Shown here: piece by piece, positions 1 through 64,000 of the stretch | Layout: each line of letters opens with the position of its first letter | Numbering within the stretch: the stretch's first letter is position 1 | NCBI RefSeq assembly: GCF_007747215.1 | Contig: NZ_CP036273.1 | Coordinates: forward strand, 1,160,322-1,224,321 | DNA from: Urbifossiella limnaea | GTDB taxonomy: Bacteria; Planctomycetota; Planctomycetia; Gemmatales; Gemmataceae | Direction of reading: 5' to 3' | Length of the DNA: 64,000 bases | Position numbers and translations under genes: made by a program | Notes under the pieces: model-generated | Databases searched by the model: none | The model's input: only the letters and a program-made list of their open reading frames with translations | Told to the model about the DNA's origin: nothing

Positions 1-1
1 G

Positions 2-118
2 GACGGGCTGCGGCTGTCGTTCACGCTCCCGGCCGGGAGCTACGCCACGGTGCTGCTCCGTGAGGTGATGAAGGCGCGTGTGGACGACGCCGACGACGAG
101 CCGACCGAGGAGGAGTAA
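2..118 (+). CDS. truD: tRNA pseudouridine(13) synthase TruD, C-terminal end (gene starts upstream of window)
   Basis: Frame 2 translates to ...DGLRLSFTLPAGSYATVLLREVMKARVDDADDEPTEEE*, which matches the conserved TruD C-terminus (LSFxLPAGSYAT). Stop TAA at 116-118. Confidence 0.6.
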   Translation, partial: DGLRLSFTLPAGSYATVLLREVMKARVDDADDEPTEEE

Positions 119-120
119 GG

Positions 121-966
121 GTGCCCCTCCCCGATTTACGGATCGCGCAAGCGCTGCTCGTGGTCAGCCCCCGCGAGGTGCGCGTCGCGGCTCAGTCGGA
201 CGACCTCGACGCCGCCGAGGCCGAGCGGATCGCGGTGCTGTTCGGCATCCCGCCGTCGGGCGTCGCGTTTCCGCTGGCGCACTTCGCGCAGCCGTTCGGC
301 CGCCGGCACGTTGCCGTCGTGCAGGTCACCGACCCGCCCGGCACGCCGGAGTGGACGTTCCGCTTTCTGGTGCTGTCCGCCGACCTGTACCGGCACCTCG
401 GCGACCCGTTCGCCGTCGCCGACCGCTTCCCGCCGGACTGGTCGGTCCGCGGCCCGCTGCCGGTGCTGGAGTGGCCGCCCGAGCCGCTGCCGCCGCGCAC
501 CACCACTGAGTTGCAAGACGTGCTGAAGGCGTGCGACCCCGCGACCGAGGAAATGGCCCTGCTGCTGGGGAGCACGCAGGTGCTGGTGGACGGCGGCCGC
601 GTGCAGCTGCTGCGGCCCGAGCCGGCGGAGCGGTTCCTGCGCGCGCTGTGGAAGTTGCTGCCGCACAAGGCCCGCGCCGGGCTGTGGCCGGCGTCGTTCG
701 TGTTCGGCCCCGGGCTGCACTTCGACGCGGCCGTGCGGCCGATGCTGTGGCCGGGCGAGGCCGGCGTGCGGCTCACCGAAGACGGGCTGAAGGGGTACCC
801 GCAGGGGAACTACGAGTCGCGGTTGCAGGCCGCCGTGGAAGCGGGCGACGACCGCGAGCTGGCGGCGCTGCTGGCCCGCCGCACCGGCGACGACACCCTC
901 CGCATCGGGCTGACGATCATCGCCGCGGCGCTGCTCGCGGCGGTGGCTTTCAAGGTCCTGGGATAG
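121..966 (+). CDS. hypothetical protein with C-terminal TM helix; translationally coupled to truD
   Basis: GTG start 3 bp after the truD stop, with GAGGAGGAG just upstream. GC3 is strongly biased over all 281 codons. C-terminal hydrophobic segment LTIIAAALLAAVAF. Confidence 0.6.
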   Translation: MPLPDLRIAQALLVVSPREVRVAAQSDDLDAAEAERIAVLFGIPPSGVAFPLAHFAQPFGRRHVAVVQVTDPPGTPEWTFRFLVLSADLYRHLGDPFAVADRFPPDWSVRGPLPVLEWPPEPLPPRTTTELQDVLKACDPATEEMALLLGSTQVLVDGGRVQLLRPEPAERFLRALWKLLPHKARAGLWPASFVFGPGLHFDAAVRPMLWPGEAGVRLTEDGLKGYPQGNYESRLQAAVEAGDDRELAALLARRTGDDTLRIGLTIIAAALLAAVAFKVLG

Positions 967-1007
967 CGGAAAGGTCGTAGCTTGAAGCCTGGAGCCGGGC
1001 CGGCGCG

Positions 1008-1170
1008 GGGTTTCAGGCCGAAGGCCTGACAGCCCTCAGCCCAGGGCAAGGGAGCGTCAGCGACCGCCGCCCTGGGTAGGGGGGCAGATCACCGTGCGTG
1101 CGAACCCAGGGCGGCGGCCCTTCGGGCCTTGCCCTGGGCTGAGGGCTCTCACCCCTTCGGGGTGAAAACC
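1008..1170. repeat. nested palindromic repeat element, family 1, copy A (about 163 bp)
   Basis: The 41-bp arm GGTTTCAGGCCGAAGGCCTGACAGCCCTCAGCCCAGGGCAA has an inverted partner at the right end. Inner IR CGCCGCCCTGGGT/ACCCAGGGCGGCG. Each arm carries a mini-hairpin CAGGCC-GAA-GGCCTG. A second copy is at 26064-26266. Confidence 0.7.
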
Positions 1171-1220
1171 AAGCCGGGGTCCGCCACCAGCTACGAGCTA
1201 CCCACTACCGGCGATTCTCG

Positions 1221-1817
1221 ATGCCCACCGACGAGCGCGTCCTGGTGATCCCCGCGGCGCACCTCCGCGCCGCGGGCGCGTTCACCGGCTTCCGCCCCGC
1301 CGACGCCGCCTTCGGCGCCGCGCTGCTGAGCCCCGCCGCGTTCGCGTTCCGCCCGCGCTCGCAGGTCGAAACCGACCCGTCGGTCCTGCAACTCATCCCG
1401 TACGTCGTCCTCCGCTGCGGCGACCGCGTGTTCCACTACCGCCGCGGCGCCGCCGGCACCGAGACGCGCCTGGCGGCGCTCCGCTCGGTCGGCGTCGGCG
1501 GGCACATTTCCGAGGCCGACGCCGCCGGCGGCGACGACCCCTACCGCACCGGGATGCTCCGCGAACTGACCGAGGAAGTGGCCATCGGCTGCGGCCACGC
1601 CGAGCGGCCGCTCGGGTTCATCTTCGACCCCACGACGCCGGTCGGGGCCGTCCACCTGGGCGTGGTCCACGTGTTCGAGCTGGACGCGCCCACCGCCCGG
1701 CCGCGCGAGGCGGCGCTGGCCGACGCCGGGTTCGCGCCGCTGGCGGACCTCGCGGCCGACCGCGGCGGCTTCGAGACGTGGTCGCAGCTGGTGCTGGACG
1801 AGCTGGGCCGGTTGTAA
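1221..1817 (+). CDS. NUDIX-like hydrolase (tentative)
   Basis: ATG start. Segment GGHISEAD...GMLRELTEEVAIG resembles the Nudix box G-x5-E-x7-REUxEExGU. High GC3. Confidence 0.5.
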   Translation: MPTDERVLVIPAAHLRAAGAFTGFRPADAAFGAALLSPAAFAFRPRSQVETDPSVLQLIPYVVLRCGDRVFHYRRGAAGTETRLAALRSVGVGGHISEADAAGGDDPYRTGMLRELTEEVAIGCGHAERPLGFIFDPTTPVGAVHLGVVHVFELDAPTARPREAALADAGFAPLADLAADRGGFETWSQLVLDELGRL

Positions 1818-1904
1818 CGATTTTCCCGCTCCGCCCTCCCCGGCCCGCGGCGGGCGGCGCATAATCGCCTCTGCCCCCGGCCCCCCACCCACGGAGTTCC
1901 CGCC

Positions 1905-2489
1905 ATGAGGAAGCTGTTCGCCGCCCTCGGCCTCGCCGCCGCCGCCGCCGCGCTCACCAGCTCGGTCGCCGCCCAGGGCGACAAGGCCGACGCCCAGCCG
2001 AAGATCATCGTGCCGTACGTGCCGACGCACCCGAAGGTGGTGGAGGCGATGCTGAAGACGGCCGCGGTGAAGGAGGGCGAGACGGTGTACGACCTGGGCT
2101 GCGGCGACGGCCGGATCGTCATCGCCGCGGTGAAGGACTTCAAGGCGAAGAAGGGGCTCGGCATCGACTTCAACCCGGAGCGGCTGAAGGACTGCGAGAA
2201 GAGCATGGCCGACGCCAAGCTGACGGACGACCAGAAGAAGGCGATGACGTTCAAGAAGGGCGACGTGCTGCAGATGAAGGCCGACGACTTCAAGGGCGTG
2301 GACGTGGTGACGCTGTACCTGCTGCCGTCGGTCAACCGGGAGCTGAAGCCGGTGCTCAAGGCCGGGCTGAAGAAGGGCGCCCGGGTGGTCAGCCACGACT
2401 TCGACATGGGCGACGACTGGATGCCCGAGAAGACCATGCAGGTGGAGGCCGACCGGCAGCACACCGTGTACCTGTGGACGATCAAGTGA
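1905..2489 (+). CDS. class I SAM-dependent methyltransferase with N-terminal signal peptide
   Basis: Signal peptide MRKLFAALGLAAAAAALTSSVAAQ. Motif I VYDLGCGDGRIV. GGAG SD. K-rich with locally lower GC. Confidence 0.65.
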   Translation: MRKLFAALGLAAAAAALTSSVAAQGDKADAQPKIIVPYVPTHPKVVEAMLKTAAVKEGETVYDLGCGDGRIVIAAVKDFKAKKGLGIDFNPERLKDCEKSMADAKLTDDQKKAMTFKKGDVLQMKADDFKGVDVVTLYLLPSVNRELKPVLKAGLKKGARVVSHDFDMGDDWMPEKTMQVEADRQHTVYLWTIK

Positions 2490-2590
2490 CAGCGGGCTGT
2501 CACCGCGAAAGCCCGGGGGCGACCCCGGGCTTTCGTCGTTCACGGCGCCTAGAATAAGCCACCCACGCCTTCCCACGGAACGGAACCGAC

Positions 2591-4177
2591 ATGCCGACCG
2601 AGTACGACGCGATCATCATCGGCGCCGGGCACAACGGCCTCACCACCGCCGCGTACCTCGCCCGCGCCGGCTACAAGGTGCTCGTCCTCGAGCGCCGCGA
2701 CATCCTCGGCGGCTGCTGCATCACGGAAGAAATCTGGCCCGGGTACAAGGTGTCCACCGCGGCGTACGTCAACAGCCTGCTGCGGCCCCAGATCATCCGC
2801 GACCTGGAGCTGAAGAAGTACGGGTTCGAGATGCTGCCGCGCAGCCCGTCCTCGTTCACCCCGTTCCCCGACGGCCGCTACCTGATGATGGGGCCGGACA
2901 AGGACATGACCCGCCGCGAGATCGCCAAGTTCAGCACCAAGGACGCCGAGGCGTACCCCAAGTACGAGGCCATGCTGGAGAAGGTGGCCGACTTCCTCGA
3001 ACCGCTCCTCGAACAGACGGCGCCCGACCCGTTCAGCAACCGCCTCGGCGACCTGTGGAGCGTCGCCAAGACCGGCTTCGGCTTCCGCGGCCTCGGCCGC
3101 GACGTGGCCACCGACGCCGTCGAAATCCTCACCGGCGCCGCCCGCCCGATCCTCGACCGCTGGTTCGAGTCGGAGCAGCTGAAGGCCACGATCGCCACCG
3201 ACGCCGTCATCGGCGCCTTCGCGCCGCCGAGCCACCCGGGCACGGCGTACGTGCTGTTCCACCACGTCATGGGCGAGTGCAACGGCGTCCGCGGCGTGTG
3301 GGGCTACGTCAAGGGCGGCATGGGCACCATCTCCAACAGCATCGCGCAGGCGGCCCAGGCGAAGGGCGCGACGATCCGCAAGAACAGCGAGGTCGGCAAG
3401 ATTCTGGTGAAGGGCGGCAAGGCGGTCGGCGTCGCCCTCAAGGACGGCACCGAGTTCCGCGCCCCGCGAGTCATCAGCTGCGCCGACGCCAACGTGACGT
3501 TCGTGAAGCTGATGGACGCCTCCGACCTGCCGGCCGAGTTCCTGGCGCGGGTGAAGGCGATCGACTACTCCTCGGCGACGGTGAAGATCAACGTGGCGCT
3601 GTCGGAGCCGCCGCAGTTCACGGCGCTGCCGGGGAAGGGCGTCGGCCCGCAGCACCACGGCACGATGCACGTGTGCCCCGACCAGGACTACATCGAGCGC
3701 GCCTACGACGACGCCAAGTACGGCCGCCCGGCCCGCGACCCGATGCTCGAGTGCACGATGGCGACGGCGCTCGACGACACGCTGGCCCCGCCGGGGAAGC
3801 ACATCCTGAGCATGTTCGTGCAGTACGCCCCGTACCACCTCAAGGGCACGACGTGGGACCAGGAGCGGGACAAGTTCGCCGACCGCTGCTTCGACGTGCT
3901 GAACGAGTACGCGCCGAACTTCAAGGCGAGCGTGATCGACCGGGTGGTGTACGCGCCGCCGGACATGGAGAAGGCGTGGGGCATCACCGGCGGGAACATC
4001 ATGCAGGGGGCGATGAGCCTGTCGAGCATGGCGAGCTTCCGGCCGGTGGCGGGGTACGCCAACTACCGGACGCCGGTGCGCGGGCTGTACATGTGCGGCG
4101 CGGCGACGCACCCCGGCGGTGGCGTCATGGGCGCGTGCGGGCTCAACGCGGCGCGCGAGATTCTGAAGGACGGCTGA
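2591..4177 (+). CDS. FAD/NAD(P)-dependent oxidoreductase, phytoene desaturase (CrtI-like, COG1233) family
   Basis: N-terminal Rossmann motif YDAIIIGAGHNGLTTAAYLARAGYKVLVLERR. 528 aa collinear with the CrtI-like family. Confidence 0.8.
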   Translation: MPTEYDAIIIGAGHNGLTTAAYLARAGYKVLVLERRDILGGCCITEEIWPGYKVSTAAYVNSLLRPQIIRDLELKKYGFEMLPRSPSSFTPFPDGRYLMMGPDKDMTRREIAKFSTKDAEAYPKYEAMLEKVADFLEPLLEQTAPDPFSNRLGDLWSVAKTGFGFRGLGRDVATDAVEILTGAARPILDRWFESEQLKATIATDAVIGAFAPPSHPGTAYVLFHHVMGECNGVRGVWGYVKGGMGTISNSIAQAAQAKGATIRKNSEVGKILVKGGKAVGVALKDGTEFRAPRVISCADANVTFVKLMDASDLPAEFLARVKAIDYSSATVKINVALSEPPQFTALPGKGVGPQHHGTMHVCPDQDYIERAYDDAKYGRPARDPMLECTMATALDDTLAPPGKHILSMFVQYAPYHLKGTTWDQERDKFADRCFDVLNEYAPNFKASVIDRVVYAPPDMEKAWGITGGNIMQGAMSLSSMASFRPVAGYANYRTPVRGLYMCGAATHPGGGVMGACGLNAAREILKDG

Positions 4178-4223
4178 GGCCGCTTGCGGCGGGGTGTGCC
4201 TACGGATTGAGGCCTGACGCGCG

Positions 4224-4288
4224 TTAGGCCGGGGCGCAAGCCCCGTCGGGAGTTTGAACCCACGACGGGGCTTGCGCCCCGGCCTAAC
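4224..4288. repeat. palindromic hairpin repeat, family 2, copy A
   Basis: TTAGGCCGGGGCGCAAGCCCCGTCGGG...CCCGACGGGGCTTGCGCCCCGGCCTAA. Arms contain GGGGC-GCAA-GCCCC (a GNRA-type tetraloop). Second copy at 49692-49766. Confidence 0.65.
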
Positions 4289-4383
4289 AGCTTGGCTGAC
4301 TTCCGCAGGGGCATCCACGGCTGACCCCGGCTTGACCCGCCCCCCGGGCTTCGCTATCTCCCGGCGGTCCCCGGGAGTAGCCC

Positions 4384-5712
4384 ATGCCCCGCGCCCTCCT
4401 CGTGCTCCTCCTCGCCGCCGCGGCCGCCCCGGCGGCCGAGCCCGCGTTCGCCCCCGTCGCCCCGGCCCCGCCGGACGCGCTCCGCGACACGCTGAAGCAG
4501 ATGAAGGCGCGCCGCGCCACCCTCGACCGCCTCGCCGGCCCGCACGAGCCGTTCGACCTCACGTACCTGCCGCGCCCCGCCGCCGACGTGCAGGCGCTGC
4601 TCGCGCTGCGGCCGAACATTCTGCTGGCGCACCCGGACCTCGCCGGCGGCGGGGCGTGGCTCGACAACGTCGGCGCCCTCCTCGTCCGCATGGGCGGCGG
4701 CGCCTCCGCCGGCCCCGGGCTCGACGGCCTCGACCAGCTCCTCGTCGTCGGCAACGCCACGATCGCCCCCAAGCCCGACGCCGGCGACGGCAAGACGGCG
4801 ATGTTCTACTTCGCCTTCAACTCGTTCGTCGCCCGCGCCGCCCGGCCGATCGACTGGGCCGCGGCCGTGCGCACCTGGTTCCCGGCGTCCGAAGTGCGCG
4901 TCCACCGCGGGTACGGCTACCGCGTCATCCGCCTCAACTTCGGCGGCATGGTCCCGGGCCTGCCGACCGACGGCACCGAGGCCGTGCTGTTCCCCGCGCC
5001 CGACGGCCGCACGCTCGTCGCCGACGACGAGCCGACCATCAAGGCGCTGATCGAGCGGCTGGCCGAGCGCCGGCCGACGCCGCCCCCGCCGGGCTGGGAC
5101 CGCGTGGACACGGCGGCGGTCGCGGCGGCGGTGAGCAACCGCGACAAGCAGTGGGTGTGCCACCAGCCGGCGGCGTGGGGGCCGGAGCTGCCGGGGCCGG
5201 GGAGCCGGCTGTTTCGCGCCGCCGACCACCTCGCCGCCGGCATCGACGTCGGCCCGACCACGCGGGTGCGCTTCGTGGCGCTGGCGCCGACGCAGTTCCA
5301 GGCGAAGCACGTGCAGCTGGGCCGGCGCGACATGATGGAGCGGCTGGCCGACCGCTTTGCCCCCGGCCCCGGCGACACCCCCGACGCTGCCTGGGCTGCC
5401 CTGGCCGAGCTGACCGACGCGCTGCTGAAGGGCGGCCAGACGACGCCGACGCCGCTCGGCTTCGGGTACGCGGCGGAGGCGAAGGGCGACCTGCTCGGGC
5501 TGCTGGTGAAGGCGTCGAAGTCGAAGGCGCCGGCGGGCACGGCCTCGGCCGCGGCGGCGCTGCCAGGGTTCACCGCGGCCCCGGCCCCGCCCCCGCCCCC
5601 GCCCGCCGTCGACCCGGCCGTGGACCCGCTGCTGGCCGACGACATCCCGCGGACGCGCAGCCCGATCCCCGGCGACGGGGGGATTCCAGGGTACGTCCGG
5701 CCCGCCCGGTGA
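4384..5712 (+). CDS. secreted hypothetical protein (signal peptide, Pro-rich C-terminus)
   Basis: ATG preceded by GGGAG. Signal peptide MPRALLVLLLAAAAAPAAEP. Consistent GC3 bias over 442 codons. Confidence 0.6.
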   Translation: MPRALLVLLLAAAAAPAAEPAFAPVAPAPPDALRDTLKQMKARRATLDRLAGPHEPFDLTYLPRPAADVQALLALRPNILLAHPDLAGGGAWLDNVGALLVRMGGGASAGPGLDGLDQLLVVGNATIAPKPDAGDGKTAMFYFAFNSFVARAARPIDWAAAVRTWFPASEVRVHRGYGYRVIRLNFGGMVPGLPTDGTEAVLFPAPDGRTLVADDEPTIKALIERLAERRPTPPPPGWDRVDTAAVAAAVSNRDKQWVCHQPAAWGPELPGPGSRLFRAADHLAAGIDVGPTTRVRFVALAPTQFQAKHVQLGRRDMMERLADRFAPGPGDTPDAAWAALAELTDALLKGGQTTPTPLGFGYAAEAKGDLLGLLVKASKSKAPAGTASAAAALPGFTAAPAPPPPPPAVDPAVDPLLADDIPRTRSPIPGDGGIPGYVRPAR

Positions 5713-6308
5713 CGGCCGCGCAGCTGACCCCGGCCGACGCCCCCGCCGCCGCGCGCACGCTGGCGGCGGCGTTCGCCGGTTACCCCCTCCTGCGGGCGGT
5801 CGCGCCGCACAACTCCCCCGCGGTCGAAGCCTTCTGCGGGATGCTCGTCCGCTACACGGCCGCGCTCGGCACCGCCTTCGCCACGGCCGACGGCGCCGCG
5901 GTGGCGTGCTGGCTGCCGCCGGATCACCCGACGCTGACCGCGCGCGGCCTCCTTCGCGCCGGCGTGCTCCCGCTGGCATGGCACCTCGGGCCGGCCGGCG
6001 GCGTGCGGCTGCTGCGGCTCGACCGGCAGTTCGACCGGGCGCGGCGAAGTCACGTCCCGGGGCCGCACTGGTACCTGCTGTTGCTCGGCGTCGCCCCGCA
6101 CGCCCGCCGGCAAGGCCTGGCCCGCGCCGCGGTCGGGCCGGGCCTCGCCGCCGCCGACCGCGCCGGCCTGCCGTGCTACCTGGAGACGCAGGACGCGGCG
6201 AACGTGCCGGCCTACGAGCGGCTGGGGTTCGCGCTCGTGGGCCGCCGCCGCGTCGCCGGCGGGCTGGGGAGCTGGGAGATGAGGCGGGCCGCCGGCCACG
6301 ACGGGTGA
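5709..6308 (+). CDS. GNAT family N-acetyltransferase
   Basis: GTG start overlaps the upstream stop (GTGA). C-terminal half shows a GNAT fold signature (HWYLLLLGVAPHARRQGLARA...GLPCYLETQDAANVPAYERLGF). Confidence 0.6.
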   Translation: MTAAQLTPADAPAAARTLAAAFAGYPLLRAVAPHNSPAVEAFCGMLVRYTAALGTAFATADGAAVACWLPPDHPTLTARGLLRAGVLPLAWHLGPAGGVRLLRLDRQFDRARRSHVPGPHWYLLLLGVAPHARRQGLARAAVGPGLAAADRAGLPCYLETQDAANVPAYERLGFALVGRRRVAGGLGSWEMRRAAGHDG

Positions 6309-6450
6309 CGCGGGCTCGGCCATCACCGACGACCCCGCCGCCCCGCGGGGCGACGAGTGCCCGGAACACGTCCGCGGCGATCCCGGCCGCAAGGGTTCGG
6401 ACGCTGCCGTCGAACGGGGCAACGGGAAGGCCGGCGGCGGCAAGTCCCGC

Positions 6451-7236
6451 TCAGCCGCAGGCCCAGCCGAAGGCGACGACGTCCTTGTGTTCGGGGCACT
6501 GGGTGACGTGCCCACACCCCGCGTCCCCGAACATGAACGGCACGTGGCCCTCCGAGTCGAGCTGGAAGACGAGCGCCATCCGCCGCGCGCACCGGGGGCA
6601 GGCCGGGTACTCCGCCCCCTGCACCCAGTACGGCCACCCGCCGAGCTTGTCCCCGGGGGCGGCGGTGGCGATCTGCTCCGCCGGGCACGCGTTGATCGGG
6701 CCGGTGTGGTCGAGCCCCACCTCGGGGCACTCGAACCGGAGCGTGCCCGCCTTGAAGTCGTAGGTGTACGTCAGGCCGTTGTCGTCGTGGTCCTGCGGGC
6801 CGGGCAGGTCGTCGAGCCGGGTCCAGCCGACGATCCGCTTCGCCGGGAACGCGGGGGCTTCGGGCGCCGGCGTCGCCGGGCCGCCGCCGCCCGGATGCAC
6901 GACCCGGACCCGGCTCAGGTCGTCGGCGAACGGCGCCCACCCGCCGGCCCCCTGGCACTCCTCGCGCGTGCAGTAGAAGAGTTGCAGCAGCCCGGTGCCG
7001 AACGGCCGGCCGAGTTCGTCGGGCAGGTCGTCCAGGTCGAGCTGGAGGAACGGCTGGAGCGGGCGGCGGCACAGCCCGCAGTCGGGCCACGGGGCGTCCG
7101 GTCCGGTCCAGGGCGTGCCGCAGAATTTGGAGGCCGTCGCCGGGCCGTCGCCGGCCTCGACGACCGGCGTCCAGGCCGGCCGCCGGTTCCTCGCCCGCCA
7201 CGGCTCCAGCGTCGCCACGATCTCGTCGGCCTGCAT
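6451..7236 (-). CDS. DUF1963 (YwqG-like) domain protein
   Basis: GWPYWVQGAEYPACPRCARRMALVFQLDS...MFGDAGCGHVTQCPEH matches the DUF1963 signature. Confidence 0.6.
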   Translation of the reverse strand: MQADEIVATLEPWRARNRRPAWTPVVEAGDGPATASKFCGTPWTGPDAPWPDCGLCRRPLQPFLQLDLDDLPDELGRPFGTGLLQLFYCTREECQGAGGWAPFADDLSRVRVVHPGGGGPATPAPEAPAFPAKRIVGWTRLDDLPGPQDHDDNGLTYTYDFKAGTLRFECPEVGLDHTGPINACPAEQIATAAPGDKLGGWPYWVQGAEYPACPRCARRMALVFQLDSEGHVPFMFGDAGCGHVTQCPEHKDVVAFGWACG

Positions 7237-7335
7237 GGTTCTACCTGCGTCCGCCTCGTGGATCGCCGCAGGGACACGTACCGCCCCGGGCTACAATCAC
7301 CCGCTACCTGTACCACACCGACCCGGGGCACACCA

Positions 7336-7950
7336 GTGGGCGACCCGCACACCTTCGCGGCCGACGTCTTCCGCGCTGTCTGCGCCGGACTCGCCGACAA
7401 GGCCGCCGACCTGCACCTCCTCGTCGCGGCCGACGCCCCGTTCGGCGGGTGGCTGGAGGGGGAGGCGTTCCTGGCGTGCCGCCGCCGGCAAGCCGAGCAC
7501 GGGTGGTGCGAGGTGGCGGCCCGGCCGACGTACGGCAGCGAGGGGGTGGCGGGGGCCGACGGCCGGCCGTCGGCGGCCTGCGGCGGCCTGCGGGTCGGCG
7601 GGTCCGGCGAGCCGGGCGACCACTGCTGGCTGTTCGCCGAGGTCGTGCTGTTGCTCGACGGCGACGGCCGGGTCGAGGAGTGGCGGGCGCGGACGGAAGC
7701 GGCCGCCGCCCGGCTGCTACAACTCGGGTGGAAGCGGTCGGCGTCGGTGCTGGTCGTCGTCGCCGCCGGCCGGGGGGACGTGCCGACCGACTGGGCGGAC
7801 GACCTGGCCAGGCTGGCGGCGTGGAACCGGCCCGGCCTCGCGGACCCGGTCGTGCTCGTGCTGCCGGGCGGCGGGTCGGTGGCCGTGCGGGCGGTCGACG
7901 TGAAGCGCGACCCGGCCCACACACTCACGGCGGTCGGCGGACCGGGTTAA
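7336..7950 (+). CDS. hypothetical protein
   Basis: GTG start with high-GC3 frame (VGDPHTFAADVFRAVCAGLADKAADLHLLVAADAPFGGW...). Start uncertain and no recognisable domain. Confidence 0.35.
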   Translation: MGDPHTFAADVFRAVCAGLADKAADLHLLVAADAPFGGWLEGEAFLACRRRQAEHGWCEVAARPTYGSEGVAGADGRPSAACGGLRVGGSGEPGDHCWLFAEVVLLLDGDGRVEEWRARTEAAAARLLQLGWKRSASVLVVVAAGRGDVPTDWADDLARLAAWNRPGLADPVVLVLPGGGSVAVRAVDVKRDPAHTLTAVGGPG

Positions 7951-7995
7951 CGGTCGGGGCACCGCTCGCCGGGGACCAGCCAACCGGGCGAATCC

Positions 7996-8472
7996 CTAAC
8001 GCGACTTCCGTTTCCCCGACCGCTTCGGGGGCATCGGGCTGTCGGGGATCACGACCGGCCGGGGGTGCAACTCCTGGTAGCCCTCGGCCTCCTTCGCGGC
8101 GACGGCCCGGTGGTACGCGGCGACGGCCCGGTCGCGGTCCCGGTACTCCCGCTCCCCGCCCTCCCCCGACGCCTCCCGCCAGTCCGCCCGGACCTTGCCG
8201 AACCGGGTGCGGACGGCGGCCCCGTCGAGCGCGACGACCCAGAACATCCCGTCGGCCACGAACACCCGCCGGGTCAGCGAGCGGTCCGTCTCGGCGAACC
8301 CCTCGGCCAGCTTCTCCGCCACCGCCGCCTCGAACTCGGCGTGGCGCGTGAGGACGTGCTCCACCACGCGGCCCGCGTCCGTGACCCGGTGGCCGAAGCC
8401 GGCGGGCTGGTCGAGGAAGATCACCTTGCACGCGTACGGCGGGTCGCCGCCGACGAGTTCGCGGACCAGCAC
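7996..8472 (-). CDS. WGR-like domain protein (tentative)
   Basis: C-terminal FWVVALDGAAVRTRFGKV...REYRDRDRAVAAYHRAVAAKEAEGYQEL resembles the WGR domain (W..GR.G...KGY). Confidence 0.5.
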   Translation of the reverse strand: MLVRELVGGDPPYACKVIFLDQPAGFGHRVTDAGRVVEHVLTRHAEFEAAVAEKLAEGFAETDRSLTRRVFVADGMFWVVALDGAAVRTRFGKVRADWREASGEGGEREYRDRDRAVAAYHRAVAAKEAEGYQELHPRPVVIPDSPMPPKRSGKRKSR

Positions 8473-8611
8473 GTCACGTCCTTTCCGCCTGCGGGTGCCG
8501 ATGTCTCGGCCCTTCAGACGAGTCTATGAGTCTATTGAGCCGGACGGCCCGACGCCCGACCCACAGGCGCCGGCACCTATACTGCGAGGACACTGAACCG
8601 GGGGGAGTGCC

Positions 8612-9181
8612 GTGAGCGATTCGGACGGGCCGGCCGTGATCGCCGCGACCCGGCGGTGGGTGGCCACGATGGTGGTCGGGCTGAACCTGTGCCCGTTCGC
8701 CCGCCGCGTGACCGACGCCGGGCGGCTCCGGTACGCGGTCACGGACGCCGGGGACGAGGAGGGGCTACTCGCGGCCCTCGGCGCGGAGCTGGCGGGGCTG
8801 GTGGCGGCCCCGCGGGAGGCGGTCGAGACGACGCTGCTGATCCACCCCCGCGCGTTCCCGGCCTTCGCGGACTTCAACGACTTCCTGCACGAGGCCGACC
8901 GGCTGGTCCGCCGCCTCGGGCTGGCCGGGGTCGTTCAGGTGGTCGGGTTCCACCCGGGCTTTCAGTTCGCCGGCGCGGCCCCCGACGCCCCCGAGAACTA
9001 CACCAACCGGTCCCCGCACCCGATGCTCCACCTCCTCCGGGAGGAGAGCATCACCGAGGTGGCGGGCGACGCGGACGCGCTGGCCGCGATCCCCGGGCGG
9101 AACACCGCGACCCTCCGGGCCCTGGGCCGGGCGGGAATCCTGTCGCTCCTCGGGCCGGCCGCCGACGAGCCGCCGGCGTGA
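8612..9181 (+). CDS. DUF1415 domain protein
   Basis: GTG start with GGGGGAG SD. VVGLNLCPFARRV motif typical of DUF1415. Confidence 0.6.
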   Translation: MSDSDGPAVIAATRRWVATMVVGLNLCPFARRVTDAGRLRYAVTDAGDEEGLLAALGAELAGLVAAPREAVETTLLIHPRAFPAFADFNDFLHEADRLVRRLGLAGVVQVVGFHPGFQFAGAAPDAPENYTNRSPHPMLHLLREESITEVAGDADALAAIPGRNTATLRALGRAGILSLLGPAADEPPA

Positions 9182-9350
9182 CCGGCCGCACGAGCCGCCC
9201 GGCCGGCACGCCCGGTTCGACCCGCGGGGCCGGATGTGCCGCCTGCCGGGCGTCGCGGCCCGCCGTTCCCGCCTGCCGCCGTCAACCCTCCCGACCGGCC
9301 CGGCCGATACCACACCGTCACCCGCCCCACTCCTCTCAAGGCAGGACTGC

Positions 9351-9927
9351 CGTGGCCCCGCTGACCCCGCACGCCGCCGCCGAACTATCCCCGGAGCAAG
9401 CCGCCGCCCTCGCCCGGGTGCTGGACCTCCAGGCCGGCTGGGAGAACCACCGGCACGACGCCGCGGCGGGGGACGCCCACGGCCCCGGGCTGCGGGAGCG
9501 GCAGCGGCGGTACGAGGCGTACCGGGCCGCCCTCGCCGGGTACTCGGCCCGCCACCGGGCGGTCGACCTGCCCGAACTCAACCTCAGCACGCCGGAGCGG
9601 GTGGCTGGGTGGTGCCGGGTCGTCCGGGCGGTGTGCCGGCAGGCCGGCCCCCAGGCCGACGCCCCGGCGCAGGTGGCCGAGAAGGCGTACCGACTGGCCG
9701 ACCGCATCGCGGCCCGGCTCGGTGTCGCCCCGGCCGACCGCGACGATCGTGCGGAAGGAATGGGCGGGGTGATCGCCGGGCTGGACGCGGTCGTGGCGTG
9801 GTGCGACGGGCGGGCGGGCGGGCGCGTGGCGCCGCGACCGGAGCCCGCCCCCACCCCGGTCGGCGAGCCGATCCCGATGACGGCCCACGACCCGGTGCCG
9901 GTTTCGGCCGGGTGGCGGGCGGCGTAA
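9351..9927 (+). CDS. hypothetical protein
   Basis: GTG start. High GC3 coding frame (VAPLTPHAAAELSPEQAAALARVLDLQAGWENHRHD...). No domain recognised. Confidence 0.35.
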
Positions 9928-10021
9928 GCCGGTCGATGTCGCCGCCGGGCGTGCCGGGATCGCGTTGGCGAATCCGCCCGGTACGGCCGACCCCGGCCCA
10001 CCACGTGGGTGGGGGCAGGGA

Positions 10022-11503
10022 TTACGTACCGCAGAACGTCCGGTAGCCGCTTTCGTCGGCGGGCGGGTCTCGGTACTCCGCCAGCTCGGGCCGGTCCGCG
10101 TACGGCGCCGCCAGCGCGTCCAGCAACCGCCGGAGCGCGGACAGGTCGTCGCGCTCCTCAGCGGCGGCCAGCGCTTCCTCGACCCGGTGGTTCCGCGGGA
10201 CGACCGCCGGGTTGACCGCCCGCATCCGCTCGTAGGCCGCAGCCTCAGGCTGCCCGTCCCGCGTGAGTCGCTCGTGCCACTCGGCGGCCCACGCCCGGAA
10301 CTCGGCGGCCTGATACCGGTCGCCGGCCGGCGGCACGCCCGACGACAGGTCGCGGAACGTGTTGGTGAAGTCCGCCCGGGTGGTCCGCATCCACGCGAGC
10401 AACCGGCCGATCAGGTCCGCGTCGCCGTCCTCCTCCCCCCGCAGCCCGAGCTTCTGCCGCATCCCGGCGAGCCAGTACCCCCCGAACCGGGCCGGGAACT
10501 CGTCGAGCACGCCCGTGGCGGCCGCGACCGCCTCCGCCGGGTCGGCGGCGATCAGCGGCAGGAGCGTCTCGGCGAACCGGGCGAGATTCCACTGGGCGAC
10601 GTGCGGCTGGTTGCCGTAGGCGTACCGGCCGCCGTGGTCGATCGAGCTGAACACCGTGGCCGGGTCGTAGGCGTTCATGAAGGCGCACGGCCCGTAGTCG
10701 ATCGTCTCGCCCGAGACGGCCACGTTGTCCGTGTTCATCACCCCGTGGACGAACCCGACGAGTTGCCACCGGGCGACGAGCGACGCCTGGCGGTCCGCGA
10801 CCGCGCGGAGAAACGCCAGGTACTTGTCGGGGGCTTCGACCAGCCCGGGATCGTGCCGCGCGATTGCGTAGTCGGCCAGCGCCCGCAGCACGCCCTCGCC
10901 CCGGCGGGCCGCGTACTCGAACGTGCCCACCCGGATGTGGCTGGCGGCCACCCGGGTGAGGATCGACCCCTTCCTGGCCGCCCCGCGGTAGACGGACTCC
11001 CCGGTGGTGACGACGGCCAGGCTCCGGGTCGTCGGGATGCCGAGGGCGGCCATCGCCTCGCTGACGACGTACTCGCGGAGCATCGGCCCGAGCACCGCCC
11101 GGCCGTCCCCGCCGCGGGAGTACGGCGTTCGCCCCGACCCCTTGAGCTGAACGTCGACGAGCCGGCCGTCGGGCGTGCGGTGCTCGCCCAGCAGGACGGC
11201 CCGGCCGTCCCCGAGGGTGGTGAACCCGCCGTACTGGTGCCCGGCGTAGGCCTGCGCGATCGGCCGGCTCCCCTCCGGGAGGCACTGCCCCGCGAACACG
11301 GCCGCGGCGGCCGCCGGGTCCAGCGCCCGGAGGTCGAGGCCGAGGTCGGTCGCCAGTGGGTGGTTCAGGACCGAGACGCGCGGCTCCCGTACCACGGCCG
11401 GTTCGGCCGGAGTAAAGAGGGCGTCCGGGAGCCGCGCGTAGGTGTTCTCGAACCGCCAGCCCGCGCCGCCCCGTCCCGCGGTCGGTGCCGTCAATGCGCT
11501 CAT
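10022..11503 (-). CDS. selO: protein adenylyltransferase SelO (YdiU/UPF0061)
   Basis: 493 aa with hallmark SelO segments: GHQYGGF, GDGRAVLLGE, VQLKGSGRTPYSRGGDGRAVL, VMNTDNVAVSGETIDYGPCAF. Confidence 0.85.
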   Translation of the reverse strand: MSALTAPTAGRGGAGWRFENTYARLPDALFTPAEPAVVREPRVSVLNHPLATDLGLDLRALDPAAAAAVFAGQCLPEGSRPIAQAYAGHQYGGFTTLGDGRAVLLGEHRTPDGRLVDVQLKGSGRTPYSRGGDGRAVLGPMLREYVVSEAMAALGIPTTRSLAVVTTGESVYRGAARKGSILTRVAASHIRVGTFEYAARRGEGVLRALADYAIARHDPGLVEAPDKYLAFLRAVADRQASLVARWQLVGFVHGVMNTDNVAVSGETIDYGPCAFMNAYDPATVFSSIDHGGRYAYGNQPHVAQWNLARFAETLLPLIAADPAEAVAAATGVLDEFPARFGGYWLAGMRQKLGLRGEEDGDADLIGRLLAWMRTTRADFTNTFRDLSSGVPPAGDRYQAAEFRAWAAEWHERLTRDGQPEAAAYERMRAVNPAVVPRNHRVEEALAAAEERDDLSALRRLLDALAAPYADRPELAEYRDPPADESGYRTFCGT

Positions 11504-12006
11504 CCCGTGCCCCGTCCGGTGCGTGTCGGGTCTCCAGTTGGATGGAGATAGGAGGCGGACGGGTTCGGGTCACGGCCCAGGGGCGTGTGGACCTCTACCG
11601 GGGCGGTCGGGTCGGGCGTGTTTCCAACTTCTCGACGTACCTGTCACACGCCGCGGTCCGCGGCGTACGACCGGCGGAGAGTCCCGGCCAGCGCGGGCGG
11701 TGACGTGTCGGCCCGGCAGAAGCGGAACGCCGACGGCGTCCGGAAGCGGGCCGAGGAGTTCGACCGCCGGCGCCAGGGTTGACGTCCGCCGGCCTCCCGC
11801 CCACACCCGCGACCCTCCGACCGACCAGGCCGTGGTGCCGGGCGACGGACCCGAGATCGTGGAAGGGATGGAAACGGGTTCTGGACGAGCGGGTGGGGTC
11901 GAGCATTTGCAGGCGGGCCCGGCGGGAGGGAGGGGCAGGGCGGGGGTGACGGGTGGTAGGTAATCGGGAACGGGAGGGGATGCAACACGCTCGCCGCCCG
12001 CGTGCC

Positions 12007-12387
12007 GTCACGCCGCGGGGCGGCACACCTGCCACGCGGCCTCTTGCCGCGCGGTCCGCTCCGACTCGTCCAGGCCCGCGACGTCACTGCCGACCCCCAC
12101 GGGGTTCTCCCCCACGAGCACCGCGAGGAAGGCACACGGGGCCAGGTACGACCCGGCCGGCGTGGGGTGACTCTGGTCCCGGTCGTGCAGGACGGGCCGC
12201 TCGTGCTCGCGGAGGAACGACTGCCAGGCCGGCCGGCACGACCGTCGCGCCCAGTTCCCGGCCGACGGCCGTGTACGCGTCGGCGATGGCCGGCCGGAGG
12301 TCGGGTGGGATGGCGTCCCACAGGTCGGCGGGGGTCGAGGCGGCCGGGCAATGCCGGAGGATGGCCGGAGTCGCCCGGCCCGATCAC
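12007..12387 (-). pseudogene. possible frameshifted/degraded gene fragment (no in-frame start)
   Basis: Two minus-strand frames show strong GC3 bias back-to-back (..PADLWDAIPPDLRPAIADAYTAVGRELGA.. then ..SFLREHERPVLHDRDQSHPTPAGSYLAPCAFLAVLVGENPVGVGSD..*). They are separated by a 1-nt frame change, and no plausible start lies before the upstream stop. Confidence 0.25.
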
Positions 12388-12412
12388 GCCCGACTCGACA
12401 GGGCGTGAACGG

Positions 12413-13423
12413 TTACGTTCCCACAGCGCGAAGCGATTTGGTTTGCGCCGCCCGCCGTACCCGCGCCACGCCGTGGCCTGCGCCGGCGGTCGCCTCCTTC
12501 ACCACGTACACGGGGCGGCCCTTCGCCTGGTCGTACACCCGCGCCGCGTACTCACCGAGCACCGCCGCCACGCCCAGCCCGCACGCCGCCAACAGGTGCA
12601 GCGCCGTCAGCAGCACCAGCCCCACCCGCGCCACCGGCTCCGACAGCGGCACCAGCAGCGCCACCGCGCACACGCACAGCAGCCAACTCGCCGCCGTAAT
12701 CGCCACGCCGGCGCCGGCCGCGAGTCGAGCCGGGGCGGGCGAGAACGACAGTAGGCCGTCGGTGGCGAACCGCAGCATCCGCCGCAGCGTGTACTTCGAC
12801 ACGCCGCCCTGCCGCGCCGCCGGCTCGAACGGCACCTCGGCCACGCGAAAGCCCAGCCACTGCACCATGCCGCGCACGTACCGGTGGGCCTCGCGCAGCC
12901 GGCCGAGCTCGTCCACCGCCCGCCGCGACAGCAGCCGGAAGTCGGCCGCCGCCGGCCGCACCTCCACGCTGCTCATCCGGCCCAGAACCTGGTAGAAGGC
13001 CCGCGACGACAGCCGCTTGAACCACCCCAGCCGGCGGTCGTCGCCGCGGATGGTGAGCACCACGTCGAACCCGTCGCGCCACTTCGCCACCAGCACCGGG
13101 ATGAGCGCCGGCGGGTGTTGCAGGTCGGAGTCGAGCGAGACGACGGCGTCGCCGGTGGCGTGGTCGAGGCCGGCGGTGAGGGCGGCCTGGTGGCCGAAGT
13201 TGCGGCTCAGCGACACGTAGCGGACGCGCGGGTCGGCGGCGGCGAGGTCGCGGATGACGTCCAGCGTGCGGTCGCGGGAGCCGTCGTCCACGTAGAGGAG
13301 TTCGAGGTCGTAGTCGGCGGCCAGCGGCTCGACGGCCGGCACGAGCGCGGCGTGGAACCTGGGGAGGACGTCCTCCTCCTCGTAGGCCGGGCAGACGACG
13401 CTGAGGCGCGGGCGCGCGGGCAT
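12413..13423 (-). CDS. family 2 glycosyltransferase (polyprenyl-phosphate sugar transferase, ArnC/DPM1-like) with C-terminal TM helices
   Basis: LSVVCPAYEEEDVL...YVDDGSRDRT...DSDLQHPP (DxD and GT-A motifs). Two C-terminal TM helices. ATG at 13421-13423. Confidence 0.8.
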   Translation of the reverse strand: MPARPRLSVVCPAYEEEDVLPRFHAALVPAVEPLAADYDLELLYVDDGSRDRTLDVIRDLAAADPRVRYVSLSRNFGHQAALTAGLDHATGDAVVSLDSDLQHPPALIPVLVAKWRDGFDVVLTIRGDDRRLGWFKRLSSRAFYQVLGRMSSVEVRPAAADFRLLSRRAVDELGRLREAHRYVRGMVQWLGFRVAEVPFEPAARQGGVSKYTLRRMLRFATDGLLSFSPAPARLAAGAGVAITAASWLLCVCAVALLVPLSEPVARVGLVLLTALHLLAACGLGVAAVLGEYAARVYDQAKGRPVYVVKEATAGAGHGVARVRRAAQTKSLRAVGT

Positions 13424-13461
13424 GGAGACGGCCTTCGGGGTCGGTCGTGTCGGCCGGCGGC

Positions 13462-14361
13462 TCAGGCCGCCCGGCTCGCCGGTCGGGTCGCGCACAGCTC
13501 GCTCGGCCGCGTCAGTGCGAACCCCGCGGCACGGATCAGGTCCGGCAACTCCGGCCGGCGGAAGAGTACCAGCTCGCTCACCCGCCGGTGCACGTACTCG
13601 TCGTCGGCGACCGCGTCGCGGCCGACGAGCGTGAGGTCGTGGTAGCCCGGGTGGCACATCAGCTCGACCGCCCGCCCCGGGGTGTGCTCCAGCCAGCGGG
13701 CGTGGAACCGCGCGTCGGTCACGAACGGCGGGTCGGTGACGCCGGCGAGCCAGTCGCAGCCGGGGAAGCCGGCGCGGTCCAGGTCGCGCGCCTGCCGCCG
13801 GCCCAGGGCGTTCAGCACGACGCGCTTCACCCGCGCCCCCGGCACCCGGGCGAGCAGCCGCCACGGCTCGCGCACCCGCCGCACGAACGGCCGCTCCGGC
13901 CGGGCCGCCAGGAAGTCGAACAGCACCCGCAACATCGGCCGGAACAGCGACGCGTGCTGGTGCGAGTTCACGAGCCGCGGCGGGGCGCCGGCCAACTCCA
14001 CGAACCGCCGGTGCTGCGCCGCCAGCTCGGCGGCCACCTCGGCCGGGTTCATCCGCCCGAGCAGCGACCGCCGCATGAACGCCCCGAGCGGCCAGAACGT
14101 GCCGTCCGACCGCACCAGCGACGGCACCCGCGCGGCGGGCAGGATCGGCTGATCGAGGGTGAGGTTCGGGTGCCAGCCGAGGTCGAGCGGGCGGCCGGCG
14201 CGGTTCCAGGCCGTTACGGCGGCCGGGGCGTGCGGCGAGTTCACCAGCAGCGTCGTGCCCGTCACGAGCCCGGCCGCGGCGAGTTCGAGGATGCCCCGGT
14301 CGGTGTCCGGGCCGATACCGAAGTCGTCGGCGATGACCACGAGCTGGCGCGACAGCCCCAT
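13462..14361 (-). CDS. YdjC/ChbG/HpnK family carbohydrate deacetylase
   Basis: IADDFGIGPDTDRGILELAAAGLVTGTTLLVNSPH matches the YdjC-family N-terminus. 38 bp upstream of the GT2 gene on the same strand. Confidence 0.75.
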   Translation of the reverse strand: MGLSRQLVVIADDFGIGPDTDRGILELAAAGLVTGTTLLVNSPHAPAAVTAWNRAGRPLDLGWHPNLTLDQPILPAARVPSLVRSDGTFWPLGAFMRRSLLGRMNPAEVAAELAAQHRRFVELAGAPPRLVNSHQHASLFRPMLRVLFDFLAARPERPFVRRVREPWRLLARVPGARVKRVVLNALGRRQARDLDRAGFPGCDWLAGVTDPPFVTDARFHARWLEHTPGRAVELMCHPGYHDLTLVGRDAVADDEYVHRRVSELVLFRRPELPDLIRAAGFALTRPSELCATRPASRAA

Positions 14362-14492
14362 CGGCGTCCCTGCCGGTGTAGCGAGTCTCCGGGGCGCGAA
14401 TCATCGCGGGAAACGATTCGGGCGACCCGCACTATTCCGAAACCACAGTCGGAATGCAAGATCGACCGCGGAAGGGGCGCAGGTTGGGGGGA

Positions 14493-14759
14493 CTACCCGG
14501 CAGCGGCGAGCGGGGCGTCGATCGTGACGTGGACTTCGATGAGGGCACGAATCTGCTTGTGACAGCAGGTGCAGCCGTCGCCCGCGCCGGTGGCGTTGCG
14601 CACGTCCTTGACGGTGCGCAAGCCCAGCGTCGTGACGGCCTCGACGATCCGCCCCTCGGTAACCTTGAGGCAGCGGCAGACGATACGGTCCTCGCACCCG
14701 CCGCAGGGGCCGGCGCACGGGTCGGGGCAGAGGCGGTCGTCCAGCTGCGGGAGCGTCAT
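14493..14759 (-). CDS. BFD-like (2Fe-2S)-binding domain protein
   Basis: CRCLKVTEGRIVEAV...TGAGDGCTCCHKQIRALI, a four-Cys BFD [2Fe-2S] motif. 88 aa. Confidence 0.7.
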   Translation of the reverse strand: MTLPQLDDRLCPDPCAGPCGGCEDRIVCRCLKVTEGRIVEAVTTLGLRTVKDVRNATGAGDGCTCCHKQIRALIEVHVTIDAPLAAAG

Positions 14760-14955
14760 CGGCGGGTTCCAAACCCGGTCGTGGCGGGAACGCGAACCTT
14801 GTTGAGATTGCGTCTCAGCAAACTGTACCCGCCGCGGCCGCGGATGTCAACCGGGGGCGCGGGAAAAGCGCCTCGCTTGCGGCTTCGCGGACCCTGGCGT
14901 AACATCACCCGACCTGGGGGCCGGCGGGTCGGCCCGACCAACTGGAGGGACTCAG

Positions 14956-15321
14956 ATGATGCGGCTGTCCGCGTTCGGGGTGGGGCTGGCGGTGGTGCTG
15001 GTGCTCGGCGGGACGGCCCGCACCCGCGCCCAGGACGAACCGACGAAGATCGTCGGCGTGTGGGAGGTGACCAAGGCCGGCGACCTGCCGCTGGGGAGCA
15101 CCATCGAGTTCGCCAAGGACGGCAAGTTCACCGTGAAGGTGAAGGGCGAGAAGGACGAGGTCGGCACCGGGACGTACGCGGTGGCCAAGACCAAGCTGAC
15201 GGTGAAGCTGAAGTTCGGCGACGCGTCGTTCGAGCAGTCGGCGGAAATCAAGAAGCTGACGGCGACGGAACTCCACCTCCTCGGCGACGACAACAAGACC
15301 GAGGAGTTCAAGCGGAAGTAG
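14956..15321 (+). CDS. small secreted K-rich protein (Gemmata-type paralogous family?, tentative)
   Basis: Signal peptide MMRLSAFGVGLAVVLVLGGTARTRAQ. GGAGGG SD. Beta-rich TVKVKGEKDEVGTGTYAVAKTKLTVKLKF. Confidence 0.55.
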   Translation: MMRLSAFGVGLAVVLVLGGTARTRAQDEPTKIVGVWEVTKAGDLPLGSTIEFAKDGKFTVKVKGEKDEVGTGTYAVAKTKLTVKLKFGDASFEQSAEIKKLTATELHLLGDDNKTEEFKRK

Positions 15322-15322
15322 G

Positions 15323-16237
15323 TCACGCCCGCAGGGTGCCGACCACGTCCGCGACGCGGCCGGCGCCCGCCTCCGCCAGCGCCGCCGGCAGCGCGTCGGC
15401 GACGCGGGCGCTGGCCGACGGGTCGTAGAAGTTCGCCGTGCCCACCTGCACCGCACTCGCCCCGGCCACCAGGAATTCCATCACGTCGTCCACGGTGGCG
15501 ATGCCGCCGACCGCGACCACGGGGATCGCCCCCAGCTTGGCGATCCGCCACACCGCCCGCAGCGCCAGCGGCTTGATCGCCGGGCCGCTCAGGCCGCCGG
15601 TCACGTTCGCCAGGATCGGCTTGCGCCGCCGCCAGTCCACGGCCATCCCCACGAACGTGTTCACCGCCGTGACGGCGTCGGCGCCGCCGTCCGCGGCCGC
15701 CTTCGCAATCACGGTGATGTCGGTGACGTTCGGCGTCAACTTGGCCAGCAGCGGCAGGTCGGGGCAGGCGTCGCGGCAGCGGCGGACGATGCGACGTGTC
15801 AGTTCGGCGTCCACGGCGAAGTCGGTGCCGCCGGACACGTTCGGGCAGCTGAGGTTCAGCTCCAGCGCCGCCAGCCCGGTGCCGCGGGCGTGAACCTTCG
15901 CCGCCATCTCGACGAACTCGTCCTCCGTCTTGCCGGCGACGTTGCCGATCACGGCCGTGGGGAGGGTGCGGAGGTACGGCAGGTGGTGGTCGAGGAAGTG
16001 GTCGAGGCCGTCGTTGTCGAGGCCGATGGCGTTGAGCATCCCGCTGGCGGTCTCGACGGTGCGCGGCGGCGGATTGCCGGCGCGGGGCGCGGCGGTGACC
16101 GTTTTGGGGACGACGCCGCCGAGCTTGGCGAAGTCCACGTAGGGGGCCATCTCGCGGGCGTACCCGAACGTGCCGGACGCGACCAGCACGGGGTTGCGCA
16201 GGCGGAGGCGGTTGAGGGCGACGGTGAGGTCGGGCAT
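15323..16237 (-). CDS. pyrD: dihydroorotate dehydrogenase, class 1 catalytic subunit
   Basis: [26 protein letters not shown]...LELNLSCPN...[14 protein letters not shown], a classic PyrD. ATG at 16235-16237. Confidence 0.85.
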
Positions 16238-16245
16238 GGGGGTGT

Positions 16246-16295
16246 TGTATTCTTCCGCCGCTCGCGGCGTAGCGCGGCGTACCCCCGCCACGCCG
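16246..16295. repeat. palindromic repeat, family 3 (CGCCGCTCGCGGCGTAGCG arms), copy A
   Basis: CCGCTCGCGGCGTAGCG...CGCCACGCCGCGAGCGG in the divergent pyrD/ABC promoter region. Related copies at 21079-21124 and 58500-58547 share the flanking AA(G/A)CCCCGAGCC. Confidence 0.5.
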
Positions 16296-16403
16296 CGAGC
16301 GGCGAAGCCCCGAGCCTCGCCGCCCCCGTCGCGCGCCAATATGTTCGCTGGGACCGCGAATCCCTCTCCGTTACGTTCCCCATCCCGACCCCCGGAGGCC
16401 GCT

Positions 16404-17372
16404 GTGGCGGTGATCGAGACGCGGGAGCTGCGCAAGACCTACGGCAAGATCGAAGCCCTCAAGGGCGTGTCGCTGCGAGTCGAGCCCGGCCAGGTGTACG
16501 GTCTCCTCGGCCAGAACGGCGCCGGCAAGACCACACTCATCAAAATCCTCCTCGGCATCGTCCAGAAGACCGCCGGCGACGCCACCCTGCTCGACCACGC
16601 CGCCGGCGACGCCGCCACCCGCCGGCGCGTCGGCTACCTGCCCGAAGACCACGCCTTCCCGGTGTACCACAGCGGCTACTCGCTCATGGACTTCTACGGC
16701 CAGCTGTACGGCGTCAGCGCCGACGACCGCCGCAAGAAGATCCCCGAGATGCTCGAGCAGGTCGGCATCGCCGGCCGCATGCACTCGAAGATTCGCACGT
16801 ATTCCAAGGGCATGAAGCAGCGGCTCGGCATCGCCCAGGCCATGTTCCACGACCCGCAGGTCATCTTCCTCGACGAGCCGACCGACGGCGTGGACCCCGT
16901 CGGCCGCCGCGAGATCCGCGACCTGATGCAGCGGCTCAAGGAGGACGGCAAGACGATCTTCCTCAACTCCCACCTGCTCGGCGAGGTGGAACTCATCTGC
17001 GACCGCGTCGCCATCCTGCAGCGCGGCGAACTCGTCCGCGAGGGCACGGTCGCCGACCTGACCAAGCAGGTCGGGCTGTTCGTGATCGGCGTCGCCGACG
17101 GGCAGCAGTTCCCGGCCGACGACGTGATCCGCCTCGGCTACAAGGTGACGCCGGCGGCCGGGCGGTACGAGGTCGAGCTCCCCGAGGGGAAGGGCATCGA
17201 CCCGGTGCTGGCGCTGCTGTCCGAGAAGGGGCTGCGGCTGCGGCACCTGGTGGAGAAGAAGCAGAGCCTGGAAGACCTGTTCGTGTCGATCGTGGACGCG
17301 GCCGAGCCCGGGACGGACGGCCGCCCCGGCAAGGGCGTCCGCCCGGTCGGCGGCCCCCGGCGGAGGAGCTGA
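16404..17372 (+). CDS. ABC transporter ATP-binding protein
   Basis: GTG start. Walker [10 protein letters not shown], signature [12 protein letters not shown], Walker [12 protein letters not shown]. Confidence 0.85.
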
Positions 17373-17374
17373 CC

Positions 17375-18787
17375 GTGCAATTCCTGGCGTTCCTGAAGGA
17401 CAGCTACCGCGAGGCCCGCAACGGCTGGATGCTCCAGATCATGCTGGTGCTGGCCACGCTGTTGATCGTCCTGGTGGCGAGCATCGGCTACCGCCCGATC
17501 ACGCTGCAGGACCGGCTCGACGCCGAGTTCAAGATCATGCGCTGGGCGATGAGCCACAACCCGCAGGCGTTCGAGGAACTCGGCCGGCCCGAGTTCGGCG
17601 TCGAGAACTTCACCAGCACCAACGCGCCTCAGCCGTGGCGGGCCGACTACACGTTCGACTACGTGGTGAAGGTGAACAAGGAGGGGGCCGACCTCCGCAA
17701 GCTCCAGCGGCAGGGCATCCCGCTCGGCCGGGAGCGGATCCGCTCGCAGTTCCGCGACGACCTGGCCGGCCAGTACGAGACGGTCGAGGTGACCGGCGGG
17801 CCGCCGGAGCTGGAGCCGAAGGAGAAGGAGAAGGGGAAGGGGCCGGACGAGGAGGCCGAGGGGAAGGCCGACAAGAAGAAGGACGACGGCCCGCCGCCGC
17901 CGCCGGAGGCGCGGTACCACGTGGTCGTGCGCGGCAGCAAGGTGGACGACGAGCTGGCGTGGCCGCACCAGGTGACGGTCCTGTTCGCCTTTGACCCGCC
18001 GGGCATCACCCCGTCGCTGCGGGACGGCGTGTACCTGACCGAGGACTACCTCGTCAACGGCATCGGCGCCTGGGTCCTGCTGCTGGTGTCGGTGGTCATC
18101 ACGGCCGGGTTCATCCCCACCATGCTCGCCAAGGGGAGCCTCGACCTGATCGTGTCGAAGCCGATCGGGCGGACCCGGCTGCTGGTGTACAAGTACCTCG
18201 GCGGGCTGATGTTCATCTTCCTGCTGACGGCGTACACGGTGCTCGGCGTGTGGCTGGTGATCGGGCTGCGGTCCGGGCTGTGGTCGCCGAACTTCCTCAT
18301 GGTCATCCCGCTGCTGACGTTCTTCTTCGCCGTCCTGTACGCCGTCAGCACGCTGGCCGCGGTGCTGACCCGGAGTACGATCGTGGCCATCCTGGTGACG
18401 GCCGTGGCGTGGGGGCTGATGTGGGGCGTCGGCAAGCTGAACACCGCGGTCGAGGACCGGCAGGCGGCGCTGAAGGAGGCGGAGGCCGCGCCGCTGAACC
18501 CGCGGGCCGGCCCGCCGGACCCGGACGGGCGGGTGTGGTTCGTCTTCGGGCCGGGGTCGTGGCCGTTCGTGAAGGCGGTCCACTACGTGACGCCGCGGAC
18601 GTACCAGCTGGACGAGCGGCTCGGCCGGGTGATCGCCGAGGGCGTGCTGACGCCGAACCAGCTGAAGGCGCAGAAGCTCGACAAGCCGCCGCGGGCGTCG
18701 TGGGCCGAGATCCTCGGCGTGTCGGTCGGGTTCATCGCCGTCGTACTCGGGCTCGGCTGCTGGCGGTTCGCGGGGCGGGACTACTAG
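17375..18787 (+). CDS. ABC-2 family transporter permease with large N-terminal extracytoplasmic domain and K/E/P-rich low-complexity segment
   Basis: GTG 3 bp after the ATPase stop. N-terminal TM, then about 250 aa soluble domain (EPKEKEKGKGPDEEAEGKADKKKDDGPPPPP), then five C-terminal TM helices typical of ABC-2. Confidence 0.7.
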   Translation: MQFLAFLKDSYREARNGWMLQIMLVLATLLIVLVASIGYRPITLQDRLDAEFKIMRWAMSHNPQAFEELGRPEFGVENFTSTNAPQPWRADYTFDYVVKVNKEGADLRKLQRQGIPLGRERIRSQFRDDLAGQYETVEVTGGPPELEPKEKEKGKGPDEEAEGKADKKKDDGPPPPPEARYHVVVRGSKVDDELAWPHQVTVLFAFDPPGITPSLRDGVYLTEDYLVNGIGAWVLLLVSVVITAGFIPTMLAKGSLDLIVSKPIGRTRLLVYKYLGGLMFIFLLTAYTVLGVWLVIGLRSGLWSPNFLMVIPLLTFFFAVLYAVSTLAAVLTRSTIVAILVTAVAWGLMWGVGKLNTAVEDRQAALKEAEAAPLNPRAGPPDPDGRVWFVFGPGSWPFVKAVHYVTPRTYQLDERLGRVIAEGVLTPNQLKAQKLDKPPRASWAEILGVSVGFIAVVLGLGCWRFAGRDY

Positions 18788-18850
18788 GGCGAGCGGCCGG
18801 CGTGAGCCGGCTGTTCCCACGCGCATCTGATGCGCGTGGGAACAGCCGGC

Positions 18851-18867
<17 letters not shown>
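18788..18867. repeat. 80-bp perfect palindrome (39-bp arms, 3-nt loop)
   Basis: GGCGAGCGGCCGGCGTGAGCCGGCTGTTCCCACGCGCATC-TGA-GATGCGCGTGGGAACAGCCGGCTCACGCCGGCCGCTCGCC. Begins right after the permease stop and spans the pxpB stop codon. Confidence 0.7.
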
Positions 18868-19531
<664 letters not shown>

Positions 19532-19639
19532 GGGGCGGCTCCGGGCTTCGCCGCTCGCGGCGGAGCAAACCCGTAGTTTATCGCGCCCCGCGGCGTAGAA
19601 TGGCGGTTCGTCCTCCGCACCCCCCGACCCCCCCACCGC

Positions 19640-21070
19640 ATGTCCGTCAAGAGCCTGCCGCTGTCCGCGCCGCTTCGCACTCCGGGGGCTGATGCCCCCG
19701 GCTCGGGGAAAGGCACCTTCGCGTTCGTCTCGTTGGGCTGCCCCAAGAACACCGTCGACTCCGAGCGGATGCTCGGCAAGCTCGCCACCGAGGGCTACGC
19801 CCTCCGCCCCGACGCCAGCGGCGCCGATGTCGTCGTCGTGAACACGTGCGGGTTCATCGAGTCGGCGCGGCAGGAGTCGCTCGGCGTCATCCGCGAGATG
19901 TTGGCGCTGAAGGACGCCGGCAAGCTCGGCGCCGTCGTCGTCGCCGGGTGCATGGCCGAGCGGCAGCGCGAGGTGCTGCTGGAGCAGGTGCCGGGCGTAG
20001 ATCAAATTCTCGGCGTGTTCGGCCGCGAGGAGATTGCCACCGTCGTGGACGCGGTGCAGGCCCGCCGCCGCGGCGGCGACGCCGACCTGTCGGCGCTCGA
20101 CCTGTTCCCGCCCGCGCCGGTGCGGGCGCTGGAGGACACGGCGCGCCTGCGGATCACGCCGCGGCACTTCGCGTACCTGAAGATCAGCGAGGGGTGCGAC
20201 CGCCTCTGCACCTACTGCGCCATCCCGAAGATGCGCGGCAAGCACGCCACCAAGCCGATCGAAGAAGTGCTGAAGGAGGCCCGCGAGCTCGCCGCCGACG
20301 GCGTCCGCGAGCTCATCGTCGTGGCCCAGGACACGACGTACTACGGCATGGACCTGTACGGCCGCACCCGCCTCGCCGACCTGATCCGCGAGTTGGGGAA
20401 GGTGGACGGCATCGAGTGGGTCCGCGTGCTGTACGCCTACCCCGAGCACTTCACCGACGAGGTCGTGGAGGCGCTGGCGACGACGGACAAGGTGATCCCG
20501 TACCTCGACATGCCGCTGCAACACATCAACGACCGCGTGCTGCGGCGCATGGTCCGCCGCGTGGACCGCGCCGCCACCGAGGCGCTGCTGGGGCGGCTGC
20601 GCAAGAACCTGCCGGACCTGGCGCTGCGGACGACGTTCATCGTCGGCTTCCCGGGCGAGACGGACGCCGAGTACGAGGAGCTGCGGCGGTTCGTCGCCGA
20701 CTTCGGGTTCGAGCGGCTCGGCGTGTTCCCGTACTCGCCGGAGCCGGACACGCCCGCGGCCAAGCTCGACGGCCACCTCCCCGACGACGTGAAGGCGGCG
20801 CGCGTGGCTGGCGTGATGGAGGCGCAGCAGGCGGTGGCCTTCCGCTGGGCCGAGGCGCAGGTGGGGCGCGACCACCCGGTAGTGATCGACGGCCCGGACC
20901 CGGAGTTCGCCAGCCACTTCCGCGGCCGCACCTACGCCGACTCGCCGGACATCGACTGCGCCGTGCGGGTGAAGGGGAAGGGGCTGCGGGCCGGCGACTT
21001 CGTGAAGGTGAAGGTGACCGCGGCCGACGGCTACGACCTGGCGGGGCGCGCGGTCGGGAAGCCGTGGTGA
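19640..21070 (+). CDS. rimO: ribosomal protein S12 methylthiotransferase RimO
   Basis: MTTase N-domain FVSLGCPKN..VNTCGF. Radical-SAM CxxxCxxC (ISEGCDRLCTYCAIP). TRAM C-terminus. 476 aa. Confidence 0.85.
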   Translation: MSVKSLPLSAPLRTPGADAPGSGKGTFAFVSLGCPKNTVDSERMLGKLATEGYALRPDASGADVVVVNTCGFIESARQESLGVIREMLALKDAGKLGAVVVAGCMAERQREVLLEQVPGVDQILGVFGREEIATVVDAVQARRRGGDADLSALDLFPPAPVRALEDTARLRITPRHFAYLKISEGCDRLCTYCAIPKMRGKHATKPIEEVLKEARELAADGVRELIVVAQDTTYYGMDLYGRTRLADLIRELGKVDGIEWVRVLYAYPEHFTDEVVEALATTDKVIPYLDMPLQHINDRVLRRMVRRVDRAATEALLGRLRKNLPDLALRTTFIVGFPGETDAEYEELRRFVADFGFERLGVFPYSPEPDTPAAKLDGHLPDDVKAARVAGVMEAQQAVAFRWAEAQVGRDHPVVIDGPDPEFASHFRGRTYADSPDIDCAVRVKGKGLRAGDFVKVKVTAADGYDLAGRAVGKPW

Positions 21071-21078
21071 TCGGGTTC

Positions 21079-21124
21079 CGCCGCTTGCGGCTTAGCGCTG
21101 CCCCGCGCTAAGCCGCAAGCGGCG
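21079..21124. repeat. palindromic repeat, family 3, copy B (convergent terminator position)
   Basis: CCGCTTGCGGCTTAGCGC-TGCCCC-GCGCTAAGCCGCAAGCGG between the rimO stop and the ctpA stop. Confidence 0.55.
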
Positions 21125-21142
21125 AAACCCCGAGCCATAACC

Positions 21143-22528
21143 CTACCGCGGCGCCCGCAGCACCTCGATCGCCTTCGCCAGCACCCGGTCCTCGAACGGC
21201 TTGCTCTCGTCCACCAGCGCCCGGCCGTCGGCGCCCTTCGGCATCGGCGCCGCCGCCGGGTTCGGCCCGACCACGTCCGGCCGACCTGCCACGTAGTCGA
21301 GCCGCCGCATCTCGACCGCGTACCGCAGCCGCTCCTCCTCCGCCGTCGGTACCTCCATCCTCGGGCTCGGCCGCACGCCCCAGTCGTCGGCCTCCTTCGC
21401 GTCCGGGTAGCGGTGGATGTTCTTGCCGTTCGGCCGCCAGTACGTCTCGGTCGTCAGCTTCACCGCCGCCGGCGGGTCGTTGTGCGGCAGCCGCAGCAGC
21501 TTCTGCACGCTCCCCTTGCCGTAGGTCCGCTCGCCCACCACCACCGCCCGGCCGTGGTCCTGCAGCGCCGCCGCCACGATCTCGCTGGCGCTGGCGCTGT
21601 TACGGTTCACCAGCACGGCGATCGGCCGCGGGTTGTCCGGCGTGGGCTGGAACAGCGTGCCCTCCTTCTTGCCGCCGAACACCCGCTCGCTGCCGCGGCG
21701 GTCCTTCGTGGACACGATCCGCACGTCCGGCAGGAAGGCGTCGGCCACGTCGATGGCCTGGTTCAGCAGGCCGCCGGGGTTGTCGCGCAGGTCGAGGATG
21801 AGGCCGCGGGCGCCGGCGGCCTCGATCTCGGTCACGGCCGCCCGCAACTCCTTCGTCGTCAGCTCGCTGAACGTGGCGATGCGGATCACGGCGATCTTCG
21901 CCTGCGGGTCGACGAACCACTCCCACTTCAGCGGGTCGGTCTTGCTCCGGGCCACGCCCATCACCGGGTGCATCTCGATCCGGCCGCGCGTCAGCGTGAC
22001 CGGGAACTCGCCCTTGCCGTCGCGCCGCATCGTCAGCGTCACGTTCGAGTTGATCGGCCCGGTGATCCGCTTCTTGGCCTGTTCGATCGACCAGCCCTCG
22101 GTGCTGTCGTTCTCCACCTTCACGATGATGTCCCCGGCCACGACGCCGGCGTTGTACGCGGGCGTGCCGGGCATCGGGTGATCGACCTTCAGCAGCTTCG
22201 ACTTGGCGTCGATGCCGAGCGAGATGCCGACGCCGCCGAAGCTCCCTTCGGTGGTGGACTCGAACTCGGCCAGCCGGGCGGCGTTGAAGTACTCGGAGTG
22301 CGGGTCGAGCTGGTGGAGGCCGCCGTCGATCATGTCCTCGACGAGCTTCTGGCGGTCGGCGTCGGACAGCTCGCGGACGTAACTGGCGTCCACCTCGGCG
22401 AGCACGTCGACGACCTGGCGGACGAGCTTGTAGTCCTTGTCGGGCGCCGGGGCGCTGTACCCGATGGCCAGGCCGATGGCCACGAACGCGGGCACGGCCA
22501 GGAGCCAGACGAGATTCCGCAGCGACAT
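21143..22528 (-). CDS. ctpA: carboxyl-terminal processing protease (S41A, PDZ-containing)
   Basis: N-terminal TM, PDZ (GSFGGVGISLG...GDIIVKV), catalytic LDLRDNPGG and TYGKGSVQ motifs. Confidence 0.85.
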   Translation of the reverse strand: MSLRNLVWLLAVPAFVAIGLAIGYSAPAPDKDYKLVRQVVDVLAEVDASYVRELSDADRQKLVEDMIDGGLHQLDPHSEYFNAARLAEFESTTEGSFGGVGISLGIDAKSKLLKVDHPMPGTPAYNAGVVAGDIIVKVENDSTEGWSIEQAKKRITGPINSNVTLTMRRDGKGEFPVTLTRGRIEMHPVMGVARSKTDPLKWEWFVDPQAKIAVIRIATFSELTTKELRAAVTEIEAAGARGLILDLRDNPGGLLNQAIDVADAFLPDVRIVSTKDRRGSERVFGGKKEGTLFQPTPDNPRPIAVLVNRNSASASEIVAAALQDHGRAVVVGERTYGKGSVQKLLRLPHNDPPAAVKLTTETYWRPNGKNIHRYPDAKEADDWGVRPSPRMEVPTAEEERLRYAVEMRRLDYVAGRPDVVGPNPAAAPMPKGADGRALVDESKPFEDRVLAKAIEVLRAPR

Positions 22529-22557
22529 GTTGTTGCGCCCGAGGGGTACTGGTCTTG

Positions 22558-22643
22558 GTGACGGGGTGACGGGGTGACGGGGTGACGGGGTGAGAAGAAT
22601 ACCCCGTCGTCACCCTTCACCCCTCACCCCGTCACCCCGTCAT
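22558..22643. repeat. tandem octamer (GTGACGGG)x4 array forming a hairpin with an inverted partial array
   Basis: GGGGTGACGGGGTGACGGGGTGACGGGG (four G4 tracts), loop TGAGAAGAAT, then CCCCGTCACCCCGTCA inverted copies. Lies 30 bp upstream of the ctpA start and about 190 bp upstream of the TIGR03000-like gene. Confidence 0.7.
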
Positions 22644-22828
22644 GCGACGCCGGTGAGCTGAACGTATCGATTATAGCCGTGCGCCCGGTCGGAAGGGAAC
22701 GGGCGCGCCGCCCTGGGTACTTGAGGACGTTTTCACTCAAGCCCGATTTGTCCGCCCACCCGGAGCCGTTTATCCTCGTTGTACAGGGGCCGCAGATTCC
22801 CCAGATTCCCCCGCACCGGGTGGCCGCG

Positions 22829-24022
22829 ATGTACAGCCTGGTCCTGATGACCGCCATGGCCGGGGGCGCCGACGCCCCGCAGTTCAACGGCTACTTCCGC
22901 GACCTGTTCAACGGCGGCAGCTGCAACGGGTGCGGCGGCGGGGCCGCCCGCTACAGCTGCTACGGCGGCGGGTGCTGCGGCGGCACCGAGTGCTGCGGCG
23001 GCGGGCACGCCATCTTCGGCGTCCGCGACCGCGTCCGCAGCTGGTGGAACGCCAACGGCTGTTGCGGCGGCACGACCGCCCTGGCCGGCTGCACCGGGTG
23101 CTGCGGCGGCACGACCGCCCTGGCCGGCTGCACCGGGTGCTGCGGCGGCACCGCGGCGTACAGCTGCTTCGGCGGGCCGGCCGTGTCGTACACGCCGGTC
23201 CTCAACGGCGGCCTGTCGTGTTACGGCGGCCCGGTGCCGTCCGCGCCGCCGCCGGTGTTCGGGCCGGCCCAGCCGTACGCGGCCCCGCCGGCGACCATCC
23301 CCTACGCCGACCCGCAGTCGGCCCCGGCCCCGGACCGCACCGGCTTCCGCCCGGCGGTCGCGTTCGGCCCGCCGACGGCGACGGTGTCCAACGGCAGCCG
23401 GGCGGCCATCGTGGTCCGCCTCCCGGCCGACGCCCGCCTGTACGCCGACGGCGTGCCGCTGCGGCTGACCGGCGCCGAGCGCCGCTTCACGACCCCCGAA
23501 CTGCCCGGCGGCATGGAGTTCACCTACCGCATGACCGCGGAGTACGACCGCAACGGCGAGGTGGTGTCGGTCACGAAGCGGGTGCCGGTGCGGGCCGGGG
23601 CGACGGAAACGGTCGAGTTCGCCGACCTGACCGCGGCCCGCCCGACGACCGGCGCCCCCGCCACGCCGGCGGCCAACCCGGCGGTGGCGGCCCCGGCCGT
23701 GCCGGTGTCGAACCCCGGTCCGACGGCCCCGGTTGCCCCGACGGCCCCGGTTGCCCCGACTGCTCCGACCGGCGGCGACGCCCGGGCCACGATCACGGTG
23801 AAGCTGCCGCCGGGCGCCGCGCTGTTCGTGGACAACAACCGCAACCCCTCGACCGAGTCGACGCGGCGGTTCACGACGCCGCCGCTGCCGGCGGGCCGGG
23901 AGTTCGCCTACCTGTTGCGGGTGGAGGTGACGCGGAACGGCCAGCCGGAGCAGCTGTCGCAGAAGGTGGCGTTCCGGGCCGGCGAACACACGGAAGTGGA
24001 CTTCAGCTCGCTGGGCCGGTGA
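22829..24022 (+). CDS. Cys/Gly-rich protein with two TIGR03000-like (Planctomycete-specific) domains
   Basis: N-terminal CGG-rich block with a 39-bp tandem duplication (CCGGTTALAGCTG x2). Two about 75-aa repeats (VVRLPADARLYADG...RRFTTPELPGG.EF.Y and ITVKLPPGAALFVDN...RRFTTPPLPAGREFAY). The alternative start at 22679 is not excluded. Confidence 0.6.
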   Translation: MYSLVLMTAMAGGADAPQFNGYFRDLFNGGSCNGCGGGAARYSCYGGGCCGGTECCGGGHAIFGVRDRVRSWWNANGCCGGTTALAGCTGCCGGTTALAGCTGCCGGTAAYSCFGGPAVSYTPVLNGGLSCYGGPVPSAPPPVFGPAQPYAAPPATIPYADPQSAPAPDRTGFRPAVAFGPPTATVSNGSRAAIVVRLPADARLYADGVPLRLTGAERRFTTPELPGGMEFTYRMTAEYDRNGEVVSVTKRVPVRAGATETVEFADLTAARPTTGAPATPAANPAVAAPAVPVSNPGPTAPVAPTAPVAPTAPTGGDARATITVKLPPGAALFVDNNRNPSTESTRRFTTPPLPAGREFAYLLRVEVTRNGQPEQLSQKVAFRAGEHTEVDFSSLGR

Positions 24023-24039
24023 CGCGGCGTGTGGCGAGC

Positions 24040-24076
24040 CGGCCACGCGGGGGGCGAGCCGGGGGCCGACGCCCCC
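24040..24076. terminator. GC-rich hairpin between convergent genes (putative bidirectional terminator)
   Basis: GCGAGCCGGGGG-CCGACG-CCCCCGGCTCGC followed by CTCATTTCC. Sits between the TIGR03000 gene stop and the scpB stop. Confidence 0.4.
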
Positions 24077-24084
24077 GGCTCGCC

Positions 24085-24732
24085 TCATTTCCGCTCGAAC
24101 ACCTCGGGCAAGTCCTTCAGCGTGTTGAGCCCGAACGCCTGGAGGAACTTCTTGGTGGTGCCGTACAGCTGCGGCCGGCCGAGCGAGTCGTGCCGGCCGG
24201 ACACGCGCACCAGCCCCTTCTCCATCAGCTGCCGCACCACCTCGCCGCACGACACGCCGCGCACCTGCTCCACCTCCGCCCGCATCACCGGCTGCCGGTA
24301 CGCGATCACCGCGAGCGTCTCCAGCGCCGCCGGCGTCAGCCGCAGGTCGTGGCCGGTGCGCCGCAGGCGCGCCAGCCACGGGGCCATCGTTGGCCGCGAC
24401 AGCAACTGGTAGCCGCCGGCGATCTCCGCGACCTCGAACGCGCTGCCGCCGGCGTCGAGGAAGCCCTTCAGCTTCTCGGCGAGGGCGCGCCCCTCCGCCG
24501 TGTCGGCGAGGCCGGCGGCGTCGGCGAGGCGGCGGGGGCTGAGCGGCTCGTCGGCGACCAGCAGCACCGCCTCGACGCGCGCCAGCTTGGCGTCGCGGGC
24601 CAGCGGGTCGTCGGGCGGCGCCTCAGTCGGTGCGGCGCGGAAGCGGAGGGAGGCGGGGCGCACGGCGTTGCCGGGCCGGGCCGAGAACGGCCGGCGGGCG
24701 GCGGACGCGAAGGACGGTGCGGACAGACGCAT
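24085..24732 (-). CDS. scpB: segregation and condensation protein B
   Basis: VEAVLLVADEPLSPRRLA...AGGYQL...LETLAVIAYRQPVMRAEVEQVRGV...LGRPQLYGTT matches ScpB winged-helix repeats. Confidence 0.75.
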   Translation of the reverse strand: MRLSAPSFASAARRPFSARPGNAVRPASLRFRAAPTEAPPDDPLARDAKLARVEAVLLVADEPLSPRRLADAAGLADTAEGRALAEKLKGFLDAGGSAFEVAEIAGGYQLLSRPTMAPWLARLRRTGHDLRLTPAALETLAVIAYRQPVMRAEVEQVRGVSCGEVVRQLMEKGLVRVSGRHDSLGRPQLYGTTKKFLQAFGLNTLKDLPEVFERK

Positions 24733-24817
24733 GGCGGCGCTGTGGGGCGTTCGGTACACTTCCGACATCCGGGCGGTAAAGTACCCGCCCCGCTGCCGTC
24801 GTGGAAGGCAGGTCGCC

Positions 24818-26035
24818 GTGCCCCCGTTCTGGTCCGAATACCTGCGCGAGCCCTGGAACCTCGTCGCCTTCGGCGTCACGGCCGCGGCCGCGGTGTTCGC
24901 GTTCATCAGCGGGTCGGCGTTCCTCGCCATCTGGGCCGAGCGCAAGGTCAGCGCCCGGATGCAGGACCGCCTCGGCCCCACCCGCGTCGGCCCGTTCGGG
25001 CTGCTGCAGTCCCTCGCCGACGGCATCAAGCTCATCTCGAAGGAGGACCACGCCCCGGCGGGCGCCGACCGCGTCCTGTTCCGGCTCGCCCCGTACCTGG
25101 CGTTCTGCGCCGCGTTCTGCGGGTACATCGCGCTGCCGTTCGGGGCCGGGCTCGTCGCCCACGAGCTGAGCGTGGGGGCGTTCTTCGTGCTGGCGGTGCT
25201 CAGCAGCGAGGTGTTCGGCGTGGTGCTGGCCGGGTACGCCTCCGCGAACAAGTGGTCGCTGTTCGGCGGCGTCCGCGAGGCGGCGCAGGTGGTGAGCTAC
25301 GAGGTGCCGCGGGCGCTGTGCGTGGTCGTGCCGGTGTGCGTGGTCGGCACCCTCAACCTGACCACGATGGGCAACCTGCAGGTCGGCTGGTTCTGGAACT
25401 GGACGGCGTTCCACGACCCGTTCACGTTCCTGGCGCTGGTGGTGTTCTTCATCACCGCGACGGCCAGCTGCAAGCGGGCCCCGTTCGACCTGGCGGAGGC
25501 CGAGAGCGAGCTGGTGGCCGGCTTCCTGACGGAGTACAGCGGGTTCCGCTGGTCGATCTTCTTCCTGGCCGAGTACGGCAGCATGTTCGCGGTGAGCGGC
25601 CTGGCGGCGCTCCTGTTCCTGGGCGGCTGGCACACCGGCCTCCTCCCGTTCGAGCCGGCCGCGGAATGGGGCTTCTGGTGGGGGAACCTGCTGAACCTGT
25701 CCGTGTTCACGGCGAAGTGCTGGGTCGGCGTGCTGGTGATGATGTGGCTGCGCTGGTCGCTGCCGCGGCTGCGGATCGACCAGGTCATGACGACGTGCCT
25801 GCAGTACTTCCTGCCGATGGCGTGCGCCCTGCTCATTGGCGTGTGCCTGTGGCAGCTCCTGGCGCCGCCGGGGCTGACGGCCGCGACGCGGTACGTGCTG
25901 AGCTTCGGGACGCTGGCCGTGGTGGTGCTGCTGGCGGTGAGCGTGCTGAAGCCGCCGGCGATGAGCGGCCCCGCGGGCCATCTACCGGGCGCGTGGGCCG
26001 GCCGGGCGACGCCGCTGACCGCGGGCCGGAAGTAG
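24818..26035 (+). CDS. nuoH: NADH-quinone oxidoreductase subunit H
   Basis: GTG start. AIWAERKVSARMQDRLGPTRVGPFGLLQSLADGIKL, a classic NuoH/ND1 N-terminus. Eight TM helices. No other nuo genes in the window. Confidence 0.85.
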   Translation: MPPFWSEYLREPWNLVAFGVTAAAAVFAFISGSAFLAIWAERKVSARMQDRLGPTRVGPFGLLQSLADGIKLISKEDHAPAGADRVLFRLAPYLAFCAAFCGYIALPFGAGLVAHELSVGAFFVLAVLSSEVFGVVLAGYASANKWSLFGGVREAAQVVSYEVPRALCVVVPVCVVGTLNLTTMGNLQVGWFWNWTAFHDPFTFLALVVFFITATASCKRAPFDLAEAESELVAGFLTEYSGFRWSIFFLAEYGSMFAVSGLAALLFLGGWHTGLLPFEPAAEWGFWWGNLLNLSVFTAKCWVGVLVMMWLRWSLPRLRIDQVMTTCLQYFLPMACALLIGVCLWQLLAPPGLTAATRYVLSFGTLAVVVLLAVSVLKPPAMSGPAGHLPGAWAGRATPLTAGRK

Positions 26036-26063
26036 CCGCACGAGCAGCCACGGGGATGATCCC

Positions 26064-26266
26064 CGGGTTTTCAGGCCGAAGGCCTGACAGCCCTCAGCCC
26101 AGGGCAACGCCCTGGGTACGCGGCGCGAACCACCCCGCAGGCTGAAGGCCTGCGAGCCGGCTCGCAGGCCTTCAGCCTGCACGGCATTTCGATCCCCGTA
26201 CCCAGGGCGGCGGTGCTTCGCACCTTGCCCTGGGCTGAGGGCTGTCAGGCCTTCGGCCTGAAAACC
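26064..26266. repeat. nested palindromic repeat element, family 1, copy B (about 203 bp)
   Basis: Same 41-bp terminal inverted arms as 1008-1170 (perfect here). Inner IR CGCCCTGGGTAC/GTACCCAGGGCG. Central 44-bp palindrome GCAGGCTGAAGGCCTGCGAGCCGGCTCGCAGGCCTTCAGCCTGC. Confidence 0.7.
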
Positions 26267-26303
26267 ATGCACTGACCCCACGCGGGTTGAGAAGCGCCGA
26301 CCC

Positions 26304-28628
26304 GTGAAGCCCTACCTGCTGCTCGCGCTCCTGTGGGCGCTCTACTTCCACCCGCTGCTCCTCCACCCCACGCAGACGCTGTTCGCCCCGTACTCCGACC
26401 TCCTCGCCGAGCACCTGCCCGCGCGGGTGTTCCTCGTCCGCGAGTGGCGCGCGACGGGGGAGTTGCCGCTGTGGAACCCGTACCACTTCTGCGGCTCGCC
26501 GTTCGTCCACGACATCCAGGTCGGCGCGTTCTACCCGCCGTACGCCGTCACGCTGCTGTTCCCCGAGTCGGCCGCCGGCGCCGTCATGAGTTGGGTGGTC
26601 GCGCTGCACGTCCTCGCGGCCGGCGGGTTCACGTTCTTCTACGCCCGCAGTAACGGCCTGGGTGAAGCGGGGAGCCTGGTCGCGGCGGTGGGGTGGATGT
26701 TCGCCGGGAAGTGGATCACGCACCTGCTTCTGGCCGGGCACACCATCACGATCGGACTGGCGTGGTTGCCGTTGGTGCTGGTCGGCCTCGAACGAGGCAC
26801 TCGCACGGGTGGCGTCGGCCCGGTGCTGGGGACGGGCGCGGCGCTGGCGCTGATGATCCTCGGCACGCACCCGCAGTGGACGTTCTACGCCGGCGTGTTC
26901 GCCGCCTTCTGGACCCTCCCGCTCGACCGCGCCGCGCTGCGCCGCTGGCTCCTGACCGGGGTGGGTGCTGTGGTCGTGGCGCTGGGGCTGACCGCGGTGC
27001 AACTGCTGCCGACGATTGAAGCCGCGGGGTTGTCGGCGCGACAGGCCGGGCTCACGTCGACGGAGGCGCTGCGCGTCGGCCTTCAGACGCTCACCGCGCT
27101 GGCCGGGCCGGGCGCGGCCTACGACCCGCCGGCGTCGTGGGAGGCCCGCGGGCTCGTCGGCCTGTACCTGCTCGCCGCGGCGCTCGTGGCCCCGACCCTC
27201 GGCGGGCCGCGGACGCGCTACCGCGCGTGGGTGCTGGCCGGGCTCGCCGTGTTCGGCCTCGGCGGCGCGGCGCTGGTGGACTGGCTCCCCGGCTTCAACC
27301 GGTTCCGCGTGCCGACACGAATGCTCTTGATCGCCGGCTTCCCGGTCGCCGTCCTCGCCGGCACCGCGACCGACGCCCTGGTCCGCGCGCAGTGGTCGGA
27401 GGCCGTTTTGGGCGTCGTCCGCCGACGGGTGTGGCTGGTGGTGGTGGTGGTCGCGCTGCCGGCCCTGCTGTGGGACTTCCCCGGCCTCCGACCCGGCCCG
27501 CGGTCGTGGGGGCGCGACGGGAGTTACTGGCTCGTCGCCGCGGGGCTGCTGCTGCCGGCCCTCGGGTGGTTCGCCGACACGCCGTCGCAGCGTACGTTCC
27601 GCTGGCTCGCGGTGCTCATCGGCGAGTCGTTCCTGCTCCTGCCCAACGTGGTCGTCCTGCCGCAGGCCACGATCTACCCGCCGACGCCGACGCTGGAGTA
27701 CGCCGCGACGCGGCTCGAACCCGGGGCAGGGCGGGTGATGGACTGGGACAGCGGCAGCGGTCCCGGCGACCGGCTGGCGGTGTTCGGCGGCGGGTCGCCG
27801 CTGCCGCTGGCCCGCGGGGTCGAGACGCCGCGCGGGTACAACCCGCTGGACGTGAAGCACTACCGGGAGTTCATCGGGTTCGTGGTCGGCGACCCGTCGC
27901 CGGTGGTCGGCATGAGTCCGGTCGCTCAGCCGGTGCTGCCGAACTTCGAGGTCGGTCACCCGCGGCTGTTCGACCTGCTGAACACCCGCTACCTGTCGGC
28001 CCCGGAGGCGCACCAGCCCGGACCGGGTTGGTCGGCGGTGACCGCCGACCCGGCCCCGCCGCTGATCCCCCCGCTCCCGCCGGACCCGCCCCCGCAGTTG
28101 TCGCCGCACGTTCTGTACGAACGGCCGTCGGCGTTCCCGCGGGCGTGGGTCGTGCCCGAGGCCCGGCCGATGCCACCCGCCGGCGCGTACGAGGCGCTCG
28201 TGAACACCGACCTCGGCCGCGTCGCGCTGCTCGCCACCGAGCGACACCTGCCGCCGCCCGCCGCATCGACGCCGGCCGCGCGAATCGCCGAGTACCGACC
28301 CAACCGCGTGCGCGTGAAACTGGCCGGCGACGGCGGCGGCTTCCTCGTGCTGGCCGACGTGTGGTACCCCGGCTGGGTGTGCCGCGTGGACGGCTCGGAA
28401 GTGCCGGTCGAGCGAGCCGACCACGCCTTCCGCGCCGTGCAGTTGCCCCCGGGGGCGAAGGAAGCCGTCTTCACCTTCGAGCCGCGGTCGTACCGGATCG
28501 GTTGGTGGGTGAGCGTGGCCGCGCTGGCGCTGGTCGGGGTGGCGGGTTTGTTCCGGCTGACCGTCAACCGTTCCCGCCGGTCGGGAGTTGTCACGCGTGC
28601 CGATTCGGTTTCCGGGCCGAGTGTGTGA
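26304..28628 (+). CDS. YfhO-like polytopic membrane protein (putative glycosyl/lipid transferase)
   Basis: N-terminal half has about 12 TM helices and a penultimate TM before a large C-terminal soluble domain. The architecture resembles the YfhO/ArnT-like superfamily. Family assignment is tentative. Confidence 0.6.
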   Translation: MKPYLLLALLWALYFHPLLLHPTQTLFAPYSDLLAEHLPARVFLVREWRATGELPLWNPYHFCGSPFVHDIQVGAFYPPYAVTLLFPESAAGAVMSWVVALHVLAAGGFTFFYARSNGLGEAGSLVAAVGWMFAGKWITHLLLAGHTITIGLAWLPLVLVGLERGTRTGGVGPVLGTGAALALMILGTHPQWTFYAGVFAAFWTLPLDRAALRRWLLTGVGAVVVALGLTAVQLLPTIEAAGLSARQAGLTSTEALRVGLQTLTALAGPGAAYDPPASWEARGLVGLYLLAAALVAPTLGGPRTRYRAWVLAGLAVFGLGGAALVDWLPGFNRFRVPTRMLLIAGFPVAVLAGTATDALVRAQWSEAVLGVVRRRVWLVVVVVALPALLWDFPGLRPGPRSWGRDGSYWLVAAGLLLPALGWFADTPSQRTFRWLAVLIGESFLLLPNVVVLPQATIYPPTPTLEYAATRLEPGAGRVMDWDSGSGPGDRLAVFGGGSPLPLARGVETPRGYNPLDVKHYREFIGFVVGDPSPVVGMSPVAQPVLPNFEVGHPRLFDLLNTRYLSAPEAHQPGPGWSAVTADPAPPLIPPLPPDPPPQLSPHVLYERPSAFPRAWVVPEARPMPPAGAYEALVNTDLGRVALLATERHLPPPAASTPAARIAEYRPNRVRVKLAGDGGGFLVLADVWYPGWVCRVDGSEVPVERADHAFRAVQLPPGAKEAVFTFEPRSYRIGWWVSVAALALVGVAGLFRLTVNRSRRSGVVTRADSVSGPSV

Positions 28629-28683
28629 CACGGACCCCCGGCGGCCGACGGCGGTCGGCTCGCCGGATGAATACACTTCCGCC

Positions 28684-29922
28684 ATGCCCACACGCCGCGC
28701 CTTCCTCGCCGCCGCCGCCGCGTCCCTCGCCGGCCCCGCTCGCGCACAGCCGGACCTTGCGCCGCTCGACCGGCTGATGACCGCCTTCCTCGCCGACCAC
28801 GCCGTGCCCGGCGGTGCCCTCGCCGTCGCCCGTCGCGGCCGGCTCGTCTACTCGCGCGGCTTCGGCCTCGCCGACCTCGACCGCAAGACGCCCGTCGGCC
28901 CCCGCAGCCTGTTCCGCATCGCCAGCGTCTCGAAGCCGCTCACAGCCGTAGCCGTGCTGCAACTCGTCGACGCCGGCAAGGTGCGACTCGACGACCCGGT
29001 GCTGCGGCACGTCACGCTCCGCCCGCACCTCGCGGCCGGCGCCGAGCCCGACGCCCGGCTGAAGGACGTGACCGTCCGCCACTGCCTGAACCACACCGGC
29101 GGCTGGGACCGCGACCGCTCCGGCGACCCCATCGGCATCCCCGCCCGCGTCGCCGCGGCACTCGGCGGTACGCCGCCGGTGTCGGCGACCGACGTGACCC
29201 GCTACACGCTCGGTCTCCGCCTCGACTCCGCCCCCGGCGAGCGGTACGCGTACTCGAACGTCGGCTACCTGCTGCTCGGCCGCGTCGTCGAAGCCGCGAG
29301 CGGGCTCCCCTACGAGCGCTACGTCAAGGAGCGCGTGCTGGCCCCGGTCGGCGTGACGACGGCGCGGCTGGGTCGCGCCCTGCCGGAGAACCGGCCGGCG
29401 GACGAGGTCCGCTACTACGACTCGAAGCGGAACACCGGCGTGTGCCTGTACCCGCCGCGGGCCGGCGAGCGCGTGCCGTTCCCCGACGGCGCCGGCAACC
29501 TCGAAGGCTACGAGGCCCACGGCGGCTGGGTGGCGTCGGCCGTAGACCTGGTGCGGTTCGCGTCGGCGTTCGACGACCCGGCGCGGTCGCCGCTGCTGTC
29601 GGCGGCGACCGCGCGGGCGATGTGGGAGCGGCCGGCGGGGCGCGCCGGCAACGACGCGGAGGGGAAGCCGAAGCCGGCGTTCTACGGCCTGGGCTGGGAC
29701 GTGCGGCCGGTCAACGGCGGTGTCAACGCCTGGCACTCCGGGCTCATCAGCGGCACCTCGACGCTGCTCGTGCGGCGCGCCGACGGGTTCTGCTGGGCGG
29801 TGCTGTTCAACACCGACCGCAGCTCGAACGGCCGCGTGCTGTCGGGGCTGATCGACCCGCTGGTTCACCGCGCCGTCGCCGAGGTGGAGGCGTGGCCGGC
29901 GGGTGAACCACTCGGGCGGTAG
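28684..29922 (+). CDS. serine hydrolase, class C beta-lactamase/PBP-related family, Tat signal
   Basis: RRAFLAAAAASLAG Tat motif. S-x-x-K active site in ASVSKPLTAVAVLQL. YSN motif (YAYSNVGY). Confidence 0.75.
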   Translation: MPTRRAFLAAAAASLAGPARAQPDLAPLDRLMTAFLADHAVPGGALAVARRGRLVYSRGFGLADLDRKTPVGPRSLFRIASVSKPLTAVAVLQLVDAGKVRLDDPVLRHVTLRPHLAAGAEPDARLKDVTVRHCLNHTGGWDRDRSGDPIGIPARVAAALGGTPPVSATDVTRYTLGLRLDSAPGERYAYSNVGYLLLGRVVEAASGLPYERYVKERVLAPVGVTTARLGRALPENRPADEVRYYDSKRNTGVCLYPPRAGERVPFPDGAGNLEGYEAHGGWVASAVDLVRFASAFDDPARSPLLSAATARAMWERPAGRAGNDAEGKPKPAFYGLGWDVRPVNGGVNAWHSGLISGTSTLLVRRADGFCWAVLFNTDRSSNGRVLSGLIDPLVHRAVAEVEAWPAGEPLGR

Positions 29923-29928
29923 CGCGGC

Positions 29929-30234
29929 TCAGCGGTGGTAGTGGCCGTTGTGGTAGTGGCCGCCGCCCCAGCCGGGGGTGAAGCCGCCGTAGCGGTAGCC
30001 GGACTGGTAGCCGCCGTAGCCGAAGCCCGGCGAGTAGACGCGCGGCGAGCCGAAGTTCAGGTTGAACGACAGGCCCGGCGAGTAGCTGCGGTAGCCGTAG
30101 GCCGGGTAGCTGGGGTACGCCGGTACGACGTGGTAGTGGTTGCGGTGCGGGACCAGCACGGCCGGCTGGGCCGCTGCGGACCCGGCCCCGATGCCAACAG
30201 CCGCGACGGCCGCGGCGAGAATGCTGAGCTTCAT
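29929..30234 (-). CDS. small secreted Gly/Tyr-rich protein
   Basis: Signal peptide MKLSILAAAVAAVGIGAGSAAAQP. Mature part YPSYPAYGYRSYSPG...GYGGYQSGYRYGGF...HYHNGHYHR. High GC3. Confidence 0.5.
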   Translation of the reverse strand: MKLSILAAAVAAVGIGAGSAAAQPAVLVPHRNHYHVVPAYPSYPAYGYRSYSPGLSFNLNFGSPRVYSPGFGYGGYQSGYRYGGFTPGWGGGHYHNGHYHR

Positions 30235-30305
30235 GGTGAGTCTCCTGCGGGGGGAATCCCCGCACGAGAAACGCTCAAGTCAAGTGGGCTTGCGCTCCGA
30301 CGGCC

Positions 30306-33300
30306 TCACGGCTCACCCGCCCGCGGCGCCGCCAGCGGCCGCAGAAGCTCCGGGTCCAGCAGGAACAGCTGCCGCCGGCCCGCCACGTCGGCCGCGTCCA
30401 CCCACACCTTGTCGCGGCCGCGGAATGCCTCCGCTACCGCCCGCGCCGCCAGCCGCGAGTCGATCGCCGCCCGCCGGTCGGCCAGCAGTCGAAGCCGCCG
30501 CGTCGCCAGGTCGGCGTCCACCGCAGCCGCGGCCTCGCCGGCCGCCACCCGTTTGGCCCGCTCCGCCGCGAGGGCGGCCCCCTCCTCGGCCGACACCGCC
30601 GAGCGCGCCCGCACCCACGCGCCGAACGCCGTCGCCTGCGCCTCCGCGTCCTTCACCTGCCGGTTCGCCTCCGTCCGCGCCCGGCTCACCGTCCGCTCCG
30701 CCTCCTCCGTCGCCCGCCGCACCGTCCGCAGGGCGTCGGCCTCGGCGTCGTTGAGCACGCGGTCGCGCTCCTGGATCGCCTTCGCCACCGAGTGGTACGA
30801 CTCCACGACCTCGCGCGGCGGGTGCAGGTCGTGCAGGGTGAAGCCGTCCAGCGCGATGCCGTGACCGGTGGGAGCGGCCGCGTCGAGGCGCCGTCGCAGC
30901 CGCGCCGTCACCTCCGCTTCAAGGCCGGCCCGGCCGACGGTGAGCAACTCGCCGAACCGGCCGCCGGCCACCAGCTCGCGCACGACCGCCTCGGCCGCGG
31001 AGCGCACCAGCCCGTCGGGGTCGGCGGGGCCGAACAGGAACTGCCGCGCGTCGGCGACGTGGTAGCGCACCGTGCCTTGAGCCACCACCAGGTCGCCGTC
31101 GCCGGTGATCATCACCTCCTCGTCGGTGACGGGGCGGGCGCCGTCGCCGTGGCTGCTGGCCCACGTCAGCTCGCCGCCGGGGCGACGCAGGCGGTCCGGT
31201 TGCGGCGCGGCCGCCCGCACTTCGGCGAGCACCTCGCGGAAGCCGACAGCCACCGTGCGCACCTCGGCGGTGCGGACGCGCGTCACCGTCTCGACCGGCC
31301 ACGGCCAGCGGACGTGGAGCCCGGGCGGCAGGTCGGCGGCGACGGCGCCGAAGCGCTGCACCACGCCGACCTCGCCGGGTTCGATCTGCGTGAAGCACGT
31401 CAGCCCCCAGCCGACCAGCAGCGCCGCCGCGGCCGCGCCGCCGACCCACTTCCACCGGTGACCGATTTCGTGCAGCAGGTCGTCGACGTGAACCGTGTTC
31501 ACCCAGCGGTCGAAGCCGCGGGCCGCGGTGCGGAGGCGCGACAAGCCGGGACTGTCGGCGGTGCGGTCGAACGCGAGCAGGCGCATCGAGTTCAGCAGCA
31601 CCAGGAGCGAGCCGAGCTGGTGGTACAGGACGCCGACCAGCGGCGCCTTCTCGTACCACCCCGGGCCGGTCGCCAGCAGCGGCCACAGCCAGCCGGTGAG
31701 GACGATGCCCACGAGGTTGACGCCGAACCCGAAGCCCAGAATGTTCTGGCGGATGATCTTGACCGTTTCGCGGGACAGCCGCACGAGCAGCGGCAGCGGC
31801 CGGAGCGGCTCGCCCATCAGCACGATGTCGCCGGCCTCGGCGGCTACGTCCGTGCCGCCGACGGCAATACCAACCGCGGCGCGGGCCAGCGCGGGGGCGT
31901 CGTTCACTCCGTCGCCGACGAAGCAGGTCAGGGTGGGGGAAGCGGCGGCGACGAGTTCGGCCTTTTGTCCCGGCAGCAGCTCGGCGTGAACGTCCGTCAC
32001 AGCCACCTGCGCGGCCACGGCCCGCGCCGCGGCGGAGCGGTCGCCCGTCAGTAGCGCCACCGGCGCGATGCCGAGCGCCCGCAGCTCGGCGATCACCCCC
32101 GCCGCCTCGGGGCGCACCCGGTCCCGAGCCCCGACCGCGCCGACAATTGCGCCGTCCTTCGACACGAGAAGCGAACTCTGACCCGACTCGTCGAGTTGGC
32201 TCAGGGCCGCGTCCGCTTCTTCGGGTATGGCGACGCCCTTCTCCGCCAGCAACCGCCGCGTGCCGACCAGGATCGACGCCCCGCCGGCCGTCGCGCTCAC
32301 GCCGCCGCCGGGGAACGCCTCAAAGTTCTCGACCGCCGGCGGCGTCAGGCCGCGCGCGGCGGCTGCGGCCAGCACCACCCGCGCCAGTGGGTGCTCACTT
32401 CGTGCCTCGGCGGCGGCCGCGAGCGCCAGCACGTCGTCGGCCGTGGCACCGTTCAGGGGCAGCACGTCGCCGAGTTCGAGTTTCCCTTCCGTGAGCGTGC
32501 CGGTCTTGTCGAACGCGAACGCGGTCACGCCGGCGAGCCGCTCCAGCGCGGAGCCGCCCTTGATGAACACACCCGTACCCGCGAGCCGACCCAGCGCGGC
32601 GATCACGGCCGCGGGCGTTGCCAGGATGAGGGCGCACGGGCACGCCACCACCAGCACCCCGAGCGCCGGATACGCCGCCACCCGTGCGGCTGCGGACACA
32701 GTCGGCCGAGGCACGCCTTCGGCCGGCGTCGCGGCGAGCTGGAAGCCGATGTTGGCGACGAACGTGACCAGCGCCAGCACCAGCACCGCCGGCAGGAAGT
32801 AGCGGGCCAGTCGGTCGGCGTGCCGCTCTAGCGGCGCCTTGTCCTTCAGAGCCGCGGCCGTCAGATCGATCACCTGCCCGGCCACCGTTTCTTTCGCCAG
32901 CTTCTTCGCCTCGACGGTCAGGCTCCCGCCCATCACGATGCTACCGGCCATCACCGCGTCGCCGGGCGCCTTGTCCGCGGGCAGGCTCTCGCCGGTCAGC
33001 GCGGAGGCGTCGACGGCGGCGCGGCCGTCGGTCACGACGCCGTCGGCGGGGACGCGGCCGCCGGGCTTGACGACGACGCGGTCGCCCGGGAGCAGGTCGG
33101 CGGTGAAGGTGCGGACTTCCTCGCCGTCGCGGAGCACCCAGCAGCGGCGCGGGAACAGCTCGGCCAGCGACCCGAGCGCGCGCTGGGTGCGGGCGAAGGT
33201 GACGGCTTCGAGGCACTCGCCGGCCAGGCCGATGAACACGACCTCGGCGGCGACGAGTTCCTCGCGCAGCAGGATGGCCGCGAGGCACGCCACGGCCAGC

Positions 33301-33575
33301 GCCAGGTCGGAGCCAATGCGGCCGTCGAAGAGCGATTCGAGCGAGTTGTACAGGACGCGGGCGCCGCCCACGACCGCGGCGAGAAGTGCGTAGCGGTAGC
33401 CGAACGGCTCGCGGCTCCAGGTCGGCACCTCGATGCCGAACCCGGCGAGCCAGCCGACGAGCGGCGGCCCGAGGTCGGCGGCGAGGAGCGCGCCGACGAG
33501 CGCGGTGAGGGCGTACAGCCCGACGGGGGACTGCGGCCGGAACGGCTCGTCGGCGCCGGAGATCTCGCGGTGCAT
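30306..33575 (-). CDS. heavy-metal-translocating P-type ATPase (P1B, no N-terminal HMA domain) fused in-frame to a C-terminal SPFH/band-7 (HflK-like) module
   Basis: CPC motif ACPCALILATP, DKTGTLT, TGDRSAAA, GDGVNDAPAL and eight TM helices. After the last ATPase TM there is no stop: a about 40-aa linker, a new TM (WVGGAAAAALLVGWGLTCF), EPGEVGVVQRFG and a coiled-coil-rich SPFH-type tail to the stop at 30306. Start chosen at MHREISG (33575); the alternative is 33695. Confidence 0.7.
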   Translation of the reverse strand: MHREISGADEPFRPQSPVGLYALTALVGALLAADLGPPLVGWLAGFGIEVPTWSREPFGYRYALLAAVVGGARVLYNSLESLFDGRIGSDLALAVACLAAILLREELVAAEVVFIGLAGECLEAVTFARTQRALGSLAELFPRRCWVLRDGEEVRTFTADLLPGDRVVVKPGGRVPADGVVTDGRAAVDASALTGESLPADKAPGDAVMAGSIVMGGSLTVEAKKLAKETVAGQVIDLTAAALKDKAPLERHADRLARYFLPAVLVLALVTFVANIGFQLAATPAEGVPRPTVSAAARVAAYPALGVLVVACPCALILATPAAVIAALGRLAGTGVFIKGGSALERLAGVTAFAFDKTGTLTEGKLELGDVLPLNGATADDVLALAAAAEARSEHPLARVVLAAAAARGLTPPAVENFEAFPGGGVSATAGGASILVGTRRLLAEKGVAIPEEADAALSQLDESGQSSLLVSKDGAIVGAVGARDRVRPEAAGVIAELRALGIAPVALLTGDRSAAARAVAAQVAVTDVHAELLPGQKAELVAAASPTLTCFVGDGVNDAPALARAAVGIAVGGTDVAAEAGDIVLMGEPLRPLPLLVRLSRETVKIIRQNILGFGFGVNLVGIVLTGWLWPLLATGPGWYEKAPLVGVLYHQLGSLLVLLNSMRLLAFDRTADSPGLSRLRTAARGFDRWVNTVHVDDLLHEIGHRWKWVGGAAAAALLVGWGLTCFTQIEPGEVGVVQRFGAVAADLPPGLHVRWPWPVETVTRVRTAEVRTVAVGFREVLAEVRAAAPQPDRLRRPGGELTWASSHGDGARPVTDEEVMITGDGDLVVAQGTVRYHVADARQFLFGPADPDGLVRSAAEAVVRELVAGGRFGELLTVGRAGLEAEVTARLRRRLDAAAPTGHGIALDGFTLHDLHPPREVVESYHSVAKAIQERDRVLNDAEADALRTVRRATEEAERTVSRARTEANRQVKDAEAQATAFGAWVRARSAVSAEEGAALAAERAKRVAAGEAAAAVDADLATRRLRLLADRRAAIDSRLAARAVAEAFRGRDKVWVDAADVAGRRQLFLLDPELLRPLAAPRAGEP

Positions 33576-33732
33576 TGCGGCTGTTGTACGGCCGCGCCGC
33601 CCCCCGGGTTGAAGGAACTTGGTGATCCTCTCGCCAGCCGCCTCGAAGCGGAACGCGAACGACGGCCACACCTTCCCGAGGGCGTGGAACGTCACCGTCT
33701 TCGGACTCGCACGTCGTCGCCTACGGTCGGGG

Positions 33733-34737
33733 TCAGCGGCGGAGACCCGGGCGGGCGCCCGACCCGGCGCGGATCCGCTCCACGTCGCTCTGCAACTTCT
33801 CGGACGCCGTCGGCCCGCCGGGGGCGGTCACCTTCGGCCACTGGAAGGAGAAGACCCGTCCGCCCAAACCGGCGAGCCGGCCCGGCTCGATGCCCGCCAC
33901 CGCCGGCCGGTACTGCACGAGTACGTACTCGGTGGACACGCCGACGGCCTTGCCCAGTTCCCCGGCGCCCGGGAGGCCGGGGGTCAGGGGAAGGACCTCG
34001 GCCCGGAGCGTGGTGCCGCCGGGAATGTCGAGCAGGAGCGTGCCGTCCCCGTTCGGCACGGGCGGGCTCACCTTCAGGACGACGGTCGCCAGCCCGGCCC
34101 GGCCGCTCTTGTCGTCCGGCCCGACCACCCGGACCTCGACCACCTGTTCGACCTTCACGTCGTAGGCCGGCGACTGGGCCGCGGCCGGGGCGGGCTGGAA
34201 GGCCGTGCGCATGACCAGCGCCTGGAACGCCGGCCCGGCCTCGCACGGCACCCAGTAGTGCTTGTGGTCGCGCTTCCGGTGGACGTGCACGGGGCACCGC
34301 GGCGGGTCGTAGGACTCGACGAACAGGCCGGGGTCGTGGGCGAATGCCGCGTACAGCTCGTACACGTCCGGCCGGTCCACGACCGGGTCGGCGTGGAAGC
34401 TCAGCTGCCGCTGCCGGCCCGAACTCCCGCCGGCGACGAACCCGCTGGTGACGGTCCGCATGATCCCCTCGACCGGGCCGGTGTCGCGGCTCAGCCCGGT
34501 GGACGCGCCGAGGGTGCCGGCCACGTCGTCGGTCGTTTGGGCGAGGATGTCGCGGTAGCCGAGATGGACGTACACCTGGTACGTGCGGGCGCGGATCAGG
34601 TTGTCGATCGCCTGCTCCGTGTACAGGTCGCACACGGCGACGCGGAACTGGTCGGTGTCGCGGGCGAGCTGCCGGGCGGTACACCCGGCCCCGGCAGCCA
34701 GGACCATGGCCCCCAGGAGGAAGCGGAATCCGCGCAT
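33733..34737 (-). CDS. putative lipoprotein (hypothetical)
   Basis: MRGFRFLLGAMVLAAGAGC with a lipobox-like LAAGAGC. 334 aa with high GC3. Immediately upstream of the ATPase-SPFH gene on the same strand. Confidence 0.55.
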   Translation of the reverse strand: MRGFRFLLGAMVLAAGAGCTARQLARDTDQFRVAVCDLYTEQAIDNLIRARTYQVYVHLGYRDILAQTTDDVAGTLGASTGLSRDTGPVEGIMRTVTSGFVAGGSSGRQRQLSFHADPVVDRPDVYELYAAFAHDPGLFVESYDPPRCPVHVHRKRDHKHYWVPCEAGPAFQALVMRTAFQPAPAAAQSPAYDVKVEQVVEVRVVGPDDKSGRAGLATVVLKVSPPVPNGDGTLLLDIPGGTTLRAEVLPLTPGLPGAGELGKAVGVSTEYVLVQYRPAVAGIEPGRLAGLGGRVFSFQWPKVTAPGGPTASEKLQSDVERIRAGSGARPGLRR

Positions 34738-34831
34738 GGCTACCCCGCGTCTGAGTCGAACGGCTTGACGAATTTTTCGTCAGGCACGGTCGTGCGACTT
34801 GAGCGGATTCTGCCCGTTGCGCGGCCGCGGC

Positions 34832-35515
34832 TCACTCCGCGGGCCGGCTCATGGCGTTGAGCGCCGTCTTGAGCGCCGTCACGTTCGTGGCCGTCTCCGG
34901 CCGGCGGTCGGCGCGGTATTCGGTGTTCGTGGCCGGGTCGGGGCGGATGACCGATCCGTCGAGGGCGACGCCGGCGAACAGCCCGCGGCTGCGCGAGTAC
35001 GACAGCACCTCGGCCCGCAGCGGCAGGTCCGTCGCCGCCATCGCCTGCCGGCCGACCGGCCCCGCGGCCACGCCGGCGTCGGCGCCGAGCGTCAGCTTGG
35101 CCTTTCCTTCCAGGACGCGGTCGAGGCTCTTCTGGTCGCGGAAGACGAGCACCACGTCGGTGGCCTCGACGCCGGCCTGGAAGCCGACCGAGCCGCCGCC
35201 GAAGTTCACGAACACCGGGTCGGCCCAACCGTCGGCGGTGCGGGCGAGCGCGACGCCGTGCCCGCCGCTGCCGGCGACGATGAACCCGGCCTTCACGACG
35301 CGCGGGATCACGACGACGCCCTTCGCGTCGGCGAGCAGCGTCGGCGGGATGCTCTTGTCCGGGATCCGGGAGAGTTCTGCGAGCACGGTCGTGGCGGCTG
35401 TGAGCGTCTCGGTCGGCGGCGGCGCGAGGCGGTCGCGGAGCCGCTCGCGCGGCGGCTGCGCGGTGACGCACGCGGCCCCGGACAGAACGACTGCGGCGAG
35501 GAGGAGGCGGGTCAT
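34832..35515 (-). CDS. SYLF (Ysc84/DUF500) lipid-binding domain protein, secreted
   Basis: Signal peptide MTRLLLAAVVLSGAACVTAQ. GVVVIPRVVKAGFIVAGSGGHGVALAR...GGGSVGFQAGVEATDVVLVF matches the SYLF domain. Confidence 0.65.
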   Translation of the reverse strand: MTRLLLAAVVLSGAACVTAQPPRERLRDRLAPPPTETLTAATTVLAELSRIPDKSIPPTLLADAKGVVVIPRVVKAGFIVAGSGGHGVALARTADGWADPVFVNFGGGSVGFQAGVEATDVVLVFRDQKSLDRVLEGKAKLTLGADAGVAAGPVGRQAMAATDLPLRAEVLSYSRSRGLFAGVALDGSVIRPDPATNTEYRADRRPETATNVTALKTALNAMSRPAE

Positions 35516-35629
35516 GTCGGGGTCTCCGTTGGGGGTTGCGGTTCGTTGCTCAGGATGTGGCACGAAACGCAGCAACCCCCGGACCGGGGGCGAAGATACT
35601 CGCGTATTTCCGCCGGGGGCAAGGTGGAC

Positions 35630-35672
35630 TTGGGCGGGCTGGACGGGCTGGACGGGGTGGACGGGGTGGGCG
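35630..35672. repeat. tandem repeat (GGACGGG[C/G]T)x4, G-tract rich
   Basis: GGGCTGGACGGGCTGGACGGGGTGGACGGGGTGGGCGGG in the intergenic region between the SYLF and Cys-rich genes. Confidence 0.5.
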
Positions 35673-35726
35673 GGAGTTGGTGCGGTGCGGGTAGGTCGCC
35701 GGTGGCGACCTACCCGCACGCGGGTT

Positions 35727-36254
35727 TTAGTGGTTCAGGTAGCTGTCGTAGTTACAGGGGTTGAACGGGGCGGTGGCGCCGGAGCCGATCACCGGGTGGT
35801 TGCAGTTGCCGTGGCCGAGAGCCTTCGGGCCGCACGGGGCGAAGAACGACCGGCACGAGCCGAACACCACGCCCAGGTCCGACCGCAGCGAGCCGCAGCC
35901 GTTGTTGCACGGCTGGCCGTACCCGCACTTGGTGCCGAGGTAGCCGCCGGTCGCGTTCATCACGAAGCCGCGGTGGGCGGTGCCGCCGGGGCCGCAGTTC
36001 GTGCAGCCGCCGGTGCCGGTCACGACGGTCGTGCCCGGGGCCGGGGCCACGGGCGTGCTCGCCGCGGCGGCCGGCGGCAGGGAGCCGGGGGCGGCCACGG
36101 TCGGGGCGGTCGGCCCCGGGGCCGGCTGAGCCACGACCTGCTGCGGGACGACGACCGGGGCCGGGGTCTGGGCCGAAGCCGAGCCGGCGAGCGCGGCGGC
36201 GCCGACGACCGCGGCGGCGAGCCGGCCCCAAATCCGAAGACGCATGACGTTCAC
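35727..36254 (-). CDS. secreted Cys-rich protein (hypothetical)
   Basis: Signal peptide MRLRIWGRLAAAVVGAAALAGSASAQ. C-terminus has 12 Cys (GGCTNCGPGG...KCGYGQPCNNGCGS...CNHPVIGSG..NPCNYD). Confidence 0.5.
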   Translation of the reverse strand: MNVMRLRIWGRLAAAVVGAAALAGSASAQTPAPVVVPQQVVAQPAPGPTAPTVAAPGSLPPAAAASTPVAPAPGTTVVTGTGGCTNCGPGGTAHRGFVMNATGGYLGTKCGYGQPCNNGCGSLRSDLGVVFGSCRSFFAPCGPKALGHGNCNHPVIGSGATAPFNPCNYDSYLNH

Positions 36255-36517
36255 CTTTCCTTGTCGGGGCGATGCCGCTTCCGTGGCGGCTCACCTCCCC
36301 GTTCGGCGGCCGCGGCCCGCGGCGCTCGCCGTTTCGCGCCGCGCCGCCAACGGATTGTGCGCCCGGCGGTGGCGTGGGGGCGGTCGTGCCGCGGGGCGCG
36401 CCCGGGCGGCGGCGGCCGGCGGTGCGGGTTGGATCGGCTGGCGCGGTCGGCCGGGGGAATCTCCTTCCGACCGCGACCGGGTCGCGAGTAGCTTCGACGT
36501 CCGACCGAGGAGCCGAC

Positions 36518-36691
36518 ATGACCCGGGCGCGCGTGACCGTGTGGGCCGTCGTGGTGCTGCTCGCGGGGTGCGGCCGCCCACGGCTGCCGCGGAACGCGGT
36601 GGCGCCGCGCGACCGGGTCGAACTGGAGGCGCGGCCGCGACCCGCGTCGTGTCCGGCGCCGACGGCCGGGCGCGGCGGGTGGAACTCTTGA
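36518..36691 (+). CDS. possible small lipoprotein (57 aa)
   Basis: GAGGAG SD 6 bp upstream of the ATG. MTRARVTVWAVVVLLAGCGRP has a lipobox. GC3 is high. Confidence 0.3.
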   Translation: MTRARVTVWAVVVLLAGCGRPRLPRNAVAPRDRVELEARPRPASCPAPTAGRGGWNS

Positions 36692-36771
36692 CGATCACGC
36701 CGATGGGATCGGTTCCGCAGCCGCCACCCCAGGAAGTCGCTGGACCGCCGGCACCCTGACGGGAGTAACGC

Positions 36772-36998
36772 ATGCGCCGCGGATGGTCTCTGCTCGTGCT
36801 GCTCTTCGCGGTCGCGGCGGCGGACGCCCGGCCGACCTGGACGGCGACGCCCCGGCCGGCAATTACCGCCTCGTCTTTTGGCACGAGAAGGTGGGCTTCA
36901 AGGACGGAAAGGTCGGCCGGTTCTGCACGCTGGTGGCGGTCGTCGCCGGGAAGGACGTCATGATGGCGCTGCCGGCGGTGCCGTTCGACGTGCGCTGA
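36772..36998 (+). pseudogene. small secreted protein gene with apparent 1-nt frameshift after the signal peptide
   Basis: GGGAG SD plus ATG and signal peptide MRRGWSLLVLLFAVAAADA with high GC3 in frame A up to about 36832. High GC3 then continues only in the -1 frame (ADLDGDAPAGNYRLVFWHEKVGFKDGKVGRFCTLVAVVAGKDVMMALPAVPFDVR*), ending at 36998. Confidence 0.35.
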
Positions 36999-37031
36999 GC
37001 CGGCGAGCGCCAGAAACGGGGTGTCGGCCAC

Positions 37032-37811
37032 TCACGGACTCGTCCGCGGTCGGTCCTCCGTGCGGAGGAACGCCCGCAGGTCGGCGAGCCGATCGGTGTT
37101 GATCAGGTCCGCGTTGGCGGCGACCAGTTCGCGCCACACGGCCGGCGTCTCGGGTGCCGCCCAGAATCGCACCATGCGGCCCTTCGCGTGCGCCTTTCGG
37201 ACGAACTCGCGCAGCCGGTCGCGCTCGGCCGTCGGCATCGGCCCCGCCCCGTCCCAGCGGAACTGCGACCCCCAACTCGCGCTCACCCAGGGAACCAACT
37301 CGGCCGGCGCGTCGCCGTCCAGATCGGCCGGGCGGCCGTCGATCGCCGCGTGCCGCACCGCGGCCTTCGTCAGCGCCGCGCGGTCGGCGTTGCCGCTGAC
37401 CACCACCGTCACCGCCTTCCGCTCGGTCTTTCCGTCGCGCGTCGTGGTGAGGACGTCGGCGTAGTCGGCGAGCACCTTCGCCAGCGCGGCGCCGGTCGAA
37501 GCCGCGTCGGTCTTCACGTCCACGAGGAGGTAGAACGGCGGGCCGTTGCGATGAACCGATCCGCCGTTGGCGCGGGCGCGGGCGCGGAGTGGGTCGAGGT
37601 AGAGCGCCTGGAGCGTGCGGCCGGCCTTCAGCCCGAACGGCGTGTGTGCCACGAGCAGTCCCTCGCGCGTCAGCCACACGTCGGCCTCGACGCTGCGGAA
37701 GCCGTGGGCGAGGGCGTCGTGCAGCGGCCGCGGGTGCTCGTAGTCGTTGTGGGCGTGCGCCCGCGGCACCGGCGCGGCCAGCGCGAGCGCGAGGGCGAGA
37801 CTGGCGGGCAT
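37032..37811 (-). CDS. PLC-like phosphodiesterase (PI-PLC X-domain/GDPD-like TIM-barrel) family, secreted
   Basis: Signal peptide MPASLALALALAAPVPRAHA, then HNDYEH...SVEADVW, typical of PI-PLC-X-like phosphodiesterases. ATG at 37809-37811. Confidence 0.6.
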   Translation of the reverse strand: MPASLALALALAAPVPRAHAHNDYEHPRPLHDALAHGFRSVEADVWLTREGLLVAHTPFGLKAGRTLQALYLDPLRARARANGGSVHRNGPPFYLLVDVKTDAASTGAALAKVLADYADVLTTTRDGKTERKAVTVVVSGNADRAALTKAAVRHAAIDGRPADLDGDAPAELVPWVSASWGSQFRWDGAGPMPTAERDRLREFVRKAHAKGRMVRFWAAPETPAVWRELVAANADLINTDRLADLRAFLRTEDRPRTSP

Positions 37812-37906
37812 CGGTGCGCTCCGGGGTAGATGGTGCGGCCGGTCGCCACACATGGTACGATTCGCGGCCAGAGAGTAGTAACCCGTCTCGATTCCGGAGC
37901 GTGCGT

Positions 37907-39943
37907 ATGCGCCGCGTGATGCCCGTGGTCGTCTTGCTTCTGGCGTGTTCCCCCGCCGCCGCCCAGCCGCGGCCGATGACCCCCGAAGACTTGTGGGCCG
38001 TGAAGCGCGTCGGGGCACCGAGCGTGTCGCCCGACGGGAAGTGGGCCGCCGTCGAGGTGACCACCTGGGACGTGCCGAAGGACGAGGGCAGTTCGCAACT
38101 GTGGCTCCTCGCCACCGACGGCAGCAAGCAGGTGCAGCTGACGCACACCCCCGGCAAGAACGCCGGCCCGAAGTGGTCGCCGGACGGCTCACTCATCGCC
38201 TTCACCAGCAAGCGCGCCGGCGACGACGGCGCCCAGGTGTACGTCATCGCCCCGGCCGGCGGCGAGGCCCGCCGCGTGAGTGACATGCCGATGTCACCGT
38301 CCGGCCTGAAGTGGGGCGCCGACTCGAAGACGCTCTACGCCGTCGCCTGGACGTGGCCCGACACCCCGGACGACGCCGGCTACCGCGCCCGCGACAGGGC
38401 CGAGAAGGAGAAGAAGGCCAAGGCCGTGGTCATCGACGCCACCGTGTACCGCTACTGGGACCGGTGGCTGACCGACGGCAAGCGGCCGGTCGTGTTCGGC
38501 ATCGACGTGGCGGGCGGGAAGCACACCAACCTCATGGCGGGGTGCAAGCTCCACCTGCCGCCCTACGAGCCGGGCGCCGACGACTACGACGTGTCGCCCG
38601 ACGGCAAGGAACTCTGCTTCGTCGGCGACGCGTCCAAAGACCCCGGCCTCGACCCGAACGCCGACCTGTTCGCGCTGCCGATCGGCCGCAAGGGCGAGCC
38701 GCGGAACCTGACGGCGGACAACGCGGCGTCCGACACGAGCCCGGTGTACAGCCCCGACGGCAAGTCGATCGCGTTCTTGCGGCAGACGACGAAGTTCTTC
38801 TACGCCGACCGCCGCCGGCTCATGCTCCACGACGGCGAGAAGGCGCGCGAGCTGACCGCCGACCTCGACCGCAGCTGTTCGAGCCCGCGCTGGCTGCCCG
38901 ACGGCAAGCGGATCGCGGTGGAAGTGGAGGACGCCGGCTACGTCCGCATCGCGTTCGTGGGGCTCGACGGCAAGCGCTTCGCCGACGCCACGAAGGTGTC
39001 GGAGCGGTCGATCGACTTCGCCCGCGACGTACGGATGGGCGTGTACCTCCGCAACAGCTTCGACGAGCCGCCGACGGTGTTCGCGCACGGCCCCGGCATG
39101 AAGGAGCCGCGGCAGCTGTCGCACTTCAACGACGAGCTGGTGAAGTCGTGGAAGCTCGGGAAGGTGGAGAGCGTGGCGATCAAGGGGGCCGACGACGCGG
39201 CGGTGCAGATGTGGGTCTTCTACCCGCCGGACTTCGACCCGGCGAAGAAGTGGCCGCTGGTGCAGATGGTCCACGGCGGGCCGCACAACGGCATCATGAG
39301 CGAGTTCAGTTTCCGCTGGAACCCGCAGGTGTGGGCGGCGCGGGGGTACGTCGTGGGGGTGGTGAACTTCCACGGCTCCAGCGGGTTCGGGCAGGCGTTC
39401 ACCGACTCGATCACCGGCGACTACGGCACGAAGCCGCTGGCCGACGTGATGAGGGCGACCGACTGGTTCGAGGCCAAGCCGTGGATCGACAAGAACCGGA
39501 TGGCGGCGGCGGGCGGGAGCTACGGCGGCTACATGATGGCGTGGCTGAACGGCCACACGGACCGGTTCAAGGCGCACGTGTGTCACGCGGGGGTGTACAG
39601 CTACCACAGCCAGATGGCGTCGGACGTGGTGTCGGGCCGGCAGCGGGCGCTGGGGGCGTTCCCGTGGCTGGACATGGAGAAGATCGACCGCCAAAGCGCG
39701 CAGCGGTTCGCGGCCAACTTCAAGACGCCGACGCTGGTGCTGCACGGGGAGAAGGACTACCGGGTGCCGGTGACGCAGGGGTTCGAGTACTACAACACGC
39801 TGCGCCAGAAGGGGGTGCCGACGCGGCTGGTGTACTTCCCGGACGAGAACCACTGGGTGCTGAAGCCGCAGAACGCGCTGGTGTGGCACCGCGAGGTGTT
39901 CGGCTGGCTGGAGCGATTCATCGGTCGCGGCCCGACGCCGTGA
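37907..39943 (+). CDS. S9 family peptidase (prolyl oligopeptidase/DPP-like) with N-terminal beta-propeller, secreted
   Basis: Signal peptide. Repeated SPDGK propeller motifs. Catalytic GGSYGGYM nucleophile elbow, then D and H (ENHWV) triad. Confidence 0.85.
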   Translation: MRRVMPVVVLLLACSPAAAQPRPMTPEDLWAVKRVGAPSVSPDGKWAAVEVTTWDVPKDEGSSQLWLLATDGSKQVQLTHTPGKNAGPKWSPDGSLIAFTSKRAGDDGAQVYVIAPAGGEARRVSDMPMSPSGLKWGADSKTLYAVAWTWPDTPDDAGYRARDRAEKEKKAKAVVIDATVYRYWDRWLTDGKRPVVFGIDVAGGKHTNLMAGCKLHLPPYEPGADDYDVSPDGKELCFVGDASKDPGLDPNADLFALPIGRKGEPRNLTADNAASDTSPVYSPDGKSIAFLRQTTKFFYADRRRLMLHDGEKARELTADLDRSCSSPRWLPDGKRIAVEVEDAGYVRIAFVGLDGKRFADATKVSERSIDFARDVRMGVYLRNSFDEPPTVFAHGPGMKEPRQLSHFNDELVKSWKLGKVESVAIKGADDAAVQMWVFYPPDFDPAKKWPLVQMVHGGPHNGIMSEFSFRWNPQVWAARGYVVGVVNFHGSSGFGQAFTDSITGDYGTKPLADVMRATDWFEAKPWIDKNRMAAAGGSYGGYMMAWLNGHTDRFKAHVCHAGVYSYHSQMASDVVSGRQRALGAFPWLDMEKIDRQSAQRFAANFKTPTLVLHGEKDYRVPVTQGFEYYNTLRQKGVPTRLVYFPDENHWVLKPQNALVWHREVFGWLERFIGRGPTP

Positions 39944-39976
39944 CCGGTCCGCACGCCGGGCTGTTCTTCGCGGCGC

Positions 39977-42175
39977 TCATCGTGTTCGTCCCTTCGGCCG
40001 CTTCGCGGGCCGCGGCGCCGGCGCTGGGGCCGGCGCAGCCGGGTCCGCGGGCCCCAGCGCCGGGCGTCCCGCCTGCTCCGCCAGCTCCAGGTAGCGCACC
40101 TGGCTCCGCAGCGGCGCCTCGCCCTCGGCCGGCTTCACCCGCCGGTAGGTGCCGTCCGGCAGCAGCTCGCGGGCCTTCACGTTGTCCGCCAGCGTCGTCT
40201 TCAGAATCTCGTCGATCACCCGCGCCTTCAGGTCCGGCTGCTCGATCGGGAACACCACCTCCACGCGGCGGCTCAGGTTGCGGTCCATCCAGTCGGCGCT
40301 GCCGGTGAACACCTCCGGGCTGCCGTCGTTCTCGAAGTAGAAGATGCGGCTGTGCTCCAGGAACCGGTCCACCACCGACGTGACGCGGATCGTCTCGCTC
40401 ACGCCCGGCAGGCCCGGCCGCAGCGCACAGATGCCGCGGCACACGAGGTGAATCGGCACCCCGGCCTGGCTCGCCTTGTACAGCGCCTTCACGACCGCCG
40501 GTTCGAGCAGGCCGTTGAGCTTGGCGAGGATGCGCGCCGGCTTCCCGGCCGCGGCGTTCGCCGCCTCGCGCTCGATCTTCTCGATCATCGACGCCTGCAA
40601 CCGGCTCGGGGCCACGATCAGCTTCCGCCACTGCGGCAGCTCGGCGTACCCGGTCAGGTAGTTGAACAAGGCCGACACGTCGTCCGCGAAGTCGGGGTTG
40701 GCGGTGAAGAAGCCCAGGTCGGTGTAGATGCGGGCGGTCGTCGGGTTGTAGTTGCCGGTGGCCAGGTGGACGTAGCGGCGGATGGTGTTGTCCTCCTCGC
40801 GCCGCACCACCAGCGCCACCTTGCAGTGCGTCTTCAGCCCGACGAACCCGAACACCACGTGCACGCCGCTCTTCTCCAGCTCCTTCGCCCACAGGATGTT
40901 CCGCTCCTCGTCCAGCCGGGCCTTCAGCTCGATGACCGCGGTGACCTGCTTGCCGCGGTCGGCGGCCCGCTGCAGCGCCCGCACGACCGGCGAGTCGGAA
41001 CTGGTGCGGTAGAGCGTCTGCTTGATGGCGAGGACGCGGTCGTCTGCGGCCGCGGCCTCGATGAAGTCCACGACGTGCGCGAACGACTCGTACGGGTGGT
41101 GGACGAGGATGTCGCGGCCGCGCACCGCCGCCCACGGGCTGAGCGCCTGCGCGAACGCGGCCACCTGGGCCGGCACGAACGGCGGGTCGCGCAGGTCGGG
41201 GAAGCCCGGCAGGCCGTACACCTGGAACAGGCCGGTGAGGTCGAGCAGGCCGCGGACCGGGTACACGTCCTCGGGGTCGAGGTCGAGCGCGCTGGTGAGG
41301 AACTGTTCCAGGTCGGGGGGGGCGCCGGCTTCGATTTCGAGCCGCACCGCGTGCCCGCGGCGGCGGGCCTTCACCTGGGCCTCGATCGCCTGCAGCAGGT
41401 CGTCCACGCCTTCGTCGTCGATCTCGTACTCGCTGTCGCGGGTGACGCGGAAGCACACGGCCTCGCCGAGTTCCATGCCGGGGAACAGGTCCGACAGCTG
41501 GGCCTTGATGACGGCTTCGAGCGGCGCGAGGACGTGGAGCGGGCCGCTGGTGCCGTTGCGGGCGGGGTTGCCGCTGGGCAGCGGCACGAACCGCGGCAGC
41601 ACGGCCGGCACCTGCACCACGGCGTACAGCGGGTCGGCGTCGCCCGGCCGGCGGACGGTGACGGCGAGGTTCAGCGACTTGTTCAGCAGGTGCGGGAACG
41701 GGTGAGCGGGGTCGGTGGCCAGCGGCGTGAGCACCGGGAAGATTTCGCGGCGGAACAGTTCGCGGGCGTGCTTCAGGTCGTCGCCGGTGAGCGGCTCGGC
41801 CCAGCGGATGACGACGCCCTTCGCCTCCAGCGCCGGCAGCACCTCGTCCTTGAGGACGCGGTACAGGGCGGCGGTCATGTCGCGGACGGCGGCGGCGATC
41901 TTCTCGGCCTGCACGACCGGCGGCGTACGGTCGGCGCCACTTCCCTGCGGGACGCCGGCCGCGACCTTCTGCTGGAGCCCGCCGACGCGGACCATGAAGA
42001 ACTCGTCCAGGTTGGCGCTGAAGATGGCGAGGAACTTCAAGCGCTCGAGCAGCGGGACGGTCGGGTCCTGGGCTTCTTCGAGGACGCGGCGGTTGAACTG
42101 GAGCCAGCTCAGCTCGCGGTTGAGGTACAACGACGGGTCGTCGAGGTTGGCGGGGGCGGCGGGGGTCGCGGACAT
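39977..42175 (-). CDS. ppk: polyphosphate kinase 1
   Basis: NRELSWLQFNRRVLEEA, FLAIFSANLDEFFMVR, and the PLD-like HxK region (VGLKTHCKVALVVRRE). 732 aa. Confidence 0.9.
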   Translation of the reverse strand: MSATPAAPANLDDPSLYLNRELSWLQFNRRVLEEAQDPTVPLLERLKFLAIFSANLDEFFMVRVGGLQQKVAAGVPQGSGADRTPPVVQAEKIAAAVRDMTAALYRVLKDEVLPALEAKGVVIRWAEPLTGDDLKHARELFRREIFPVLTPLATDPAHPFPHLLNKSLNLAVTVRRPGDADPLYAVVQVPAVLPRFVPLPSGNPARNGTSGPLHVLAPLEAVIKAQLSDLFPGMELGEAVCFRVTRDSEYEIDDEGVDDLLQAIEAQVKARRRGHAVRLEIEAGAPPDLEQFLTSALDLDPEDVYPVRGLLDLTGLFQVYGLPGFPDLRDPPFVPAQVAAFAQALSPWAAVRGRDILVHHPYESFAHVVDFIEAAAADDRVLAIKQTLYRTSSDSPVVRALQRAADRGKQVTAVIELKARLDEERNILWAKELEKSGVHVVFGFVGLKTHCKVALVVRREEDNTIRRYVHLATGNYNPTTARIYTDLGFFTANPDFADDVSALFNYLTGYAELPQWRKLIVAPSRLQASMIEKIEREAANAAAGKPARILAKLNGLLEPAVVKALYKASQAGVPIHLVCRGICALRPGLPGVSETIRVTSVVDRFLEHSRIFYFENDGSPEVFTGSADWMDRNLSRRVEVVFPIEQPDLKARVIDEILKTTLADNVKARELLPDGTYRRVKPAEGEAPLRSQVRYLELAEQAGRPALGPADPAAPAPAPAPRPAKRPKGRTR

Positions 42176-42310
42176 CGGGAATCCTTCGCGGCGCCGGTCG
42201 GCGGGCTAACGGGATAATGTACGCCCGGCGGCCGGCGGCGGCGAGGCGGGCCGGGCGATCGGGAATGGCTCTCCCCGTTCGCGCGCCCCCTCGCCTCTGC
42301 CCCGTCCTCG

Positions 42311-45300
42311 TCACTCTTTCCGGTCCACGGTGACGATCACCCGCAGCCCGTCCTCCTCGAAGCGGATGACGCCGGTCAGCCCGCCGAACGACTTCAGCAG
42401 CCGGCCGGTGCTGCTCGCCGCGGTCGGGCCGGTCGGCTGGCGCGGGTCGTCGTGCCCGCCGTGGACCGAACACCGGCACGCCCGGCCGTCGGCCGCCAGC
42501 TCGTAGGCGCCGCCGTCCGGGCAGAACGGCCGCTCGCCGTACACGCGGCCGACACGGCCCAGTAGCTCGGCCGGCGGCGCCCCGACTGCGGGCCGACGGT
42601 CGTTCCACCCGCGGTTCACGTTGGCGAGCATGTCGAGGTTGGCGTGGCACGCGGCCCGGCTTCCCTCGGCCCAGCCGAGGTTGTAGCCCGGCAGCACCGC
42701 GTTCCAGTTCTCCGGCCGGAGGCGCAGCACCGCGTGCGCCGGCTCCGTCCGCGGCGGCCGGTTGCCCGCCGCGTGCGCCGCCGCGATGTCCTCCAGGATG
42801 AACGGCCGCGTCGTGACGTACAGCCCGTCGCCGATGCGGCCCCAGTAGACGCGCAGCTTCAGCCCCGCGAACGACACCACGGCGCAGCGGATCGTGTGCG
42901 GGGCGGGGAAGGGCACGCGGTAGAAGTCGACGTCGCGCCGCCACTCCAGCCCGGTGCCGGTCAGCTGCGACCGCGCGGTCAGGAACAACTTGTCGAGCTC
43001 GCCGAGGTACTCGTCCACCACCTTCGCGTCGCGCACCGGGACGGAGATCGACGACGCCCCGAACACGAACCGCACGCCGAGGCCGAGCGACGTGAGGCCC
43101 GCCCCCTGGCCACCGCCGAACAGGCCCGACAGGTCCGTGTCGAGCAGCCGCGGGGCGTCGTGCATGTGGAAGCCGACGTGGTCGCCGATGCCGTCGCGGA
43201 GGAAGCGGCGGAGCTTGTTCAGGTCGACGCCCGCCGCCTCCAGTTCCTGCAAGTCGTGCGGCGCGAGGCGGAACTCGCGCAGCAGGCCCGGCAGCCACGG
43301 CCCCTGCGGCTGTGCCAGCTCGTCGCCCGGCCCGAGGGTCACCTCCTCGTCGCCGGCCGGCGAGACCAGCGCCGCGAACGTCTTCGGGTCGAGCCGCGGC
43401 GACAGCCGCTTCGTCGACCCGTCGGCCATGACCACGTCGATCGCCTCGGCGCCGGGCACGACCACGCCCTTGAGCGGGTCGGCCGGGTCGAACGGCAGGT
43501 CGTCGGGCTTCGTCCACACCACTGCCCGCGCCGGGTCGGCGGCCACCGCCAGCACGGTGTTCGCGGTGCCGTCGGTAATGTCGGCGAGCGTGACCTTGGC
43601 GCGGCCCGGCGGCGACAGCGTGTTCTTCCCCGCCGGCACGACGAACGTGGTCTTGCCGGCGGCGACGAGCGCCGGGTCGTTCGGGTGGTACAGGCGCGGC
43701 ATCTTGTCGATGAGCTTCTTGTTGTCCGGCGAGTCCCACGGCTCGTCGAGCTTGAACTGCCGGTACAGCGCGTCCTGCTCGATGTACGGCAGGATGGCCA
43801 CGCGCCAGCTCAGCAGTGCCTTGCCGCCGGGGCCGCGGACGTTCGTCGTGGGGAACTTCGCGTTGGCACTCTCGTAGTTCAGCACGGCGAGGCCAATCTG
43901 CCGCAGGTCGTTGTGGACCTCGAACGGCGGCTTCGGCCCGGCGGGCTGCGGCTGCTGCGGCGTGTCGTCCAGGGTGCCCGGCCGGCCGTCGCCCGGGTCG
44001 AACGCGCGGAGCAGCTCGCCCGGATCGACTTTCGGCGGCACCACGCGGACGCTGCCGTCGGCGAGGAGGGCGATGAACCCGTTGCCGTCCGGCCGCGTCA
44101 GCCCGCGGAGCGGCTGCTTGGAATCGACCGTCAGGTCGGCCGGCCGGCTCCACTCCACGGCGGCGCCGGTCGCCTCCACCGCCAGCACCGTGTTCGACGT
44201 GCCGTCGGTGAAGTCGGTGAGCTTCAGCGCCCGGCCGCCCGGCGGGAACGCCGTCCCCTTGCCGGCGGGGCGGACGTAGGGCGTCTTCCCGGCGGCGACC
44301 GGCGGCCGGCCGGCGAACACCCGCGGCATCTTGTCGAGCAGCGGCTTGTTGTTCGGCGAGTCCCACGACTCGTCGAGCTTGAACTGGCGGTACAGCGCCT
44401 CCTGCTCGACGTACGGCAGGATGGCCACCCGCCAGCTCAGCAGCGCCTTGCCGTCCTTGTCGCGGATGTCGTCCGGCAGCTTCTGGAAGGCGTCGAGGTA
44501 GACGTGGAACGCGAGGCCGATCTGCTTGAAATCGTTCGTCGCCTGCGTCCGCTCGGCCGCCCCGCGGATGCCCACCGGCCGCGCGGCCGGGGCGCCGGGC
44601 GCCGGGTTTTTCGCCGGCTGGTCCGGCCCCAGGATGTCGAGCATCTGCCGCTTCGGCAGGTGGACCCACACGCCGCCGAGCTCGCGGCGCGGCGTCGGCA
44701 GCAGGTCCATCGGCGCCGGCGGGCCGGCGCCGCGCGCCAGCTCGGTGTAAATCGAGTTGTCGATCAGCGGCAGCACCAGCGTTTCGAGCCGGTACTGCTT
44801 CGGCGTCAGCGTCAGCCGCACCGCGATCGGGTCGAAGAACGTCCGCCAGTACTGGCTGTAGTCGGCCACGAACCCGCGGTACTCGTCGGCCTCGGCGGCG
44901 GTCACCTCGGTCACCAGCCGCTCGACGCACGGGGTCATCGCCTCCACCCGGCCGAACCGCGAGCAGACGCCGGACATGCCGTCGGGCGACAGCGAGTACG
45001 TGCCGCCGTCCGGGTGGGCGAGTTCGCCGCGGCCGAACACGCCGGGGGCGCAGTTCGTCTCCGCGAGTTCCTCCAGCGACCGCGGCGCCCGGCCGTGCTC
45101 GGTGCGGAACAACAGCGCCGCGTGGCCGATCATGCGGAGGTGGTTGTACGCCATCACCCGCCGCCGCTCGGTCAGCTTCAGCTGCGGGCCGGTCAGCCGG
45201 CGGATGAAGGCGTCGGACAGGTAGACGAAGCCGTCCTCGTCGGCGCCGCGGGCCATGCGGGTGCGGACGTACTTGAACTCGGCCGTGTCGCCGAGCCGGC

Positions 45301-46360
45301 GGGCGGGGCGGCCGTCGGCGGTCTTGCCGGCGATCGTTTCGAGGACGCGCCTGAACGCCGGCAGCGAGTTGCCGCGGACGTGCAGGTCGGGCCGCGGGCT
45401 GGCGGAGTACACGTTCACCGCGCCGTCGGGCGTGGTGCGGTGGCTGAACGCCACGCCGACGTGCTCGCCCTTCGCCTCGCCGCCGCCGAGCAGCCCCGCG
45501 AGGGTGCCGAGATTCCGGCCGTGGACGAGGACCGTCACGTCGCTCCCTTCGAGCAGGAACGGGTCGCTGCCGGTGACGGCGATGGCGTCGACGCCGAGCT
45601 TGTCGATGGCCTCGGGGGTGAAGGCGCCGAGGCCGAGCTGCTTGCGGATGCGGTCGGCCGTCTGCTGCGAGCGGGCGCCGCCGAGCGCCTGCGTGAGGAT
45701 GTGGCCGGACCACAGCTCCCCGGCGCCGAGCACCTCGTGCAGGCGGACGGCGGAGCGGCACTCGGCGAGGTAGTACTCTTCCGGCACGAGCCCGGCGAGC
45801 GGCCCCACGTCGGGCGTCTTGCCGCCGAGCAACTTCTCCCACGGGTGGCTCGGCTGCGTCGGCCCGGCCAGCGTGCTGACGGCCACCTTGCCCTTCGCCG
45901 GCTCCTTCGGCTCCGGGGTGCCCGGTCGGCGCGGCCGGTTGGGGTCGGGCTCGCCGCGCATGGTGTCGAGTTGCAGGGTCTCCTGGACGGCGAGGGCGCC
46001 GGTGAAGGTGGAGAACAGGTCGGCCCGCGCCCGCCGGCCGCCGTCGCCGAAGAGGTCGCGGAGGCGGTTCGGCGGGTCGACGGCGTTCTGCGCCTCCTGC
46101 AACCGGCCGTCGCGGCGGCCGAGCTGGAGGACGACGTACTGGAGGTACGTGTCGCGCGGCGACAGCGCGAGGCGGTCGCGGGCCTCGTCGAACGTCCACG
46201 CGGCACCGTCGGCCTTCGGCGGGGGCTGGCCGACGACGCTCGCCGGCCGCAACAGGGCGACGACGGCGAGCACGAACGCCGCCTCGACCGCGACCGCGGC
46301 CGCGAACGCGACCCCGGGCAGGGCGGCCCGGCAGCCGCGGGCGAGCAGGTACACGCTCAT
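42311..46360 (-). CDS. 1349-aa membrane-anchored protein with two tandem DUF1559-like modules
   Basis: N-terminal TM (AFAAAVAVEAAFVLAVVALL). Two internal 190-aa repeats, each with FKQIGLAxxY...ALLSWRVAILPY(V/I)EQ(E/D)ALYRQFKLDE(S/P)WDSP(N/D)NK...DGT(S/A)NTVLAV. These signatures are otherwise found in Planctomycete DUF1559 (pilin-like H-X9-DG) proteins. Confidence 0.7.
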   Translation of the reverse strand: MSVYLLARGCRAALPGVAFAAAVAVEAAFVLAVVALLRPASVVGQPPPKADGAAWTFDEARDRLALSPRDTYLQYVVLQLGRRDGRLQEAQNAVDPPNRLRDLFGDGGRRARADLFSTFTGALAVQETLQLDTMRGEPDPNRPRRPGTPEPKEPAKGKVAVSTLAGPTQPSHPWEKLLGGKTPDVGPLAGLVPEEYYLAECRSAVRLHEVLGAGELWSGHILTQALGGARSQQTADRIRKQLGLGAFTPEAIDKLGVDAIAVTGSDPFLLEGSDVTVLVHGRNLGTLAGLLGGGEAKGEHVGVAFSHRTTPDGAVNVYSASPRPDLHVRGNSLPAFRRVLETIAGKTADGRPARRLGDTAEFKYVRTRMARGADEDGFVYLSDAFIRRLTGPQLKLTERRRVMAYNHLRMIGHAALLFRTEHGRAPRSLEELAETNCAPGVFGRGELAHPDGGTYSLSPDGMSGVCSRFGRVEAMTPCVERLVTEVTAAEADEYRGFVADYSQYWRTFFDPIAVRLTLTPKQYRLETLVLPLIDNSIYTELARGAGPPAPMDLLPTPRRELGGVWVHLPKRQMLDILGPDQPAKNPAPGAPAARPVGIRGAAERTQATNDFKQIGLAFHVYLDAFQKLPDDIRDKDGKALLSWRVAILPYVEQEALYRQFKLDESWDSPNNKPLLDKMPRVFAGRPPVAAGKTPYVRPAGKGTAFPPGGRALKLTDFTDGTSNTVLAVEATGAAVEWSRPADLTVDSKQPLRGLTRPDGNGFIALLADGSVRVVPPKVDPGELLRAFDPGDGRPGTLDDTPQQPQPAGPKPPFEVHNDLRQIGLAVLNYESANAKFPTTNVRGPGGKALLSWRVAILPYIEQDALYRQFKLDEPWDSPDNKKLIDKMPRLYHPNDPALVAAGKTTFVVPAGKNTLSPPGRAKVTLADITDGTANTVLAVAADPARAVVWTKPDDLPFDPADPLKGVVVPGAEAIDVVMADGSTKRLSPRLDPKTFAALVSPAGDEEVTLGPGDELAQPQGPWLPGLLREFRLAPHDLQELEAAGVDLNKLRRFLRDGIGDHVGFHMHDAPRLLDTDLSGLFGGGQGAGLTSLGLGVRFVFGASSISVPVRDAKVVDEYLGELDKLFLTARSQLTGTGLEWRRDVDFYRVPFPAPHTIRCAVVSFAGLKLRVYWGRIGDGLYVTTRPFILEDIAAAHAAGNRPPRTEPAHAVLRLRPENWNAVLPGYNLGWAEGSRAACHANLDMLANVNRGWNDRRPAVGAPPAELLGRVGRVYGERPFCPDGGAYELAADGRACRCSVHGGHDDPRQPTGPTAASSTGRLLKSFGGLTGVIRFEEDGLRVIVTVDRKE

Positions 46361-46383
46361 CGGGAACCCTCCGGGGTGGTGAG

Positions 46384-48153
46384 TCAGGGCCGCGCGTCGA
46401 GCCGCGCCCAGTGGTCGTTCGAGTCGGCGGGCGAGAGCGGGCGGGCGTGGCGGCGCAGCTCCCAGACCGCGGCGCCGTCGCCGGACGCGACCACCAGCGA
46501 GCGGCTGTCGGCGGTGAAGGCCACCGCCGCCGGCTCCGCGGGCAGGTCGAGCGAGAAGCGGTCGGCCGCCGCCGCCACGTCCCACAGGCGGACGGCCTTC
46601 CCGTCGCGGTAAGCGAGGGTGCGGCCGTCGGGGGCGAGCGCGAACCACGACACCGCGGTCCGCGCCGTGGCGACGCGGGCCACCTCGCGGCCGGAGCCGG
46701 CGTCGAGCAGCAGTACGGTGTTGTCGGCGGCGACGGCGAGCGTGCGGCCAGTCGCGTGGTACTCGACGGCGTACGCCCCGCCGCGCAGGCCGCCGAACAC
46801 GCGGGCGGCACCCGTCGTCACGTTCCAGACGCGCACCGACTGGTCGCCGCCGGCCGACGCCAGCTCGCGGCCGTCGGGCGCGAACGACAGCCCCCACACG
46901 GACCGGCTGTGCCCGTCGAGGGTGCGGACGGCGCGGCCCGTCTTCGCGTCCCAGAGGCGGACGCGGCCGTCCTCGCCGCCGGTCGCCACGAGCGTACCGT
47001 CCGGCGAGAAGGCGGCCGCCCGCGCCGCGCCGCCGTGCCCGGCGAGCGTGTGCCGCAGGGCGCCGGTTGCGGCGTCCCAGACGCGCACGTCGCCGTCGTA
47101 GCCGGCCGCGGCGAGCAGCTTGCCGCCGGGGGCGAACACGACCGCCGAGCCGCCGCCGGGGAAGGCGCACTTCGCCACTGCGGTCCCGTCCGCCTTCCAG
47201 ACGCGCACCTCCGCCCCCGGGCCGACCGTGGCTAACGACCCGGCGGACGCCGCGACGGCCAGCACCGCGGAGCCGTGCGCCAGCCGCACCGGCTCCGCGA
47301 CCACGGCCGGCGCGCGAGGCGCGTCCGGCGGCGGTGGTTGCCGGTCGAGCGCGAGCACGCCGCCGACCACGGCCAGCCCGACGACCGCGGCGAGCGGCCA
47401 GCCCCAGCCGAGCCGCGGTTCCACTGCGAGCGTTGCTACCGCCGGCGTCACCGTCCCGCCGACGGCCGCGAGCGTGACGCGCGCCAACTCGGCCGGCACC
47501 GCGACCGCGGCGCGGGCGCTCAGGAGCGTGGTCAGCCCCGCGACGGAGCAGCCGACGCCGCGGCGGGCCAGGCGGTCGCGTAGTAGCGCCTTCGCCCGCG
47601 CCAGCCGGCCGTTCACCGTGCCTTCCGGCCAGCCGAGCAGCCGGGCGGCCTCCTCGCGGGAGCGGCCCTCGACGCAGCACAGCACGACGGGGTCGCGGTA
47701 GCGCGCCCCGAGGCGGTCGAGTTCGCCGTCGAGCACGGCGGCGATGTCGTCCCAGTCGTCGGCGGCAGGGGTGTCGGTGGGTCGCATCAGGGCGGCCTTT
47801 CTCTCGCGGGCGCGCCGGCGGGCCTCGCGGGTCCGGGCCTTCAGCGCCACCCGCACGGCGGTGCCGTGGAGCCACCCGGCGACGGACCGCACCCCGCGCA
47901 GCGCGGCCGCCCGGCGCGACAGGACCAGGAACACGGCCTGGAAGGCGTCGTCGGCGTCGGCCGCGTTGCCGAGCAGCCGCCGGCACACGCCGAGGACCAT
48001 CCGCCCGTGCCGGGCCAGCAGCTGGGCGAAGTCGGCTTCGCCGTGCGTGGCGGCGAACGCGGCGAGGAGTTCGCCGTCGGTGGGGCCGTCGGCGGCGCCG
48101 GGGGCGAGCCGGCCCCACAGGAGCTGTGCCGCGGTCGTGCGGTCGGTGGCCAT
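46384..48153 (-). CDS. ECF (sigma-70 family) sigma factor fused to a TM segment and C-terminal WD40 beta-propeller
   Basis: Sigma region 2 (DADDAFQAVFLVL) and region 4 HTH (VLCCVEGRSREEAARLLGWPEGTVNGRLARAKALL). TM helix WPLAAVVGLAVVGGVLAL. Then at least six WD-like repeats (VRVWDAATG, VRLWDAKTG, VRVWNVTTG, VRLWDV...). Confidence 0.8.
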   Translation of the reverse strand: MATDRTTAAQLLWGRLAPGAADGPTDGELLAAFAATHGEADFAQLLARHGRMVLGVCRRLLGNAADADDAFQAVFLVLSRRAAALRGVRSVAGWLHGTAVRVALKARTREARRRARERKAALMRPTDTPAADDWDDIAAVLDGELDRLGARYRDPVVLCCVEGRSREEAARLLGWPEGTVNGRLARAKALLRDRLARRGVGCSVAGLTTLLSARAAVAVPAELARVTLAAVGGTVTPAVATLAVEPRLGWGWPLAAVVGLAVVGGVLALDRQPPPPDAPRAPAVVAEPVRLAHGSAVLAVAASAGSLATVGPGAEVRVWKADGTAVAKCAFPGGGSAVVFAPGGKLLAAAGYDGDVRVWDAATGALRHTLAGHGGAARAAAFSPDGTLVATGGEDGRVRLWDAKTGRAVRTLDGHSRSVWGLSFAPDGRELASAGGDQSVRVWNVTTGAARVFGGLRGGAYAVEYHATGRTLAVAADNTVLLLDAGSGREVARVATARTAVSWFALAPDGRTLAYRDGKAVRLWDVAAAADRFSLDLPAEPAAVAFTADSRSLVVASGDGAAVWELRRHARPLSPADSNDHWARLDARP

Positions 48154-48261
48154 CGCCCCTCCCCGTGGTGCCCGCCAGGATGTGCCCGCCGCCCGGCTGC
48201 GGCGTACAGAATATTCCGAAGTTTTTCCCGCGGCGCGAACGGCTTGGCGCCGCTGCGATGC

Positions 48262-49635
48262 TTAAACGACGCCGGTGAGGTGGAACACGGCGATGACCAC
48301 GCCCACCGCCGCCGTCTTGATGAGCGTGATCGCGAAGATGTCGGCGTAGGCCTGCCGGTGCGTCAGCCCGGTGACGGTCAGCAGGGTGATGACGGCCCCG
48401 TTGTGCGGCAGCGTGTCCATGCCGCCGCTGGCCATCGCCGCCACCCGGTGGCAGACTTCCAGCGGAATCCCCGCCGCGTGGGCGTTCGCTACGAACGTGT
48501 CCGACAGGGCCGCGAGCGCGATGCTCAGCCCGCCCGACGCCGAGCCGGTGATCCCCGCCAGCGTCGTAACCGTGACCGCCTCGTTGACGAGCGGCCCCGG
48601 CACCGACGCCAGCGCGCCCGCAATCACACGGAAGCCCGGCAGCGCCGCCACGACCGCGCCGAAGCCGTACTCGGACGCCGTGTTCAGCGCCGCCAATAGT
48701 GCCCCGCCGACGGCCGCCCGCGAGCCCTCCGCGATCCGGCCCGTGACCGGCCGCCACGCCAGCACGAACACGCTCCCGATGCCGACCAGCAGCGCCCCCT
48801 CCACGGCCCAGATGGCGGCAAGTTTCGACACGTCCTGCGTCGCCGGACCGAACGCCGCCGCCGGGCCGTACCCCGCCGGGATGGCGGCGGTGAGGACGCG
48901 GTTCAGCACGCCGACGAGCACGAGCGGCAGCACGGCTAGCATCGGGTGCGGCAGCGGGCCGCGGTCGAACGGCGCGGGCTCGTTGAGCGGGGCGGCGCCG
49001 TAGCCCTCGCCCGCGGCCCGCGCCCGGCGGCGGCGCCAGTCGAGGTAGCCGAGGCCGGCGACGAGGATGAAAGCCGCGCCGACGACGCCGAGCCACGGGG
49101 CGGCGTAGGCGGTCGTGCCGAAGAACGCGGTCGGGATGAGGTTCTGGATCTGCGGCGTGCCCGGCAGCGCGTCCATCGTGAACGAGAACGCCCCGAGCGC
49201 GACCGCCGCCGGGAGTTGCCGCTTCGGGATGTCGGCCCGGCGGTACAGCTCGGCGGCGAACGGGTACACCGCGAACACCACCACGAACAGCGACACGCCG
49301 CCGTACGTCAGCACGGCGCAGACGAGGACCACGGCGAGCGTCGCCCGCCGCGGGCCGACCAGCGCGAGCACCGCGGCGACGATCGCCTCGGAGAAGCCCG
49401 CCAACTCGACGACCTTCCCGAAGACGGCGCCGAGCACGAACACCGGCAGGTACAGCTGGAGGAACCCGGCGAGCCGCTCCATGTACACGCCCGTGAACGC
49501 CGGCGGCACGAGGCGCGGGTCGGTGAGCAGCACGGCCCCGAGCGCGGCGACGGGGGCGAACAGGACGACGCTGTGGCCGCGGTAGGCCACCACCGTCAGG
49601 AACGCCAGTGCCGCCAGGACGATCACGACGCTCAT
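48262..49635 (-). CDS. GntP family permease (gluconate:H+ symporter-like)
   Basis: 457 aa with about 12 TM helices. Segments match the GntP fold (VVAALPGFRVIAGALASVPGPLVNE, GMDTLPHNGAVITLL). Confidence 0.8.
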   Translation of the reverse strand: MSVVIVLAALAFLTVVAYRGHSVVLFAPVAALGAVLLTDPRLVPPAFTGVYMERLAGFLQLYLPVFVLGAVFGKVVELAGFSEAIVAAVLALVGPRRATLAVVLVCAVLTYGGVSLFVVVFAVYPFAAELYRRADIPKRQLPAAVALGAFSFTMDALPGTPQIQNLIPTAFFGTTAYAAPWLGVVGAAFILVAGLGYLDWRRRRARAAGEGYGAAPLNEPAPFDRGPLPHPMLAVLPLVLVGVLNRVLTAAIPAGYGPAAAFGPATQDVSKLAAIWAVEGALLVGIGSVFVLAWRPVTGRIAEGSRAAVGGALLAALNTASEYGFGAVVAALPGFRVIAGALASVPGPLVNEAVTVTTLAGITGSASGGLSIALAALSDTFVANAHAAGIPLEVCHRVAAMASGGMDTLPHNGAVITLLTVTGLTHRQAYADIFAITLIKTAAVGVVIAVFHLTGVV

Positions 49636-49691
49636 GGTCCTGCGCCGCTCCCTTCTTTGCCCGCGATCACGCTGGTTCGCCGGGGGGTATC

Positions 49692-49766
49692 GTCCTGTTA
49701 GGCCGGGGCGCAAGCCCCGTCGGAGATCAGACACCCGACGGGGCTTGCGCCCCGGCCTAACAGGAC
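49692..49766. repeat. palindromic hairpin repeat, family 2, copy B
   Basis: GTCCTGTTAGGCCGGGGCGCAAGCCCCGTCGG-loop-CCGACGGGGCTTGCGCCCCGGCCTAACAGGAC. Same arms as 4224-4288 with a different loop. Confidence 0.65.
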
Positions 49767-49794
49767 GCTGCACCGCACCAGATACGACACGAAT

Positions 49795-50529
49795 TCAGTC
49801 CGCCCGGGGGGCGGGCATGTACAGCGATACCGTTCGCGGCAGCGGCGTGAACCAGCCGGCCCGGACGCCGGCGGCCTGGAGCCCGCGGCCGACCCAGCAG
49901 TTGCACGTGTTGAAGGCGTGGTACGAGCCGTGCGCGTGGTAGAAGGCGTCGGTCGGGCCGTACGCCCCCGGGTGGATGCGCTCGAAGCGGCCGCCCGCGT
50001 CACGGCGGAACGTGCCCAGGACGTGATCCACGAGGCGGCGGTACTGGTCGTGCGACAGCCGGACCGTCCTTGCACCAGCGGGGCGGGAGTCGTCGTCCCA
50101 CATCTCGACGTGCACGCACGTCGGGGACGGCCAGAACATCGCGCGGAACACGGTCCCCGCCTTCAGGTCGGCGTAGGTCCGGGTGTCGACGTAGAACTCC
50201 TTGTTGCCCCAGCCGAACGCGACGCGGGTGGCGCGGCCGGTGTCGCCGGCGAAGTCGGCCGCGGGCAGGAGCGGGCGCCAGTCCATCGTCGCGTTGCGGA
50301 GCGGCAGCACGAGGTCGGCGTGGATCTCGGTCGAGGTGACCGTGACCTCCACGCCGTCGGCCGTGGGCGCGAAGTCGTTGTTGACCGGGATCAGGCCGAT
50401 AAGCGCGGCGAGGAGGTAGAGGGCCACCGCCGCCACGAACAGCTTGCCGCCGCGGAGAAGGGCGCGGCCGACCCGGCCGCGGAGACTGCGGCGCGGCCCG
50501 GGGGCGGTCTCGGTCGGGGGCGGTTCCAC
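49795..50529 (-). CDS. TIGR02117/DUF2459-like family protein (tentative), N-terminal TM
   Basis: N-terminal TM LFVAAVALYLLAALIGLIPV. C-terminal HAHGSYHAFNTCNCWVGRGLQAAGV resembles the DUF2459 signature. Confidence 0.55.
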   Translation of the reverse strand: MEPPPTETAPGPRRSLRGRVGRALLRGGKLFVAAVALYLLAALIGLIPVNNDFAPTADGVEVTVTSTEIHADLVLPLRNATMDWRPLLPAADFAGDTGRATRVAFGWGNKEFYVDTRTYADLKAGTVFRAMFWPSPTCVHVEMWDDDSRPAGARTVRLSHDQYRRLVDHVLGTFRRDAGGRFERIHPGAYGPTDAFYHAHGSYHAFNTCNCWVGRGLQAAGVRAGWFTPLPRTVSLYMPAPRAD

Positions 50530-50664
50530 GGGTGCTCGACCTCAATTCCCACCAGCCAGGACTACGCCAGAGTCGAAAGTCGACACTCGCCGTCGGCCAG
50601 CGCCTCGATCTCGGCCCGCATCGCCCGCTTCTTCCCGCTACTCGACGGGGATCGACTCCGAATC

Positions 50665-50698
50665 GTAGGTCGGGCCGAGTCTCCGAGGCTCGACCTAC
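50665..50698. repeat. short inverted-repeat element with GTAGGTCG/CGACCTAC termini
   Basis: GTAGGTCGGGCCGAGTCTCCGAGGCTCGACCTAC. The termini match the larger element at 60077-60214. Confidence 0.4.
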
Positions 50699-51219
50699 GA
50701 AACTGTGTGTTTGGCCCCGGGGACTCCCCGCCGGTCCAACTCGGTGAGGAGGGAACCGACTCCACTGAGAAAGTCGTGAAGCCGCACGCGGCCCTGGTTG
50801 GTCGTCTCGACGACGTGCCACTGGAGGATCGGGTTGTACCACACTCGGGTGACCTCTACCCACCCGATGCGGCGCCCGGCCCGCCACGGCGACCGGGTCC
50901 GAATGCCGGACTCGTCGAACTCGAGCCGGACCCCGAACACCTCCAGGTAATAGGACAGGACGAGGGCGGAGAACAGGAGAACGATTCCGGCGCCTTCGAG
51001 CGGGTCATCGGTCGGTTGGGTGACCGAGAGCACCACCACCACGACCCACAGCACCCAGAACGCACCGGCCGAGACTTTCACAGGCCGGCCGTACTCCAAC
51101 AGGCTGGTGCCGCCGCGGACCTCGGCTGTGCGGCGCGCCGTGGCCGCGATCACCGCCACGCCGATCAGCCCGCCGACCGCCGCCGCTGCCGCGGGCAGGA
51201 GCGCGAGTGCGTCACCCAT
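50695..51219 (-). CDS. hypothetical membrane protein (two TM helices, PH-like C-terminus)
   Basis: ATG start. Two hydrophobic helices (LLPAAAAAVGGLIGVAVIAA; FWVLWVVVVVLSV). High GC3. Confidence 0.5.
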   Translation of the reverse strand: MGDALALLPAAAAAVGGLIGVAVIAATARRTAEVRGGTSLLEYGRPVKVSAGAFWVLWVVVVVLSVTQPTDDPLEGAGIVLLFSALVLSYYLEVFGVRLEFDESGIRTRSPWRAGRRIGWVEVTRVWYNPILQWHVVETTNQGRVRLHDFLSGVGSLLTELDRRGVPGAKHTVS

Positions 51220-51255
51220 CGAATCCCCTTCCTGCCGAGTTGCCAGCTTTGCGAC

Positions 51256-52185
51256 CTACGCCACTCCTGCCAGCCGCTGCACACCGTCGGCCAGCGCCTC
51301 GATCTCGGCTCGCATCGCCAGCTTCTCGCGCCACTCGGCCGGGATCGCGTCCGCGCCGTAGTACGCGCCCGCCAGCTGGCCGTACACCGCGCCCGTCGTG
51401 TCGGCGTCGTCGCCGAGGTTCACCACCTTCAGGGCGCCGTCGCGGAACGTGTCCGTCGCCGCGAACGCCCACAGCGCCGCCTCCAGCGTGTGAACCACGT
51501 AGCCGCTGCCGCTCACCGCCGACTCGGCCTTCGTGCGGAACGACCCGGCCGCCACCGCCGCCACCTTCGGAGCCAGCGGCTCCGCCGCCCACAGCCCCGG
51601 GACCGGTTCGAAGTTCGGCGCCAGAAGCTCATCCTTCGACCGGCCCTGAATCGCCCCCACCAGCAGGCCGCCGTAGTAGCGGCAGGCGTCCACGCACTCG
51701 GCGGCGCCGTGCGTGGTGCGGGAGCTGTCGCCGGCGCGTTTGACCGCAAGCGCCGGGTCGGCCGCGAACGCCAGCGGCGCCGGCGCCAGCCGCATCAGGC
51801 TGCCGTTGCCCGCCGCGCCGGGGTCGGTCGAGCCGCTGTCGGCGCGGCCGTGTACCTCGAACCGCCGCAGCGCCCCGGCCGTCGTGATGCCGATGTCGAA
51901 GCAGTAGCCCTTCACGCTGAACTTGCCGTCCTTCCACCAACTCAGGTAGCGCGTCAACTGGTCGATGGGGTCGAAGCCCTGCTTCAGCACGAGGCTCTCG
52001 GCCAGGCACAGGGCCATGCTCGTGTCGTCGGTCCACTCGCCGGGCTTCATCTGGAACGGGCCGCCGCCGACCATGTCGGTCAGCGGGGCGAAGGAGCCGC
52101 GGGCGCGGAACTCCAGCGTGGTGCCGAGGGCGTCGCCGGCGGCGAGGCCGAGCAGGGCGCCGCGGTAGCGGTCGGATGCGGTCAT
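51256..52185 (-). CDS. ADP-ribosylglycohydrolase family protein
   Basis: DRYRGALLGLAAGDALGTTLEF...EWTDDTSMAL...DADTTGAVYGQLAGAYYG, classic DraG/ARH motifs. Confidence 0.8.
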   Translation of the reverse strand: MTASDRYRGALLGLAAGDALGTTLEFRARGSFAPLTDMVGGGPFQMKPGEWTDDTSMALCLAESLVLKQGFDPIDQLTRYLSWWKDGKFSVKGYCFDIGITTAGALRRFEVHGRADSGSTDPGAAGNGSLMRLAPAPLAFAADPALAVKRAGDSSRTTHGAAECVDACRYYGGLLVGAIQGRSKDELLAPNFEPVPGLWAAEPLAPKVAAVAAGSFRTKAESAVSGSGYVVHTLEAALWAFAATDTFRDGALKVVNLGDDADTTGAVYGQLAGAYYGADAIPAEWREKLAMRAEIEALADGVQRLAGVA

Positions 52186-52198
52186 CGGTCGGTCCTCC

Positions 52199-53458
52199 TC
52201 ACCCGCCGCCGGACGGCGGGCGGCTCGCCGGGAGCGATTGAGTGAGCGTGGTCACCGCCGCGCGCTGCTTCGCGGTCACGAACGCCCGCGCCTTCGCCAC
52301 CCGGGCGCGCGTGGCGTCGCGGTCGCGGACCATCGCCAGCGCCGCGGCGGTGATGCGGGCGCCGTCGCGCTCCTCGTCCAGGTCGAACAGCCAGTCGCCG
52401 AGGCCGACGTCGCGCCACATCCGGCCCTTGCTCGTCTGCTCGGCGAACCGGCAGTGGATCGCGGGGACGCCGTTGCCGACCGCCATGATCGGCGAGTGCA
52501 TGTCCATGCTCACCAGCCCGGCCGACCGCGCGTACACGGCCACCGCCAGGTCCGTCAGCCAGTAGTGCTCGCGCCACACCACCTTCGCCCGCACGTCGGC
52601 CGGCAGCGGGTCCACCAGCAACTCCTTGCCCACCGCCATGTGGCTCTTGTCCTCCGGGCACACCAGCACCTTTAACCCCGCGTCGCGGACCAGCGCCACC
52701 AGCGCGGCACGAACCTTCGCGTGGTCGGCCTCCTTCAGCCGCTGGTTCGTGCGGTCCTTCTCGCGGTCGGCGTCGGTCATCGGCGTGTTGCGGATCAGCC
52801 AGTACGGCGTGAACCGCAGCCGCGGGATGAAGCACACGAACGACTCGCCCCACAGCCCGGCCGCACGCAGGTACGCCTCCGCGCCGGCGTCGTCGCGGAT
52901 CGTCGTGCTGAAGGCCGCGTCCGGGGCGAAGTCGATGACCGGGCAGGCCAGCTTCGCCTGCCGCGCCCACTCGACCGAGCCCGAGTCGCGGAGGTACAGG
53001 AAGCGGGCGCCGTCGAGGGTGGCGCGGGTGGCGGCGTCGGCCGCGCCGAGGGTGATGCCGAGGACGCCGTAGGGCTTCTTCGTCGCGTCGCGCCACTCGG
53101 CCACCTGCCGCCCGCCGACCAGCGACGGGCCCGACCCGTGCAGCAGGAAGTCGCAGCGGTCGAAGGCCGCGCGGCGCGCCTCGGCCGTGTCCGCGAACCG
53201 CAGCGCGGGGAAGTGCTTCTGCAGCATCGGCTTCACCCCGTCGCCGAGGTTCCCGGGCCACAGCGTGAGTTCGACACCCGGAATGAGTTCGGTGAGGAGC
53301 GCGACCATGCCGGGGGTGTGGCCGATGTCGCCGATGTTGACCGTCTGCCACGCCGAGCGGAGGAGGACGCGGGGGGTTCGGCGCTCCTGCGCGGCCGCGG
53401 TGACGGCGGCGGCGAGGCCCGGGAGCGCGGCGAGGAAACGGCGGCGGGAGGGGGCCAT
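52199..53458 (-). CDS. polysaccharide pyruvyl transferase family protein (tentative), Tat signal
   Basis: MAPSRRRFLAALPGLAAAVTAAAQ Tat-type signal. WQTVNIGDIGHTPG and the overall length fit the PS_pyruv_trans family. Assignment is moderate. Confidence 0.55.
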   Translation of the reverse strand: MAPSRRRFLAALPGLAAAVTAAAQERRTPRVLLRSAWQTVNIGDIGHTPGMVALLTELIPGVELTLWPGNLGDGVKPMLQKHFPALRFADTAEARRAAFDRCDFLLHGSGPSLVGGRQVAEWRDATKKPYGVLGITLGAADAATRATLDGARFLYLRDSGSVEWARQAKLACPVIDFAPDAAFSTTIRDDAGAEAYLRAAGLWGESFVCFIPRLRFTPYWLIRNTPMTDADREKDRTNQRLKEADHAKVRAALVALVRDAGLKVLVCPEDKSHMAVGKELLVDPLPADVRAKVVWREHYWLTDLAVAVYARSAGLVSMDMHSPIMAVGNGVPAIHCRFAEQTSKGRMWRDVGLGDWLFDLDEERDGARITAAALAMVRDRDATRARVAKARAFVTAKQRAAVTTLTQSLPASRPPSGGG

Positions 53459-53545
53459 ACGGCACCGCGGGAAAGGGGTGCCGACAGGATACACCGGAAG
53501 ACGACAAAGCCCACCCGGGGCGGGTGGGCTTCGCGTGCGGGGCGG

Positions 53546-55006
53546 TTACTTCTTGCCGCCGCCGTTGCCCCACGGGCCGGCCTTGCTGCGGTCGGCCTTC
53601 TCGGCGGTCCTCTCCTCGCGGGCCGGCCGGGCGTCCGGCCCGCCGCCCTTGCCCGTCATCCCCGGGCCGCCGCCGGTGCCGCCGAAGCCGGGGAAGCCGC
53701 CCTTGCCGCCGCCGCCACCGGCCATCGACCCGCCCTTGCTGCGCCCGCTGCCGGCCTCCGGCGTCTCGCCGTTCTGGATGGCGATCAGCCGGTCCACTTC
53801 GGCCTTCGTGGCGGTCACGCGGATCAGCTCCAGCGGGGCGATGAAGCCGTCCTCGTTGGCGTCGAGTTCGCGGAACTCCGCGACCGTCTTCCCGCCGACG
53901 GACCGCCACTCGTACATGTTGATCTGCCCGTCCTTGTCCTGGTCGTACTCGGCGAACCAGTCCGGCAGGCCGGGCGGGAGCTTGCCGTAGCGGATGCCGA
54001 CGTTCGAGAAGTCGTCCTTCTTCTCCTCGCGGCGGCCGCCGAACCCGCCGGGGCCGCCGAACCCGCCGCCCTCACCGGTGCCGCGGAAGTCGTTCCCGAA
54101 CTGCGGCTGGCCGGTGCCGCCGCCGCCGGCGAGGCGGAGTTGCAGCGACTTGTACTCGTCCAGGCTGACGAACCCGTCGCGGTTGGTGTCGTAGTCGTTC
54201 CACATGCCCCGGGTCCGCTCGGAGGCCTCGTCCGGGGATAGCTTCCCGTCGCCGTCGCGGTCGCCCATCTTGAACCGCCGCTCGATCTCCTCCTCGGACG
54301 AGCCGCCCTTCCCGCCGAAGCCCTGCCCGCCGAACCCGCCCTGCTGCATCGGGAAGCCACCCTGCTGGCCGAAGCCGGGCTGGCCGAAGCCGGGCTGCCC
54401 GCCGGGCTGACCGAAGCCCTGCTGCCCGCCGGGCTGCCCGCCGCTCATCTTGGCGCGGGCCAACTCCTGGTTGCGGGTGGCGAACTGGAGGAACTGGTCC
54501 TTGGTCATCACCCCGGACTCGGGGTACGGCTGCGTCCCCATCCGGTCCGAGATCATCTTGCTCATCGCCCGGGTGTCGGGGGAGATGCGGCTGAAGTCGA
54601 CATAATCGGTGCCGCCGGTTTGCTGGAGCAGTGTGGTCCACTGGCTCTCGGGGTCGAAGCCGCCGCGCCGGCCACCACCGCCGCCGCCCTGGGGAAAGCC
54701 GCCCCCACCCTGGGGAAAGCCGCCGCCGGGCTGTTGGAAGCCGCCGCCTTGGGGGAAGCCGCCTCCGCCTTGGGGGACGCCGCCGCCGGGTTGAATCTGC
54801 ATCCGGAAGCCGCCTCCGCCTTGGGGGAAGCCGCCCCCACCTTGCGGGAAGCCACCGCCGCCCTGGGGGAAGCCGCCTCCGCCCTGCGGGAAGCCACCGA
54901 AGCCACCCTTGCCGCCCTTACCGCCGCCGGGCTGGCCGGCGATCGGACCCATGGTGAACAACAGCATTCCGAGGACGAAAAACGCCCCGCTGACGCGCGC
55001 GCACAT
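53546..55006 (-). CDS. secreted EF-hand domain protein with Gly-rich GGGGFPQ repeats
   Basis: Signal peptide. Four canonical EF-hand loops (DRDGDGKLSPDE, DTNRDGFVSLDE, DQDKDGQINMYE, DANEDGFIAPLE). N-terminal (GGGGFPQ)n and GQPGFGQ repeats encoded by 21-bp tandem DNA repeats around 54650-54900. Confidence 0.7.
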   Translation of the reverse strand: MCARVSGAFFVLGMLLFTMGPIAGQPGGGKGGKGGFGGFPQGGGGFPQGGGGFPQGGGGFPQGGGGFRMQIQPGGGVPQGGGGFPQGGGFQQPGGGFPQGGGGFPQGGGGGGRRGGFDPESQWTTLLQQTGGTDYVDFSRISPDTRAMSKMISDRMGTQPYPESGVMTKDQFLQFATRNQELARAKMSGGQPGGQQGFGQPGGQPGFGQPGFGQQGGFPMQQGGFGGQGFGGKGGSSEEEIERRFKMGDRDGDGKLSPDEASERTRGMWNDYDTNRDGFVSLDEYKSLQLRLAGGGGTGQPQFGNDFRGTGEGGGFGGPGGFGGRREEKKDDFSNVGIRYGKLPPGLPDWFAEYDQDKDGQINMYEWRSVGGKTVAEFRELDANEDGFIAPLELIRVTATKAEVDRLIAIQNGETPEAGSGRSKGGSMAGGGGGKGGFPGFGGTGGGPGMTGKGGGPDARPAREERTAEKADRSKAGPWGNGGGKK

Positions 55007-55263
55007 GGCCGACCCTCCGGGGCGCACAGCCCCTACTCACGATCCTAAACTCCATCCCCCGCCGCGTCACGACGAATTGGCGCGAGTCTCATAGGAGTTT
55101 CAGAACCGCGACGGCTCGCACCGCCGCAAGCGGCGGCAGCGGTTGTGCGACCCGCGCCGGGGAGCTGCGAGCTCTGCGTCGGCCTTCCGCTTTGCTTCAC
55201 ATTCGCCGGTCCGGTAAAGTGGAGTATTCTGCCCGCCGCGACCGCACCTCCGGAGAAACTCCC

Positions 55264-58200
55264 GTGCGTCACCTCGTCGCCCTGTGTGCCGCCGCGCTCC
55301 TCGCCCCCGCCGCGGCCGCCCAGGAACCCATCCGCTTCGCCCGCACCCCGGACATCTCGCCCGACGGCAAGACCGTCGCCTTCAGCTACCTCGGCGACAT
55401 CTGGACGGTGCCCTCGGTCGGCGGCGTGGCCCGCCCGGTGACGATGCACGAGGCCCACGACCTGAACCCCGTCTTCAGCCCCGACGGCAAGTACCTCGCG
55501 TTCAGCTCCAACCGCCACGGCAGCTACGACGTGTTCGTGTCGCCCGCGGTCGGCGGTCGGCCGCGGCGGCTCACCTTCGACAGCGGCCACGACACCGTCA
55601 CCGGCTGGACGCCGGACGGGAAGGGCGTCGTGTTCACGTCCACCCGCGGGACGGCGTACCCGTTCCAGGCCGAGTGCTACGTCGTGCCGTTCGACGGCGG
55701 CGCGGAGCGGAAGCTGACGCTGTTCGAGGGGAAGGAGGCGCACCTGTCGCCGGCCGGCGACCGGGTGGCGTTCGTCCGCGGCCCGGGGCTGTGGTACCGC
55801 CGCGGCTACCGCGGCTCCAGCAACGACGAGCTGTGGGTCGCCGGCGCCGACGGGAGCGGCCCGCGGCGATTCACCACGTTCGACGGCCAGGACGGCTCGC
55901 CGATGTGGAGCCCGGACGGCAAGACGCTGTACTACGTCAGCGAGGAAGGCAGCACCCGCGGCTGCGCGAACGTGGTGTCGCGCCCGGCCGACGCTACCAG
56001 CGGCACCCCGCAGCGGCTCACCACCCACGCCGACGACACGGTCCGCCGCGCCCGCGTGTCCGGCAACGGCGAGTGGATCGTCTACGAGCTCGGTGCCGAC
56101 CTGTGCGTCGTGCCCACCCGCGGCGGCGCGCCCCGCAAGCTGGCGATTGAGGTGAACGCCGACGACAAGGCGAACACCGAGCGGGCCGTCACGTACACCC
56201 GCGACGCCACCGAGTTCGCGCTGTCGCCGGACGAGGAGCACGCGGTCGTGGTCGTCCACGGCGAATTGTTCCTGACGCGCATCCCCGACGGCAACAAGGT
56301 CACGCGGCTCACCGACCACCCGGCCTACGACCACGGCGCCACCTTCAGCCCGGACGGCAAAAGCATCCTGTTCGCGTCCGACCGCAGCGGCGCCGAAGAC
56401 CTGTTCCTGCTCGAGCCGGACGACGCGGAGCACCCCGAGCTGCACAAGGCGCACACTTTCAAGGTGACGCAGCTGACGAAGACGCCCGAGGCCGAGAGCG
56501 GCGCCCGCTTCACCCCGAAGGGCGACCGCGTCGGCTTCATCCGCGGCGGCAAGCTGTGGACGATGAAGCCCGACGGCACCGACCAGAAGGTGATGATCGA
56601 CACGCCGCAGGTGTTCGACTTCGAGTTCAGCCCGGACGGCAAGCACGTCGTGTTCGCCCGCATGGACGGGTCGTTCGCCAGCGAGGTGTTCGTCGCCCCG
56701 ACGGACGGCGGCGAAGCCCGGAACGTGACCCGCTACGCCACCTACAACGGCGACGTGAGCTGGAGCCCGGCCGGGGGTAAGATCGCCTTCGTCGGCCAGC
56801 GCCGCGGTACCTACTTGCCGCACGTCCTGAGCCTGCAAAGGCCCGCCGCCCCTGGCGCCCCCAAGAGCGCCCCCGGCGAGATCGACTGGGACGACATCCA
56901 CCTCCGCGGCGAGAAGGCGGCCGGCATCGCGGCCGACAGCGTGAGCATCTCGCCGACGGGGCTTCAGGTGGCGTTCCGGCACAGCGGCGCCGGCAACGGC
57001 GACGACCTGTGGGTGGCCGCGGCCAACGGCAGCAGCCAGACCCGCGTGACCACCGGCAACCTCGCCCCGCGGCAGATCCGCTGGGCGAAGAAGAGTAGCG
57101 GCCTGATCTACTTCCTGACCGGCACCGGCGAGCTGCGGAGCGTCCGCCACGGCTCGCCGTTCCCCGGCGCGGCCACGAACAGCGCCGACCCGCCGCGGGT
57201 GAACTTCCAGGCGCGCCTGACCGTGAAGCGCGACGAGGAGTTCGCCGAGATGTTCGCCCAGAGCTGGCGCGGCCTGTCGGACCACTTCTACGACAGCGGC
57301 TTCCACGGGGCCGACTGGTTCGCCGTGCGGGCGAAGTACCAGGCGCTCGTGCCGCACGTCGCCATGAAGGAGGACCTGTACGCGCTGGTCAGCGTCATGC
57401 TCGGCGAGCTGAACGCCTCGCACCTCGGCATCAGCGGCGTGCTGCCGACGGCGCAGGAGCCGACGGCCGACCTGGGGCTGTTGTTCGACCCGAGCTACCG
57501 CGGCCCCGGCCTGAAGGTGACCGAGGTGCTGAAGCGCGGCCCCGCCGACAAGCGCGGCCTCGGCGTCAAGCCCGGCGACGTGGTGGTCGCCATCGACCGC
57601 GTCGAGCTGACGCCGAAGGTGAACGTAAGCCAGCTGCTGAACAACAAGGCCGGCGAGGGGCTGCTCATCGACGTGGCGTCCGACCCGGCCGACAAGAAGA
57701 CGCGGCGCCGCGTGGAGCTGTTCCCGATCGCCCGCGACAAGGCCAGCGACCTGATGTACGACCGCTGGGTCGACGCGAACGCGGCGGCGGTGGCGAAGCA
57801 GAGCGGCGGCAAGCTCGGCTACATCCACATCCCCGGGATGGACGAGCCGGGCCTGGAGCGGTTCATGCGGGCGCTCTACTCCGACAACCTCGACAAGGAC
57901 GGCCTCATCGTGGACGTGCGGTTCAACGGCGGCGGCTTCACCCACGACCAGGTGCTGAACTACCTGAGCGGCAAGGAGCACACGTTCTTCAAGCAGCGCG
58001 ACGGCGGCCAGGGGCTGGTGCTCCGGAACTACGACCGCAAGTTCACCCGGCCGGTCGCGGTGATGACGAACAACCGCTCCTACTCCGACGCCGAAATCTT
58101 CCCGCACGCCTTCCGCACGCTGGGCCTGGGCAAGGTGGTGGGCCAGGCGACGGGCGGGTTCGTGATCGGCACCACCAGCACGCGCCTGATCGACGGCTCG

Positions 58201-58491
58201 ACGCTGCGCCTGCCGCGGACGGGGGTGTTCACCGTGAAGGGGGTGAACATGGAGAAGGAGGGCGTGATCCCGGACGTGGCGGTGGAGATCGAGCCGAGCG
58301 ACTTCTTCCGCGGCGTGGACACGCAGCTGACGCGGGCGGTGAGCGTGCTGACGGACGACGTGGTGGCGTGGAAGCGGGCGCGCGGCACGCCGACGGGCAC
58401 CGCGCCGGCGACGGTGCCGCCGGCGGTGGCGCCGATGCCGCGGACGGCCCCGGCGGCGCCGATGCCGGCCATCCCGCCGGCGGCGGAGTAG
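55264..58491 (+). CDS. tricorn protease homologue (S41B) with beta-propellers and PDZ domain
   Basis: GTG start, then signal peptide. Repeated SPDGK/DG propeller blades. PDZ (GLKVTEVLKRGPADKRGLGVKPGDVVVAIDRV). Catalytic C-terminus GYIHIPGM...VRFNGGGF...SDAE. Confidence 0.8.
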   Translation: MRHLVALCAAALLAPAAAAQEPIRFARTPDISPDGKTVAFSYLGDIWTVPSVGGVARPVTMHEAHDLNPVFSPDGKYLAFSSNRHGSYDVFVSPAVGGRPRRLTFDSGHDTVTGWTPDGKGVVFTSTRGTAYPFQAECYVVPFDGGAERKLTLFEGKEAHLSPAGDRVAFVRGPGLWYRRGYRGSSNDELWVAGADGSGPRRFTTFDGQDGSPMWSPDGKTLYYVSEEGSTRGCANVVSRPADATSGTPQRLTTHADDTVRRARVSGNGEWIVYELGADLCVVPTRGGAPRKLAIEVNADDKANTERAVTYTRDATEFALSPDEEHAVVVVHGELFLTRIPDGNKVTRLTDHPAYDHGATFSPDGKSILFASDRSGAEDLFLLEPDDAEHPELHKAHTFKVTQLTKTPEAESGARFTPKGDRVGFIRGGKLWTMKPDGTDQKVMIDTPQVFDFEFSPDGKHVVFARMDGSFASEVFVAPTDGGEARNVTRYATYNGDVSWSPAGGKIAFVGQRRGTYLPHVLSLQRPAAPGAPKSAPGEIDWDDIHLRGEKAAGIAADSVSISPTGLQVAFRHSGAGNGDDLWVAAANGSSQTRVTTGNLAPRQIRWAKKSSGLIYFLTGTGELRSVRHGSPFPGAATNSADPPRVNFQARLTVKRDEEFAEMFAQSWRGLSDHFYDSGFHGADWFAVRAKYQALVPHVAMKEDLYALVSVMLGELNASHLGISGVLPTAQEPTADLGLLFDPSYRGPGLKVTEVLKRGPADKRGLGVKPGDVVVAIDRVELTPKVNVSQLLNNKAGEGLLIDVASDPADKKTRRRVELFPIARDKASDLMYDRWVDANAAAVAKQSGGKLGYIHIPGMDEPGLERFMRALYSDNLDKDGLIVDVRFNGGGFTHDQVLNYLSGKEHTFFKQRDGGQGLVLRNYDRKFTRPVAVMTNNRSYSDAEIFPHAFRTLGLGKVVGQATGGFVIGTTSTRLIDGSTLRLPRTGVFTVKGVNMEKEGVIPDVAVEIEPSDFFRGVDTQLTRAVSVLTDDVVAWKRARGTPTGTAPATVPPAVAPMPRTAPAAPMPAIPPAAE

Positions 58492-58499
58492 GGTGACCT

Positions 58500-58547
58500 C
58501 GCCGCTCGCGGCGTAGCGGCGTCGACGCCGCTACGCCGCGAGCGGCG
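58500..58547. repeat. perfect palindrome, family 3, copy C (terminator-like position after the tricorn gene)
   Basis: CGCCGCTCGCGGCGTAGCGGCG-TCGA-CGCCGCTACGCCGCGAGCGGCG. 22-bp arms, 9 bp after the stop codon. Confidence 0.6.
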
Positions 58548-58577
58548 AATCGTTCCCCCTCCAACCCCCTCTCCCCC

Positions 58578-60080
58578 ATGCCACCCGTCGTCCTCGCCAT
58601 CGACCAGGGCACCACCAGTTCCCGTGCCGTCGTCTACGACCCGACGACGTTCGCGCCGCTCGGCGTCGCCCAGCAGGAAATCGAGCAGCACTACCCGCGC
58701 GACGGCTGGGTCGAGCACGAGCCGGAAGACATCTGGTACTCGGTCGCCCGGACCTGCCGCGAGGCGCTCGCCGCCGCGGGCCGCGCCCCGAAGGACGTGG
58801 CCGCCGTCGGCATCACCAACCAGCGCGAGACGGTCGTGGTCTGGGACCGCACCACCGGCCGCCCCGTCCACCGCGCCATCGTCTGGCAGGACCGCCGCAC
58901 CACCGACTTCTGCCGCGCCCGCGCCGCCGACGGCCCGTGGCTCACCGCCAAGACCGGCCTCGTTCTCGACCCGTACTTCAGCGGCACGAAACTTCGCTGG
59001 CTCCTGGAACAGCAGCCGAACCTGCGTGCCGCCGCCGAGCGTGGCGAGCTGGCCGCCGGCACCATCGACACGTTCTTGATGTGGCGGCTGACCGGCAACC
59101 ACGTCACCGACGCGACGAACGCCAGCCGCACGCTCCTGTTCGACATCCACCGCATGGCGTGGGACGATGAGCTGCTGACCTACTTCGGCGTGCCGCGGGC
59201 GCTACTGCCGACCGTGAAGCCGAGCGCCGGCGACTTCGGGGTGACGAAGGGTCTGGACTTCTTGCCGGACGGCGTGCCGGTCCGCGGCGTGGCCGGCGAC
59301 CAGCAGGCGGCGCTGTTCGGGCAGGCGTGCTTCGGCCCCGGCGAGGCGAAGTGTACCTACGGCACCGGCGCCTTCCTGCTCCTCCACACCGGTGACACCC
59401 CGGTGGCATCGCGGCACCGCCTGCTCACGACCGCCGCCGCGAGCACCGACGGGAAACCGAAGTACGCGCTCGAAGGGGCCGTGTTCGTGGCCGGCGCCGC
59501 GGTCCAGTGGCTGCGCGACGGGCTGCACCTGTTCCGCACCGCGGCCGAGTCGGAGGCGCTGGCGGAGAAGTCGAACCCGGCCGAGCCGGTGCTGTTCGTG
59601 CCGGGACTGGTGGGCCTCGGCGCCCCGCACTGGGTGCCCGAGGCCCGCGGCGTGATGTTCGGCCTCACCCGCGCCACGACGGCCGCCGACCTGGCGCGGG
59701 CGGCGCTGGAGGGCGTGGCGTTCCAGGTGGCCGACCTGATCGACGCCGCCGACCACGACCTGGGGGCGGCGGGCGCCGCGCCGCTGAAGGTGGACGGCGG
59801 CATGGCCCGCAACGACCGCTTCCTCCGCACGCAGGCCGACTTCCTGGGTCGGCCCGTGGTGCGGGCCGCGGAGGCGGAATCGACGGCACTGGGGGCCGCG
59901 ATGCTGGCCGCGGTCGGCGCCGGCCTGACGGACGAGGCCGCGCTGCGGGCGCGGTCCGCCGCGGGCACGCGGTTCGACCCGACGCTTCCGGCGGGCGAGC
60001 GTGCCGCACGCCGGGCGGCGTGGCAGAAGGCGGTGCGGGCGGTGGTGAGCTTCTACGCGGCGGACGGTTCGGCGTCGTAG
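58578..60080 (+). CDS. glpK: glycerol kinase
   Basis: LAIDQGTTSSRAVVYD, GITNQRETVVVWD, GTGAF, FVPGLVGLGAPHW... full-length GlpK (500 aa). Confidence 0.9.
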   Translation: MPPVVLAIDQGTTSSRAVVYDPTTFAPLGVAQQEIEQHYPRDGWVEHEPEDIWYSVARTCREALAAAGRAPKDVAAVGITNQRETVVVWDRTTGRPVHRAIVWQDRRTTDFCRARAADGPWLTAKTGLVLDPYFSGTKLRWLLEQQPNLRAAAERGELAAGTIDTFLMWRLTGNHVTDATNASRTLLFDIHRMAWDDELLTYFGVPRALLPTVKPSAGDFGVTKGLDFLPDGVPVRGVAGDQQAALFGQACFGPGEAKCTYGTGAFLLLHTGDTPVASRHRLLTTAAASTDGKPKYALEGAVFVAGAAVQWLRDGLHLFRTAAESEALAEKSNPAEPVLFVPGLVGLGAPHWVPEARGVMFGLTRATTAADLARAALEGVAFQVADLIDAADHDLGAAGAAPLKVDGGMARNDRFLRTQADFLGRPVVRAAEAESTALGAAMLAAVGAGLTDEAALRARSAAGTRFDPTLPAGERAARRAAWQKAVRAVVSFYAADGSAS

Positions 60081-60214
60081 GTCGGGTCGGGGCCTCGAGA
60101 CCCGACGTGGGGCACGAGTTACGAACGACGGAATCCGCAGCGTCCTCCCTGCTAACATTCCTCCGATTGCCGTTCGACGCCCGCGTCGGGTCTCGAGGAC
60201 TCGACCCGACCTAC
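60077..60214. repeat. 138-bp element bounded by 12-bp terminal inverted repeats GTAGGTCGGGTC/GACCCGACCTAC
   Basis: Left end GTAGGTCGGGTCGGGGCCTCGAGACCCGACG (includes the glpK stop TAG). Right end CGTCGGGTCTCGAGGACTCGACCCGACCTAC. Sub-terminal CTCGAGACCCGAC/GTCGGGTCTCGAG also pair. Confidence 0.5.
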
Positions 60215-60252
60215 AACTATAGCAACCCGCCGCCGCACCCCGGAGTCGATCC

Positions 60253-61227
60253 GTGAGGTTACCGCTCGTCCTCGTCCTGCTCGCACTCGCCGCCACGGCC
60301 GCCGCCCAGCCCGCAAAACAGCCGCCCGAGATCGAGCGCTACCGCAACTACCTCCTCACCGCCCCGGCCCCGGAGCCCAAGAACGGCAGCGTCCGCGTCA
60401 CCTGGCTCGGCACCGCGACCCTCCTGTTCGACGACGGCGAGACGCAGCTCATGACCGACGGCTTCCTCACCCGCCCGTCGCTCCGCAAGGTGCTCGCCAC
60501 CATCGAGACGGAACCCAAGGTCGTGGACGCCGCCCTCGCCAAGGCGGGCGTCACGAAGCTGGCCGCGCTGTTCGTCGCGCACACGCACTACGACCACGCC
60601 CTCGACTGTGCCTACGTCGCTCGCAAGACCGGCGCCGTGCTGCACGGGTCGTCCTCGACCCTCAACGTCGGCCGCGGCGGCGACGTGCCCGAGAAGCAGA
60701 TGGTCGAGTTCGACCACGGCCAGTCGTACCGCTTCGGCAAGTTCAGCGTCACCGTCCTGAAGTCGAGGCACTCGCCGACCATCCGCTTCCTGAACGACGA
60801 CCTGGGCCAGCGCGTCGAGCGGCCGCTGAAGCAGCCGGCGAGCTTCAAGGACTACAAGGAGGGCGGCGCCTTCGACTTCCTCATCAGCCACGGCCCGAAC
60901 GCCGTGCTCGTGAACGCCGGCGGCAGCTACATCGAAGGGGCGCGCGACGGGCTCAAGGCGGACGTGGTGTTCCTCACGACGGCGGTGCTGTCGGCGCAGC
61001 CGGCGGCGTTCCAGGCCGCGTTCTACACCGAGACTGTCGGCAAGGTGCGGCCGAAGCTCGTCGTGCCGATCCACTGGGACAACTTCATGAAGCCGCTGAC
61101 CGAGCAGCTGGATCCGCAGTTCGACCCGGCCGACGGGTGGGACCCGCTCATCCGCCGCTGCCGGGCCGACGGCATCGGCTTCGGCATCCTCCCGGGCTAC
61201 GGCCGGGTCACGCTTTTTGCTCGGTAG
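60253..61227 (+). CDS. MBL-fold metallo-hydrolase, secreted
   Basis: GTG start. Signal peptide VRLPLVLVLLALAATAAAQP. Metal-binding HTHYDH motif and downstream His/Asp residues. Confidence 0.75.
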   Translation: MRLPLVLVLLALAATAAAQPAKQPPEIERYRNYLLTAPAPEPKNGSVRVTWLGTATLLFDDGETQLMTDGFLTRPSLRKVLATIETEPKVVDAALAKAGVTKLAALFVAHTHYDHALDCAYVARKTGAVLHGSSSTLNVGRGGDVPEKQMVEFDHGQSYRFGKFSVTVLKSRHSPTIRFLNDDLGQRVERPLKQPASFKDYKEGGAFDFLISHGPNAVLVNAGGSYIEGARDGLKADVVFLTTAVLSAQPAAFQAAFYTETVGKVRPKLVVPIHWDNFMKPLTEQLDPQFDPADGWDPLIRRCRADGIGFGILPGYGRVTLFAR

Positions 61228-64000
61228 CGGGCGGCGCGTCGGGGCCGCGCAGCCGCTCGATCACGCTGTAGAAGACCGGCGTCAGGAACACGCCGAACAC
61301 CGTCACGCCGAGCATGCCGCTGAACACCGCGGTGCCGAGCGCCACCTGCATCTCGGCGCCGGCCCCGCTCCGCAGCAGCAGCGGCACCACCCCCAGGATG
61401 AACGCGAAACTCGTCATCAGGATCGGCCGCAGCCGCGACCGGGCCGCCTCCACCGCCGCCTCGTGCCGGGTCGCGCCGGCCTCGCGCTTCTGCTTGGCGA
61501 ATTCCACGATCAGGATGGCGTTCTTCGTCGCCAGCCCGACCAGCACGACCAGCCCGATCTGGCAGAACACGTTCAGGTCCAGCCCGGTGAGCAGCAGCCC
61601 GGCGACGGCGCACAGCAGGCACATCGGCACCACCATCACGATCGCCAGCGGCAGGAGCCAGCTCTCGTACAGCGCCGCCATCACCAGGAAGGCGACGAGC
61701 ACGCTCAGCCCGAACACCAGCAGCGTCGTGTCGCCGGTGTACGTGAACAGGCCGGGGATGCGCACCGGGGTGTTGGCGGCGAGCTTCTCCTGGTACGACA
61801 TTTCGGTCCACTCGAACCCCATCCCCGGCGGCAGCTCGCGGGCGGCCAGCGCCTCCATCGTCGCCATCGCCCGGCCGGAGCTGATCGCCCGCGGGTTCGT
61901 GAACCCGCTCAGGTCCGCGGCCGGGGCCATCTGGAACCGCGCCACCTTCGGCGGCCCCGCGGCGTTGTCGATCACGATCAGCCCGGCGAGCGGGATCATC
62001 TCGCCGTTCGGGCCGCGCACCTTGATCTTCCGCAGGTCCTCCTCGGTCACGCGGAACGGGCCGTCGGCCTGAACCTGCACCTGCCAGTTGCGGTCGCGCA
62101 GGGTGATGTCGTTCACGTACAGCGACCCCATGTACACCTGCAGCGCCTGGTTGATGTCCGACACCGGCACGCCCATCCGCGCGGCGCGGTCGCGGTCCAC
62201 CCGCACCCACAGTTGCGGGGCCGACGAGCGGAACGTGCTCGTCGCGCCGACGATGCCGGGCTCCTTCGTCGCCGCCACGCCGAGGTTGTTCGCGATGCCC
62301 TGGAGCGCCGGGTAGCCGAGGCCGCCGCGGTCGAGGATCTGCAGCTTGAAGCCGCCGCCGGTGCCGAGGCCGAGGATCGGCGGCGGGCCGAACGACACCA
62401 CCACCCCCTCGCCGATGGCCGCGAACTGCTTGTTCAGCTCGCCGGCGATGACCGGCGCCCGCCGGCCGGGCCGCTCGGCGAACGGCTTCAGCGGCAGGAA
62501 CATCCCCCCGGTGTTCGAGATGTTCGCCGACGCCAGCAGCGAGTACCCCGGCAGGTTCACCACCCGCGCCACGCCGTCCGTCTTCAGGGCGATCTCGGTC
62601 ACCCGCGCCGCCACGGCCTCCGTGCGCTCGAGCGAGGCGCCGTCGGGGAGCTGGATGTTCACCATCAGGTAGCCCTGGTCCTGGTCGGGGATGAACCCCG
62701 GCGGCACGGCGGTGAACGCCGCCCCGGTGGCGACCAGCAGCCCGACGTACGCCAGCAGCACCAGCGCCGCCAGCCGCAGCGACCGCCGCACCACCCAGGC
62801 GTAGCCGCGGGTGGTGTAGTCGAACCCGGTGTTGAACAGCTTGAAGAACCAGCCGAGGACGAAGTTGATGGCCCGGTCCAACAGCCCCTTCGGGGCGTGG
62901 TGGCTCTTGAGGAGCAGCGGGCAGAGGGCCGGCGTGAGCGTCAGCGAGTTGAACGCGCTCAGGAGCGTGCTGGCCGCGATCGTGATGGCGAACTGCTGGA
63001 AGAACTGACCCGTGATGCCGGGGATGAACGCGCTCGGGATGAACACCGCCGCCAGCACCATCGAGATGCCGAGGATCGCGGTGCCGACCTCGGACATCGC
63101 CGCCCGCGTCGCCTCCCGCGGCTCCATCCCCTTCGCCAGGTTCGCCTCCACCGCCTCGACCACGACAATGGCGTCGTCCACGACGATGCCGATGGCCAGC
63201 ACCATGCCGAACAGCGTGAGCATGTTGATCGAGAAGCCGACGGCGAGCATGACGGCCAGGGTGCCGACGAGGGCGACGGGCACGGCCAGCATCGGGATCA
63301 GCGCCGCCCGCCAGTTCTGGAGGAAGACGATGACCACGATGAACACCAGCACGAACGCCTCGGTCAGCGTGTGGATCACCGACTCGATCGACTCCTCGAC
63401 GAACCCGGTGGTGTCGAACCCGATGGTGTACTCGATCCCCTCCGGGAAGCGTTCCTTCTTCAACTCCTCCATCCGCGTCTTGACGCGCTCGGCGGTGTTG
63501 AGGGCGTTGGCGCCGGGGAGGGTGTACAGCACGACGGCCACGGCCGGGTCGCGGTCGAGGAACGAGGACGTGTCGTACGCCTTCGCCCCGAGTTCGACGC
63601 GGGCGATCTCGCCGAGCCGGACCAGCCCCTCGGGCTCGCCGCCGGCGGTGACGCGGCCGGCCTTCACGACGATGTTGCGGAACTCCTCCTCGGACTTGAG
63701 CCGGCCCTGCGTGCTGATGACGAGCTGGGTCGTCTGCCCGGCCGGCACCGGCGGCCGGCCGATCTGCCCGGCGGCCACCTGCGCGTTCTGCGACTGGACG
63801 GCGCTCACCACGTCGCCCGCGGTGAGCTGCAGGTCGGCCATCTTGTTGGGGTCGAGCCACACCCGCATGGCGTAGTCGCGGGAGCCGCGGACGCTGGCGT
63901 CGCCGACGCCGGTCACGCGCGCCAGGTCGTCGAGCACCTGGGTGTTGACGAACGCGCTGACCTCGATGCTGTCCTTCGCCGGCTTCCCGTCCTTCCCCTT
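61208..64000 (-). CDS. efflux RND transporter permease subunit (AcrB/HAE1 family), 3' portion; start lies beyond window end
   Basis: Continuous high-GC3 frame to the window edge. Typical AcrB TM and periplasmic porter segments (VDDAIVVVE, FAKQKREAGAT). Stop at 61208 overlaps the MBL gene by 20 bp. Confidence 0.85.
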   Translation of the reverse strand, partial: KGKDGKPAKDSIEVSAFVNTQVLDDLARVTGVGDASVRGSRDYAMRVWLDPNKMADLQLTAGDVVSAVQSQNAQVAAGQIGRPPVPAGQTTQLVISTQGRLKSEEEFRNIVVKAGRVTAGGEPEGLVRLGEIARVELGAKAYDTSSFLDRDPAVAVVLYTLPGANALNTAERVKTRMEELKKERFPEGIEYTIGFDTTGFVEESIESVIHTLTEAFVLVFIVVIVFLQNWRAALIPMLAVPVALVGTLAVMLAVGFSINMLTLFGMVLAIGIVVDDAIVVVEAVEANLAKGMEPREATRAAMSEVGTAILGISMVLAAVFIPSAFIPGITGQFFQQFAITIAASTLLSAFNSLTLTPALCPLLLKSHHAPKGLLDRAINFVLGWFFKLFNTGFDYTTRGYAWVVRRSLRLAALVLLAYVGLLVATGAAFTAVPPGFIPDQDQGYLMVNIQLPDGASLERTEAVAARVTEIALKTDGVARVVNLPGYSLLASANISNTGGMFLPLKPFAERPGRRAPVIAGELNKQFAAIGEGVVVSFGPPPILGLGTGGGFKLQILDRGGLGYPALQGIANNLGVAATKEPGIVGATSTFRSSAPQLWVRVDRDRAARMGVPVSDINQALQVYMGSLYVNDITLRDRNWQVQVQADGPFRVTEEDLRKIKVRGPNGEMIPLAGLIVIDNAAGPPKVARFQMAPAADLSGFTNPRAISSGRAMATMEALAARELPPGMGFEWTEMSYQEKLAANTPVRIPGLFTYTGDTTLLVFGLSVLVAFLVMAALYESWLLPLAIVMVVPMCLLCAVAGLLLTGLDLNVFCQIGLVVLVGLATKNAILIVEFAKQKREAGATRHEAAVEAARSRLRPILMTSFAFILGVVPLLLRSGAGAEMQVALGTAVFSGMLGVTVFGVFLTPVFYSVIERLRGPDAPPATEQKA

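Follow-up and report, generated by a model that had tools for sequence, protein, structure and literature searches.

REPIN-RAYT, or REP-associated transposase, systems were reportedly described by Nunvar in 2010 and by Bertels and Rainey in 2011. For IS608 TnpA and E. coli TnpA-REP, recognition of a foot and hairpin in single-stranded DNA (ssDNA) and cutting and rejoining without duplication have been demonstrated experimentally. IS200/IS605 elements are not known to have terminal inverted repeats. REP doublets together with a REP-associated Y1 transposase make up the REPIN-RAYT or REPtron systems (Di Nocera 2013, PMC3733652; Quentin 2018, PMC6006769). TnpA-Y1 subclass 1.2, which comes mainly from Cyanobacteria and Bacteroidetes, is low-copy, without the properties of insertion sequences (IS) and without REP, and it generally has no terminal secondary structures (Quentin 2018, PMC6006769). 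Acido-Lenti-1 (RF01687) is a function-less Rfam family of the type "Gene; sRNA", and its seed was drawn from Lentisphaera araneosa, Koribacter, the planctomycete Rhodopirellula baltica and metagenomes (Weinberg et al. 2010, PMC2864571). No function was given in that study, which mentioned only occasional proximity to group II introns (PMC2864571), and part 1 of the 14 parts of its annotated Acido-Lenti-1 supplement contains no link to transposase genes. A 2026 preprint presents Acido-Lenti-1 as little known and annotated as ncRNA in Tannerella (bioRxiv 10.64898/2026.02.09.704811).

The 64-kb stretch of DNA analysed here (the window) has a G+C content of about 73% and contains two members of a nested-palindrome family, copy A and copy B. 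Their parts are as follows.

1008-1170, no strand: copy A, whole; GGGTTTC ... GAAAACC, a short version without the central palindrome
1014-1076, minus strand: copy A, left arm unit; RF01687 at 32.1 bits over the full model (1-46); predicted to fold as ssDNA into two hairpins
1014-1028, read on the minus strand: copy A, left arm, outer mini-hairpin CAGGCC-GAA-GGCCTG
1036-1039, read on the minus strand: copy A, left arm, linker foot TCAG
1040-1047 and 1069-1076, read on the minus strand: copy A, left arm, stem CCCAGGGC / GCCCTGGG with a 21-nt insert inside
1077-1104, no strand: copy A, central spacer, mostly non-palindromic
1105-1164, plus strand: copy A, right arm unit; RF01687 at 29.0 bits over the full model; predicted DNA fold; sub-hairpin covariation in 37 units
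1105-1112 and 1131-1138, plus strand: copy A, right arm, stem CCCAGGGC / GCCCTGGG
1116-1128, plus strand: copy A, right arm, sub-hairpin GGCCC-TTC-GGGCC inside the stem
between stem and outer mini-hairpin, plus strand: copy A, right arm, linker CTGAGGGCTCT
1150-1164, plus strand: copy A, right arm, outer mini-hairpin CACCCC-TTC-GGGGTG, a compensated variant
26066-26266, no strand: copy B, whole; terminal arms perfect over 42 nt
26072-26116, minus strand: copy B, left arm unit, short form CCCAGGGC-AAC-GCCCTGGG with no insert in the stem; RF01687 at 34.4 bits; predicted DNA fold
26137-26180, no strand: copy B, central palindrome of 44 nt with the halves GCAGGCTGAAGGCCTGCGAGCC and GGCTCGCAGGCCTTCAGCCTGC; predicted DNA fold
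26201-26260, plus strand: copy B, right arm unit, long form with sub-hairpin GGTGC-TTC-GCACC; RF01687 at 32.6 bits; predicted DNA fold

As the initial annotation had stated, both copies are intergenic; each lies between co-directional genes, which were called from third-position GC content. Copy A is flanked on the plus strand by an unnamed 281-aa gene (121-966) and a 198-aa gene whose homologs are named (NUDIX-family) phosphoesterase (1221-1817), and copy B by the plus-strand genes of NADH dehydrogenase subunit H (24500-26035) and a YfhO-like membrane protein (26304-28628). The window contains the 21-mer arm core AGCCCTCAGCCCAGGGCAAGG in two inverted pairs (four occurrences), with none expected from shuffles (n = 100). 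The terminal inverted arms that had been claimed for the element are perfect in copy B, whereas those of copy A are complementary at only about 38 of 44 positions; the inner inverted pair is perfect over 14 nt in copy A (1064-1077 with 1104-1117). The mini-hairpin CAGGCC-GAA-GGCCTG, said to be present in every arm, was found in three of the four, and the right arm of copy A carries instead its compensated variant, still a perfect hairpin with a 3-nt GAA/TTC loop. The two centres differ, as had been noticed, since copy B has its 44-nt palindrome there and copy A none. Conservation over 67 arms falls outside GG-TTTTC, and the inverted complementarity of the flanks decays at the same boundary. 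In folding, proposed earlier as a check, the elements fell far below shuffles (z = -8.6 and -9.2 for the two strands of copy A, z = -17.7 for copy B), and each arm on its own is predicted to form separate hairpins as ssDNA.

When the arm 18-mer GCCCTCAGCCCAGGGCAA was scanned against one genome per species in blocks of 8 kb, 94 blocks matched; the family is abundant in Gemmataceae and in other MAGs of Planctomycetota. Sixty-two blocks came from Planctomycetota MAGs, including 29 from Gemmataceae STL-PLA24, the closest relative of the window (93% protein identity of the phosphoesterase); 11 came from Bacteroidota, six others had the full arm context and 15 were bare matches without hairpin context. 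These loci (individual loci are given below as L numbers) contained 24 complete elements, which with the two of the window make 26 on one modular plan. Each half consists of GG-TTTTC, where element conservation ends, a mini-hairpin, a linker, CCCAGGGC ... GCCCTGGG with or without a sub-hairpin, about 20 variable nt and the central palindrome, and the mirror image follows. Copies in Bacteroidota (Prevotella, Bacteroidaceae and Porphyromonadaceae) have the same plan and an arm that is partly identical in sequence. The units are arranged head-to-head, tail-to-tail (L103, L009), in arrays or inverted around a transposase gene. In being built as mosaics from hairpin units that alternate in orientation, some of the modules being optional, they resemble the BIMEs of E. 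coli, which are mosaics of REP units and linkers, but they share no sequence relationship with these and differ in organism and associated enzyme class. A literature search on the arm sequence gave only unrelated eukaryotic and viral papers, and one on Gemmata with REP gave nothing.

Several observations on the spread of the family were made in passing. Gut and rumen Bacteroidota MAGs (L017, L018, L024, L037, L051, L061, L072, L074, L081 and L093) have the arm core AGCCCTCAGCCCAGGGCAACGCCCTGGGT together with the whole modular plan, as do one Phycisphaeraceae and one Thermoleophilaceae MAG (L076; L078/L080). In a Saprospiraceae MAG (L052, ~5980-6120), a tandem array of the 24-nt unit GCCCTCAGCCCAGGGCAATTTCAG contains the arm foot and half-stem only. 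An "outer module" (GTTTCGAGTCCGGCGG...) beside some copies was excluded from the element, being confined to a subset of genomes (Urbifossiella, SCN18). One MAG contig (JANLUE010000393.1) ends inside an element arm (L075, 5163), and short-read assemblies of Gemmataceae genomes probably break at these repeats.

A scan of all open reading frames (ORFs) of the fetched loci for an HUH...Y motif found three proteins adjoining arms (L075, L051 and L074). In all nine related loci examined, arms lay at most about 150 nt from a Y1 gene, in seven of them on both sides, and in five of the loci a single element has the gene between its halves. In L075 (Gemmataceae), where an ORF of 148 aa occupies exactly this place, the innermost part of each end is one half of the "central palindrome". 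Six further genes were examined, in L136, L137, L138, L142, L143 and L146. The gene is likewise located between element halves, with both ends in place, in L137 (Planctomycetaceae), L142 and L146, while in L143 complete gene-less elements with the central module of copy B stand on either side of it. Both ends flank the gene in L051 (Porphyromonadaceae) and one end in L074, and partial or adjacent units occur near the gene in L136 and L138. In Persicobacter (L141), the protein is 42.7% identical and the architecture is kept, with a main stem that is entirely different and fully covaried (CGATGGGT/ACCCATCG). Inverted repeats of about 110 nt form the ends on the two sides of the Y1 gene. Comparison with L075 and L137 showed that the halves of the central palindrome of copy B correspond to the inner ends around the gene, and comparison with these loci and copy B that the spacer of copy A is the slot occupied by the central module or the transposase gene in fuller versions. 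The foot tetranucleotide is TCAG in the window and most copies, GTAG in L137, ATAG in L136, ACAG in L138 and TTAG in L141, only the final AG being constant among these. No Y1 gene was found within the 64-kb window. Separately, we observed that the arm DNA is more conserved than the protein: the core is identical across phyla, and the Y1 proteins of Bacteroidota and Gemmataceae are only ~42% identical.

With Pfam Y1_Tnp the L075 protein scored 79.8 bits, and with the NCBIfam IS200/IS605 transposase model NF033573 it scored 60.4 bits (cut-off 55); the L051 and L074 proteins gave 44-50 bits with the latter, below its cut-off. The NCBIfam REP_Tyr_transpos model NF047646, whose cut-off is 80 bits, gave 15.8 bits for the L075 protein and also a score of 23.3 bits, and a phmmer search of the ORFs of the 94 loci and the window with an approximate E. 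coli RAYT query gave no match. Exact look-ups of two proteins of the window and of the Urbifossiella limnaea Y1 protein returned no record. The protein has the HuH motif DHVH, WQ and the Y motif YIENQEEHH, and its homologs are numerous and nearly all of 148 aa, with each protein cluster on few contigs. It shares with TnpA-Y1 subclass 1.2 the length of 148 aa, DHVH, WQ, Y---Q--HH and the low copy number, and judged by motifs and length only it fits this subclass. It differs from the published picture of subclass 1.2 in that structured repeats stand beside nine of the nine genes examined here, in Planctomycetota and Bacteroidota. In the literature searched, with incomplete coverage, no paper linked subclass 1.2 or Acido-Lenti-1 to such repeats, and no later work on subclass 1.2 was found.

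In our interpretation, copies A and B are likely to be gene-less, REPIN/MITE-like derivatives of a Y1 transposase unit that are mobilised in trans as ssDNA hairpins; for the copies in the window, such mobilisation is probable from the comparison of sequences. The full unit would be a small Y1 gene (HUH, IS200-like) with a structured inverted end of about 110 nt on either side. An end would be a chain of hairpins, in which the outer mini-hairpin with its GAA/TTC triloop is followed by a 12-nt linker whose last four letters are an xxAG foot (TCAG in the window), the foot lies directly beside the 8-bp GC-rich stem CCCAGGGC/GCCCTGGG with an optional sub-hairpin inside, and an inner hairpin follows. 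The gene-less form would be two such ends joined, resembling a MITE or a REPIN, in which two REPs in inverted orientation make one long hairpin. We assume that a cognate Y1 enzyme is encoded once elsewhere in the genome of the source organism. This enzyme would recognise the foot plus hairpin in ssDNA and would cut and rejoin without making a target-site duplication, and the sites of new copies would be immediately downstream of genes. We infer the action of the enzyme on the arms, the ssDNA mechanism and any activity of the system in the source genome.

As in REPIN-RAYT systems, hairpin units occur outside genes as inverted doublets in many copies, each doublet folding into a single long hairpin. 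Also shared are a GC-rich stem with a short conserved foot immediately on its 5' side, a Y1/HUH gene of low copy number with repeats inverted on its flanks (here in related genomes), the lack of target-site duplications and a location near gene 3' ends. The system would work like REPIN-RAYT but departs from it in the clade of the enzyme and in the foot: RAYTs have the Y motif Yxx(x)NP (class 2) and a GT[AG]G foot, whereas the present protein, with YIENQEEHH, stands outside the RAYT clade and the foot is xxAG, with GTAG in L137 only. A further difference is that a single palindrome of 20-40 nt is found there, and two to four hairpins in about 110 nt per end here.

We compared this interpretation with that of an ordinary selfish IS200-family insertion sequence which spreads horizontally with its MITEs, as opposed to a REPIN-RAYT-like system with a resident single-copy enzyme. 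A selfish IS would agree with the NF033573 score of the L075 protein (60.4 against 55), and horizontal transfer could account for the identical arm core in Planctomycetota and Bacteroidota. IS200/IS605 elements and their PATE-type derivatives also have hairpins near their ends and no target-site duplications. However, their ends are not inverted repeats, being defined by same-strand subterminal hairpins without terminal inverted repeats, and their gene copies are usually multiple and near-identical, whereas the present system has inverted ends of about 110 nt and a low-copy gene. Each protein cluster occurs on few contigs, which also argues against a spreading IS, and the 14 contigs with P0129 reduce to essentially one neighbourhood: the setting is identical in 12, and the other two have the same upstream gene and flanks. 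In two Planctomycetota genomes, L137 (12-1947) and L138 (102-1947), the Y1 gene is directly downstream of orthologous DUF1501 genes. Identity is 85% for these neighbours and 67% for the Y1 proteins. The Y1 gene appears to have a fixed place in the genome and to change faster than the gene next to it. Among 72,556 plasmid records, only two had the Y1 protein. The DUF1501 synteny, the near-absence from plasmids and the single neighbourhood of P0129 give a slight hint that the gene is resident and vertically inherited, and not a roaming IS. The subclass as such is low-copy and lacks IS properties (Quentin et al. 2018, PMC6006769). Altogether we consider a selfish IS unlikely and prefer gene-less derivatives of a Y1 unit with a resident enzyme.

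The insertion sites and gene context were examined in the window and its relatives. At the site of copy A, STL-PLA24 has the same two genes with a 9-nt gap. At the site of copy B, the metagenome orthologs have a gap of 9-12 nt in three cases, 62 nt without a palindrome in one and different palindromic elements in three, one of which carries units like Acido-Lenti-1 whose relative orientation is reversed (the orthologs of window 26035-26304 that we compared were L101, L102, L103 and L106 versus L105, L115 and L134). Because the orthologs hold short gaps or different palindromes, the copy B site was filled independently across lineages, and the nuoH-yfhO junction is an insertion hot spot at an apparent operon junction. 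The borders between filled and empty states are not clean at either site; 30-50 nt of extra, unrelated sequence lie beside each copy, and thus no single insertion event can be reconstructed. A MAFFT alignment of the filled and empty sites of copy A was uninformative, and inspection by eye revealed neither clean borders nor duplications there. Among the 26 complete copies, a flanking direct repeat of at least 4 nt was found in none at nine boundary offsets. With many copies in many genomes, orthologous sites that are empty or otherwise occupied, and a Y1 gene between or beside the arms in relatives, the REP-like mobile nature that the initial annotation had suggested is supported.

None of the 26 elements lies inside a called ORF. 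By rough gene calls, the flanking gene pairs were ++ in seven cases, +- in six, -- in five and -+ in none, and many copies are only 6-20 nt away from a stop codon. A position near stop codons and never between divergent genes could mean that the main role of the element is to regulate host genes from their 3' ends, for example as a terminator, as a hairpin that stabilises mRNA or as a site where a protein binds, and that its spread is secondary; both window copies are located between co-directional genes and may be co-transcribed. On the other hand, a T-run precedes the hairpin and an A-run (GAAAACC) follows it, with no U-run after the hairpin, and the same junction in relatives works with a gap of 9-12 nt or with unrelated palindromes. 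No promoter-like or terminator-like site was found at the element on either strand, in agreement with the earlier view that it is not a simple terminator. A primarily regulatory role is accordingly improbable.

We next consider the hairpins themselves. Covariation was analysed in 37 distinct long-form units whose outer stems were required to be perfect at selection. In these units, 99.7% of the cells pair and double-sided changes were counted in 58 cells, compared with 20.6 in shuffles, and none of 500 shuffles reached the observed score; for the two outer helices this covariation is partly built in, pairing having been the selection criterion. Because the outer helices were thus preselected, the informative result is that of the inner sub-hairpin, which was outside the selection: 98.9% of its cells pair, and three of the five pairs have double changes. 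The loops on one strand are GAA, GCA or GTA, closed by C-G. Triloops of the type d(C-GNA-G) form unusually stable DNA mini-hairpins, and by this analogy the loops are compatible with recognition as ssDNA.

At the gathering threshold, Rfam gave no match in the whole window. In E-value mode, every arm of the window aligns to RF01687 over all 46 positions at 29.0-34.4 bits, below the gathering score of 37 bits. Arms of relatives gave 27.7-34.6 bits (L005, L016, L018 and L024), and the best score was 36.4 bits in L137. Matches to miRNA families in the E-value scans merely reflect long hairpins and were rejected. The arms and Acido-Lenti-1 share an 8-bp stem, a linker of about 12 nt starting with CU, a 5-6-bp stem and a 3-nt loop of the UUC type, and the Acido-Lenti-1 seed also has multiple copies, arrays, inverted pairs and the covarying two-hairpin layout. 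They differ in that here a sub-hairpin is often inserted in the first stem, the units are found in Gemmataceae and Bacteroidota, and what Rfam classifies as an sRNA gene forms the outer part of a transposase-flanking inverted end.

This resemblance suggests another reading, in which the arms are genes or parts of a structured small RNA and the palindrome arises from two divergently transcribed copies. The full-length matches and the covarying hairpins, in the seed as in our units, speak for it. However, every match in the window falls short of the gathering score, promoter-like and terminator-like sites are absent, and covariation is equally expected of DNA hairpins read by a Y1 enzyme. Moreover, units placed head-to-head, tail-to-tail, in arrays and inverted around a transposase gene behave like transposon ends, and copies appear and disappear at orthologous sites. 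We regard an sRNA gene as highly improbable. The structured-RNA part of the initial annotation is right about the likeness to an Rfam family, but an RNA function is superfluous for explaining the data.

The reading of the arms as DNA ends of a Y1 unit leads to a broader proposal, for which the case is evenly balanced: Acido-Lenti-1 may be not an RNA gene but the recognition end of a REPIN-like DNA system that is driven by subclass 1.2 and common to Planctomycetota and Bacteroidota, perhaps also to Lentisphaerae/Acidobacteria. It would then be a second, independent lineage of resident Y1 enzymes with populations of hairpin repeats alongside the proteobacterial RAYT-REPIN. The proposal gives an Rfam family that is annotated as ncRNA in genomes, and has been without a function since 2010, one that can be tested, and it supplies candidate DNA substrates for a Y1 subclass reported to have none. 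It would extend REPIN-like hairpin repeats to Planctomycetota and Bacteroidota and account for the intergenic gaps packed with nested palindromes in these high-GC genomes, whose repeats also break MAG assemblies. The nuoH-yfhO site, filled differently in each relative, provides a natural series for insertion targeting.

A cut-and-paste MITE of a DDE transposon, the classical form with terminal inverted repeats and target-site duplications, would have the long terminal inverted repeats, small size, many copies and intergenic location seen here, and a different palindrome family in the window does have an 8-nt duplication, but this reading is barely tenable, because no direct flank repeat of at least 4 nt accompanies any of the 26 copies at any boundary offset, the sole gene type found between arms is that of a Y1 transposase, and the DDE_5 gene near L136 is not between arms.

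The different palindrome family just mentioned (GTTAGGCCGGGGCGCAAGCCCCGTCGG...) is located at 4178-4324 of the window (core 4223-4288), with a further copy at 49684-49774. Compared with STL-PLA24 (L095, ~7600), the former is a clean insertion of 147 nt right after the stop codon of an amine-oxidase-like gene, with an 8-nt direct repeat, ACGGCTGA, at its two borders (4170-4177 and 4317-4324) that looks like a target-site duplication. Unlike the element of copies A and B, this family may be a classical MITE. More long intergenic palindromes with a mini-hairpin in each arm were seen at 18788-18868 (perfect 40-nt arms), 21073-21130, 58499-58548 and 16256-16304, 60074-60217, and 22559-22642 (inverted TGACGGGG repeats). 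The source genome carries several distinct hairpin-repeat families. At 54657-54922, eight in-register copies of a 71-nt stretch, about 21 nt apart and rich in GCCGCC and CCCTGGGG, lie inside a long minus-strand ORF (53546-55036) and probably encode a Gly/Pro-rich repeat. Finally, where the window has one methyltransferase gene (1905-2489), STL-PLA24 has two adjacent ones (L095, 4684-5911) in otherwise syntenic DNA.

Follow-up and report, generated by a model that had tools for sequence, protein, structure and literature searches.

Tandem arrays of short G-rich units were described by Rehm et al. (2015), who reported the heptamers GGGAATC in Xanthomonas and GGGGA(C/T)T in Nostoc/Anabaena, located near the 5' neighbouring ORF and on the non-coding strand upstream of ORFs (PMC4692102). 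In Xanthomonas, 70-75 convergent pairs of GGGAATC arrays occur per genome; both strands of the heptamer repeats are transcribed, and G-quadruplexes (G4s) and i-motifs are formed in vitro, but neither an association with gene function nor a role was demonstrated (PMC4692102). The long simple sequence repeats of Mrazek et al. (2007; summary in PMC4679880) are units of 5-11 nt, heptamers being the commonest, in some free-living bacteria. MacGregor (2015; PMC4679880) reported direct TAACTGA repeats that precede start codons in Beggiatoaceae, Cyanobacteria and Bacteroidetes, and a hairpin in the hmw1 5' UTR of H. influenzae, one arm of which consists of an (ATCTTTC)n repeat, is a cleavage substrate of RNase III (PMC12721329). 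Some cyanobacteria, and the planctomycete Isosphaera, have an excess of G-patterns (PMC4060949). Literature searches with the octamer strings of the present element returned primer and oligonucleotide noise only, and searches on palindromes or hairpins of Gemmata and the Gemmataceae and on planctomycete G-quadruplexes returned nothing specific to planctomycete repeat hairpins.

The element described here lies in a 64-kb stretch of DNA from Urbifossiella limnaea (the window), in the leader of a ctpA-like gene for an S41 C-terminal processing peptidase (Table 1). It is an octamer-based, planctomycete addition to the G-rich repeat class already described by Rehm et al. (2015), and as a single locus it is ordinary, contributing one further example to that class. 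In the reading that we regard as probable, a convergent pair of G-rich octamer arrays, belonging to the class of long simple sequence repeats, was inserted or expanded in the transcribed 5' leader of the protease gene. The element is most likely a dispensable, fast-evolving 5'-UTR stem-loop, and not a G4 switch.

Table 1. Coordinates of the leader element and of the features around it (counted from the first nucleotide of the window)
Feature	Position	Strand	Basis
S41 C-terminal processing peptidase gene, ctpA-like	21143-22528	-	ORF; TIGR00225
Stretch of 28 nt from the hairpin base to the ATG, CCAAGACCAGUACCCCUCGGGCGCAACAAC	22529-22556	-	Sequence; basal leaders of L161, L130 and L122
Predicted whole stem-loop in the ctpA leader, 87 nt, 37 bp, -68.2 kcal/mol	22557-22643	-	ViennaRNA folds
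Perfect tandem array, (GGTGACGG)x4.6	22557-22593	+	TRF period 8, 100% matches; direct-repeat family D1
Spacer/loop, GAAGAATACCCCGT	22594-22607		Minimum-free-energy structures; part-paired in the inner imperfect stem
Degenerate inverted copy, C-rich on the + strand	22608-22642	+	TRF rows 22608-22642 and 22610-22638; inverted repeats I1-I4
Predicted ctpA -10 hexamer TATAAT, context GACCGGGCGCACGGCTATAATCG	22670-22675	-	Conservation across orthologues
Promoter-like boxes of the TIGR03000 gene, -35 TTGTCC and -10 TATCCT	22748-22753 (-35); 22771-22776 (-10)	+	Conserved in orthologues
Divergent TIGR03000-domain gene (context, outside the element)	22829-24022	+	NCBIfam TIGR03000

The likeness to the heptamers of Rehm et al. 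extends to several properties. Both are tandem units of 7-9 nt with G-tracts, are intergenic and become G4-competent at about four copies; convergent inverted pairs able to form stem-loops are frequent, and close species differ in length and sequence but often retain the type, single or paired. The rules of proximity and polarity that apply to the heptamers also hold for the octamer loci, (GGGGTGAC)n, discussed below. The present locus differs in its octamer unit GGGGTGAC, in its host (a planctomycete of the Gemmataceae), in its location between divergent ORFs, a setting that is under-represented among the heptamers (PMC4692102), and in that the orthologous ctpA site also hosts hairpins of non-G-rich units. 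One locus was found in the 64-kb window; the Rehm class is present in many copies per genome. The short tandemly repeated repetitive (STRR) sequences of cyanobacteria are specific heptamers of heterocystous cyanobacteria, a group defined by both taxonomy and sequence, to which the window element does not belong. With the long simple sequence repeats (summary in PMC4679880) it shares short non-triplet tandem units, an intergenic location, a host among large-genome free-living bacteria and an attribution to slippage.

The array itself consists of head-to-tail copies of a unit within the 6-9 nt range, each with a G-tract of at least three, and is the sole perfect octamer array of four or more copies detected by TRF in the window. 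It contains the string GGGGTGACGGGGTGACGGGGTGACGGGG (22563-22590), of the form G4N4G4N4G4N4G4 and thus with at least four G-tracts, which is unique among the + strand G4 motifs of the window with G-tracts of four or more. G4Hunter assigns the array as a whole a score of 1.86 and peaks at 2.08 in a stretch of 25 nt. TRF, the G4 motif search and the ORF calls recovered the tandem array, the motif able to form a G4 and the divergent intergenic location that had been proposed in an earlier note on this DNA, and the G4 prediction that it had called for yielded a canonical motif with the scores given above. Its inverted partner was likewise present, yet it proved to be degenerate: the TRF rows show 86-90% matches with indels, the unit periods are 8, 8, 7, 7 and longer, and G4Hunter gives -1.72. 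The inverted-repeat arms I1-I4 are 17-23 nt long and 94-100% complementary (96-100% for the arms of 20-23 nt). The placing of this partner about 15 nt downstream was incorrect, since the exact CCCCGTCACCCCGTCA lies at 22627-22642, some 33 nt past the end of the array; the first C4 tract of the degenerate arm is found 8 nt past that end.

The 17-mer GTGACGGGGTGACGGGG, with up to three mismatches, gave seven matches in the window versus 1.36 expected, a number reached in none of 100 shuffles; five of the seven lie inside the element, and there is one such locus in the 64 kb. An origin by chance was rejected on the basis of these shuffles together with the folding shuffles (0 of 200) described below. 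The array has its G-tracts on the + strand, the template for ctpA transcription. In the sense of the ctpA mRNA it accordingly reads (CCCCGUCA)n, represents the 3' arm of the hairpin and adjoins the start codon, while the inverted partner becomes the G-rich 5' arm (UGACGGGGUGACGGGGUGAGGGGUGAAGGGUGACGACGGGG). The order along the mRNA would thus be the degenerate G-rich arm at the 5' end, the loop, (CCCCGUCA)n, 28 nt and the AUG.

The ctpA designation used in the earlier note holds at the level of the family: the ORF matches TIGR00225, C-terminal processing peptidase, at 279 bits (cut-off 218.6), but its score against the CtpA-specific NCBIfam model (216 bits) is under the cut-off of 625. Homologues of the ORF contain PF03572 and PDZ domains, and the best match to the window's CtpA, at 95% identity, is encoded by the metagenome-assembled genome STL-PLA24 (locus L121). 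The divergent neighbour was correctly described as TIGR03000-like (164 bits; cut-off 43), and the two genes are ~300 bp apart. No in-frame start codon occurs further upstream of the ctpA ATG, and the array is therefore considered non-coding. It was said to lie about 30 bp from the start codon; the distance from the G-array to the ATG at 22528 is 28 nt, with the array on the antisense strand, which is the position typical of the Rehm class. No obvious Shine-Dalgarno sequence could be recognized in the intervening 28 nt, in which the 3' portion of the hairpin-less "basal" leader known from relatives is retained.

The upstream regions of 37 loci orthologous to the ctpA locus were compared. The -10 box GGCTATAAT was identical in 16 of the 37, every close relative included, and a TAnAAT variant was found in 14 of the more distant loci. 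Across the orthologous loci the box is always upstream of the element, and among close relatives the block GACCGGGCG(C/G)ACGGCTATAAT is essentially invariant. Between the box and the ATG there are 30 to 230 nt, the variation in length being wholly downstream of the box. Nothing was called in a consensus promoter scan of positions 22300-23000; the ctpA box was passed over because the -35 region of the putative ctpA promoter is non-canonical. In view of the conserved box upstream of it, the element is probably transcribed within the ctpA leader, in agreement with the earlier note; transcription of ctpA would start upstream of the hairpin and give a leader of ~130-140 nt. The promoter-like boxes of the TIGR03000 gene, which are spaced by 17 nt, lie to the right of the hairpin and are directed away from it. 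Since this gene appears to have its own conserved boxes facing the other way, the hairpin presumably belongs to ctpA only. The upstream region is consequently shared between the two genes in the geometric sense, but the putative TIGR03000 promoter lies beyond the hairpin and points away.

The stem-loop is considerably more stable than expected of its composition, with folding z-scores of -6.4 and -5.2 for RNA of the + and - strands, respectively, and -7.2 for DNA; none of 200 shuffles was as stable. The minimum-free-energy fold of the whole leader is -76.8 kcal/mol and is the same with or without the G4 term of ViennaRNA, and the hairpin in single-stranded DNA is at -39.5 kcal/mol. A G4 was favoured in one setting only, that of the isolated perfect array (-30.0 versus -9.5 kcal/mol in ViennaRNA). 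The region had been suggested to form either a hairpin or a G4. The choice is not an even one, as with both arms in one transcript the 37-bp stem is the minimum-free-energy fold even with the G4 term on. An intrinsic terminator scan of positions 22300-23000 gave none; no T-run follows the element on either strand, the stem-loop thus lacks a U-tract, and the flanking genes diverge. Searches of Rfam 15 at permissive E-values produced only generic matches to miRNA-precursor hairpins, none of which scored above 41 bits where the thresholds are 60-168.

L121, which shares ~92% DNA identity with the window over 21 kb of synteny, and L122, at 84% protein identity, each have a homologous hairpin, the stems being 34-37 bp long. 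Between the window and L121 the unit changes from GTGACGGG to GTGAAGGG, and the change is matched in both arms, such that GTGAAGGG pairs with CCCTTCAC. The pairs at the variable position of the unit are A-U in L121 (three), C-G in the window (two) and mixed in L122. In the RNAalifold consensus, 4 of the 46 predicted pairs are changed on both sides, two of them within the hairpin stem. The arms change together, and pairing therefore matters, either to selection or to a mechanism of arm-to-arm copying. These compensatory changes, which come from three sequences only, could be due to mechanical copying from arm to arm rather than to selection on the RNA.

Six close relatives, with 78-89% protein identity, have leaders of 30-60 nt and no hairpin (L165, L161, L130, L162, L163 and L126), and L124 has a decayed hairpin remnant only. 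The conserved ends of the short leaders still flank the window hairpin, which therefore behaves as an insertion of ~87 nt into the basal leader. Unrelated hairpins occupy this leader position in three others, with (GTGTTTG)n/(CAAACAC)n arms in L129 and L131 and a palindrome of 30 bp without repeats in L128; in the CtpA tree, these three are interleaved with octamer-bearing lineages. The octamer-bearing L122 and the heptamer-bearing L131 have nothing in common from the start of the leader to the ATG, and their flanks are ~95% identical (mostly 92-99% per stretch of 100 nt). Among more distant Gemmataceae, the leaders contain (CACAGAG)n, (GGGCAAG)n, (GTGTGAG)n and GCGGAT-based hairpins. In total, a long hairpin is present in at least 12 of the ~32 distinct ctpA leaders examined, and these represent at least seven sequence types. 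Compared with a crude background of ~8 long hairpins per 64 kb, such recurrence may be above expectation, and hairpins may thus be selected in ctpA leaders, which would speak against a dispensable element. This single leader offers a natural series (octamer, heptamer and palindromic hairpins, or none), in which the hairpin, often assembled from a unit of 7-8 nt, and not the G-quadruplex, recurs.

The same series bears on the proposal that the element is a G-quadruplex/i-motif switch, in which a DNA G4 on the + strand, or a G4 in the mRNA, would act as a competitor of the hairpin and modulate the transcription or translation of ctpA. The canonical motif and its G4Hunter scores are in line with such a switch, as are the preference of the isolated array for G4 by ~20 kcal/mol in the ViennaRNA model, the retention of the G-tracts in L121 and L122, and the very stable G4s and i-motifs formed in vitro by the related G-rich heptamers, with four units preferred (PMC4692102). 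With the complementary arm in cis, however, the hairpin is ahead by ~40 kcal/mol and G4 is absent from the minimum-free-energy fold. The orthologous leaders contain hairpins without G4 potential (GTGTTTG, CACAGAG or palindrome) or no hairpin at all; since the hairpins of relatives use such non-G-rich units or a palindrome, the common feature of the ctpA locus is a predicted hairpin rather than a quadruplex. Furthermore, G4 potential is built into the repeat unit, which renders its "conservation" uninformative, 10 regions of this window of 73% GC have |G4Hunter| values of at least 2.0, and a regulatory role could not be shown by Rehm et al. (PMC4692102). The G-rich arm could be trapped co-transcriptionally as an RNA G4 before its partner is made, a situation beyond thermodynamic models. 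Overall, a G4/i-motif switch is considered unlikely.

According to the preferred reading, that of a convergent octamer pair in a transcribed leader, transcription would start upstream of the element, as suggested by the conserved -10 box, and both arms would be present in the ctpA mRNA. The G-rich arm would be transcribed first, and the C-rich arm would then pair with it to form the 37-bp stem-loop, computed to be far stabler than a quadruplex. The arrays would originate and be renewed by replication slippage combined with templated correction from arm to arm. Template switching at quasi-palindromes is established in E. coli. The hairpin would not be essential for ctpA expression. Any effect on ctpA would be exerted, by analogy, through a long double-stranded structure in the 5' UTR, for example as a substrate for RNase III or as a modulator of mRNA stability or translation; action through a G4/i-motif switch or through phase variation of promoter spacing would not be expected.

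The wider distribution of the octamer was assessed by an exact search with 2.5 units (GGGGTGACGGGGTGACGGGG) in contigs representing one genome per species, which revealed at least 120 loci. Among the matches listed, the hosts of (GGGGTGAC)n include Cyanobacteria (some of 35-45% GC), Planctomycetota, Chloroflexota, Longimicrobiaceae, Acidobacteriota, Streptomyces and others, often with several loci per genome and with other 7-mer arrays nearby. Some genomes of other lineages have 5-10 sampled (GGGGTGAC)n loci each, and the genome closest to the window has at least two (L117 and L121). An inverted partner within 200 nt accompanies 19 of the (GGGGTGAC)n arrays among the matches listed, and in every one of these 19 pairs the G-array precedes the C-array in the 5' to 3' direction; the asymmetry is real, because the arrangement reads the same on both strands. 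The window element has this convergent polarity too, with the G-array 5' and the C-array 3'.

Proximity to ORFs was estimated from crude ORF calls, filtered by GC content at the third codon position. By these rough calls, the (GGGGTGAC)n arrays among the matches listed have their 5' neighbouring ORF at a median of 34 nt and the one on the other side at 94 nt, and 27 arrays are within 50 nt of an ORF on the 5' side versus 12 on the other. For another 38 arrays the calls gave a position "inside" an ORF, in most cases on the C-rich strand, which is free of stops; many of these are probably spurious. A scan for pairs of arrays of period 6-9 in ~1.1 Mb of loci gave 96 pairs with a left arm in which G exceeds C and 26 with the reverse, a noisy, suggestive result; with GGGGTGAC-like units removed the numbers were 62 and 26, and the scan was contaminated by GC-rich coding pseudo-palindromes of period 6. 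The possibility that the polarity is caused by stop codons (TGA in GGGGTGAC) was rejected, as the 5'-arm units GTGTTTG and CACAGAG contain no stop codon.

Such fixed polarity (19 of the 19 pairs among the matches listed) would also be expected of a defined terminal inverted repeat, and the hairpin could accordingly be viewed as a mobile miniature element of the MITE, REP or REPIN type, that is, a transposed palindrome with the octamer arrays as its terminal inverted repeats. This reading gains from the behaviour of the element as an insertion into a basal leader of 58-60 nt, from the other palindromes of the window, which are dispersed families or insertions, and from the octamer hairpin L117, at another locus of the closest genome, which aligns with the window element over 78 nt, loop included, at 83%. 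In all-against-all BLAST comparisons within three multi-locus genomes, however, similarity was confined to the arrays, with the exception of L009/L091, and internal sequence and flanks were almost never common to the loci within those genomes. The spacers, of 6 to 158 nt, are unrelated, no target-site duplication was seen in the leader comparisons, one copy only occurs in the 64-kb window, and an association with IS elements or transposons was not found by Rehm et al. (PMC4692102). REP and REPIN sequences resemble the element in being intergenic, hairpin-forming DNA with quick turnover, and the window has several palindromes of that kind. REPs, on the other hand, are near-identical dispersed copies mobilised by RAYT transposases, whereas here the likeness between loci is essentially that of the simple repeat only, and no transposase link to the octamer hairpin was seen. 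A mobile origin is considered unlikely.

A more far-reaching, and in our view improbable, interpretation is that inverted, lineage-specific arrays of 7-8 nt units constitute a distinct class of self-renewing hairpins, and that the ctpA hairpin is a selected leader element (an RNase III site or a Rho/G4-sensitive switch). It is based on the wholesale swap of hairpins between ~95% identical genomes, on the occurrence of at least three repeat "alphabets" at the 60-nt ctpA leader and on the 5' location of the G- or purine-rich arm. If this were true, the polarity would reflect selection for Rho-silent folding, in which the G-rich arm comes first and the rut-like C-rich arm is never exposed; alternatively, it would reflect the way in which the pairs are generated, by addition of G-rich repeats to the 3' end at either side of a break. 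The G-arm-first rule now extends from the heptamers of Xanthomonas to an octamer in many phyla, which renders it directly testable. This strict polarity, together with the replacement of hairpins between near-identical genomes, is the most interesting residue of the analysis.

The earlier note had also proposed that the copy number of the octamer is variable by slipped-strand events. Slipped-strand change of the array is plausible, since both the unit and the copy number differ between species. In a stronger form of the proposal, the array would be a phase-variable or tunable repeat, in which slippage alters copy number; the 5'-UTR hairpin would change in length or perfection, and the expression of ctpA would be set by it. 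The 100% identity of the array copies, which implies recent slippage or homogenisation, would suit such a role, and hmw1 provides the precedent of a transcribed heptamer repeat in a long 5'-UTR hairpin with RNase III dependence (PMC12721329). As is predicted for the window element, one side of a long hairpin there is made of a repeat of 7-8 nt in the 5' UTR, and hmw1 serves as a working model for an effect on expression. In hmw1, in contrast, the other arm is a G-rich region without repeats and there are at least 11 copies; its phase variation and RNase III dependence are proven and the class of gene is a different one, whereas the window hairpin is computed and its transcription is deduced from the conserved -10 box. 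The array, at 4.6 copies, has few units for a high-rate switch, the gene encodes a housekeeping-type periplasmic protease and no surface antigen, and the repeat class is without a link to contingency genes (PMC4692102). The array is located between the conserved -10 box and the ATG, so that it is outside both the promoter spacer and the ORF and does not have the classical geometry of phase variation. Moreover, the three near-identical locus pairs compared do not differ in copy number in this leader: L122 and L123 have the same hairpin, and the leaders of L124 and L125, and of L126 and L127, are identical, although the members of these pairs are perhaps not independent. A tunable repeat is therefore unlikely.

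Finally, it is highly improbable that the octamers serve a DNA- or RNA-binding regulator as operator- or iteron-like sites: their regular 8-nt spacing close to the start codon on the mRNA, and the hypothesis put forward for the TAACTGA repeats upstream of Beggiatoaceae start codons (PMC4679880), are outweighed by a period of 8 bp that is out of phase with the DNA helix, by changes of the unit (C to A) and its full replacement in near-identical genomes, with which binding would be lost unless the protein co-evolved, and by its absence from many orthologues. The TAACTGA repeats, for which a post-transcriptional role has been proposed (PMC4679880), resemble the octamers as short repeats immediately upstream of start codons with a patchy spread across phyla. 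They differ in the unit, which is not G-rich, and in being almost never inverted (one indirect repeat in 170 sets).

The ctpA leader is one of several sites in the window at which long hairpins occur. About eight other long intergenic hairpins are present, and between the window and L121 the intergenic hairpins differ at three further sites in 21 kb. The main unalignable stretches of this 21-kb block coincide with hairpins. One of them, a stretch of 254 nt found in the window only, contains a nested palindrome (26066-26266), another is the site of the palindrome at 16256-16304, and after pxpB a palindrome of 40 bp in the window stands against a (GCGGAAT)n hairpin in L121. Hairpin turnover is thus a genome-wide habit and no speciality of ctpA, and hairpins of this kind turn over much faster than the surrounding DNA. 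Within the coding region of pxpB, the linker contains different heptamer arrays in the window and in L121.

Between two metagenomic Gemmataceae genomes, represented by the ctpA-orthologue loci L122 and L131, the flanking DNA is mostly 92–99% identical per 100-nt window, and the ctpA leaders are wholly unlike. The leader of L122 (3826–4000) forms an octamer hairpin of ∼165 nt, whereas that of L131 (1375–1500) forms a (GTGTTTG)n hairpin of ∼100 nt. In a third ctpA-orthologue locus, L129, a CCCGTCACC remnant is enclosed by (GTGTTTG)n outer arms, an arrangement that suggests layered growth of the hairpin.

The MAG MFD02840.bin.2.207 carries two (GGGGTGAC)n arrays, at L009 3192–3264 and L091 2902–2974, which share a 35-nt unique flank, AACCTACGGTTGATGCTCAGTGGGTTTCAAT (98.6% identity). 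This common flank argues that at least some of the arrays move together with a dispersed element.

The end of the pxpB-like gene is a further case of hairpin replacement. In the window, a perfect 40-bp palindrome with a 1-nt loop (18788–18868) overlaps the stop codon, while the equivalent site of L121, the syntenic locus of the closest genome (MAG STL-PLA24), is occupied by a (GCGGAAT)n inverted-array hairpin (13614–13716) that codes for the final residues of the protein. Within the same pxpB/CT_C_D-like coding sequence (minus strand, about 19570..18851), a perfect heptamer array, (GGAGACA)x4.6 at 19289–19320, yields the linker PVSCLLSPVS. The orthologue in MAG STL-PLA24 (87% identical) has another heptamer array, CCCGCAC-like, at the equivalent linker site (L121 13182–13216), encoding VPAPRTPQSAPRT. 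Since different heptamer arrays occupy one linker site in the two genomes, the coding linker, too, is made from non-triplet, lineage-specific repeat units.

A nested long palindrome (window 26066–26266), with perfect outer arms of 42 nt and inner arms of 51 nt, directly follows an ORF resembling NADH dehydrogenase subunit H, and its outer arm is partly copied at position 1008. The 254-nt stretch that holds it has no counterpart in the syntenic region of L121, which is elsewhere 92% identical, and on account of this absence the palindrome appears to have been inserted recently. Dispersed palindromic elements of two families also occur in the window; these, together with a 26-bp hairpin adjacent to ctpA, are probably REP-like or terminator-like elements.

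In contrast to the ctpA leader, the leader of the divergent TIGR03000 gene (22748–22828) is strongly conserved across species. It contains promoter-like boxes (TTGTCC/TATCCT) and, closely upstream of the ATG, a 9-nt direct repeat (CAGATTCCC x2, 22793–22811). The conserved feature could be regulatory or ribosome-binding. The gene itself includes two in-frame tandem repeats.

Palindromic elements of the window and tandem repeats of the TIGR03000-domain gene
Feature	Window position	Description	Other loci
Palindromic family, core GTTAGGCCGGGGCGCAAGCCCCGTCGG	4223–4288, 49684–49774		
Palindromic family, core CGCCGCTCGCGGCGTAGCG	16256–16304, 58499–58548		Also in L121, L128, L161
26-bp hairpin	21073–21130	Between convergent rimO/miaB-like gene and ctpA	Conserved in L121, L128, L129
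In-frame tandem repeat	23056–23151	39 nt x2.5, 96% identity; Cys/Gly-rich segment CCGGTTALAGCTG	
In-frame tandem repeat	23720–23760	18 nt x2.3; codes for Pro/Ala/Thr-rich stretch

Follow-up and report, generated by a model that had tools for sequence, protein, structure and literature searches.

We identified a single gene on the minus strand of the window, the 64,000-nt stretch of DNA analysed here, in which a heavy-metal export pump and an HflK-like membrane scaffold are encoded as one polypeptide, and comparative analysis confirms it as a real, evolutionarily conserved gene. The predicted protein is organised as follows:

30306–33575, minus strand: complete coding sequence of the fusion protein (start ATG at 33575, stop codon 30306–30308; orthologues are single ORFs)
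33525–33575, minus strand: N-terminal cytoplasmic tail, aa 1–17, starting MHREISGADEPF (no Pfam HMA match; MHRE invariant)
31572–33524, minus strand: P1B-type ATPase core, aa 18–668, with MA, MB, M1–M6 and the A, P and N domains (TIGR01525, PDB matches, AF2, Foldseek, hydropathy)
32634–32642, minus strand: CPC in M4, aa 312–314, part of the transmembrane metal site (C312 and C314 invariant in 46 full-length fusion proteins)
32496–32510, minus strand: DKTGT phosphorylation motif, aa 356–360 (invariant in 46 full-length fusion proteins and in Gemmatales orthologues)
31899–31916, minus strand: GDGVND hinge motif, aa 554–559 (exact motif location)
31608–31625, minus strand: YHQLGS in M6, aa 651–656, with His652 aligned to His657 of the sCoaT HEGxT motif (alignment to 7qbz)
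31455–31571, minus strand: predicted cytoplasmic linker from M6 to TM9, aa 669–707, with a conserved HRWK at its end (AF2; conserved LH...HRWK; dN = 0 against L003)
31395–31454, minus strand: ninth TM helix, aa 708–727, counterpart of the single N-terminal TM of HflK (hydropathy, profile alignment, AF2)
30822–31394, minus strand: SPFH (Band_7) domain, aa 728–918, probably periplasmic (Pfam, family profile, Foldseek)
30309–30815, minus strand: coiled coil and C-terminal tail (AF2 helices aa 921–992, 996–1011 and 1016–1050; motif conservation; dN/dS 0.11)

The ORF list of the window gives the coding sequence as one ORF of 1089 aa, and the frame is open over 1129 aa (30306–33695, minus strand) when it is read from an upstream GTG. 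Because the N-terminus MHRE is invariant across 60 orthologues, the ATG at 33575 is the true start, which gives the 1089-aa product read in a single frame by the first-pass annotation. GC3 remains at 0.83–1.00 throughout the junction of the ATPase and SPFH parts; since it is continuous in one and the same frame, we conclude that the gene contains no hidden frameshift. Codon bias is unbroken over the same junction. Against the closest relative, L003, dN/dS is 0 in the linker, 0.09 in TM9 and the SPFH domain, 0.11 in the coiled coil and 0.17 in the ATPase, indicating that every module of the protein is under purifying selection. Internal initiation or proteolytic cleavage may nevertheless split the fusion protein into halves.

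Based on its motifs, the N-terminal two thirds of the protein is predicted to be a catalytically intact P1B-type heavy-metal export pump that lacks an HMA domain. The NCBIfam model for heavy-metal P-type ATPases (TIGR01525) matches aa 91–666 with 521.4 bits (cut-off 346.25), and Pfam E1-E2_ATPase (aa 140–332, 171 bits) and Hydrolase (aa 351–566, 95 bits) both score above their gathering scores. CopA, HMA4, sCoaT and ZntA are matched in the PDB with E-values of 1e-81 to 1e-96. In the full-length AF2 model, pLDDT exceeds 90 over most of the ATPase core, and the top Foldseek matches of this part are P1B-ATPases with TM-scores of up to 0.76 (normalised to target). Hydropathy and AF2 delineate eight helices, MA, MB and M1–M6, with a GG kink at aa 70–71 in MB. 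The CPC, DKTGT, TGD and GDGxND motifs, previously reported as intact, were all located exactly in the ORF; TGES (aa 194–197), DKTGT, TGD (aa 510–512) and GDGVND are conserved across orthologues. The reported lack of an N-terminal HMA domain also holds, as Pfam gives no HMA match anywhere in the fusion protein. The N-terminal 17 residues may represent a short metal-binding tail; other clades of the fusion carry His-rich N-terminal tails, for example MSSHEPHDHH.

The pump has a hybrid membrane metal site, to which M4 contributes CPC, M5 an Asn and M6 an invariant His-Gln pair (YHQxGS). Y, H, Q, G and S of the M6 motif are invariant in an alignment of orthologues, and H652 is invariant in all 46 full-length fusions. 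Alignment to sCoaT (7qbz) sets VLVHEGSTLVVVANALRLLAF against VLYHQLGSLLVLLNSMRLLAF at M6. In sCoaT, His657 is essential, the HMBD is missing and the N-tail is rich in metal ligands (PMC8880997). We compared the site with the criteria of the P1B subclasses. The P1B-2 signatures, T(x)5QN(x)7K in M5 and DxG(x)7N in M6, are incomplete, with T(x)5QN present and Val619 at the Lys position; in a manual register, His652 sits where P1B-2 pumps have the M6 Asp. Compared to P1B-4 pumps (SPC, HEGxT, usually no classical HMBD), the M6 His is aligned and the HMA domain is likewise missing, yet the motifs are CPC and HQxGS. The combined M4/M5/M6 signature matches no defined P1B subclass, and the site appears closer to that of P1B-4 pumps, which handle divalent metals with broad specificity, than to those of Cu(I) or Zn(II) pumps.

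The first-pass annotation had further proposed that the frame continues for about 40 aa past the ATPase into a new TM helix, followed by an SPFH/HflK-like start and a long coiled coil, and each of these elements is recovered. Within the linker, AF2 predicts helices at 676–694 and 697–706 (pLDDT 61–74). The ninth TM helix is seen as a hydropathy peak at aa 711–729 and as an AF2 helix at 708–725, and in the family profile this helix and the SPFH start correspond to residues 80–142, the TM region, of E. coli HflK. The SPFH start motif EPGEVGVVQRFG lies at aa 732–743, and Pfam Band_7 (PF01145) covers aa 730–948 with 73.2 bits (cut-off 23.6). Around aa 782–812, the domain holds an insertion that is disordered (low pLDDT) and variable between lineages. 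Coiled coil CC1 aligns to HflK residues 239–334 in the family profile, and the motif RDKVxIDAxxxxGRRxLxLxDPE (aa 1054–1076) is conserved at the C-terminus. Among E. coli proteins, the family profile matches HflK best (E = 1.7e-34), followed by QmcA (3.9e-10) and HflC (3.6e-6). Foldseek of the AF2 module returns HflK chains (7vhq_E, 9cz2), then stomatin, erlin, prohibitin and flotillin cages. HflK is hence the best-matching SPFH subfamily, despite a score of 115–118.4 bits (aa 730–985) that stays below the 159.4 cut-off of the hflK equivalog model TIGR01933. Given the linker and TM9, the HflK-like SPFH/coiled-coil module is expected to be periplasmic.

We performed a tblastn survey with the 1089-aa protein as query against 82 related loci to follow the fusion among genomes. 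In about 60 of these, all in Gemmataceae/Gemmatales genomes, a single HSP spans aa 1 to ~1085 within one stop-to-stop ORF of 1070–1250 aa; thus the junction, described previously as lacking a stop, is likewise free of stops and frameshifts in orthologues. A collection with one genome per species contains 279 matching stretches, from which the 82 loci derive, and an exhaustive HMMER search yielded at least 45 full-length clusters at 50% identity that carry DKTGT, GDGxND and mostly a CPC-type M4 motif. Members of the family come from Planctomycetota, Abditibacteriales and Ca. Sumerlaeota. The fusion is thus the rule in Gemmatales and exists in other phyla too. The earlier description of the fusion as unusual is valid with respect to the literature searched, in which we found no publication on it, but not with respect to nature, where 279 stretches and several phyla argue against rarity.

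Neighbouring genes differ between lineages. In 40 of the 82 related loci, an HflC-like gene lies directly downstream of the fusion, the stop and start codons frequently overlapping as ATGA; 23 of these 40 loci have a second HflK-like gene next. The HflC-like partner in locus L081 scores 145.6 bits with TIGR01932, above the cut-off of 134.4, and the second HflK-like protein, as the fused module, is below the HflK equivalog cut-off. The same three-gene layout of fusion, HflC-like and HflK-like genes is present in Sumerlaeota and on an Abditibacteriales-like contig. No HflC- or HflK-like partner was found within 10 kb of the locus in the clade of the window (Gemmata, Frigoriglobus, Urbifossiella and relatives), and the rest of the 64-kb window contains no other SPFH gene. 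The gene had been placed at the distal end of a five-gene same-strand cluster encoding a Cys-rich protein, a SYLF protein and a lipoprotein. It is not distal, because a small His-rich gene lies downstream of it on the same strand. Of the cluster itself, the SYLF and Cys-rich genes are shared only with the near-identical MAG L003, which has no lipoprotein gene, and the five-gene neighbourhood is not conserved. The informative neighbours are the HflC-like and second HflK-like genes of other lineages and not the cluster of the window.

The SPFH module is also found joined to other transporters. Its best 150 relatives comprise 104 with ATPase sequence, five fusions to CDF (Cation_efflux) exporters and 41 fragments of at most 453 aa, and none of these 150 is a demonstrable free-standing protein. 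Members of the same HflK-like clade are fused to CDF and ArsP-type (ArsP_1) exporters, for example MDP8248239.1 from Ca. Tritonobacter lacicola and P0119. CDF::Band_7 and ArsP_1::Band_7 proteins, annotated just as 'HflK', share with the fusion described here an N-terminal exporter, a C-terminal SPFH module and two Band_7 genes following downstream. What sets them apart is that a secondary transporter, either Cation_efflux or a permease of the ArsP type, takes the place of the ATP-driven pump.

We consider a ring or cage of the HflK/C type with a covalently tethered metal exporter to be the best reading of these data by analogy, and a reasonably probable one. After M6, the chain would run through ~40 cytoplasmic residues and cross the membrane again, so that the SPFH domain, the coiled coil and the C-terminal motif would be periplasmic. 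On this face, the SPFH module would oligomerise to a ring or cage, as E. coli HflK/HflC do. In many related lineages, it would assemble with the HflC-like and often second HflK-like subunits encoded downstream; in the lineage of the window, where the locus contains no partner genes, the ring would consist of fusion subunits only or recruit partners encoded elsewhere. A ring or cage of fusion subunits would therefore tether several copies of the pump covalently to one membrane microdomain. The likeliest purpose would be to hold copies of the exporter together and stabilise them, and metal release may possibly be coupled to a confined periplasmic space. According to our own geometric estimate, at least 12 P-type ATPase headpieces around a cage of ~20 nm would be crowded, which speaks against a cage. 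A more far-reaching version, which we put forward tentatively, is that 'client-loaded' SPFH cages form a class of their own, spanning several phyla and so far undescribed. Here, a cassette of three genes, for a first HflK-like, an HflC-like and a second HflK-like subunit, of which the first is fused to a metal(loid) exporter (P1B-ATPase, CDF or ArsP-type), might build an exporter ring that discharges into, or is corralled by, a closed periplasmic vault and acts as an FtsH-independent microcompartment for metal efflux or handling.

A first rival reading is an assembly or annotation artefact, in which two ordinary neighbouring genes, an ATPase and an HflK, appear as one through loss of a stop codon or a frameshift that restores the frame: the Gemmata obscuriglobus locus (LR593888) is annotated as a 639-aa ATPase and a 498-aa 'protease modulator HflK', the protein is split over two frames at loci L002, L019 and L063, and a word-indexed protein search gave no match longer than 805 aa. 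However, the breaks in the split genomes all lie inside the ATPase (aa 118, ~245 and 543–551) and none at the ATPase/SPFH junction, and the annotated G. obscuriglobus 'HflK' starts within the ATPase right after GDGxND and thus includes M5–M6. This genome has an insertion plus a frameshift at the loop before GDGxND, and the loop directly before GDGVND is an insertion hot spot among orthologues. The uninterrupted ORF in ~60 independent assemblies, the 45 full-length cluster representatives from the HMMER search, and GC3 and dN/dS values that fit one coding frame likewise contradict an artefact, which is ruled out within the reach of sequence comparison and which we regard as extremely improbable. 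Also quite unlikely is that the pump half is a plain CopA-type Cu(I) exporter, as many automatic annotations have it. JGI labels most homologues 'Cu+-exporting ATPase', archaeal CopA and plant HMA4 are the best PDB sequence matches by E-value, and CPC is present in M4. The hallmarks of P1B-1 Cu(I) pumps, YN(x)4P for M5 and MxxSS for M6 (PMC4932525), are, however, missing: M5 reads GFGVNLVGIV, in which the Asn is kept and Tyr and Pro are absent, and M6 reads YHQLGS. The Cu-type model TIGR01511 reaches 370 bits and stays below its cut-off of 397, whereas the Cd-family model TIGR01512 exceeds its cut-off (395 bits versus 313.5), and alignments to CopA end before M6, whereas that to the P1B-4 pump sCoaT extends through it. 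A CopA-type assignment is further opposed by the missing HMA domain and by sister fusions that include CDF transporters, which carry divalent metals.

The function of the scaffold half allows two other explanations. The module could be a true HflK that cages FtsH together with HflC, with the fusion serving proteolytic quality control or regulated turnover of the pump, or recruitment of FtsH to it, and not the scaffolding of transport. FtsH degrades the P-type ATPase MgtA unless a small protein protects MgtA, the best match in sequence and fold is the E. coli HflK of FtsH-HflK/C complexes, and the downstream partner in L081 passes the curated HflC model. But no ftsH gene is present in any operon inspected, neither the fused module nor the second HflK-like protein reaches the HflK equivalog cut-off, and the fusion is common to three unrelated exporter classes, which points to something that metal exporters share and not to turnover of one substrate; we consider an FtsH-centred function unlikely. 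Alternatively, the SPFH domain might build no cage and, from its periplasmic position over the pump exit, regulate or gate the pump of its own monomer or sense metal. In favour of such a cis-acting role are the purifying selection on the module in the clade of the window, where adjacent partner genes are missing, and the disordered, lineage-variable insertion in the SPFH domain. The coiled coil and the C-terminal motif are conserved here, however, and form the cage wall and roof in solved SPFH assemblies; all solved full-length SPFH relatives found by Foldseek are large oligomers, and across phyla the system ancestrally includes partner SPFH genes, rendering this role improbable.

Among known systems, the E. 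coli HflK/HflC cage with FtsH inside (PDB 7vhp, 7wi3, 9cz2, 9paw) shares with the fusion the order of a cytoplasmic N-side, one TM, SPFH domain, long coiled coil and C-terminal motif, and the HflC-like gene that directly follows in many lineages parallels hflK-hflC operons. E. coli HflK has a short cytoplasmic N-tail, where the fusion has a 668-aa P-type ATPase. The E. coli cage contains two SPFH subunits, whereas many fusion operons encode three with no linked ftsH, and the window has no HflC partner at the locus. On the pump side, the P1B-4 ATPase sCoaT (PDB 7qbz; PMC8880997) likewise has eight TM helices, MA/MB with a GG kink, no classical HMBD and a short ligand-rich N-tail; no other solved pump aligns through M6, where the His of sCoaT has the same position and spacing (H-x9-N). 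sCoaT differs in M4 (SPC versus CPC) and in M6 (HEGxT versus HQxGS), where the Glu proposed to help ion release is Gln in the fusion, and it has no C-terminal extension. Scaffolding of such pumps is known from the PacL-Ctp 'effluxosomes' of Mycobacterium tuberculosis, in which a scaffold clusters P1B pumps into membrane platforms (PMC13460109). Both systems provide a P1B-ATPase with its own single-pass membrane scaffold, encoded at the same locus, on which the pump depends or to which it is joined. PacL proteins, however, are small, separate DUF1490 proteins with cytoplasmic Glu/Ala repeats that bind the cytoplasmic metal-binding domain of the pump, whereas the scaffold here is an SPFH module, probably periplasmic, and covalent. 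The stomatin cage with aquaporin-1 (PDB 9zd2) is a further SPFH oligomer that physically engages a membrane transport protein, but non-covalently, with a cytoplasmic SPFH domain on a hairpin anchor and a channel, not a primary pump, as client.

The roles and clients of bacterial SPFH cages are little settled beyond FtsH-HflK/C. In the fusion, which would be a natural example of a scaffold cage that carries its own client transporter, the client is part of the polypeptide, making its identity, stoichiometry and orientation directly testable. Cultured hosts encode at least part of the system: the intact gene for the fusion is present in Gemmata algarum (L015), and that for the HflC-like partner in Fimbriiglobus ruber. 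The unclassified CPC / N / HQxGS metal-site signature could extend the P1B classification. Three unrelated classes of metal(loid) exporters, together with conserved HflC/HflK-like partners across several phyla, suggest that SPFH microdomains are linked to metal efflux more generally, a link of which we found no description in the literature searched.

The fusion gene lies on the minus strand, and the ATG at 33575 was accepted as its real start, since 60 orthologues share the N-terminus MHRE without variation. The reading frame and the elements of its product are:

33695 to 30306, minus strand: open reading frame of the fusion gene, from the ORF list
33575 to 30306, minus strand: fusion coding sequence from the ATG chosen in the first-pass annotation, 1089 aa
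aa 140–332: E1-E2_ATPase (Pfam, well over gathering score)
aa 351–566: Hydrolase (Pfam, well over gathering score)
aa 708–727: ninth transmembrane helix (TM9), a hydrophobic helix following the linker
aa 730–948: Band_7 (Pfam, well over gathering score)

The protein also matches the heavy-metal P-type ATPase family TIGR01525 (NCBIfam; aa 91–666, 521 bits against a cut-off of 346) and, at aa 730–985, the NCBIfam HflK model. TGES, CPC, DKTGT, TGD and GDGVND were all found, and the Pfam search returned no HMA domain; the intact catalytic motifs, the missing N-terminal HMA and the ATPase and Band_7/HflK matches proposed in the first-pass annotation are thus all borne out. Since long chance ORFs are common at the ~73% G+C of the window, we checked the codon bias of the fusion frame: GC3 stays at 0.83–1.00 in a single frame over the whole length of the gene, junction included. 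The dN/dS ratios relative to the closest relative (ATPase, 0.17; linker, 0; TM9 and SPFH, 0.09; coiled coil, 0.11) indicate purifying selection on all parts of the protein. Domain scores, steady GC3 and single-ORF orthologues together show that ATPase and SPFH module are encoded as one polypeptide, as originally annotated.

A profile built on the C-terminal module matched 279 stretches in a collection with one genome for each species. Almost all of the best 80 loci carry labels of Gemmataceae or other Planctomycetota (Gemmata, Urbifossiella, Frigoriglobus, Limnoglobus, Fimbriiglobus), with a few metagenome-assembled genomes (MAGs) under other, probably wrong, labels; the top locus, from MAG STL-PLA24, is 95–97% identical to the window. 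At ~60 loci, tblastn with the 1089-aa query gave a single alignment from residue 1 to ~1085 within one stop-to-stop ORF of 1070–1250 aa, and this survey of related genomes found no break at the junction. Loci without a single full alignment are mostly truncated by contig ends. Four are split between frames, always within the ATPase (aa 118, ~245, 543–551), and none of the four at the ATPase/SPFH junction. An assembly artefact or lost stop can be rejected, given the intact ORF in ~60 genomes and split copies that break inside the ATPase. Neither a stop or frameshift at the junction nor a lack of Band_7 was found, and the fusion observation therefore stands.

The copy of Gemmata obscuriglobus (LR593888.1), one of these four, carries a ~170-nt insertion and a frameshift just before GDGxND, and consequently is annotated as two genes, ATPase and 'HflK'.

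L001:7700–8001, about 8447040–8447341 of LR593888.1: insertion site, in the loop just before GDGxND

The split of a second locus, L019, falls at this position too, and in further orthologues the loop contains in-frame insertions that differ in length, making it an insertion hot spot. The copy of the type species may be a pseudogene or contain an assembly error. That its insertion is a repeat element also found in the window was rejected, as a comparison showed no DNA similarity.

A HMMER search of 1.8 billion cluster representatives yielded 45 full-length fusions of 987–1152 aa among the best 150. DKTGT and GDGxND occur in all 45, CPC in M4 in nearly all, and the M6 pattern H[QE]xx[GS]S...N..RL in many; some stem from an unclassified Planctomycetota MAG, Abditibacteriales and Candidatus Sumerlaeota. 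The longest homologue in a word-indexed protein search had 805 aa, and full-length proteins of 1000–1150 aa exist in the same collection. The length column of that search, if read alone, would wrongly imply an always-truncated ATPase; systematic truncation is rejected by the exhaustive HMMER search and the genome loci, and the 805-aa ceiling is a limitation of the word-indexed search or of fragmentary contigs.

The closest solved structures of the pump half by sequence are CopA, HMA4, the P1B-4 pump sCoaT, LpCopA and ZntA. The AF2 model of the full-length protein (mean pLDDT 83.8, most of the ATPase >90) superposes on P1B pumps only. The M4 metal motif is CPC. In M5, T(x)5QN and an Asn are retained, and the Lys found in Zn pumps and the Tyr/Pro found in Cu(I) pumps are both missing; M6 reads YHQLGSLLVLLNSMRLL. 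Compared with the M5/M6 definitions of P1B subclasses (PMC4932525), this membrane metal-site signature appears to match no defined subclass; the pump is classed by its sequence as a P1B-ATPase that fully fits none of P1B-1, P1B-2 and P1B-4. Among the solved relatives, only the alignment with sCoaT extends across M6; it pairs His652 with the HEGxT histidine His657, a residue that in P1B-4 pumps is invariant, essential and proposed to be a built-in counter-ion (PMC8880997, PMC10654040). Like sCoaT, the fusion pump lacks a classical heavy-metal-binding domain, has a GG kink in MB and carries a short N-tail with potential ligands. H652 and N620 are invariant in 46/46 aligned full-length fusions, and the Y, H, Q, G and S of M6 across the Gemmatales family. 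The pump half could instead be a plain Cu(I) pump. The Cu-type model TIGR01511 failed and the Cd-family model TIGR01512 passed, and we therefore hold a divalent transition metal to be the likelier substrate. A metal riboswitch or other Rfam element was considered as a clue to the metal and dropped, with nothing credible in 29500–37000.

A linker of ~40 residues, in which LH...HRWK is conserved, connects M6 to the ninth helix. The eight-helix ATPase has its C-terminus in the cytoplasm, and this helix should therefore place the remaining chain in the periplasm, the topology also of HflK, and the family profile aligns the helix and the SPFH start to the HflK transmembrane region. The profile finds E. 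coli HflK with E = 1.7e-34, compared with 3.6e-6 for HflC, 3.9e-10 for QmcA and ~1e-6 for stomatin. In the AF2 model the module consists, in order, of the transmembrane helix, SPFH, a helix of 70 residues, a short one, another long one and a tail. Foldseek ranked the HflK chains of FtsH–HflK/C complexes at the top, ahead of cage subunits of stomatin, erlin, prohibitin and flotillin, and the modelled fold is HflK-like. The scaffold is thus SPFH and HflK-like, yet it scores under the HflK equivalog threshold. Conservation extends to the coiled coil and to a C-terminal motif, RDKVxIDA....GRRxLxLxDPE. This motif may resemble the strand region at the C-terminus of E. coli HflK, beyond the HMM alignment, which ends at HflK residue 334.

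In 40 of 82 loci a HflC-like gene begins within a few bases of the fusion stop, often with an ATGA overlap; the protein from one of them, L081, scores 145.6 bits with TIGR01932 (cut-off 134.4). A second HflK-like gene comes next in 23 of these 40. The same trio occurs in a Sumerlaeota locus and an Abditibacteriales-like contig, and the three-gene layout is therefore probably ancestral. In a neighbour-joining tree built from the fusion proteins, loci that lack neighbouring partners fall into what is essentially a single clade, which includes Gemmata, Frigoriglobus, Urbifossiella and the window; in several further lineages, Limnoglobus among others, the HflC-like gene alone is kept. Unlike HflK, the scaffold of the window has no HflC neighbour, and no second SPFH gene lies within the 64 kb. 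A protein search for unlinked HflC in the Gemmata clade, with a Limnoglobus HflC-like query, did not reach that clade among the 120 matches listed, all closer Limnoglobus/Fimbriiglobus-type relatives.

The genes next to the fusion gene on its strand are:

upstream of the fusion gene, minus strand: Cys-rich protein
upstream of the fusion gene, minus strand: SYLF/Ysc84 protein (PF04366 confirmed)
33733–34737, minus strand: putative lipoprotein, 334 aa, between the SYLF and fusion genes
29929–30234, minus strand: His/Tyr/Gly-rich secreted protein, 101 aa, 71 nt downstream of the fusion gene

The five-gene same-strand cluster was considered as functional context, a role that does not hold up, as beyond the near-identical MAG L003 these genes are not kept beside the fusion gene. 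In that 95%-identical locus the lipoprotein gene is missing and the SYLF and fusion genes adjoin, which makes the difference a recent insertion or deletion. The 101-aa protein, which reads HRNHYH... GGGHYHNGHYHR, had no match in the Pfam search and could be a periplasmic metal-binding peptide; it is kept only in the two closest relatives (L003 and L004) and was rejected as a conserved partner. Of the assignments made near the fusion gene, Pfam bears out just two, the SYLF/Ysc84 domain and a gene of the beta-lactamase family. The latter, a serine hydrolase with a Tat-like signal (28588–29922, plus strand; PF00144, 235 bits), and a large YfhO-like membrane protein (26304–28628, plus strand) are encoded downstream on the other strand; L003 shares the two with the window, and they are unrelated to the fusion gene.

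Among the best 150 representatives of the SPFH module, 104 carry ATPase sequence, five are CDF fusions (Cation_efflux, without the usual cytoplasmic C-terminal domain) and the other 41 are fragments of ≤453 aa; none is demonstrably free-standing.

L086:5001–8839 and L087:2953–6117: CDF–SPFH fusion proteins (P0245, P0247, P0248, P0250, P0254), same HflK-like clade
L085:2579–6870: P0119, ArsP_1-type permease with Band_7, a more distant relative

The CDF fusions, exemplified by Candidatus Tritonobacter lacicola (phylum Auribacterota, PVC group), are labelled merely 'HflK' by JGI and NCBI (NCBI full name 'FtsH protease activity modulator HflK'). Two Band_7 genes come after the CDF fusion genes and two after that of P0119, which has a further Band_7 gene upstream (371–1363). 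The ATPase, CDF and ArsP fusions thus place, by gene order, three unrelated metal(loid) exporter classes in the same position of the same cassette.

By analogy with HflK/HflC, the SPFH module would lie in the periplasm and oligomerise, with partner subunits where these are encoded and, in the clade of the window, alone or with unlinked partners. Several pumps would thereby be tied to one ring or cage, and the gain would be exporter clustering or stabilisation, possibly with metal release into a confined periplasmic space. Two analogies support this arrangement: in the PacL–Ctp effluxosomes of mycobacteria clustering is required for activity (PMC13460109), and aquaporin-1 is bound to a stomatin cage in PDB 9zd2, a Foldseek match. 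The module might instead have an FtsH-centred quality-control role, or be a purely cis-acting periplasmic domain.

Pump and scaffold each belong to a known superfamily, and databases contain many copies of the fusion under generic names; in the full-text literature searched, which did not include the survey of P1B diversity by Smith et al. 2014, we found no description of an ATPase–SPFH fusion or an exporter–SPFH cassette. The fusion would provide an SPFH cage with a built-in client, and the link between SPFH proteins and metal efflux is apparently general.

Follow-up and report, generated by a model that had tools for sequence, protein, structure and literature searches.

The window analyzed here, a 64,000-nucleotide stretch of the Urbifossiella limnaea genome, carries two neighboring genes on the reverse strand (Table 1), one for an ECF sigma factor extended by a transmembrane (TM) helix and a WD40 propeller, and the other, directly downstream, for a large multidomain protein. 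Both products are exact matches to Urbifossiella limnaea entries that carry generic names only, the larger one being listed by NCBI as "DUF1559 family PulG-like putative transporter." Around the pair lie genes for polyphosphate kinase, for a membrane protein that has no Pfam match, for DUF2459, and for an ADP-ribosylglycohydrolase.

Table 1. Features of the two-gene locus, in positions of the window (residue numbers refer to the respective protein)
Feature	Position	Strand	Basis or match
ECF sigma factor with TM helix and WD40 propeller, 589 aa	46384..48153	(-)	U. limnaea QDU19084.1
Sigma region 2, residues 45-113, including invariant Cys57	47815..48021	(-)	Pfam PF04542
Sigma region 4, residues 144-191, including invariant Cys159	47581..47724	(-)	Pfam PF08281
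Predicted single TM helix, residues 248-272, followed by Pro-rich linker	47338..47412	(-)	Hydropathy
WD40 beta-propeller, ~7 blades, residues ~290-575	46429..47286	(-)	Pfam, repeat signatures
Candidate autoregulated ECF promoter, TGTAC[G/T]CC-N8-GCGGCGGGCAC	48182..48208	(-)	Conservation
23-nt intergenic spacer with Shine-Dalgarno (SD) GGAGGGTTC	46361..46383	(-)	SD kept in orthologous loci
Exported multidomain protein (probable), 1349 aa	42311..46360	(-)	U. limnaea QDU19083.1
Hydrophobic leader at the N-terminus, residues 1-45; signal peptide, perhaps signal anchor	46226..46360	(-)	Hydropathy, orthologs
Conserved scaffold N-domain, residues ~55-575, no Pfam model; pilin-like helix (YNHLRMIGHAALLFRTEHGRAP) and HPDGGTYSLSPDG..C hairpin motif	44636..46198	(-)	
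DUF1559-like module 1, residues 609-780	44021..44536	(-)	PF07596, alignment
DUF1559-like module 2, residues 817-992	43385..43912	(-)	PF07596, alignment
Conserved scaffold C-domain, residues ~1000-1349, no Pfam model; second hairpin motif CPDGGAYELAADG.C.CSVHG	42314..43363	(-)	

The domain order that an earlier, sequence-only reading had proposed for the 589-residue protein is borne out by Pfam, NCBIfam, and hydropathy alike: sigma region 2 (Sigma70_r2, 40.1 bits against a cut-off of 24) and region 4 (Sigma70_r4_2, 40.3 bits against 25.7) are followed by the TM helix and a WD40 match of 115 bits, with many beta-propeller models across residues ~292-529. The sigma70-ECF model TIGR02937 is also matched (57.1 against a cut-off of 42.9), regions 2 and 4 are joined by a linker of 30 residues with neither region 1 nor region 3 present, as in ECF (group 4 sigma-70) factors, and the PDB matches are SigE, CnrH, SigH, and SigW. 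Residues 248-272 are the strongest hydrophobic segment of the protein; residues 226-244 were not counted as a further TM helix because they are weaker and have Q, D, and P in orthologs. Six VRxW[DNKE] signatures at intervals of about 41 residues, together with one degenerate repeat, lead us to assign seven blades to the WD40 domain. Its identity among orthologs is 71-93%, equal to the conservation of the sigma domain, and Cys57 and Cys159 are invariant in eight orthologs. Hydropathy alone would place the sigma core inside and the WD40 domain outside.

Sigma factors of this build are not new: those with WD40 extensions count among the commonest ECFs of Planctomycetes, and Jogler et al. reportedly predicted such proteins in 2012 as the ECF01-Gob group. 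The fusion is not unusual and matches this described planctomycetal group, which Casas-Pastor et al. merged into ECF57 in 2021 (PMC7826278, PMC8999054) and whose members have a C-terminal WD40-like extension and conserved Cys in sigma2 and sigma4 (PMC8999054), with about 5.3 copies per planctomycetal genome (PMC7826278). Matched on described group features rather than by placement in the ECF57 clade, the window sigma factor is of the ECF01-Gob/ECF57 kind, sharing with it the planctomycetal origin, the sigma2 and sigma4 core, the lack of a cognate anti-sigma factor, the long WD40-like C-terminal extension, and many paralogs per genome (PMC5766207, PMC4937300, PMC7826278, PMC8999054); Cys residues occur in sigma2 and sigma4 of both when compared by region rather than by alignment column. 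The nearest relatives of the sigma core are Gemmataceae ECFs of 400-500 residues whose C-terminal domains vary and are in some cases WD40. The window protein differs from ECF57 at large in that both a downstream gene and an upstream motif are conserved across its ortholog subgroup; the ECF57 literature, as far as searched, reports no characterized member, no conserved partner gene, and no signal or target.

Single-chain sensors of a related design are IutY of P. putida (ECF243) and SCO4117 (ECF52), which are sigma/anti-sigma fusions released by regulated proteolysis (PMC8999054). Like them, the window sigma factor is a single chain that joins an ECF core and a TM segment to a sensory domain, here predicted to be extracytoplasmic, and by analogy their site-1/site-2 proteolysis offers a plausible route by which it might be released. 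Unlike the IutY type, it has sigma4 only about 50 residues away from the TM helix, lacks an anti-sigma domain of FecR-like or zinc-finger type, and uses a WD40 propeller as sensor. No anti-sigma domain was matched by Pfam or NCBIfam in that short interval, and no zf-HC2, RskA, or FecR match was found among the neighbors of the locus. The former description as a "sigma/anti-sigma-like" sensor is therefore an analogy only.

Within the large protein, two DUF1559-like modules make up about 350 of the 1,349 residues. DUF1559 (PF07596) proteins are prepilin-type PulG-like pseudopilin paralogs, with 68 in P. limnophila and 74 in R. baltica, and form the largest paralog family in several planctomycetes. 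PF07596 matches the whole protein with 163.8 bits and each module on its own with 94.1 and 88.3 bits (cut-off 23.3), over profile positions ~3-180 of 268; the modules are 56% identical to each other on alignment (E 7e-64; hhalign E 8e-103). The duplication first suspected from the translation is thus confirmed, at the positions in Table 1 instead of 43100-44300. That the modules are internal and leaderless also held up, since neither N_methyl nor prepilin leader models (PF07963, TIGR02532) match the whole protein or the modules even at E<=1. The H-X9-DG model (TIGR04294) likewise has no NCBIfam match in the large protein at E<=1: DGS is retained in the modules (ALLADGS, VVMADGS), and the residue 10 positions upstream is not His. 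The large protein thereby differs from DUF1559 pilins, having no cleavage/methylation leader, no hydrophobic alpha1-N, and no conserved His of H-X9-DG; internal, in tandem, and within a 1,349-residue, probably exported scaffold, its modules cannot polymerize as pilins do. Its designation as a TM-anchored, giant membrane protein is doubtful, as its sole hydrophobic stretch is N-terminal (residues 12-45) and its orthologs have short, ordinary Sec-type signal peptides (e.g., MSVRLFARGCGVLLPALAVAIAHG/QPP); it is more likely exported than membrane-spanning.

Judged by its conserved signatures, the true family of the large protein is not the pseudopilins but an unnamed family of N and C scaffold domains, with 2,510 cluster representatives in Planctomycetota and Acidobacteriota. 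These two domains are conserved and have no Pfam model, and members have zero, one, or two DUF1559 modules (80 genome loci), which sit in the disordered interdomain linker; a module-free member (P0041) has no Pfam match. Family alignments place in the large protein the N-domain signatures YWRTFFDP, ETLVLPLIDNSIY, and LKLTERRR..YNHLRMIGHA and the C-domain signatures CPDGGxY..C.CS.HG and terminal EDGL..V.T..R, and its full-length architecture is kept in >100 homologs. A 26-residue PDGGxY..C.CS.HG motif recurs in both the N and the C domain (probability 96%), and the likeness of the scaffold helix to the DUF1559 helix is marginal (hhalign E 0.006, probability 6%). Searching solved structures by sequence with the family profile gave no match, and Foldseek against the PDB gave nothing under E 0.03. 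A resemblance to TP0453 of Treponema pallidum and to Mog1/PsbP-like envelope proteins (TiME, PknH sensor domain, LpqN, DcrB), at <=12% identity, covers one scaffold sub-domain only and supports no secure functional inference; the large protein has no lipobox. All-against-all clustering of neighboring ORFs at ~80 loci revealed no partner gene common across Planctomycetota, and synteny only among close Acidobacteriota, where a GWxTD-domain gene, TatA, and TatC lie upstream. A link to T2SS/T4P machinery was considered and rejected: L003 is the only locus where such genes (three T2SSE, T2SSF, and N_methyl) come after the homolog.

Pairing with the sigma gene is confined to one Gemmataceae sub-lineage. 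The two genes are adjacent in nine independent loci with unrelated flanking genes (the window, L002, L084, L088, L085/L130, the P0005 locus, L091, L119, and L121), where the large proteins are ~68-93% identical to that of the window; sigma orthologs 93, 79, and 69% identical have large-protein partners of 93, 79, and 69% identity. Gene spacing ranges from -4 to 33 nt in six loci and is 88 nt in one; in two (L119 and L085), gaps of 317 and 513 nt are filled by palindromic repeat insertions. Insertions of this size could uncouple transcription in those two loci. Since the large protein in L121 has one module, pairing is not tied to the duplication. No sigma partner was found at the two-module homologs L007, L009, L010, L086, and L087 (56-68% identity), at L001 or L003, or at ~60 other loci of the family where 2 kb or more of upstream sequence was available. 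Any coupling is thus of recent date and not needed by the family at large, and conservation of the pair, for which a check across Gemmataceae had been suggested, extends to the nine loci of one sub-lineage and not to the more distant ones examined. Unrelated WD40 proteins adjoin the large gene in L009 and L086.

At the junction, the gap is one nucleotide shorter than the 24 bp given before, a GGAGGG ribosome-binding site lies 8 nt before the ATG of the large gene, and a search of that strand between the genes gave neither a terminator-like nor a sigma-70-like site. Upstream of the sigma gene, a sequence block ending 28 nt before its ATG and preceded by an A/T-rich stretch is exact in nine orthologous loci, 28-32 nt from the ATG, while the surrounding DNA differs. 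These nine are all the loci for which DNA was available: eight carry the pair, and in the ninth, L104, the contig breaks off within the sigma gene. The window holds no other copy at zero mismatches. RNAalifold gave no compensatory changes and an unfavorable covariation term for the block, which fits a protein-binding site; the block would act as a promoter. An exact-motif metagenome search returned 51 matches, 46 of them within unrelated GC-rich coding DNA and taken as chance; the motif was found upstream of sigma genes only and never in front of any other gene, which gives a regulon no independent support.

Autoregulation is usual among ECFs, as is being encoded together with regulators or targets (PMC7826278). 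Our best reading of the locus, to which we give an even chance, is an operon of two genes, specific to Urbifossiella and its close Gemmataceae relatives, whose large protein would be the co-expressed output or a partner of the sigma factor and in which co-transcription, autoregulation, and contact between sigma factor and partner may all occur. The first gene would provide a cytoplasmic sigma2-sigma4 core tethered by one TM helix, with a seven-blade WD40 propeller facing the periplasm as a protein-binding sensor; the second would provide a Sec-exported envelope protein of ~140 kDa on an ancient N and C scaffold of Mog1/PsbP/TP0453-like alpha/beta sandwiches and pilin-like helix-hairpin elements, with leaderless DUF1559 pilin-head modules inserted in the disordered interdomain linker and duplicated in tandem. 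A periplasmic signal on the WD40 domain would activate the sigma factor by proteolytic release or conformational change, the activated factor would drive transcription from the conserved TGTAC..GCGGCGGGCAC element that precedes the sigma gene, and the exported large protein would be co-induced as output and may also bind the propeller. Two parts of the dedicated signaling/output module proposed in the sequence-only reading stand, namely that the large gene is not an ordinary pseudopilin gene and that the pair is tight and conserved; signaling to or from the large protein is what we infer. We think it improbable that direct binding of the exported partner by the propeller makes up a self-contained envelope-surveillance circuit, which would be a cell-surface signaling design lacking both a FecR-type anti-sigma factor and a TonB-dependent receptor. 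The partner would then represent a previously unrecognized, leaderless, single-chain, "poly-pilin-like" envelope class of ~2,500 clusters, whose DUF1559 heads might interact with the large families of pseudopilin paralogs in Planctomycetes.

The two genes might instead be neighbors without functional coupling, a paralog of the abundant ECF57 type having landed beside the large gene once, in a single ancestor, with nothing but shared descent preserving the arrangement since, with the sigma factor controlling other genes and the large protein expressed independently. The absence of the pair from all of the distant loci, the number of ECF57 copies per genome (PMC7826278), the unrelated WD40 proteins beside the large gene in L009 and L086, and the repeat insertions in L119 and L085 are in its favor, yet adjacency is kept down to 68-69% protein identity while all flanking genes change, the genes overlap or lie within 33 nt of each other in six loci with the SD of the second gene conserved, and neither a promoter-like motif nor a terminator was found between them; we consider this explanation rather unlikely, if a serious contender. 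With the very large numbers of ECF57-type and WD40 genes in Gemmataceae, some chance adjacency is expected, which speaks against an operon. More doubtful is a model drawn by analogy with RseB/MucB, the periplasmic partners in sigma-E systems, in which the large protein would regulate the sigma factor as an exported co-sensor or anti-sigma-like ligand, binding the WD40 domain and keeping the tethered sigma factor inactive until the ligand is displaced or degraded: the matches to RseB/MucB are marginal and fall within a wide class of alpha/beta folds, and the family has ~2,500 clusters with no such sigma factor in any more distant locus examined. An ordinary DUF1559 pseudopilin gene, or a mis-joined pair of them, as the whole-protein PF07596 score and the NCBI name might suggest, has next to no chance of being correct and is ruled out by the internal, leaderless modules without H-X9-DG and by an architecture that recurs in >100 homologs, its N and C domains being found also without any module.

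The kind of sigma factor being already known, the conserved pair is a testable lead to the targets of such factors: it points to one promoter and one protein as candidates for target or partner, in a host that is in culture, Urbifossiella limnaea, and through it the role of ECF-WD40 proteins and the function of DUF1559 become experimentally approachable. Apart from the pairing, the large protein makes clear that many "DUF1559 domain-containing proteins" of 900-1400 residues form a separate, unnamed family spanning two phyla, with the DUF1559 module as a mobile insert in its scaffold.

Nine loci, the window among them, carry the sigma-WD40 gene directly upstream of the large gene (see table), and the genes flanking the pair are different in every lineage. 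Sigma orthologs are 93, 79, and 69% identical, in parallel with the divergence of their partners, and the WD40 domain equals the sigma core in its degree of conservation. In the window, the short intergenic spacer that the sequence-only reading had reported is real, but measures 23 nt rather than 24 (CTCACCACCCCGGAGGGTTCCCG); it contains a Shine-Dalgarno (SD) sequence, and we found no terminator-like or sigma-70-like promoter site on the minus strand between the two genes. Long sigma-to-partner gaps occur only in L119 and L085 and are filled with palindromic repeats: long terminal inverted repeats (CCCTCACCCCGCGTGCTTCGCCGCGACCCTCTCCCC...) in the former, and two copies of GGTGTTACGGGGGTAACACCTGCC in the latter. 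Judged by sequence, both elements look like MITE/REP-like insertions into an operon, and the SD GGAGGGTTC ahead of the second gene is kept despite them. The L121 partner has one DUF1559 module, and pairing is therefore independent of module duplication. On one side, the window's pair is flanked by polyphosphate kinase (ppk), an adjacency kept only in L002, which places ppk outside the unit; on the other side lies a membrane protein without a Pfam match, followed by DUF2459, ADP-ribosylglycohydrolase, and others.

Conservation across Gemmataceae, a check proposed by the sequence-only reading, stands for these nine loci but not more widely. No sigma ortholog is adjacent in other two-module homologs, which are 56-68% identical (L007, L009, L010, L086, L087), in Limnoglobus roseus (L001) or L003, or in the remaining genome loci, ~60 of which offer 2 kb or more of upstream sequence. 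The pairing was thus acquired within a single lineage and has been maintained since. Large genes without a sigma partner adjoin other WD40 genes in two loci, encoding a 1135-aa WD40-caspase protein (L009:2133-5540, minus strand) and a 1024-aa WD40 protein (L086:6135-9209, plus strand), neither with a sigma domain; their WD40 domains are only ~25-35% identical to that of the sigma, and their position is probably coincidence because WD40 proteins are abundant in Gemmataceae.

Features of the window and loci carrying the gene pair
Feature or locus	Position	Strand	Identity	Sigma-to-partner distance	Remark
Sigma-WD40 ORF	46384-48153	-			589 aa
Sigma70_r2	sigma residues 45-113	-			profile match
Sigma70_r4_2	sigma residues 144-191	-			profile match
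Predicted TM segment	sigma residues 248-272				hydropathy; sole convincing one
WD40 propeller	sigma residues ~290-575	-			profile match
Bipartite block	48182-48208	-			28-32 nt ahead of ATG across loci
Large gene	42311-46360	-			1349 aa
DUF1559 module 1	residues 609-780; 44021-44536	-			PF07596
DUF1559 module 2	residues 817-992; 43385-43912	-			PF07596
Large gene-ppk gap	42176-42310	-			135 nt
ppk	39977-42175
Paired locus L002			93%	gap 19 nt	Gemmataceae MAG STL-PLA24
Paired locus L084			79%	overlap 4 nt
Paired locus L088			73%	gap 33 nt
Paired locus P0005			69%	gap 88 nt	DNA unavailable
Paired locus L085	gap 5488-6000		69%	gap 513 nt
Paired locus L091				overlap 4 nt	metagenome contig, found via upstream motif
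Paired locus L119	gap 4745-5061			gap 317 nt	metagenome contig, found via upstream motif
Paired locus L121				gap 22 nt	metagenome contig, found via upstream motif

Upstream of the sigma genes, regions that otherwise cannot be aligned have in common an invariant bipartite block, TGTAC[G/T]CC-N8-GCGGCGGGCAC, preceded by an A/T-rich stretch. It is exact in 9/9 loci with DNA, namely eight with both genes plus L104, whose contig ends inside the sigma gene, and, with 0 mismatches allowed, it occurs at a single site in the window. Of 51 exact matches in scanned metagenome contigs, 5 are upstream of sigma orthologs; the remaining 46 fall within unrelated GC-rich coding sequence and are expected by chance. 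RNAalifold detected no compensatory changes in the block. Its geometry (roughly cTGTAC-N16-GGGCAC, the start codon following after ~25 nt that include the SD) fits a candidate ECF-type promoter, a function that we infer; ECFs usually autoregulate (PMC7826278).

Because the window's G+C content is ~73%, spurious ORFs are abundant; third-position GC picks out a run of minus-strand genes. The sigma protein exactly matches QDU19084.1 of Urbifossiella limnaea (“sigma-70 family RNA polymerase sigma factor”), and its core matches the solved ECF sigmas SigE, CnrH, SigH, and SigW. The TM segment is followed by a Pro-rich linker; residues 226-244 were discounted as a TM helix, being less hydrophobic and containing Q, D, and P in orthologs. 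Seven repeats with a spacing of ~41 aa fit a 7-blade WD40 propeller. A C-terminal HEAT-like tail of ~150 extra aa (EVRERASRELG..., PEVRQRAEQLL) is present in the 747-755-aa orthologs of L085:3244-5487, L088:2718-4967, L121:2920-5172, and the P0005 locus; the proteins of the window, L002, L084, L091, and L119 are without it (589-602 aa).

The name ECF01-Gob was given to ECFs whose C-terminal extension is specific to planctomycetes of the Gemmata type (cited in PMC5766207, PMC4937300). Under the 2021 reclassification, planctomycetal genomes are enriched in ECF57, with ~5.3 copies each (PMC7826278); its extension has WD40-like repeats, two conserved cysteines may link sigma2 and sigma4, and activation by protein interaction has been proposed (PMC8999054). 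Likewise, the window sigma has a WD40 extension and two cysteines (Cys57 and Cys159) invariant among orthologs, and its core has as homologs 400-500-aa ECFs of Gemmataceae with varied extension domains (PSCyt2, SnoaL/DUF4440, Poly_export, Secretin_N, WD40). The fusion therefore belongs to a known, uncharacterised kind, as assigned by the described features of the group. We found no anti-sigma domain in the 589-aa protein, which excludes a sigma/anti-sigma fusion of the IutY type and leaves the earlier “sigma/anti-sigma-like” description as an analogy only. Activation of a tethered sigma by regulated proteolysis is nevertheless plausible (PMC8999054).

The large protein is an exact match of QDU19083.1 (U. 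limnaea, “DUF1559 family PulG-like putative transporter”) and scores 163.8 bits against PF07596 in two stretches. Each module alone passes the Pfam threshold of 23.3 bits (94.1 and 88.3 bits), and the two are 56% identical (E 7e-64; profile-profile E 8e-103), bearing out the domain description of the sequence-only reading, duplicated internal modules included, although it had placed them ~250 nt away. The prepilin-type leader is absent, as that reading had also noted: neither N_methyl/prepilin nor H-X9-DG models match the whole 1349-aa protein or either module, even at E<=1. Its “TM-anchored” label is doubtful, as the sole hydrophobic region is N-terminal and orthologs have short Sec-type signal peptides there. 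In P. limnophila, no paralog family is larger than that of the DUF1559 proteins (68 copies, two essential; PMC10632474); R. baltica has 74 copies, some stress-responsive (PMC2754498). The modules keep the DUF1559 core of such proteins, but the large protein differs from pilins and pseudopilins in being without the leader, alpha1-N, and H-X9-DG, and we rejected that identity.

A search of 5.8 billion proteins for homologs of the large protein gave 620 matches, the best 120 of which share a conserved architecture: a signal peptide, an N-domain of ~520 aa, one or two DUF1559 modules, and a C-domain of ~350 aa. A genome scan with a profile of the N-domain only located 181 loci; the 80 retained come from Planctomycetota and, unexpectedly, many Acidobacteriota (Pyrinomonadaceae and Blastocatellia). 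The mapped loci have no module (C straight after N; all the Acidobacteriota and many Planctomycetota), one module, or two modules (a Gemmataceae subgroup only). Module-free member P0041 has no Pfam match at all, and an exhaustive N-domain search returned 2,510 cluster representatives (1,324 at E<=1e-30). On these sequence grounds, the large protein truly belongs to an unnamed N+C scaffold family, in which DUF1559 is an insert.

AlphaFold2 models of P0041 (pLDDT 83.6, pTM 0.82) and of residues 150-1349 of the window protein (pLDDT 84.5, pTM 0.63), both called confident, place the insertion point at the disordered linker of P0041 (residues 562-581), with low-confidence linkers on either side of the modules in the window protein. 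A 26-residue hairpin motif, [H/C]PDGGxYxLsxDG..C.CS.HG, is common to the N and C domains (hhalign probability 96%); similarity between the N-domain and DUF1559 helices is only marginal, and Foldseek and sequence searches of the PDB gave no significant match. A neighbour-joining tree of modules, built without bootstrap, suggests that a single old duplication took place in the window's clade, that module 1 was secondarily lost in the one-module relatives P0012, P0013, P0016, and P0020, and that the duplication in P0024 is independent. In the distant homolog P0114, an extra DUF1559-like module sits near the N-terminus instead of the N-C linker (columns ~190-400 of protein alignment A1), which indicates independent insertion events. 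Module-free members are common in Acidobacteriota (Pyrinomonadaceae/Blastocatellia; L013-L083), where a GWxTD-domain gene lies upstream on the same strand, with TatC and TatA further upstream (e.g., L032:7334-9223, L048:4420-6033, L026:5656-6135). L003 alone among the loci has, downstream of the scaffold gene (that of the 49%-identical two-module homolog P0031), genes for three T2SSE ATPases, one T2SSF platform protein, and one N_methyl prepilin (L003:12658-20071).

The observation behind the sequence-only reading is thus confirmed, and its interpretation, a dedicated signalling/output module, is supported in part only. The most likely reading, to which we give about an even chance, is a lineage-specific operon that pairs a tethered sigma of the ECF57 type, bearing a periplasmic WD40 sensor, with an exported partner in an output role. 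The sensor is predicted to face the periplasm; the two genes would be co-transcribed, probably from the sigma's own autoregulated promoter; and the partner would be an exported scaffold protein displaying two leaderless DUF1559 heads, acting as output and possibly also as the partner of the sensor. That the genes are neighbours by mere inheritance appears rather unlikely; that the large protein acts as a regulator is quite improbable. Singly, all components of the favoured operon are known or generically annotated; new are the conservation of the pair, its candidate promoter, and the placement of the large protein in an unnamed family that spans two phyla and carries DUF1559 as a mobile insert. 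The finding is a moderate one, less a surprise than a useful handle for experiments; U. limnaea ETA_A1 is in culture, and genetic tools have been described for its phylum (PMC11958385). Elsewhere in the window, a 493-aa protein (53546-55027, minus strand) combines several EF-hand motifs with long Gly-rich GGGGFPQ repeats, and L002 has a syntenic EF-hand gene.
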